This document shows, one piece after another, positions 1 to 32,317 of a DNA stretch of 32,317 bases. The notes below the pieces were generated by a model, which ran no database searches, was not told the origin of the DNA, and saw only the letters and a list, made by a program, of their open reading frames with translations. Location of the stretch: the NCBI GenBank assembly GCA_001642005.1, contig LWCA01000325.1, positions 1 to 32,317 of the forward strand, given 5' to 3'. The stretch comes from Intoshia linei (lineage: Eukaryota > Animalia > Orthonectida). A program made the translations under genes and the position numbers. The stretch's first letter is position 1. Every line of letters begins with the position of its first letter.

Positions 1-194
1 TAAAATTAAAAAGAGAAGCATCATGTTGATCAGGAAAATTTCAGCTTTTTATTTGCATGAGTCTAATGCAGATCCTCGAAAAAAGTTTTATTTTGTTGTC
101 TAGTGTTATATAAGTAAGTATAACACATACATTCAATTTTATATATAAGTAAAGGATAGAAATACATGTATATTTTGATTATAAATATTTTTAG

Positions 195-3100
195 TTTTCA
201 ATGACAAGCATGACTGACACAAATAATTCACTAAAAGTGATAAAAGTAACACTTGATATGGATTTTTATAAATTTCTTGGAATAAGCATTGTTGGTCAAT
301 CTGATGAACACAGTGATGGTGGTATATATGTTGGCTCAATCAGAAAAGACGGCGCAGTTTATAAGAATGGTAGAATTGACCCAGGCGACATGATTTTGGA
401 AGTCAACAACATTTATTTTGGAAATATAAATAATAACAAAGCTGTAAATTATTTACGTGAAGCAGTCGAGAAAGGAGGGTATTTTTTTAAATATACATAC
501 TATAATGTAGATCATACAAATACAATGTATACTTACATATACTAGGTTGACTGTTATATACCACGTACAAAAAGCACCTAGCTCTGCCGAGGGCACATTA
601 GTAATAAATCTACCAAAAAAATAAATTAGCGTTGAAAATCTAACTTAAAAATCCTACTATTCACTATCATCAATCCTTTAAAGGAGTGGTTCCCAAACTT
701 GTTTTAGGTGGAACTGTGGAACTTTTTACTTTAAAGTAAATTATTCTATCGATTTGATTTTTTGAAAAAAGGAGAATTGGGCTTTTTGACCAGTAAGATG
801 TGAGTTTTGGAGTTTGATATTCATCTTACTAGCACCTGGAAAAAACTTTAATGCTTGTATTTATAGCGTCAGTATTTTAGGTTTTTTTAGGTTAGTTTTT
901 TTTTTAATGAAAATTTAATATTATTACTGTCAGTTTAATTTTTTTACTAACAATTTAATTTTTTTAATGACAAAATATTACTTTATAAAATGTGTTTATT
1001 TCTATATACTTTTTTGTGGAGTAACTTAACATAAACAAAAACTGACAAATATGTAATTGAATACTAATAAAGTACATTATATTACTGACTTTTTAATATT
1101 TACACGGACAATTTTTTTTTAAAATACTGACAGTTTCGGTAATTAAATACTGACAAATAAAAGAGTTCTCAAACTGTAATAGAAATGTGGACTTTAAAAA
1201 ATTCTAAGACTGGTAGTTATTGAAATAAACGATAACACACAGACAAACAAATCATATTATACAAGTAAGGATGTAAGCATTTCAGTCTCACATTTTTATT
1301 TAATTTTCATATTATCGGTTGTTTAAAATACTTAACTAAGACTGACATTTTTACCAATTTTTTAGAATATGATTCCGGCCTCGGCCTTGTGCTTTGTTTA
1401 TACAATAAAAGTTTAGAAAATTAACACTAATGGTTGCAAAATGTTGGAATGATGGAGCAGTAGATTTTAGTCAATCTGAGCAAATGGACGACGAAATTGA
1501 AACCTCGGCATGGACTCAACAAAGTAGGATTTTGAAAAACAAACGTCATTCAATTTCTCTAAAATCGTCAACAGCATCACTGACTAGCTCTTTACCTGAA
1601 ACTGGTAATTTAATTTTCACTTATATTTGAAAGTGGTGGTTTCATCTGTTTTGAACAATGAAAGCTTTTAATATCTCATTTACTATGAATGATTCCTCCA
1701 CAAAGAGTTCATCAACCTGTTTAGGAATAAATTCTGTTATAATTAATATAATCAAAAATTATACTTAAAAATGCTTAGATTTTTGTGGCTTAAACTTAAC
1801 CTCAAATACCGATATGACAACAATAATAAAAGCAATGTGTCAGCCAAACTCTGGATTAATTATCCGCAACCGTTCATGGTTGAAATTAAGTATTCCGAAT
1901 TCTGTAATAGGATCAGACGTAGTAGATTGGCTATACACAAATGTTGATGGGTTTGTTGTACGTAAAGACGCAAAAAAATATGCAGCAAGCTTATTAAAAT
2001 ATGGATATATTATACATTCTGTAGATAAACCCACTTTTTCAGAACAATGCTATTATACTTTCAATACTTCCGTATCCGGTATTTTTGAATAACTGATATT
2101 ATTGTTAATAAGGTTTAATTGTATTTTAATACATGATTCAGTGCTTTCCTATTTTGGGGGTCCTATTTTGAAACATGAGTTTTGAACTATTTAAAAAATT
2201 TTACATACCGAGATTGACCTTTAGAAACATAATACAATGGAAGTATGATATTGGTGAAAATGCATTTATAGTTTCTCTCCACTCAGTTTGGGAAGTTCTG
2301 ACGTAATGTATGATTTATGCATTGTTTTAATGATAATTTTCATGTTGTAGATTTATCAATTATGACAAATGAAAATTTTGAAAATTCCATTTGTTCACCT
2401 TGGAATATATCCTATAAAAATCCGCAGATATTTAATGCACACAATAAAGATAAACCAGAAATTAATATAAAATCAAAATATTTAGTTGGTAAAGGTATAT
2501 AATGTTTTATTAGAGCTGGGGTTCTACACACTATTTATAATTGTTTCAAGTTTGACTATTTTTAGGTCATTAGATTTGAATCTTATTTACATCATGTAAA
2601 TCATATTTCAATTTCATTAAATGACATGTTTTGACTAAAATAATTGATCCCTATTAAGTCTTTATGTTCTTCTATTTCTTCTATTCTCTTTCTCTTCTTC
2701 TATTTATATAATGTTCAGAATGAATTTATTTTATGAATATTTCGCTTCGTTCGTGTAGAACCGTTCTGCGTCTTAATAGGGTACAATGTACGTTCTTTAT
2801 TTAACTTGATGTACTTAGAGACTACTTGTTCTTGCATAATGAAACCAAATTATAAGAAAATTTACAACAAAATTATACCGAAAGCATTGATGAGCGAATC
2901 AAAGGACAAAAAAAACATTGATAAACGGGTCGATAGTAGTAGCAGTGATGATTTTTATTCAACTTATTCATATTGTGATTCTTTTGAAAATAAAGAAAAA
3001 AATTTTAAAAAAAATGATGGTAAATTTTAAAAATATTATTTTAGAATGATTAGTAATAATCATTGATTACATTATTTGTACAAATATTTTACTGTTATTC

Positions 3101-3543
3101 CTAGTTACTTGTTTAGGTTATGTTATATAACCTAACTGATTACAGTAATAAATCGATGCCTAGACGGGACATCAGAATCCTAGTACAACTTGTCGATGTT
3201 TGATACATTTTTTATATATATTTTATTTAGAGTCAATCAATCTTACAAAAAAGCACACAAAAGACAAATGTGTTAATCCTAACAAATATTATTATAACCA
3301 ACACCAGACAAGTGTAGCAAATTACACATATCAGTCAAATTTGCCTAAATTAGTATCATCTGATTCCAATTTCAATGATTCTTGCAATGAGAATGTCAAC
3401 ATAAAATCAAATTTACAAGGTTTTGATTCCGCTTTGGAAAATTTGACACAGCCATCAAAATATATTTCTTTAGGTAAATATACATGTTGAGTCACATTTT
3501 ATACTATACTTTAGAAAATGCAAAATTTACCAATGTTTTATAA
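195..3543 (+). CDS. dvl: Dishevelled (Wnt/PCP scaffold), 3' part; DIX domain presumably upstream of the window. Inferred exons: 195-478, 1417-1604, 1779-2078, 2351-2494, 2819-3019, 3231-3473, 3515-3543
   Basis: PDZ: FLGISIVGQSDEHSDGGIYVGSIRKDGAV...GRIDPGDMILEVN, splicing into GKLTLMVAKCW. DEP: RNRSWLKLSIPNSVIGSDVVDWL...FSEQCYYTF. All joins are in-frame GT-AG, ending ...ENAKFTNVL-TAA (3541-3543). Exons after DEP are supported only by splice phase and open frame. Confidence 0.93.
2139..2300. mobile_element. Degenerate hAT (Charlie/Buster-type) MITE relic in a dishevelled intron
   Basis: Left end CAGTGCTTTCCTATTTTGGGGG and right end CAGTTTGGGAAGTTCTG form imperfect TIRs of the CAGTG(G/C)TTCYCAAAC type. 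Solo ends of the same type occur near 685, 6500 and 26890. Confidence 0.45.
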
Positions 3544-3652
3544 TGTTATTTTCCTTTAAAATTGTACATAAATTTTCAAACTCTTGCTTTAGTTACATTA
3601 CATTTTAATGGGTTGAGTTGATAAAACATTATCAACAATAGCACAATTTTAG

Positions 3653-3839
3653 CATAGTCAACACTCTACTAAGTGAACATTTGGGACTCGAATATTTAAG
3701 TGTTCATGATCGTAGAAATGGTGAACAAAAAATTTATTTACATAGTAACCGTAAAATTAAAGTTGGTATTATAACAATCACAAAAAAATATATAACTTAT
3801 TTATTAATTTTACATTTTACAAAGATAAATAAATAATAA
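3653..3839 (-). mobile_element. 3' end of a second copy of the pogo/Tigger-like element, cut by the assembly gap
   Basis: CATAGTCAACACTCTACTAAGTGAAC (3653-3678) matches the inverted terminus TACAGTCAACCCTCTATAACGTGAAC at 5775-5800. 3724-3839 aligns with 5050-5162, the last ~58 bp being identical. Confidence 0.7.
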
Positions 3840-3840
3840 N
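3840..3840. other. Single N: assembly/scaffold gap
   Basis: The only ambiguous base I noticed in the window; sequence character changes abruptly across it. Confidence 0.9.
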
Positions 3841-4047
3841 CGTTGGTTCGAGTTTATACGTATAGTTTAAACTTGCCAGTATGGCTGCTGTAATCAAATT
3901 GACGGTAGAGCCGGTGTCTATAAGAAATTTTACAGTTTGTGATTTACATAAATGAATCACCGTGATCGTTCGAAAAATACAGTCTATCTAGTCTATCGAG
4001 GAGTTGATCAATCCAACAAAACTGTCTCTTTGGGTAGAATCTCGCAT
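3841..4047 (-). pseudogene. Retropepsin (LTR-retrotransposon aspartic protease) fragment, absent from the ORF track
   Basis: Minus-strand translation MRDSTQRDSFVGLINSSID*IDCIFRTITVIHLCKSQTVKFLIDTGSTVNLITAAILASLNYTYKLEPT. FLIDTGSTVNLI is the retropepsin active-site motif (Asp codon 3916-3918). In-frame TAG at 3988-3990; truncated at the N. Confidence 0.8.
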
Positions 4048-4949
4048 CTTGTAAGAGTTAATTATTATTTTGTAAAGAAGTCGATTATTCAAGTAAGTGT
4101 TTAATTATACAATGATAATTTAAAATAATAATTAAGATTCTTGGACAGTATAGTAACATATAGTATCAATATATCTTTAGTAAATAGTAAATATCCATAG
4201 ATATTTACTACATTTGTTTTTTAAATTATTTTTATTAAAACGTGGCTGTTAGTATTTAAGCGTTAAATATTGTACCAATTAGTTTGTCTGGTTTGTACTA
4301 TTGTTGATCCCTTCAAATTAAATACTTAAAGTTATATTTGCTAAAAGTGTGTCTGTCTGTGTATGTGTAACTAGTTATTTAGAAAACTGACTGTCCCAAC
4401 AATTTAAAAATCATAATTTTCATAATAACTCATTTCGTTCCGACGCATAAACTAAGTTAATTTTCACATAGAATCACATAAAATTTACACTTATAAACCT
4501 GGATGTGTTTGAATCAACTATAATTTGGGTGGCAAAGAAGTATATCATGTACTATATATCTTTCACTTTTAGAGGGTGCATCTTTGGCGAAATGGCATCA
4601 TTCCTCAATGTACACACTTTGTAGTTCACACGGAAGCATTATACGAATTTGGGATTTAAAGGCTTAATTTAATTTAATACAGTCAATCCTGTTTAATATA
4701 AAAATAATGCTAACAAATTTTATAAGTCTTCATATTACAGCGTAATATATGAAGTCTGAAATAATATTAAAAAAACAATTAAATTTCAAGTGTAAAATGT
4801 TATTTTAAAATGCGTGTCTACTTAAATCCAAATATTTTTACTAAAAATCAAAATTTAATATACATCCGCTTATTTGTAAAAATAATAAATTAGTGAATGA
4901 ATATTTATGAAACATAAGTGTCGTTAAAAAGTAATATGCATTTATTGGT

Positions 4950-5050
4950 AGGTAAAAGTGGGATTTTCTCTTAAGGTTTAGTAAAACTTGATTTTTCCAT
5001 TAATGGTTGGTAAAATTGGGATTTTTCCATTAAAGTTTGGTAAAAGTGGA
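4950..5050. repeat. Imperfect ~29-30 bp tandem repeat, about 3.5 units
   Basis: Units approximate GGTAAAAGTGGGATTTTTCCATTAAAGTTT, starting near 4951, 4980, 5009 and 5039. Confidence 0.75.
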
Positions 5051-5202
5051 ACAAAACATTTATTTGCACAATAACCGTAAAATTAAAGTTGATGTATCAA
5101 TTCAAAAAAAATATATAACTTATTTATTAATTTTACATTTTACAAAGATAAATAAATAATAAACATTATTATAAAAATTATATCAATTTATTTTTTTCTT
5201 TC

Positions 5203-5575
5203 TTAAGTAGAACCAAAGTAATCAGTTATTTTTAATGATCTTGCCAATTTTTCAGACTTTATTTCCTGCATTAAAATCCATACACTAGATAATTTTTCTG
5301 GGTTATGAATCATAAAAAATGTTGTTAATTTTTTAGCATGATAATTAGCTTTTAATGGAAAGACATAATGTAACAGGTAAGATTTTTGCGTCTTCAAGTT
5401 CAGACATTAGTAGATTTTCTTCATATGTATTATTTTTTTCAATTTTTATTGTATACATTGTGTTTTGAAGCAAGAAAACGTTGTTTATTACTTTGTCTTC
5501 ATCAACAAAATGAATTAGTTCTTTCTTTGTAGATGCAGCTAAATCTTTTCTTTTTTTTAAATTTTCTTTGTTCAT
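5203..5575 (-). pseudogene. Tigger/pogo transposase remnant: N-terminus fused to C-terminus, frameshifted
   Basis: MNKENLKKRKDLAASTKKELIHFVDE resembles the start of the CENP-B/psq HTH (KRKxLxxxxKxxII). After a frameshift near 5350 it ends ...ARSLKITDYFGST*, like the PIP-box tail (QxKITDFF) of pogo/Tigger transposases. No DDD catalytic domain. Confidence 0.7.
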
Positions 5576-6673
5576 GTTGCAAAAATAAAAAATTTTCGAA
5601 ATGCACGTTTTGTATACAATAATTGTGAATAACAATTAGAACTTCACTTTAATTTGAATAAATCATGTTCATCGTTCACGTAGTAGAATGTTCACGATTC
5701 ATTTACTTTTTTCATAGTAGATGATAACAAATTTTTTTTGTTGTTCATTATTGGAGAAGTTCACGTTATAGAGGGTTCACGTTATAGAGGGTTGACTGTA
5801 ATAGGTTGTGAAATGGAATTTATATCAAATGCATAAACAATTTTAAATACAAGTATTTTAATTGGATATATGATAAAACGTCGACCAGTGATTCTTGATA
5901 GGTGCGCCAGCGCGCGCTGATCCATTTAAAATAAATTTTTATTTTGTAAATATTTTATAGAAAAAAATGTTTGAGTCCAAAATTTGGACTCCAAATTGTC
6001 AAATGAGGCAATTCTTCTTAGAAAGTTATGGAAAAATTAAAAATCTAAACATTCAATAGTCTTAATAGTGTTACAATATATATAACAATTTTCAATGTTA
6101 ACATTCATTTTCAACAAAAAAACTTACTGTTTACCATTTTTTTGTGAAACTTATTTTATTAACAGACGTGATAACAAACAAATGTAAAACAAAAAATTTT
6201 ATATAATTAATGGTCCTAGAATTTAAAAATAAAAAATTATCTTCACATAAATATCAAAACACCAAAATGGTGGTATTGAGGTCTGGATGTAATTATTTTA
6301 AAATAGATTATGTTTATTAAAATTAGGGATTAATTAATTATTAAATTAAAAATTAATTGCCGCTCACTTTAAGACAGTGTTGCTTAACCGGTAAGTCAAA
6401 TATTGTTGAAGTTGAATGTCTTCTTTTTTTTTTATAATAATCATATATTTTTATCACAATTTTGTTAGAGGGCCCAAATAAGGAAGTAATTAGCTAGTAA
6501 AAAAGTAGGGAATCACTACTTTAAGATATTGGTTTTAATTCCTGAGCCAGAAATCCCGACTAAAATATTTAGTCCTGAATATATCAGGTTTCAAAACTCA
6601 TTTGGTCTACATTCCCTTAAAAAAATTTTCTGAAAAAAAGTGCGATCAGTGGTAAAATTTTGAGTCAAAAGTA

Positions 6674-6736
6674 AAAATCAGAGATCTTGGTGGGATGTCA
6701 TCATAACTTCCAGACCAGCATCGTCATCACAATCTT
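6674..6736 (-). ncRNA. Box C/D snoRNA, U24 (SNORD24/snR24)-like D guide, copy 1
   Basis: Minus strand GTGATGA-CGATGCTGGTCTGGAAGTT-ATGATGA-CATCCCACCAAGATCT-CTGA. The 12-nt guide is complementary to conserved 28S AGAUCUUGGUGG; the D+5 rule gives the C equivalent to yeast Cm1437. Confidence 0.88.
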
Positions 6737-6755
6737 AAAATAAGAAAAATATACA

Positions 6756-6821
6756 TGCAATCAGGTAGGGGCGAAGAGACAATCATATTCTGTCAGATCA
6801 ACTATGTTATCATCACATGCA
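6756..6821 (-). ncRNA. Box C/D snoRNA, SNORD80/snR60-like double guide, copy 1
   Basis: TGCA-T-GTGATGA-TAACATAGTTGAT-CTGA-CAGAAT-ATGATT-GTCTCTTCGCCCCTAC-CTGA-T-TGCA, with a 4-bp terminal stem. D guide pairs with 28S UAGGGGCGAA (yeast Gm908 site); D' guide pairs with AACUAUG (yeast Am817 site). Confidence 0.92.
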
Positions 6822-6835
6822 AAAAACAAAATTGC

Positions 6836-6900
6836 TTAAATCAGAGATCTTGGTGGGATGTCATCATAACTTCCAGACAAGTATCGTCATCACAATCTTA
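6836..6900 (-). ncRNA. Box C/D snoRNA, U24-like D guide, copy 2
   Basis: GTGATGA-CGATACTTGTCTGGAAGTT-ATGATGA-CATCCCACCAAGATCT-CTGA. Box C 6887-6893, box D 6841-6844; boxes and D guide identical to copy 1. Confidence 0.88.
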
Positions 6901-6914
6901 AATAAGAAAAATAC

Positions 6915-6986
6915 TAGTGCAATCAGATAGGGGCGAAGAGACAATCATATTCTGTCAGATCAACTATGTTATCATCACATGCACTA
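6915..6986 (-). ncRNA. Box C/D snoRNA, SNORD80/snR60-like double guide, copy 2
   Basis: Perfect 7-bp terminal stem TAGTGCA/TGCACTA, box C 6972-6978, box D 6923-6926. D guide TTCGCCCCTAT is 11 nt complementary to 28S AUAGGGGCGAA. Confidence 0.93.
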
Positions 6987-6995
6987 AATAGATCC

Positions 6996-7056
6996 ATAAA
7001 ATCAGATAAAAGTAGTCCTCATTAAAATCAGAGTAACTATGAAATCATCAATTTAT
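6996..7056 (-). ncRNA. Box C/D snoRNA guiding the 28S helix-69 Am (SNORD46/snR63 target)
   Basis: ATAAA-TTGATGA-TTTCATAGTTACT-CTGA-TTTTA-ATGAGGA-CTACTTTTAT-CTGA-T-TTTAT. The 11-nt D' guide TCATAGTTACT is complementary to 28S AGUAACUAUGA; the +5 rule gives the A equivalent to yeast Am2256. 5-bp terminal stem. Confidence 0.87.
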
Positions 7057-7433
7057 TATATGGATTCAAACACTTTAAAACAATTATCATATTAGTAAAA
7101 TGTAAAAAAAAAATTAAAAATAAAACGAAAATACAAAACACATTGAAAAATGAACGATAATAAATGAACTACTAAACAATGTTTATTATATTTTAATTTA
7201 AACGTAGTTTACATGTTTATTTCTTCAAATTTTCAGTGTGTTCATAACAATATATTTAATATTGAACTTTATCTTATTCCATATTAAATTATTGTAAGTA
7301 ACTAACTAATGAACCAGATTATAACATGATTATACCAGAACCGATAACATACTGAACACCCTCTGCGATGCAATTTTTCAAAAAATTATTTTAAATTATC
7401 AACATTTTTGTGTATATTTATGCCCAGTTTATA

Positions 7434-7446
7434 CACGTGGAAAAGG
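7434..7446 (-). promoter_or_regulatory. Candidate TCT/5'TOP initiator overlapping an E-box, upstream of the snoRNA cluster
   Basis: Minus strand CCTTTTCCACGTG: a YC(+1)TYTYY-type pyrimidine start (+1 about 7445) running into CACGTG (7434-7439), about 390 nt upstream of the first snoRNA. Confidence 0.35.
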
Positions 7447-7878
7447 TAGCTAAAATTATGCAGCCTTGTTTATTGTTTGATAAATATTTTTATGATCTAT
7501 TTTTGAAATTTTTATTGGGCTGTGGATTAAATTCAATTATTATTGGAAGACCAAATATTTTTAGGCCTTATGTAGATTAACTATCCCATCAAAACCGTCT
7601 TAAATTTTAAGTTAAAATGATTTTCTAATTTTAATTTTGATAAACAAAGATCAATGAGATAAGGGTTTCAGTGATAATCAAATGTTTAGTTTAAACTTTA
7701 CGGGTATTAACGGGTAGTCAATGAAATTTACACTTATAGATTGATAAATGTAATATTGTACTTATCGAATTCATGCTAACACTGACCAGTATATATTCTG
7801 CAACCGATTTTGGAACTTTATAAAAAATTATAATCATATTACAAACACTGTAAATATATTTTAATTTGATTAATAAAT

Positions 7879-10800
7879 TCAATCCAGACTTAACAAGAGA
7901 GCAGTGCCTCTTTTAATCCAATATTCAGGTGTTTCAGTTCCTGTTTTAAGGTCTACGGAAACGACATATGATGATCTGTAGACATTTCCAGCTCGATTTG
8001 GATAATAGTAACAGGGACAAATATAAATATTTTTTTGGTTTCGTCTTTTAACTTCAGTGGGTTTAAAATGAATTGTAGGCATTGGACTGATTAATTGCAT
8101 TGGGTTTGATTCAATGATTACCGAATTTTTCTTATCCCATGCTGATCCTTGCAAATAAAATCCATTCAAATACACACCTTCCTATATTATTAATATTGTA
8201 CCCGTAAAAATTTTGTAATTATAATTTACCTTTGGTTTTTCTATTATATTGGAATCGTCAACTGTTAAGACATTAAATTCCCAACCCAAAGTGTCAATTG
8301 ATATCTAAAATAATTCAATTATGATAATTAGAATTATTAATTAAATTCGCCTGTCTGGTTATCGAATATAAAACATAATGTATTACAATACAATTACAAT
8401 TAAATTATAAAACTAATAATTACATTTTTATTTCGAACATAAATCTGCAAAACACAAGTTAAAAATCCAGTTGGATAAGTAAATGCAGAAATCCAAAAAA
8501 TATTGGGAGGATGAGCAGTTTCAGCCCATCTATTAAACATTTTGACTCTATTATCTAAGTCTCTAGTCCAGGACCCTAAACTTTTCATGGAAGGATAAAT
8601 AAGTTTCCAATGAGAGGGTACAGTAGCATTAGAAATACATGTAAATATTTCTTCCATTTTAGTGGACATCACAATCAATCCATTTATAGCTTTAATTAAT
8701 TCAGTTAAATTTCCGCGTATTAAATCTAACAAACAATTGTACCGTTCAATTTCTTGTAATAAAACCACATTCAACGGTGAAGTGTCACTTCCGATAATTT
8801 TTTTGGTAGCATCAAAATCAATATTATTAGGAATTTGATTCAATATAATATTACATACACCTAGTACATTCTTTTCAATATTTTCAACAGAGTTACTATA
8901 ATCTTGAGGATGAAGAGATAATAATGTCAAAAATAAATTCTTAGTTTCTTCAATTTGAGAAGTTACCTCAGCATTGACGTGCTGCCCAAAAAGCTCTGGA
9001 ACATCGACAGCTGGTAGTTGTTTTATTAAATCAATATAACTGCTCATTGGCCCATCTTTGGGTATGTAATAGGATGGTAAACTTGTAAGTTTACGTTGTG
9101 GTACATTAATAACTTCATCGTTAAACATGTCATTTATATATGTCATTAAAAGCCTTCTATCAAATTCATCCGTAATGTGACCACCATATGAAATTCCAGC
9201 TATTAAAAATTTAAGAGCTTCCCATGGAGGAGAATCATACTCCTCTAAATATATACATAGAATATTTTCGGATACTTCAAAATCTGAATCATTAAATTCG
9301 TAAGGAATGTTCCATCCAAGCATCATAAACTTTTTCCTTTCTATAATGACAGAATGGAAAAAACAAAGACTGTATAATAATTTTTTATAAGTGCCAATCT
9401 TTTGACATCTTTCAAATTGGTCTTCGTTCAAAAATGAATAAAGACGTTGCATATTTGTAGCTATACCTTTTGGAGGTTCGGTAGTAATTTTGATGCTGCT
9501 TTGGAGTATAGATATCGGGAATTTATCTATTGGTTTACTAGATAACCATAACCGAAAATCTTTATGAGGGTTTTGGTGTTCAATATTTTCAATTATTTTG
9601 TACAATTGAGGCATCCAATCTAGAGAAAGATGACAATTTGCTAAAAATAGCCATACACCTTCTCGAAGGCTTTCTAAAATCATCCTTTTGGCTATCGGTG
9701 CTTGACCTTGGCCTAAAGATAGAGCTTGGAATTTATTGGTCATGTTTACACTATCAGCTAAATTTAATAATGTGGATGTAGGATCAACCCCAGTTGCTAA
9801 GATGAAAATTATAGGTGTGTGACAATTTGATTCTTCGATAATTTGTTGCATAGGTAGTATGGGAGGATTGGTGAAACGTAGTCCTAAACTATTGACAATG
9901 AACATGTTTACACAAAATGCAACGCGATCAGATCTTAAAGACCTTACAATCAATATTTTTTGTAATTCGTTACACCCATTGTCCCATTCTCCTGGTAATG
10001 GTGTCGTTTCAGGTGAACTGGATGTGAACCAAATGTGCCAATCTCGTGCATACTGCTCAAAAGAACTGATAATACCATGAAAATTTGGCAATTTGTCCAA
10101 TTCAGATATGTTATCCCATGAAGAATCAGGCAGCCAATTTGAACAGGGATTGTCCATTTGATTTTCTCTATTTACCACAATTCCACCACGTAGAAAAAAG
10201 TTGTACTCGTCTTTATTTAATTTCCCTGCAGCCTCAATGATTTTAATACACATGTGGAAAGAAAACATAATTTTATGCCTTTTAAACAAACCACGACAAA
10301 CAAATTTATAAACCGCATAAGTATGATAATTATTTAAATTAAGTATCCTTTCTTCCAATTTAGTAGTTTTGGGACTTGCCAAAATGGAATCAATAAATAA
10401 TGCAATATACGAATCTAATGAAAATTGGTACATTGGATCAATTTTACCCATATCGTTTAATACAAAAAATAAAATTGACCCCCTTTCCGCGCATGGCGCA
10501 TATGCTTGTCGAGCAATGTCTATATTTTTTTCAGTTTTTTCGGCGATTTTTAATTGATCTGAAATTTCCTGTGATGTTTCTTTCGACGTTTGTAGAGTAT
10601 TTATTAAATTTTCATCATCCAATAAAGACCCTGTGGCATCGTTTAATAGTTTTAATATTTCACTTTCCAAATTTTTAAATTTTTTCTTTTTGGAAGCTAT
10701 GCTCAGCACTAGACTGTCCTTTTGTTCTTCTAATTCAGGTTTTTCCTTTCTAACGACAATCCCCAAAAGCTGATATTGTAGACCTTGCTCTTTAACAGCA

Positions 10801-13800
10801 AAATTAATGATTGATGTATTAGAAGAAATTTCGGGATGATAATGCGGATTAGAAAGTTTAGTTGTAATATAAAACTTGAAATTTTGATGATAATCTATGA
10901 ATTTGTCGTTAAATTTAATAACATTTATTCCATTTTGATTATGTATAGCTTTATTTAAAATTGGATTCAATGCAGGGTCCAAAGTTTCTCCTACATTATT
11001 GCAGAGTACTGGAAATCCATGCTGTATAGCAATTTCAATCACCTTTGTATAATTAGATTGTTCTAAATCAATAATTTTGAGATTGTTTGATTTTTCCATT
11101 GATACTATCCATTGAAATGCTTGATCCTGTGGATCAATCATCAATGGGAATCTACTTGAATATGTCGCAATTACACCATTTTGAGTTGAAAAATTATCTG
11201 ACGGTAAACCTTGTATATTCCAATCTCGAACTTTTGTAGGATCTACCATAAATTCGTTAAAATTAAATTTAGGATTGAAAAGAATTTCCTGGTTTTTTAA
11301 TTCACTCATCCATAGACTTTCAGACATTTCATACCGATAAGATGATAAAAACGGACCAAGGTAAGACAAAAACCCTGCGGCAATAAGAACGTCTCCACAT
11401 AAAAATGTCATTTTTTCTTTTAAATCCTTTACAGTTTCAATCCATCTAGTTTTTTCTGAAGCTAATCCTGTCACCAATTTTGAAGCCCGGTCCAACATAA
11501 TTTCTGTATGTTCAGCTTTTCTCCGAAGTTCGTCTTTTTGAGATAACTTTTCTTCGTATTCATGTTTCAAATCCTTCATTTTTTGTTCAACTTCAGTCAA
11601 TTTCTCTTTTGCTTCCCTCAATTGATTCTGTTTTTCATTCAATTGTTGTTGTGCTGCGTTTAGACGTTGTCTTTTAGGTTCTACAACTCTATAAATTTTT
11701 GCATAAACATCCATTGCTCTAACCCACATGCACAATGACTTTGCAGCAGTTGACACCCTTCCAATTATATCTGGATGAAAATCTGTTTGTGAACAGTATT
11801 GTCCAATTTTTTTCATTACTTTATCGCTTATATTATCTTTATCAAAATTCATCAATTGTTTAATAAAATTTGCGTCTCCAATTTGTTTTTTCGCTTCAGC
11901 CCATGTTGGTTCTTGACATCGCAAAATCATGACTGCTTCCAAAACTTTTTCAACTAAAGCTGGAGGTCTACCATAGGATTTTATTTCTGTCATATCTTTT
12001 TTATTTAATGATTCCAAAGCTAATATAGCTTCTTGGAGAGCTGGAAGTGCTTCATCCAAATCATGTTGAGCTAAATCAGCCATATGTTTACATTTTACTC
12101 CTTCTTCAGCAATTTTTTCACTTTTTTGACTTACAAACTTTTGCTGCTCATCTGCTTCACGTTTTTGTTGGACAATTACTACTAGATATTCTTCACATTG
12201 TTTCTGGAATTGAGATACTTTCGTTTTTGCTTCTTCTAATTCTATTGACATGGCTTCCACCTTTTCGCGTGTTTCATCTATTTTTGATAAACCGTTGCAA
12301 AGTTTTGTAGAAGCGGAACCCAATGTATCTCTTTTTTCATACAATAATCTAATTAATAAAATTATATAATAAATATTTGAATTGACAAATAGACAATTAA
12401 AATAATCGACTTTGCCGTGTCACACGACCCGTGATTTAATCAGATAAAGCATACATTTATTACGCGTTTCATAGGTCTAAAAAGTCTAGTAAAAATACCT
12501 TTCTACAAATAAAAAATATATCAACAACAATTTTCAGAAAATTAGAAAAAAAAGCATCCAAATTAAAAGACAACATTTGTAAATTCGTTCATTATTTACA
12601 TATATCCGTGAGATATTCAACTCATTATTTGACTAATAGTCAAATATGAGTGGTTCTCAACCTTTTTTATCTCGCAACCCCTCCTGTTTACGAAAAACCA
12701 AAAATTTCACGAGACTTCACTTATTTTAATTATTAATTTCACGGGGAATTTCACATTCAAAAATACAATTAATTTTATTGTGATTATTGTATTTAGAGCT
12801 GAGCCTATAGTATCGATGCTCCTGTTGGGGGATTGAAAAAAGTTTTTTAAAATGGGGTCTCATTCATCCCAAATGAGCATTAAAAATGATATTTTTGAAT
12901 ATTACAACTATTCTGTGTGTGAAATATCAAATCTAGGCCAATGAAAAGGTAGATAGGATTATATCATATATGACTTTTAGCATCATTTCCGAAAAATTTA
13001 TTAAACTTTTTTATAGATTTAAATAATTTCAACTTATCGCGACATCATTAGTGGCCACTACCCCTAGGTTGAGAAACCATGTCATATAGTTTATTGATTA
13101 TAAATATAAAAAACATTAAATCTTAAAAAAATTTGTAAATTTAATTTTAAGAAGATTCAACCTCTTATATCCTGCGGCAAGATCTAAATAATTTTTTTGG
13201 GTAATGTATGTTTTTCTTTTTATTTCATTGTTCATTTTAATGCTATATTCTTTAGCTGTCTTGTGTACGTATGTGAATAAATGACTCAAATTTTTCTTTA
13301 CCTAAAATTAAAAATACATGCAAAATTATTAAATGTTAATAATTACTTTTTGAACATTTTCATCCTCAATAGTTTCGATATATTCATATGCAACTTGGCT
13401 AAGGCTTTCGTCAGATAAATCATTTATCCAGTCAATGGTTGTGCAATTTATGAGAGCTGGAAATTTTCGAATTCGATTTCTAAATTTTATTTCATATTAA
13501 TAATCACATAAAAACAACTACCTAAAAGATTCGCCAATGGGACTAACACATAAAATAATGTGTAGATTATCTTTAACATTTTCCATAAACGTTTTTAATA
13601 TCAAATTAGTGGAATCTTTTGAATCCTTTATATTTAACGATTCAGAAAGTTCGGTGCATATCTAAAGTTTTGGATAAATTTAATTGTCCTTCATTGAAAA
13701 ATATTGCTGACGAATACTTCGTAAAAATTGCTAATTCATAGAATAAAATATTAAAAGTTTTCACTGACTCACTATTATAATTCTTGATGTATGTAGTATA

Positions 13801-16800
13801 ATAATTATCATTATTATAATAACATAATATTTATATAATTACAAATATAAAATAATCATAAATTGAAAAACCTGTTCAATTTCATCAGCTTTATAGATAT
13901 TTGGTAATTCATCTGAACTAAGAATATTACTAATATCGACTAAAAACGATTCATTTCTGATATCATCATCTGTAAGTAAAAATACAGTTGGTTTTTTATC
14001 GATGCCAGTTTGCCAATACAATTTTTTGATATCTATTCAAATTTTATAAAAGCTAAAAAGTCAATTGAACCTTCTCTAAATTCATTAAGTCGGTAATTCA
14101 TAGTAATTTCAATTTTATAAATTGAATATTTATAAATATATGAAGCCAAAGTTGAAAAAGATTGACGACCACTACCGCCGATTCCAATCAATATCAAATT
14201 TCCTCTCCTTTGTCCAATTATTCTGCAGATACGTGAAACTAAAATATATATTGAACAAAAATAATAAAATAATACCGTGTTCCAAAACATCCCGTAATAA
14301 CACCAACGTTAAAGTAGATTTTTCCGTTTTATTATGATTTTCCATATACTCTCCAATTTTGTTTTTCAATTCAGTTTCATCTGAAATATCTTCGTAAACA
14401 CTTTCCTGAGACATGTAATCTCCAAAAATTGGTGGAATATGACCGGGACAAATATTATGAAAAGATAAATTGAATAAGTTTGCTATTTTTTCTGTAATAA
14501 GTTGAACAAATTTTTCCTTGTCAGATACACTGTTTAAACGATCTGAAAATGTTCTAAAACATTCATGAATCCATAATCTAATTAAAACATTTTTTGTATC
14601 ATGATAACTCTTGTTTGCTCTCAATAACCCTTGAAATATCCTTGAAATATCTCTCATATTAAAAGAATAATGCATTTTTGCTGGAGTCGGTAAAAAGGTA
14701 TTTTTTACAGATTCGTACAATTGTATAGTTGCATCTGTAATAATTTCTCCAATTGGTTTTAACTCTTCTTCAAATTCTTGCAAACATTTACTAAACATTG
14801 AACCAAATATTCTTTTAATTTGAGATTCCTGAGGGAATGGTATGTTTATAACGTGAAAATTATTTATTATTCGTTGTGAAATTTTCATTCTACCTCCTCC
14901 GGGTGGACCCATTGCGCACATTAATGATGTTTTTTTGATATTTTTGATGTTTTGTTTTTTTCTATCGTACCAAAACCCGTTATCCATCCATAATCTCATC
15001 AATTCTAGAGGAGGTTGTGATCCATAGTCATCTTTACATGGCATATTAAAATCATCCATAAATATAAGCAATTTTTTCCCACTAGGCGGTACATATACTC
15101 CTTTTGTCCTCTTTTCTACGCAATTTTCAATCATACTTTGTACATCGCTTGATGTTGTCTAAATTCTTGTCAATAATTACATATCGACTACATAAAACGT
15201 CACTGAATTTGAGTTTTGTAAAATATGACAATATTTGAAACTTACTTAAATGAAATAATAACATATCTAATTGACCGAAATTTAAAACTGTATTTAAAAA
15301 TTCTAAATTCAAAATTTTACATAGACTAAAGCAGTGCTGAATCTATTATACCCGAGACCCTCTTTGGGGGTCTCGACAAAATTTTTGTAAAATAAGAGCC
15401 TCATTTTTCCAAATTGAGCATTAAAAAAATTATATTCATGAATATAATAAATAAATTATTATATTAATATTAAGTAATATTAAGATTAAGATTAAGAATA
15501 TTAATTATAAAAATTAATATCATATAGCCCGAGCCACCTTCGGTCTGGGCTTGACAGTTTAAATTTGACACACTGTGATAGTCAAAATACAATTTTATAT
15601 ATGTTGAATTTGGGAAAATGAGGGACCATTTTACAAAAAGTGTTTCAAGTTTCCCAAAAGGGGCATCGGTAAGGTTGATTCGGCGATTTTATCAATATTT
15701 ACGATTTTTAAATTATATTTTTAATTCAATTTTCAATTTTTTCAAAAATTTTTTTAATAAAAATTGTGGACCAAAGTTTGGTACGAACATTTAACTAACC
15801 AAACCATAACATAATCTATACTTTATAAATGAAAACAATAAACTTTACCTGAGCTGATAAGTTTATAACCAAAATTTTGTAATTTTCTTTTTCACGAATA
15901 GAACAAACAGATTTAGCTACACTCGTTTTCCCTGTTCCAGTTGGACCAATAAACAGTATTGGGATATTGGATGAAAGTGCAACTTGCGCCAAAAAACTGT
16001 ATCTAACAACATCGACTGTTGGTACAATTAATTTATGGAAAGGAGCAGATTCGTCATATTTCCATCCACTCCTAAGTTCTTCCTCCCAATGGGTCCATGT
16101 TTTAGTTTTCTTATTAAAAAAGTATTCATATATTGTATCTTTGTTGGGAAACGATCCGTCCAGTTCTCGAATAAAATTATCAATTTTTTTCCTATTATCA
16201 TCATTCTCCAAACAACAAAAAGACCAAATCAAGCAAAATTGAAATAGCATTGATATTGAGCTTAAATATTGAGGATTACTTTCATCATCCATTAAATATT
16301 CAGATTTAAGTAAATTGTCAAATAAATTACACAATGATTTAACAGCGCTCATATTCGAAATTGATACAATTCCGACACATTCATTCATTTTTTTAAATTC
16401 GCAAATTTTTAATATGTATTTTTGAAAGAGATTATTGAGTTCTGTTACCATAAGCTTAGATGTTTTTTTAGCTAACCATGAAGCGACATATGGTTCCCAG
16501 CCAAGGTTGACCATTTCGAAATATACCATGCCTGATCGACTTACTGTCCCAGGTGAAGCTACATCTAAATTTTCAGTCTCAAATAATAAACTGACTGTAT
16601 CTGGTAGACCTATTCTTTCTCCATTGGCTAAAGTCAATATTTTGTTATCATCCATAACCGAATTGATGCTTTCAACCCACATTGTGTCTACGGGTCCATC
16701 AAGTAAACACCATTTCTCGTCATCATGTGTATCTGCACAAATGTTTCGTATAATACTAGAGAGTATTCCATCTGTCCACTCTGAAGTTGTAAGGTCATAA

Positions 16801-19800
16801 AATCCATAGAGTTCAGCCAGAGAAACAGATTTAGGGTTTACAATGAAGGTTTTTATACATTTAGTGGGAGTTTGTGTTTTGTACATTTTATTCAGAGCGC
16901 TTTGTAAAATTGACCAACATGTAGATTTTCCTGACATACTACTACCCACCAACATGGTTGCATGTCGTGAATTTTTAGTTTCGTAAAGTTGAATAACTTT
17001 GGAAACTGTATATTCAATTCTTTGTAACCCTTTTTCTTCAATGGCTGAATAAATGTGCTTTTTTAAATCATTATATGAAATAACTGGCATAATAATCCCA
17101 GGGAACAAATCAGAAATTATAGCGTTAAAAAGGGGTTTGTCTTCATCAACTAACTTTGCCAAAGTCATATTTTTTAGTGAAAGTAATAAGATTTCTTCAT
17201 CTGACATTTCATCTTTGTGTAGCCGCTTTTTTACTCCGGAATACTTCAACATGGAGACTAGTGCCCTTAATTCAAAATCGTAATGACTTTGTTTAGATAG
17301 TTGTTGACGGGATAATGTATATAAAGTGTGTATTTTTCTTGCAATAAGTCGAGTATTTTTAAAACCTTCGCTAAATAATATAATTTCAGCAATTAATGTT
17401 GAGTCTGGTACTACCATGGCAATGGGTCTAAACATTGATTTTAAATTGTCAGGTAGTTCAGTTCTTCCAGAATATCCGGGATTCATTGTGATGAATATTC
17501 CAACAGTAGAAACCATACTAATTTCACAACCTTCAAAAATAAATTTTTCTGCATTAATAGCATGAGCGGATAGAATGGACAAAATTTGTTGAGCTACAAC
17601 AGATAAAACTTCAATATTAATTCTGTTAAATTCATCAAAACAACCCCATGCTCCTGTTTGAACTAACCCTGAAAATATTTTACCCATGGACTTATAATCC
17701 AAACCTTCACTACAGTTAACTATAATGACGTAATTTCCCATTGCTTTTCCAAGGTCTTTTACCGTTTCAGTTTTACCTGTTCCAGCCGGCCCTTTAGGGC
17801 TACCACCTCTGTGTAAATTTAGAGCTGTTGTAAGGGTGATAAAACATCGATCTGTTAAAGGTGTTATTACTAATCGACTACTACTGCCTAAATACTCGTA
17901 ACCATACGTATATTCCGTATTGGTTTGTCTAATGATACAATTATCTTTTTCTCGATCCCAATAAAATCGTAATTGACATAACCATTCAAAAGAAAATGGA
18001 TCAGAACATTTAGAACGCAATAATTTATCAATTATATCCCGAGCATGAACTTCAACCGTCACGAGTGCAACAACTTTCAATCTTAATAATTTAGATATTG
18101 ATTCTCTCAGCAACTCTGAAAATTTATTAAGCATAATGATATGCCGCTTTTTACATGATCTTAAATTTTTAGAATTTCCTTTATCTTTAATAATTCCCAA
18201 TGCTTTTGTTACATCTGCAGTCCATTGAATACTAGCGGCAGTAATACATAATTGACCAGGGTGTTCCTTTATCCACTTATCTCTTTTATTAAAATTTTTT
18301 TTTAAATTGACTTTACACTTTTTTAATTCTTCCTTCATTGTCGATTTCATATTTTTTTCAACATCGCACAACCATGATTCTACAGGTCCATCTAAAAGAG
18401 TGGGCATAATAAATGGAATAACTTCATTATTATCAGACTTCATTGATGTTGCTTCATATCTTGTGAAATTTCCAATTGTATTCATTTCAATTTTATGAAT
18501 ATTATCAAACAGTTTCTTAAAAAAAGGCATAACTGCCAATGGATTTTTAAATTGTCCCAAAATTTCCAATAAATCTTCATTACTAAGAAAGTAAAATCTA
18601 GGGAAAATTTGCCGTTTAGTTTCCAAATACATATCCAGAGATTTTTGAATTTCCTCCAATTTATAATTCATGTGAATCATTTTATTTTGCATTCCCTTAT
18701 ATTGAACACATTTAATTATATTTTTGGTTTGATTAATGTATTGAGTTATTTCTAGCCATGTAATATCAATTTTATCAAAATCTTGAGATTCTTGAGGCAT
18801 TTGTTTTCGAACATCTTCTCCCATGAAAATATTTTCCAAATAAATCCATTGGCGTTGTACTACTAGCATTAATTCAATTGTCTCCAAAACAGACGATAAT
18901 AGTCGTTCCCATTCGTCTACTTTTACTTCAAATGGTTTTACGTATAATGATGACTTCATAGCACTTAATTTAAATTGATTATCTTCTAGTTGCATAAAGA
19001 TATTTTCACTAGATAATATTTTGAAATGACCCTTTTCTTTATATTCCTTTACTACAAAATCTATATTTTTCCACAATGTTTCAATCTCTCCTAGAGACAT
19101 TTCAATTATTTGTTCCTTTACAGCCGAGGCTGCTGTTTCTTCGATGACGGTTTTGTATTGATCAAAGGAATTTTTCACTATAGATTCAACTGTGAAAGTA
19201 ATCGAATTTTCATCAAAGTTTTGACCAATATTTTTGTTAATTTTATTCCAATGTCTAGATCTCATGGCAGGTTTTTTTAAACATTTTATTAAAGGAATTG
19301 TTCTATCTAATTTATTCAATGTATTTTTTGTTGTTTCAATTATTTCCCATTTTTTATCCTAAAAATTTATATATAATCTCAAAAATTTAAATTATTAACA
19401 ATGAAATATGTAAGAGTTTGATAAGTCATGACTCGTGATTAATTAAATGAATTTAATAAATATTGGATCATACGAAAAATAGCTGACCGGCACTGTTATT
19501 TTAACTAACTGTTGTAACTATTGGGACCATATATGAACCCAGGTTCATGAAAAAAATTGGTCAATGGGATTCACGAAATAATATATTTTTTTAGGACTAT
19601 GAAAATAAAATTTTAACTGAAATATATATAATATAAAATATAAATATATAATGTATATAAAAATTAATGTCTGTATGTGTGTTACCATTTAATTTAACAA
19701 TTAAGAGTCCTATAATTAAAAACTCAATTTAAAATTTTCAGAAATTATACCCTTAGAACCAAAATCCCAAATTACTCTTTTTTTTGAAAATGAAAAGTCA

Positions 19801-22800
19801 TAGAATATTATAAAACTTACATTTTAAAATAGTTTAAAAATTATGAGCAATATGATATATTTTCAATGTATGTTAATGCATTTAAAAATATGTTTTTATA
19901 GGGATTAATAGAATTTATATTCTATAAATCGAGTTTAAATTTAAATAATAACTGTCAAAAATCTTATATAAACGTTGAAAAATGCTGAAAAAATAAAAAA
20001 ATCACCTCAACTTCACTAAACAACTGTTTCATTTTCTCGGCGATTTCTACTGCAGAATCTTGCAAAATCTCTATATCAACTTTTGAAAATGGTTCCCTTT
20101 TCCATTCATTCCAAAATTCATTCCATTCAAAATTTAGCTGCCAAATTTTTTTTAAATGTTCAATATCCCTTTCAGCGTCACTGATTTTTTGAGAAATGTG
20201 TAAATCACTATTAAACATGAAAAGTCCATCACTAATGCGCTTTTCATCAATTTTTAAATTTTGTAATGATTTAAGATATCGATTAATTTTAGCTAAAGCT
20301 TCGTTAATATGAATTTGACTTGAAAATGGACCATTAGTTTCAAATTCACTAATAAATGCATTAACAGTCTTTTTAAAATCATCGGCCTGCGACGTTAAAC
20401 ATATTTTAAAACTTTCTTTTTCTTTCTTCAGTCTTTTTTCAATGTCCAGTATATCCTTAGGATAGTTAACTAACCGAATACATAAATCTTCGTACAAACT
20501 TTTTTCACTGTCTGTGAATGTGACGTTATACTTTTTTAAAATGGAAAATTTTTCAGATATAGGTATAAATTTTTCAATAGTTTCGTTCTGTTCACCATTA
20601 ACTTTATCCCATAATTTTAAACTTTCTGCCAATTCTTCCAAACTGCTAGGTGATTTACCCAAGTTTGTTAAATTTTCTGTTAGGTATTTGTCCAATTCAT
20701 TTATATTTTTTAAAAATAGTTCGTATAGCAAGGAAACTAAACTACTTTCCCATTCGTTACAATGCATTAGTAATGTTTCTTTCATTGGTGAACAATCTAA
20801 TAATATCGAATGAATGTTTAATGTTGTTTCTTGTGCTTCTATATTGTTGGAAATTTCAGTATACCTAAAAAGTTAAAATGGTTAAATGATTAGTTTTTAG
20901 ATGGTGTAATGGTTTGAAAAAATAATGACCTTGCGATATCTGCGTCGAAGGAAGATACATGTGGTTCTAATTTTCTGTAACGTTTGATGAATTGTTTTTT
21001 ATCAATATCCCAAATTTCACGATAATTATCCCAAGTGGCAATGTAAGTTTCTAATAATGTTGCATTTTTGTTTATTCCATTGTTTATTTGTAGTAATATT
21101 TTCTTTATTTCCTCATCATGATTAATTACATCCGATATACTCTAATTTAAAATTAAAAATTAAAATTTATAATAATAATTAAAATTACATTTCTATAAAT
21201 ATTGCTTTTCATAAAAATAGTTCTAATTCTTTTAAGATTAGAAATGGAGTGTTTGAAATGAGCTGATAAACTGCTTATAATTCCAGACAAAAATTTCAAA
21301 TTTGGTTCAAATGCAGAAAACTAAATAATAATTTGTTTCTTTTAAAAAAAAGAAAAGAATTTTATTACACAATTCAAACTCATCACAGCTCTAACTTTAA
21401 ACAATGGTTGTATGGTTGTTTTCCCATCACCATTTATTGCAAGAGAGATGACCTGTAAAGATTGTTTGACGTTACTACTTACTAAATAACAAAAAGATTA
21501 AAAAAAATTTAAATTATACGCAAAAAGTCCCAAACCATAGTTCCACCCAGTGGAGCCAATTGGCTAATATATTAAAATTAAAGAGGTACCATAGTTTCAT
21601 AATTTATACGATTATGAAAGGGTCAATTATTCTAAGTTTGGGACCGTTTCTATATAACAAAACATCATACAAGCTTCCTCAATCATATTATCAACAGAGT
21701 CAATGTAATTAATCCAACTATTCTGAACGTCACTTCCGTCATTTTTAAAAAACTTGTATACAGTACAAACAATATCAGAAATTTCGTTATGAATGCTGTG
21801 CAATTTGCTTTCTGTAAGAGATCTATGTCGTTCTTGGGATTGTTCAAATTCTCGATATTCATATACATAATCATCTTCAATACGAAGTAACAAATTTTTA
21901 CTCATACTACGACAATTTTTTTTAATATTCTCGTTGGCTTCTTTGAATTTGTTGACAATGTTTTGTATCCGACTGGTATGAGAGCGACATTCAGATATAA
22001 ACATTTCAGAAATTCCTTTAGAAGCCCATGTGAGCTTTGAAAATCCAGGATAAAGTTTTTTGTCCAAAAATCGGATTCTTTCTTTAAATAATTTTCGTTC
22101 ATTTTCAGAAAGTGTGTTTATTATACTAAATTTAAAATCAATTAAATAAAAATACAAACTTTAAATCATATTTTTCAAATGATGTGCTTTTAAATTTTAA
22201 GGCACGTCGAATACACTGGATGGTTCAGATGAAAATACAATCAATTTATGTGCCAATTCTATAGATTTTCCTTGTCAAAAATTGGATAAAATTAACGCAT
22301 AGTAAAATATTGATGAGCAGACGATATTTTTATATTCTTAATGTTCACAGGTAATATTTGATATTGCGCCAACAATTTTCATCAATTGCTATGCCAAATT
22401 TATAAATTTTCCATGTCTATCATTTCACAAAATTTAGCGAAACAGTATAATAAATATGAATAAGTTACATTTTTATATTTTGACAAACTGTTCAATTCAA
22501 AATTTATATTTATAAATCAAAATATATAACAAAAATCAAAATAAAAAAATGTACAATTTCATCAATATTAAAAATATGACTGACTTAACTAAAATAATAC
22601 CTATACTTGTGAATATTAACTGAATATAACCTATGAAAATAAATCTGTTGCAGAAAAGATACATGGCTAATTAAAAATAAAATACTGGTAAAATATACTA
22701 AATTCATATTAAATTTAGCACAGTGGCAATCAATTAAACTATCCAACATCAGTGGTTCATATCAGAGATTAATTGTATATGTTATAAATTTTTTTATACG

Positions 22801-25800
22801 TCTTTGTTTTATTAATGAACATTGTTCACTGAAATCAAAATAATTACAGGTCTTACAATGCACTGCCTGGAAATTATTATTTTTAAACATTATTAATCTC
22901 AATGGACATTAAAAGGCACCACATCGAAAAAAATTTGAAAGCACATCCAAATTTAAAAATATCGACTTATTAAATACATAACTATTTTTATACCTATTAT
23001 AATCATGAGTGACCATCAGTACATGTTTCTGCATGTTGTATAAATATATGCTCTTTTCATTAATATTGGCAGCATAATGAGGAATATCAAAATTGAGACT
23101 AAGCCAATAATGAATTTCTCTAAATATTTTGACCAGCATTTTATCAAAATTAATATCAATTAGAACAGACAACTTAGGGTTCCTTTTCATTAATGGCATA
23201 TCAAAGTATTTTTGCGGATTATTATCAATATATTCATTCCATTCAACATACATTTTTCGAATATAATCATCGAGCGTAATAATAAGATTATGATATTGTT
23301 GTTTTACTTCATTCGCAATTGGAGTGACTGGCAAAAAGTAAGCTCGATCAATCATCATATTAGTCTTTTGTATTCTATTTTTGAGCATTTTAATCCAACA
23401 AGCCTTTCCCGAATAGAAGGGAAACTCATAATTTGTACATGTAATACTTTGCCCAATTTCTTTTTTAACATCATTCAATTCAGTATTAAAAAATTTCATT
23501 ATAAGCATAGTATTCTTGTCTATAACTCGACGTATGGATTCTCGCTCATATAAATGAGTATACAAGTCAATAATTTCAATTCCTTCTTGAACAGTATTCA
23601 CCGTCATAAATGCCTTTTTTAAGCAATTTTGCATAATTATTTCAATGTCTTTTATTCCGTTGTGAAAAAGATTGTATTGGTTATTCCATTCGGAATTTTT
23701 CACATCAAGCATGGTATGCTTATATAAGTACAATGTTTTTAAAAGATCGTCAAATTGGACTTGAATATCCATAAGACTATTTTTAATTGATTCATTATTT
23801 TTACCACCAAAATTTGGGATTTTAGTTTGTTCGCCATCTTCATATCGGCCGAAATGTACTTGACAGTCACATATCTAAATTTATAATTTATATGAAATTA
23901 ATAAAGATACCTCCAACAAATCGGAACACCTTTGTAAATATGCTTCCATTTGAGCAAATATACTTATTCTGTCCAAGTTCCAAGCTACCTCAGAAAATTC
24001 AATGTGCAATTTTTCCGTTTGAGAGTATAAATTCATCCAGTTTTTACAACATTTTATTGCTTCATTTAAACTTTTCTTTGATTTTGAAACATGACCAGAG
24101 AAGAATAAATTCAAGTCAATCGATTCAGTACATTTTTTTATAATTTCATTGCTTAACTAGAATTACAATTAATAATTTGAAATAATGTATAAATAATAAA
24201 TATGAAATAAAAATGAAAAAATAAATTTCTTCCTTTACCTTCCGAAATATTCCGGTCAATCTTTCTTTAGATTTGTAGTGTTCAGAATTCACCCAAATTA
24301 CTCGAATTGTATTTATTATTTTCGGTAATATTTTGTGAATATTTACAGGATCTGTTTCACTCAATTCTATACATGGGTCCTTTAGCAAACTGAGAAATTT
24401 TAAATTATTTGCTGCTTGACTAGATCCAGCCTAAATATTGAGTCATTTATTTGTATTAAAATTTACTTTTATTTCATGAGCCAATTTGTAAAAAGATTTC
24501 GTGTATGTAGATTTGGTTTTATCCAAAATTTTGCAAATTTTTACTACACCGGGTTTATCCAATTGCCGGGAGATGCCAGATAAATCATTGCATCGATTTT
24601 TCCAAAATTCAATCTCTTCTAATGGACTATTATCTTTTGTTTGCAATGCATCTTGAGCCGATATTGCCTCTTTTATTTGTCTTGTCCAATGTATAATTCC
24701 GTAGGCTATAATTATCATTTTATCAAAATTAAAATATATGATAATCCCTTTTGAACGATCCAGCAGATAGTTATCGTAAAAATTCACCACTTTTAAAGGA
24801 AAAAAATTGAAATATAGAGCTATGAGATGGTTTTTTTTAATTGCCCAATTTTAACGTATACGCGGTAGGGTTACGAGGGATTTTGACTGAATATTGAGTA
24901 TAATAATTTACATTCTATCCTTGAAATTAACTCCTTATCCAAAACAGCCTTTTCCTCGTCTAAGTGTTCCGCTTCTACTGGTACATACAACACTGTTTTA
25001 CCAACTTGTTTCCATCTGTGATCCGACAAAGTTGCCATAAATTTATGAAGTTGCGAAGCAAATGCATTTTTTATATCTAAATAATGAATGAATTTTTTAA
25101 TATATCATAATTGTTAAGTAAGGGTGGTCAATCAGCAATATTATATCATAAACTGTTTTATTCGAATATTCTTAAAGGAGAGCCGAACCTACTGTACACT
25201 GAGACCAATATTCGGGGCCTCGAAGAAATTTTTGTACAACATAAACTTCGTTTTTCCAAATTGAGCATTTAATAAAATGAAAATTTTGATTATCATTATT
25301 TTCAGTTTCAAATTTAATCTATCAATTCAAGACTGAACTACACACCGCGGAGAGGTGGTTAGAGTACGATATGACATTACGCGTCATTTTGGAAGTTTTT
25401 TCTAGGGCCTATTTTTTATTTTACGTAACCTCTAGAATGTTAGGTTCGGCTATATCTCAAACTTTACTAAATAGTACTATATACGTCTTTTTTATCTTTT
25501 TCTTGTGCCTCTCTCTTATGAGGACAGACAATGACAATAAGTCTATACATTAAATTACGTTGACACTTATAAATTTAGTACCCTTAAAAATTTTGTGCTT
25601 TTATTGGATTACACAGGTTTCATAAATGCATATTGCAGTTAACCTTTTGAATCTCCCCTGTCTAAATGATGATTTTTAAGCTTACTATCCGGCCAAACAG
25701 AATTTTTATGGAATGTTGGAGCATAAACATTATTCATTAATCGCAATAAACTGGTTATTCCACTTCCATTAACCATACCAAATGTCAATTGTTTGAGGAT

Positions 25801-27237
25801 TTCAGAAGAAGAAATGACATTTTCAATTCCACTTGATACTTTTGCAAAATAATAAAATTGACTGACTTCATATCTTGGAACATCGTATTGCACGGTAAGA
25901 CCGTTCAAAGTGTCCATGAAAATTATTAGCACATATTTTTCTTTATTCACCAAATATTCATTTATTATATTTCCGTGGCTTTCGTCCCACATGTGATATC
26001 TGTACTGACTTAATATCACCTTTTTCTTGATCCAGTTTACCTTAATTATAACATTAGTATTAGTAAAAATATTAGCTAAAAATATATATATTATTTCCTG
26101 TAGGTCACTTAAATTGAAATATTAAAAACTACTACAAAATTAATTGAAGAAGGTTACCGAAGGGTATTGAAAATTAATTAATAATTAATAAAAAATTACA
26201 GCTGATACAGTTATGTCCAGTTAACACAATAAAACAGTTTCAATCTAACAAAATGACGCCTTCACGATCAAAAAGGCACTTAAGTAGTTATTTTTTTATT
26301 TGGAACCTATTTTATTAACATCAATTAACAAAAAATTTTGAATAATTAACGGTCCTAAAATTAAAAAAATGTATTCTGATACAGCTTATTCCATTTAATA
26401 TAAATGCAAAATTTCAACCCCAGACATCTACTCCTTCCCAATGGCAATAGCTTTTAATATATTATCAACCAACATTTTTCAAAGTTTTGGATTAAAATTA
26501 AAAACGAAAATGTAAATATTGATCCTACAATTTAAAAAAAAATGGGAATTGACGGTATTAACATTTGAAATACAAAAATATGAGTTTCAATCTCATAAAT
26601 TGATTCCCTCAAATTTTTTATCATTGCTATGTAGTTTCTTATTTTCAAAAAATTTCAAGTTTATAATAAGATGCAATAGAACTTTGTTACAATCATATTG
26701 AGATATCAATGTTGGAAACATTCACCCGACATATGTTTTTAAATATGCTGACTTCTTTATTTATTGATACAAAATATTTTTTACTTACTTATTATATTAT
26801 TTTAATATTATGGAAAGTAGTTACTGAATTGATAATAATTTTTTGTTGATTGATATTTTATATCAGCTTTTACACCCTCCTCTCCCCAAATTGGGAAACA
26901 CTGGTTTAAATATATCCATGAATAATTGAATAATCTGAACAAGACAAATTATTAATCCTATATTAATTTTCATGAAAATCGTGATAAAAACGAAATTTAT
27001 TAAATTAATCATGATAAAAAAATATAGATTAAAACTGATATAGATACAATTAATTGATATTATTATTTAAATTTTAAATACATTAAAAATTAAAAAAAGG
27101 TACCATATATACAAAATCTTCACTATCGAAATCGATATTTTCCGATTCATGTATACTCGAATCTAATATTAACAATTAAATTACTATAAAATACCCAAAT
27201 TACATTCTATATTTTGTGAATTTGTAACTGATGGCAT
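7879..27237 (-). CDS. DNAH2: Axonemal inner-arm dynein heavy chain 2 (I1/f beta), about 4459 aa. 23 inferred exons: 27204-27237, 27104-27162, 25686-26040, 24912-25076, 24467-24705, 24239-24430, 23911-24156, 22994-23874, 21671-22125, 21369-21481, 21189-21320, 20930-21141, 20006-20864, 15849-19358, 14276-15158, 14071-14238, 13872-14032, 13522-13661, 13347-13479, 13162-13301, 8424-12348, 8230-8304, 7879-8181
   Basis: Tail (IIHWTRQIKE, PLEEIEFW), linker (FPRFYFLSNEDLLEIL), AAA1 GPAGTGKT and CFDEFNR, AAA2 GSSMSGKS, AAA3 GPTGTGKT, AAA4 GIGGSGRQS, stalk/MTBD, AAA5-6. The C-terminus CPCYYYPNRAG...WIKRGTALLLSLD is DNAH2-type. The exons sum to 13380 nt in a consistent frame with GT-AG joins. The first two small exons are less certain. 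Confidence 0.95.
12648..13081. mobile_element. hAT (Charlie/Buster-type) MITE in a DNAH2 intron, containing a nested fragment of the AGAGCYGAACCTA family near 12795
   Basis: AGTGGTTCTCAACCT ... AGGTTGAGAAACCATG. Flanks GTCAAATA and GTCATATA look like a decayed 8-bp TSD. Confidence 0.7.
15332..15688. mobile_element. MITE with ~85-bp imperfect inverted ends (AGAGCYGAACCTA family)
   Basis: Left GCTGAATCTA...TTTTTGTAAAATAAGAGCCTCATTTTTCCAAATTGAGCAT versus right-end reverse complement GCCGAATCAA...TTTTTGTAAAATGGTCCCTCATTTTCCCAAATTCAACAT. Confidence 0.75.
25178..25454. mobile_element. hAT-like MITE (AGAGCYGAACCTA family)
   Basis: Perfect TIR core AGCCGAACCTA / TAGGTTCGGCT. Flanks TCTTAAAG and TCTCAAAC match 6/8, consistent with an 8-bp TSD. 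Left arm is homologous to copies at 12795, 15332 and 28149. Confidence 0.75.
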
Positions 27238-27391
27238 AATAAATTTATAAAATAGAATTTAAAAATGTTTTGATTTGTTTATATTTAGAAAATTTTAAAG
27301 TGTACCGCAAATATTTTATCTAGGCAATACAAAACAAATGGTATCTATTTGTAATTGAAAATTTTGTATACATTTTTAATCATATTTATAT
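27238..27391. promoter_or_regulatory. Compact bidirectional promoter between DNAH2 and TSNAXIP1 with a candidate RFX X-box
   Basis: 154 bp between divergent ATGs. The central TTTATCTAGGCAAT (27315-27328) reads ATTGCCTAGATAAA on the - strand, one mismatch from RYYNYY-WW-RRNRAC. Forkhead-like TGTTTAT at 27276. Confidence 0.55.
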
Positions 27392-30300
27392 ATGACTGGT
27401 TTTAAAGATAACATATTTAAAAAAACTACATCTTCAAATAATAATATTAAAGTATTATTAAATTATGAAACCTTAAATAATAATCATTATAGAATGAAAA
27501 AGAAATTAACACTATTGATCGTTGGCCAAACACGGACAGAAAACCTAAATTTTTATCTGAAGTTGAAAAATGGTTAAAAAACGAAGTTGAACTGTTGCAA
27601 ATAAATTTACCCAAAAGAGCTCTATCTTATAAAAATTATAAAGAAAGTTATAAATCCATGTTGCAACCATACCAAGAAGCTTTTGATTACATTATTAATA
27701 ATTTAACTACCTATAAACCCATTTTAAGTGAAATCAAACTAGCGTATGATCGAGAGTATAACAAATTAATTGACTGTTTGAAGGAATTTGAACCGTTAAG
27801 GGTTTATTAGTTTTATGTGGGGTTTATTTAATTTTAGAAAAATATTTTTGAAACTCAAGAACACTTTGATCAAAAATTAAAAAAAATTAGAATTAAAGAT
27901 AATGTAGGTAAATTTTTTTGTTTTTTCCAATTATTGTTTCCTTGTTTAGATATTGAAATAATGAAAAAAGAAAAGATTGAATTGTTAAGAGTAATGGATA
28001 TTTTAAGAGGGGAAAATGAATCTTTTGCAGTACAAATTATGCAATTTAAAAAAGAATTAAAAGAAAATTATAGAAAATTTAACGTAATATATTTGGATGA
28101 GTGTAGTCACTGCAGTGCAGTGCATTTATGCATTTTATTGAATGTGTGCAGAGCTGAACCTACCGTAACGACCTATGTTGGGACCTCGAATCAATTTTTG
28201 AGATTTTCAAAATTAGAGTTACATTGTAGCTACAAATAACTATTGTATTATGTGCGTAAAAATGAACATTTAAGTCCAAAATTTGGACTCCAAACCCGTG
28301 CACGCGTTTGGGTTATCCGATATTACACATTGTTTGTGTAATTTTTTTGAGAGCTAATTTTGGATTAGATTTGATTTGATGGAAAAATAAAACCTACGGT
28401 TTACTATTTTATTAAGTCCATCATTAACTAATGCTATTTTATATTATGATATTTTTTAGATTGATAAGCATTATTTTAAATAGCAAACACATACAAGTGC
28501 TTTTTCAACATCAAACTTCTGATTTCCGATTTTTACAGTTATATCTAGTAAACGCACACAAAAAATTTTAATCTGTCAAAGTGAGGCCTTGATAGTCAAA
28601 AAACACTTGAGTTTAATTTTATTTTAAACATTTTATTAAAAAAAATTTAAATTGGTGTTAATCATGATTGACATCATAAATTCAAACATCATTAACCCTT
28701 TCACTGTCTGTGTATTCTATACTATACACAGCAATTTCACTTAACACGTCTGTATTCTATGATATACACAACATAATTATCTATAGAAACAAAATAAAAG
28801 CTTATGATGTATTATGTATACATAAAATAAAGTTATATTTTAAATTTATCCTAAAATTTTTGTATGAATTTCAATAATTACATTAGGAGGGGGTAAATAT
28901 TAACCCATTTTATTTTTTTGGACATAAATGCTTTAAATCAAAAAAGGTACCCACATGCAAAATGGGTTTTCTTATACAAAAAACATCAAAAGTGGACACA
29001 CTACTGTGTTTTTTCGATTATAACAAGTTTTCCTATATTCGAAAGTAGAAGGGAAAATGCTTATAATCAAAAACAAGCAGAATTTTATGCAGACCTTGAA
29101 AAATATAAAAATACACTAAAATTTTTTTTCTAATTAGTATAAACTTTTAAATTAGACATTCTATTATATGAAGGAAGTTATTTTTTAGAAATAAATTGAA
29201 ATTTTGTCTATTTTTTGTTTAAAGTTCTTTATTTCGGATACAAGCAGAAACTGCTTATATTCAAATTTTATTTAGTTAAAAATTTCACTAAAAATTTGTA
29301 TTTTAGGGGTCTGCTTATAATCGAGAAAAGACAGTAGAGTCCATACATACTGTTATCTCCATTTCATACACACAAAAAATCCTAGTTATATGAGTTATAT
29401 ATTAGCACTAAAGTTTGGGCTCTGCATGCATAGCATATTTAAAAAACTAATAAAAAACCCATAGGACGTGAACGACTCTAGAAAACTATTAATTATCGAG
29501 ATAAATGACTTGAAAAACCAACAAAACGATTTAGAAATAGCTCAAAACATAACAAAACAAATTAAAAGCGATTCGAGCCAGGATCCAGTAACATTAGCAG
29601 TTGAATTGAAATGTCTACGAAGAGACGAAGCTAGAACCCGTCAAGAACTTATAGAAATGCAAGCAAATTACAGCGACGTTGTGTCTCGTCGAATCTACGA
29701 ATCTATAAAAAATGAATGCGATGAAACTAAAGAAAAATTTAAAACAATTTCGAGTGAATTGAAAAAACTAACCAACGAACAAAGCATTTTAAAACAAGAA
29801 TATGAAAAAATAATAATAGAAAGAGATGAATTACGTCAATCTGAAGAACATTTAAAACGATCAGCTACACCTAGACCAAACTGGGATAATTTGGTTGGTA
29901 AAGAATTTAAAGGTGGACTAAAAAAGTGGAAAAAATATTCTAATAAAAAAACATCCAATGACAAGTTAAAATTAATTTTACAAAATTTTTCATACAATTT
30001 GTTTCCATTCAATTTTCATAAACCAATTTATAAAAATACCGATAATGAAAATAAAATTTTTTCACCATTCAATAATAAATCTGCAGATAAAAACAATACA
30101 AATAGTGATAAATATGATGTATATTTACAAATTGATAAAAATTATTGGGACGTATTGTGTAATTTTGGAATTGACAGTTTTGATGCAAATTTTAATGAAA
30201 TGAATAATGCTAAATTACAACTTAGTCAAGACGCGTCTCCAAAAAAAACTTTGGCGGGTCAAAATAAAAAACCAAAGACACTTTCTAGACAATTGACTAG

Positions 30301-31882
30301 TGTAGAATCTAAATTTACTGAAAATGATAAATTTTTAACTGATTGTGATGTTTTAATCTTAAAACGCAAAATGTCTCTCAACGAAGTAAGCCTTTTGGCT
30401 TATAGGTTCTGGATTGATAGGTTTGTTTTTTTATTCAGAGTTTCAATTCAATTCATTAATTTAAATTTAAACAATGAACATAAAATCTAAACATAGTATA
30501 TATAAAGCATCAACAGGTATTAGTTATAATAATATTATTAATAAGATGATCAAGAAAAACGAGATGAACATTTTTAAAACTAATTATTTAGCTCATATAA
30601 TCTCACTTAGCTCCTCAATAAATTATTAGATATGTATGTGGTTTATTAGCCATACAATACAATTTTAGAGAAATGTTTTACAATGGAGATAAAAAATACA
30701 ACTGCATCACTAAATCCTATGAAAATAATTTGGAGATGGTTTCAAATACAGAAAAAATAATGCCACTACTATCAATTGTTCATGATAAATCATCTGAATA
30801 TAGACCAGATCGTTATTTTAAAAATTTCTTGATGCGAATATATAGAAATGAACTTGAAAGTTATGAACAAGCTTACAATTTCTATCAAGCAATAAGTCAA
30901 GATTATAAACACATTTCTTTTCTCAAAGAAACGTTTGATATTCTTTCTTATAAAATGGACGAACGTTTGTTTTGGAATAGTCAAATTATATTTGAAAAAT
31001 TACGCAAAGAAGCATATGATTTGGCTACTAAAAATATACTTGATCCAGACTATATTTCAAGTGTTGAACAAGCTAGTCAGGCAGATATGATTAACACTTA
31101 TAGTTTTACCAAAGAAGATATTACGACTATACTTGCCACTGTTTTTGAAAATATTGGTGAAAACGTTGTACAGGAAATTCTAGACACTATTTTTGTAGAC
31201 AATGCACTTGAATATGATAAAAATGAAACTGTAAATAAAATTGTAAGTTTATATTTACAAAATTTAAAGTTAAATGTTTGTGGAAATAAATGCTTCTAGC
31301 ATATATTTCACATTCTGTATTTGGAAAATATAAACAATTCCATGATTTACAACATTCATAGTTAATTAAGGTTGACTAATTAACTTACTAAGGTGTGATT
31401 TTAGTTTTCCACGACCCTGATAAAGAACTCGTAGGACCTATCCCATTTGTATAATTTCTGAATTTGTTTTATAATTATAATTTAAATATTTTAGCTTGGA
31501 AAAGAAATAAATAACGAAATGTATTATTTTCATACCCTATTTCCTAAAGCCATGGTTTTATCTCATCATGATTTTCACCAATCTGTAACAAAATATATTA
31601 TTCAAGTAAGGCATCAATTAGTAGATGATACTTTGGAAAGTATTCAATATGATGAGTAATTATACTTAATAATACTTTTAAAATAAAATTAGGGAAGGAA
31701 TCATAAATCCTGATGACTTGAAAAGAACATTAATGTTGACTAATCCAGGAATAACTCCCAGAGAAACAAATCGGTTAATTAGATGGGTATTTGAAGAAAA
31801 TAAAGAGTTGGAAACATCAGTAGTGTCAAACAAATTGAAGAATTATGATATAAAACTATATCCACACAAATTGGAATTGTAA
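27392..31882 (+). CDS. TSNAXIP1: Translin-associated factor X-interacting protein 1-like, about 817 aa. Inferred exons: 27392-27451, 27493-27801, 27838-27907, 27950-28083, 29465-30420, 30669-31242, 31495-31655, 31693-31882
   Basis: Motifs KPKFLSEVEKWLKNE, LQPYQEAFDYIINNLTTYKPILSEIKLAYD, SRKLLIIEINDL, QDPVTL, MQANYSDVVSRR and SATPRPNW are characteristic of TSNAXIP1. Coiled-coil N-half; GT-AG joins keep frame to TAA at 31880-31882. Confidence 0.85.
28692..28915. mobile_element. piggyBac-like terminus fragment
   Basis: TTAA-CCCTTTCACTG start, two subterminal copies of TGTATTCTAT(ACT/GAT)ATACACA, and the near-palindrome GGGTAAATATTAACCC. No partner end found. Confidence 0.4.
29004..29334. mobile_element. 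Tc1/mariner-superfamily (Tc2/pogo-type) MITE with TA TSD
   Basis: TA-CTGTGTTTTTTCGATTATAA ... TTATAATCGAGAAAAGACAG-TA. Internal repeats of TGCTTATAATC and CAAGCAG. Confidence 0.75.
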
Positions 31883-32317
31883 AATTTATTAAATTAATTG
31901 CATCGTAATTTGTTTGAATGATGCACAGCCTGTCTGAATAAATTTTAGATGAAAAAAATTGTAGGTCTACAAATTATACATTTTCTGAACCGGTACACTT
32001 TCTGGATTATTTTAAAAAAAAATTAAAAAATTCTTAGTTGGCTTTTTTTAAATGAAAGAAATGTAAAATTGGAAATTTTATATTTAAAGCTTTTGATAAA
32101 AACTTCATTAAAATTTAAATTTTCAAATTCGAAATTCAAAAAACTATTCATCCCATTTTTTGCACATTCTTGTATTTTTATCTATTTATAAACATGCCCA
32201 GATGTGTTTGTACACATGAGGATTATAGAAAAAGGATATGCATAGTGTGCAATGCATACTATGCTTCAGTAAAACTAAAAAAATGGAGTTGTGTTATCAG
32301 AATGTATGGGATTTAAT

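Follow-up and report, generated by a model that had tools for sequence, protein, structure and literature searches.

A tight cluster of five box C/D snoRNA units on one predicted precursor in the compact genome of the orthonectid Intoshia linei

Polycistronic clusters of box C/D snoRNA genes are standard in plants, yeast and trypanosomes, and intronic snoRNA gene clusters were reportedly described in rice by Liang et al. in 2002. The vertebrate counterparts of the guides treated here lie in separate hosts, namely RPS8, GAS5 and RPL7A. Apart from yeast Rnt1 and Xenopus XendoU, no endonuclease is known to separate co-hosted snoRNAs in an animal. Most animal snoRNAs are found one per intron (PMC10557570), as the original prediction for this DNA had stated; the contrast that it drew between animals and the polycistronic lineages was, however, overstated, because multi-snoRNA introns are numerous in Drosophila according to PMC3089462. 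Numerous intronic snoRNA clusters in this fly are also credited to Huang et al. 2004/2005 in PMC3089462 and PMC5932544, and an animal can therefore process such introns. For the orthonectids, a literature search found no paper on snoRNAs and no snoRNA annotation.

Here, we analysed a 32,317-nt stretch of Intoshia linei DNA, referred to as the window (contig C394), from an assembly of 41.6 Mb in 3520 contigs with a GC content of ~27%. The host is an animal with a very compact genome, the median intron of which measures 57 bp (PMC6543705). Strand reading and box location revealed five box C/D snoRNA units at 6674-7065 on the minus strand. The units are of three kinds: one is snR63/SNORD46-like (U1), two are snR60/Z15/SNORD80-like (U2 and U4) and two are U24/SNORD24-like (U3 and U5). 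In the predicted order of transcription, the units and the gaps between them are as follows.

6992..7065 (core ~6997-7055), - strand: U1, snR63/SNORD46-type, assigned from its boxes and from a D' guide on A3490 of the species' own 28S; box C at 7050, D' at 7031, C' (TGAGGA) at 7021, D at 7005
6916..6985, - strand: U2, snR60/Z15/SNORD80-type, with a full-length match to the RF00309 model (36.8 bits, E 2.7e-4), a D guide on G2098 and a weak D' guide near A2007; box C at 6977, D' at 6958, C' (TGATTG) at 6947, D at 6926
6836..6900, - strand: U3, U24/SNORD24-type, with an RF00069 match (25.8 bits, E 0.08) and a D guide on C2625; box C at 6892, a D'-like CTGG, C' at 6866, D at 6844
6753..6824, - strand: U4, second snR60/Z15-type copy, with a full-length alignment to RF00309 (30.1 bits) and a 10-bp pairing from guide position 2; box C at 6815, D' at 6796, C' at 6785, D at 6764
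6674..6737, - strand: U5, second U24-type copy, with an RF00069 match (25.2 bits) and a D guide identical to that of U3; box C at 6729, C' at 6703, D at 6681
6978-7001, 6893-6922, 6816-6840 and 6730-6760, - strand: the four inter-unit gaps, from the end of box D to the start of the next box C, with presumed endonucleolytic separation sites within 6738..7001

Each of the units retains an intact box C (TGATGA) and box D (CTGA) at a distance of 49-55 nt, which is the general box arrangement of C/D RNAs and implies that the mature RNAs would be ~59-65 nt long. A purine precedes box C in U2-U5, as in the consensus RUGAUGA, and a T stands there in U1. Clear D' (CTGA) and degenerate C' boxes characterise U1, U2 and U4, while in U3 and U5 C' is perfect and D' is replaced by CTGG, in line with the degenerate D' that had been noted for the U24-like pair. 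The description of the five units as hidden in an apparent tandem repeat was borne out not only by the boxes but also by TRF, which finds a 162-bp tandem repeat (1.9 copies, 95% matches) at 6675-6983 that corresponds to the duplicated pair U2-U3 and U4-U5; U4-U5 is a recent duplicate of U2-U3. The terminal stems that had been ascribed to most units are clear in U2 (-9.7 kcal/mol, 6-7 bp) and U4 (-4.6 kcal/mol) upon folding; in U1, a weak inner stem is accompanied by a 7-bp outer one (7059-7065/6992-6998) in the whole-cluster fold, and the stems of U3 and U5 are negligible (-0.2 and -0.5 kcal/mol).

The inter-unit gaps measure 24, 30, 25 and 31 nt from box to box, which is consistent with the spacers of 9-19 nt originally given, once the terminal-stem bases are removed. 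The gaps are rich in T (50-58%), and folding gave energies from -0.4 to -2.7 kcal/mol and revealed no extended stem. No Rnt1/RNase III-type stem-loops (AGNN), as used in yeast, were found in any of the four gaps, and the weakness of even the best fold (-2.7 kcal/mol) agrees with the proposal that the spacers are too short for hairpins of this type. The locus resembles the polycistrons of plants, yeast and trypanosomes in that it has several different co-oriented C/D genes, one presumed promoter, U-rich spacers, a duplication within the cluster and a need for endonucleolytic separation, whereas it differs from them in its far shorter gaps (24-31 nt), its lack of AGNN stem-loops and its animal host.

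An Rfam scan of the whole window at gathering thresholds returned nothing, and an E-value scan returned C/D families exclusively across 6671-7065, all on the minus strand and all below their gathering scores. For both RF00309 and RF00069 this score is 41 bits, which was not reached by U2 or U4 in the first family, nor by U3 or U5 in the second. The families that had been proposed are therefore upheld in part: snR60/SNORD80 and U24 are the best Rfam matches, although sub-threshold, but U1 matches no specific Rfam family, and its SNORD46 assignment comes from its guide alone. The RF00309 matches at U2 and U4 are the sole ones in the genome. Other genomic matches to SNORD24 were dropped as snoRNA candidates, as they lack boxes, and a search for the SNORD14 family returned nothing.

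We then compared the guides with the species' own partial 28S on contig C1 (locus L001), taking the fifth pair of the guide upstream of box D or D' as the target nucleotide. Antisense elements of at least 10 nt next to the box, with the target at the fifth pair, were found for the D' guide of U1 and the D guides of U2-U5. As in snR63/SNORD46, the D' guide of U1 pairs with AGUAACUAUGA; this pairing is perfect over 11 bp (L001:3486-3496) and places A3490, the equivalent of yeast Am2256, at position 5. A3490 lies in a conserved 28S segment of 27 nt, for which the genome contains one exact match only. Unlike that family, U1 is without Rfam support, and its D guide is an orphan with no target in the available 28S. 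A search with a sarcin-ricin-loop pattern found no match, so the assembly seems to lack the 3' third of the 28S.

U2 and U4 share with snR60/Z15/SNORD80 (RF00309) a double-guide layout, with a D element on UAGGGGCGAA, the site equivalent to Gm908, and a weakly pairing D' element on GAACUAUG, the site equivalent to Am817. The D guide of U2 forms 11 bp from L001:2094 and, after a one-base bulge, 4 further pairs; that of U4, which differs from U2 at guide position 1, forms 10 bp from position 2 and again 4 further pairs after a one-base bulge. Both place G2098 at position 5. The D' guide common to U2 and U4 is weaker: on GGUGAACUAUGCC it starts with G-U and A-U pairs, continues with a G-G mismatch at position 3 and seven Watson-Crick pairs, and has A2007 at position 5, so that the mismatch lies two nucleotides from the target nucleotide, and mismatches are also found past position 10. 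This weakened D' duplex sets the two units apart from snR60/Z15/SNORD80, as do their length (~65 nt against a 98-position model) and their presence as two tandem copies in one cluster.

U3 and U5 resemble U24/SNORD24 (RF00069) in a 12-nt D guide that pairs perfectly with AGAUCUUGGUGG (L001:2621-2632) and places C2625, the equivalent of Cm1437, at position 5. The D' element of yeast U24 directs Am1449 and Gm1450; here, the D' guide has been lost, with U3 and U5 both decayed in this region and differing from each other at 2 positions. Further departures from U24/SNORD24 are the CTGG in place of box D', the absence of a stable terminal stem and a location outside any RPL7A or ASC1-type host intron.

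In yeast, Am817 and Gm908 are directed by snR60, Cm1437 by U24 and Am2256 by snR63 (PMC5199042). The distances between the target nucleotides agree with these identities: A2007 and G2098 of the species' own 28S are 91 nt apart, exactly as are positions 817 and 908 in yeast, and G2098 and C2625 are 527 nt apart, compared with 529 nt in yeast. We consider the predicted assignments of A3490, G2098 and C2625 as the equivalents of Am2256, Gm908 and Cm1437 to be solid, while U2 and U4 may possibly guide the Am817 equivalent A2007, if weakly. Thus, of the four methylation sites originally named, Am2256, Gm908 and Cm1437 stand, with 10-12 bp of perfect pairing on the species' own 28S, but Am817, with its seven Watson-Crick pairs and position-3 mismatch, does not stand equally firmly.

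Complementarity of this kind is rare in the window, where 9 of 180 CTGA sites in total follow a stretch of 10 nt or more that is perfectly complementary to the species' own rRNA. Five of the eight D and D' boxes of the cluster show at least 10 nt of rRNA complementarity, compared with 4 of the 172 other CTGA sites; from this background, our own arithmetic gives a binomial p of ~4e-7, indicating that the pattern exceeds chance. The two 162-nt repeat copies are separated by nine differences (substitutions or indels), which fall in spacers, stem flanks, guide position 1 and the decayed D' region, and none of which affects a box or the verified guide positions 2-12. With 67 of the 162 repeat positions constrained, the probability of such avoidance is ~0.008 (own arithmetic), suggesting selection on both copies. 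When the whole genome was searched at the DNA level for paralogues, the cluster matched only itself, and no further copies of its snoRNAs were found in the genome by DNA or Rfam-family searches, so the units are probably working genes. As a sequence feature, the cluster is real, and the original prediction had identified it correctly. A reading of the locus as decaying pseudogenes, or as a chance satellite with snoRNA-like motifs, might appeal to the Rfam scores, all below gathering, to the degenerate state of some guides and to the mostly decayed copies of a U18 array in RPL3 of the same genome; it is hardly credible, given box C and box D intact in five of five units, three guides perfect on the species' own 28S at known methylation sites, repeat-copy differences that spare functional positions, and guides without other genomic copies.

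The cluster is not the only one of its kind in the genome. We searched genome-wide for box C, box D and a next box C within 16-36 nt, with a reversed control; the pattern gave 15 forward matches against 0 in the control. The 15 matches fall in 13 places: three belong to the cluster at 6674-7065, four places are snoRNA-like, three of which were read and confirmed as clusters, and six look like chance matches in coding sequence. The three further tight C/D clusters, all confirmed by direct reading, are listed below.

Contig C475: tight C/D cluster of three units
Contig C1991: tight C/D cluster of about six units, including a SNORD34-like one, with beta-tubulin exon 1 ~970 nt downstream
Contig C1079: tight C/D cluster of two units

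These three clusters have no flanking coding exons. In addition, U18-like units form a tandem array in intron 1 of RPL3, which is at least 1 kb long, compared with the genome's median intron length of 57 bp. No U14 array was detected by TRF or Rfam in the eight HSP70 loci that were scanned. SnoRNA clustering is therefore recurrent in this genome, both in introns of protein genes and in non-coding DNA.

Gaps of 24-31 nt make internal exons or promoters implausible, which argues for a single precursor for all five units. The gaps are also U-rich and free of hairpins, and the earlier statement that the spacers cannot hold an exon with its splice sites is confirmed by their length. Co-transcription on one precursor is, on this reading of the sequence, a sound inference, and endonucleolytic processing of that precursor would be a reasonable one. 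The surroundings of the cluster offer the following features.

About 200-3500, + strand: Dishevelled-like gene with PDZ and DEP exons, domains read from translations
Stop codon at 7879, - strand: dynein heavy chain gene, ending ~820 nt upstream of the snoRNA cluster
7428..7439, - strand: CACGTG E-box followed directly by TATAAA, a candidate promoter for the transcript of the cluster, 389 nt ahead of the first box C
6630..6660, - strand: candidate branch point, polypyrimidine tract and CAG 3' splice site (AG 6631-6630, tract 6631-6645), by direct reading
6553..6563, - strand: the 11-mer TTAGTCGGGAT, 114 nt beyond the last box D

The minus strand contains no open reading frame of at least 50 aa between 5636 and 7717, according to an open reading frame scan. 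A Pfam search of the small downstream open reading frames at 5203-5575 gave no matches and hence no hint of a translation-related host. In the splice-like tract, a branch-point-like CTGAT is followed by pyrimidines up to a CAG, 47 nt past the last box D, and the cluster may therefore simply be a multi-snoRNA intron. The tract resembles the 3' splice sites in dynein, RPL3 and beta-tubulin introns of the same genome. For the 5' splice site there are several GT candidates at 7200-7340, none preferable over the others. The CACGTG at 7428..7439 is the only one in the window.

T-rich tracts ending in CAG are not rare in a genome of 27% GC. Two further candidate signals were dropped: the spacing of TATAAA upstream of clusters was not significant, and T-rich words shared upstream of four clusters, among them TTCATTTTTCA, which two clusters have at about -100, were within AT-rich chance.

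Taken together, the splice-like tract, the lack of an open reading frame of at least 50 aa and the E-box/TATA pair lead us to prefer a non-coding host in which the cluster occupies a single intron, and the snoRNA array within RPL3 intron 1 of the same genome was counted in favour of an intron. We give roughly even chances to the proposal that the precursor would be one long intron (~580-700 nt) of a short non-coding host like UHG or GAS5. Such a host would share with UHG, GAS5 and Drosophila Uhg the lack of coding potential around the snoRNAs and possibly a short transcript driven by a growth-type E-box promoter; unlike them, where each intron carries one snoRNA, it would carry five in one intron. 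With the intronic clusters of Drosophila and rice it would have in common more than one snoRNA per intron, with a plausible 3' splice site close behind the cluster. The Drosophila clusters are described as H/ACA in PMC3089462, whereas all five units here are C/D and packed far tighter, in what is a candidate intron.

We consider it likely that the locus encodes five C/D guides of ~59-65 nt, from three ancient families, on one Pol II precursor, and that these direct 28S methylation at three sites and perhaps, if weakly, at a fourth. In the scheme that we infer for transcription, host-gene structure, cleavage, discrete small RNAs and methylation alike, the host transcript would start near the E-box/TATA pair at ~7430, the exon would resume at the CAG at 6631, and RNA polymerase II would make a single precursor carrying all five snoRNAs. 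An endonuclease would then cut the U-rich, single-stranded spacers, either once the intron had been spliced out and debranched or while the RNA was still nascent, and exonucleases would trim every piece back to its snoRNP. Exonucleases alone could not take apart units that are all shielded by their own snoRNPs, which means that cleavage in the spacers would be required, unless concatemers persist. Each snoRNA would finally join a fibrillarin snoRNP and direct 2'-O-methylation of large-subunit rRNA.

An intron is not the only form that such a precursor could take. The other three tight clusters of the genome also lie in non-coding DNA, and their lack of flanking coding exons makes an independent, unspliced polycistronic Pol II transcript a real alternative; as in plants, yeast and trypanosomes, its capped 5' leader and its 3' trailer would be removed by endonucleolytic entry and exonucleases. 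We regard this as possible, though doubtful. The present cluster is likewise not flanked by coding exons, it has a possible dedicated promoter 389 nt upstream, and the rare 11-mer found downstream of two clusters could be a common 3'-end element; a good polypyrimidine-CAG tract 47 nt past the last unit speaks against it, however, as do the snoRNA arrays in real introns of the same genome. Moreover, independent Pol II snoRNA units of animals are mostly U3, U8 and U13 (PMC10557570). A more distant source would be the dynein heavy chain gene, from which the cluster could be processed as read-through or as part of an extended 3' UTR. This gene is close by and on the same strand, but ATTAAA-type poly(A) signals lie ~30 nt or less from its stop codon, the E-box/TATA pair stands between it and the cluster, and a cilium-specific gene would be an odd driver for housekeeping guides, all of which makes this origin very unlikely.

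Whatever the precursor, the units might also stay joined, with exonucleases halted at the outermost snoRNPs, as a stable multi-snoRNP RNA of ~370 nt or as dimers or trimers, and act as a multi-guide particle like mammalian sno-lncRNAs or tandem C/D scaRNAs. In mammals, two snoRNA genes in one intron are the prerequisite for a sno-lncRNA and do not necessarily yield two free snoRNAs (PMC4234469). The very short spacers, which have no recognisable nuclease signal, would suit such a product, and a six-frame genome search for XendoU (PF09412) detected no homologue, although this search ran without a positive control and is therefore not evidence of absence. Plant clusters with comparably plain U-rich spacers are, however, established to yield monomers, every unit here has its own complete set of C/D and C'/D' boxes, and U1, U2 and U4 have terminal stems of their own, so that we think persistent joining improbable.

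With separate snoRNAs from one intron-borne precursor as the preferred reading, we class the five units as new members of established snoRNA families. Their arrangement is also of a known type, not previously described in this lineage. The gene class was to be expected, and the arrangement has precedents in plants, yeast and, as far as introns are concerned, Drosophila; what is unusual is the degree of compaction, together with five C/D guides on one predicted animal precursor. The cluster adds three conserved rRNA methylation guides, and hence three predicted Nm sites, to the lineage, and it illustrates the degree to which C/D genes, and the distances between them, can be reduced when an animal genome is compacted. 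If the products are true monomers, the unstructured spacers of 24-31 nt would offer a clean natural substrate for identifying the separating endonuclease.

On a broader and frankly speculative view, to which we assign a low probability, much of the C/D repertoire of this animal would have moved into plant-like, ultra-compact polycistronic cassettes, with RNAs of 59-65 nt and gaps of at most 31 nt. A spacer endonuclease that acts independently of structure, and is distinct from both RNase III and XendoU, might resolve these cassettes, or they might persist as multi-snoRNP concatemers, and the rare 11-mer that clusters share might be a processing or termination signal. This 11-mer has 6 copies in the genome compared with 74 for its reversed control, and two of these copies lie downstream of a C/D cluster on its own strand.

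Closely packed box C/D snoRNA units are found at other places in the 41.6-Mb Intoshia linei assembly:

Contig C475, ~25880-26120 (locus L029), - strand: cluster of three C/D units, with gaps of ~15-45 nt
Contig C1991, ~6250-6745 (locus L031, 1750-2245), + strand: roughly six small C/D units, clustered
Contig C1079, ~28745-28910 (locus L030, 2245-2410), + strand: two near-identical C/D units ~35 nt apart in non-coding DNA

In the C475 cluster, two copies of a unit whose guide is similar to the U27-type element that pairs with the 5' end of 18S flank a different unit. The C1991 cluster contains three kinds of unit, duplicated, one of them SNORD34-like (E 0.035), and is followed ~970 nt downstream by exon 1 of beta-tubulin on the same strand.

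The 11-mer TTAGTCGGGAT occurs six times in the 41.6-Mb genome, versus 74 occurrences of the reversed control, and two of these six copies lie just downstream of tight C/D clusters on the same strand:

Window 6553-6563, - strand: TTAGTCGGGAT, 114 nt after the last box D of the window cluster
Contig C475, 25877-25887, - strand: TTAGTCGGGAT, 8 nt beyond the final box D of the C475 cluster

Around these two cluster-associated copies, no similarity was detected beyond the 11-mer itself.

Two features lie on either side of the window cluster:

Window 7428-7439, - strand: CACGTG E-box with TATAAA immediately 3' of it, at a distance of 389 nt upstream from the cluster
Window 5203-5575, - strand: small, two-exon-looking ORF, ~1 kb downstream of the cluster

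The E-box/TATAAA pair, whose CACGTG is the single occurrence in the 32-kb window, may serve as promoter for the transcript that carries the cluster. Since the ORF lies ~1 kb downstream on the same strand, the cluster could be situated in a 5' UTR intron of this ORF, for which no Pfam match was obtained. Read from its sequence, the C-terminus of the ORF, KITDYF, is reminiscent of a PCNA-interacting (PIP) box.

The former D' guides of the two U24-like copies (window 6876-6886 and 6713-6723, - strand) differ from each other at two positions and match the Am1449/Gm1450-equivalent region only imperfectly. A genome-wide search returned no further U24 candidate, and the Am1449- and Gm1450-equivalent methylations may therefore be lost or guided by other means.

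The partial 28S used as pairing reference (L001) ends with contig C1, near model position 2254, and a sarcin-ricin-loop pattern had no match across the assembly. Contig C368 contains, internally, another and shorter LSU-like fragment (L002; 17002-18013, 546 bits), which may be a pseudogene, may have been inserted or may come from foreign DNA.

Finally, intron 1 of RPL3, split over two contig ends (C2396, 78467-79068, and C1546, 52795-53215), carries a tandem array of U18-like units with a period of roughly 90 nt, several of which have a degenerate box C. This intron is at least 1 kb long; the median intron in the I. linei genome is 57 bp (PMC6543705).
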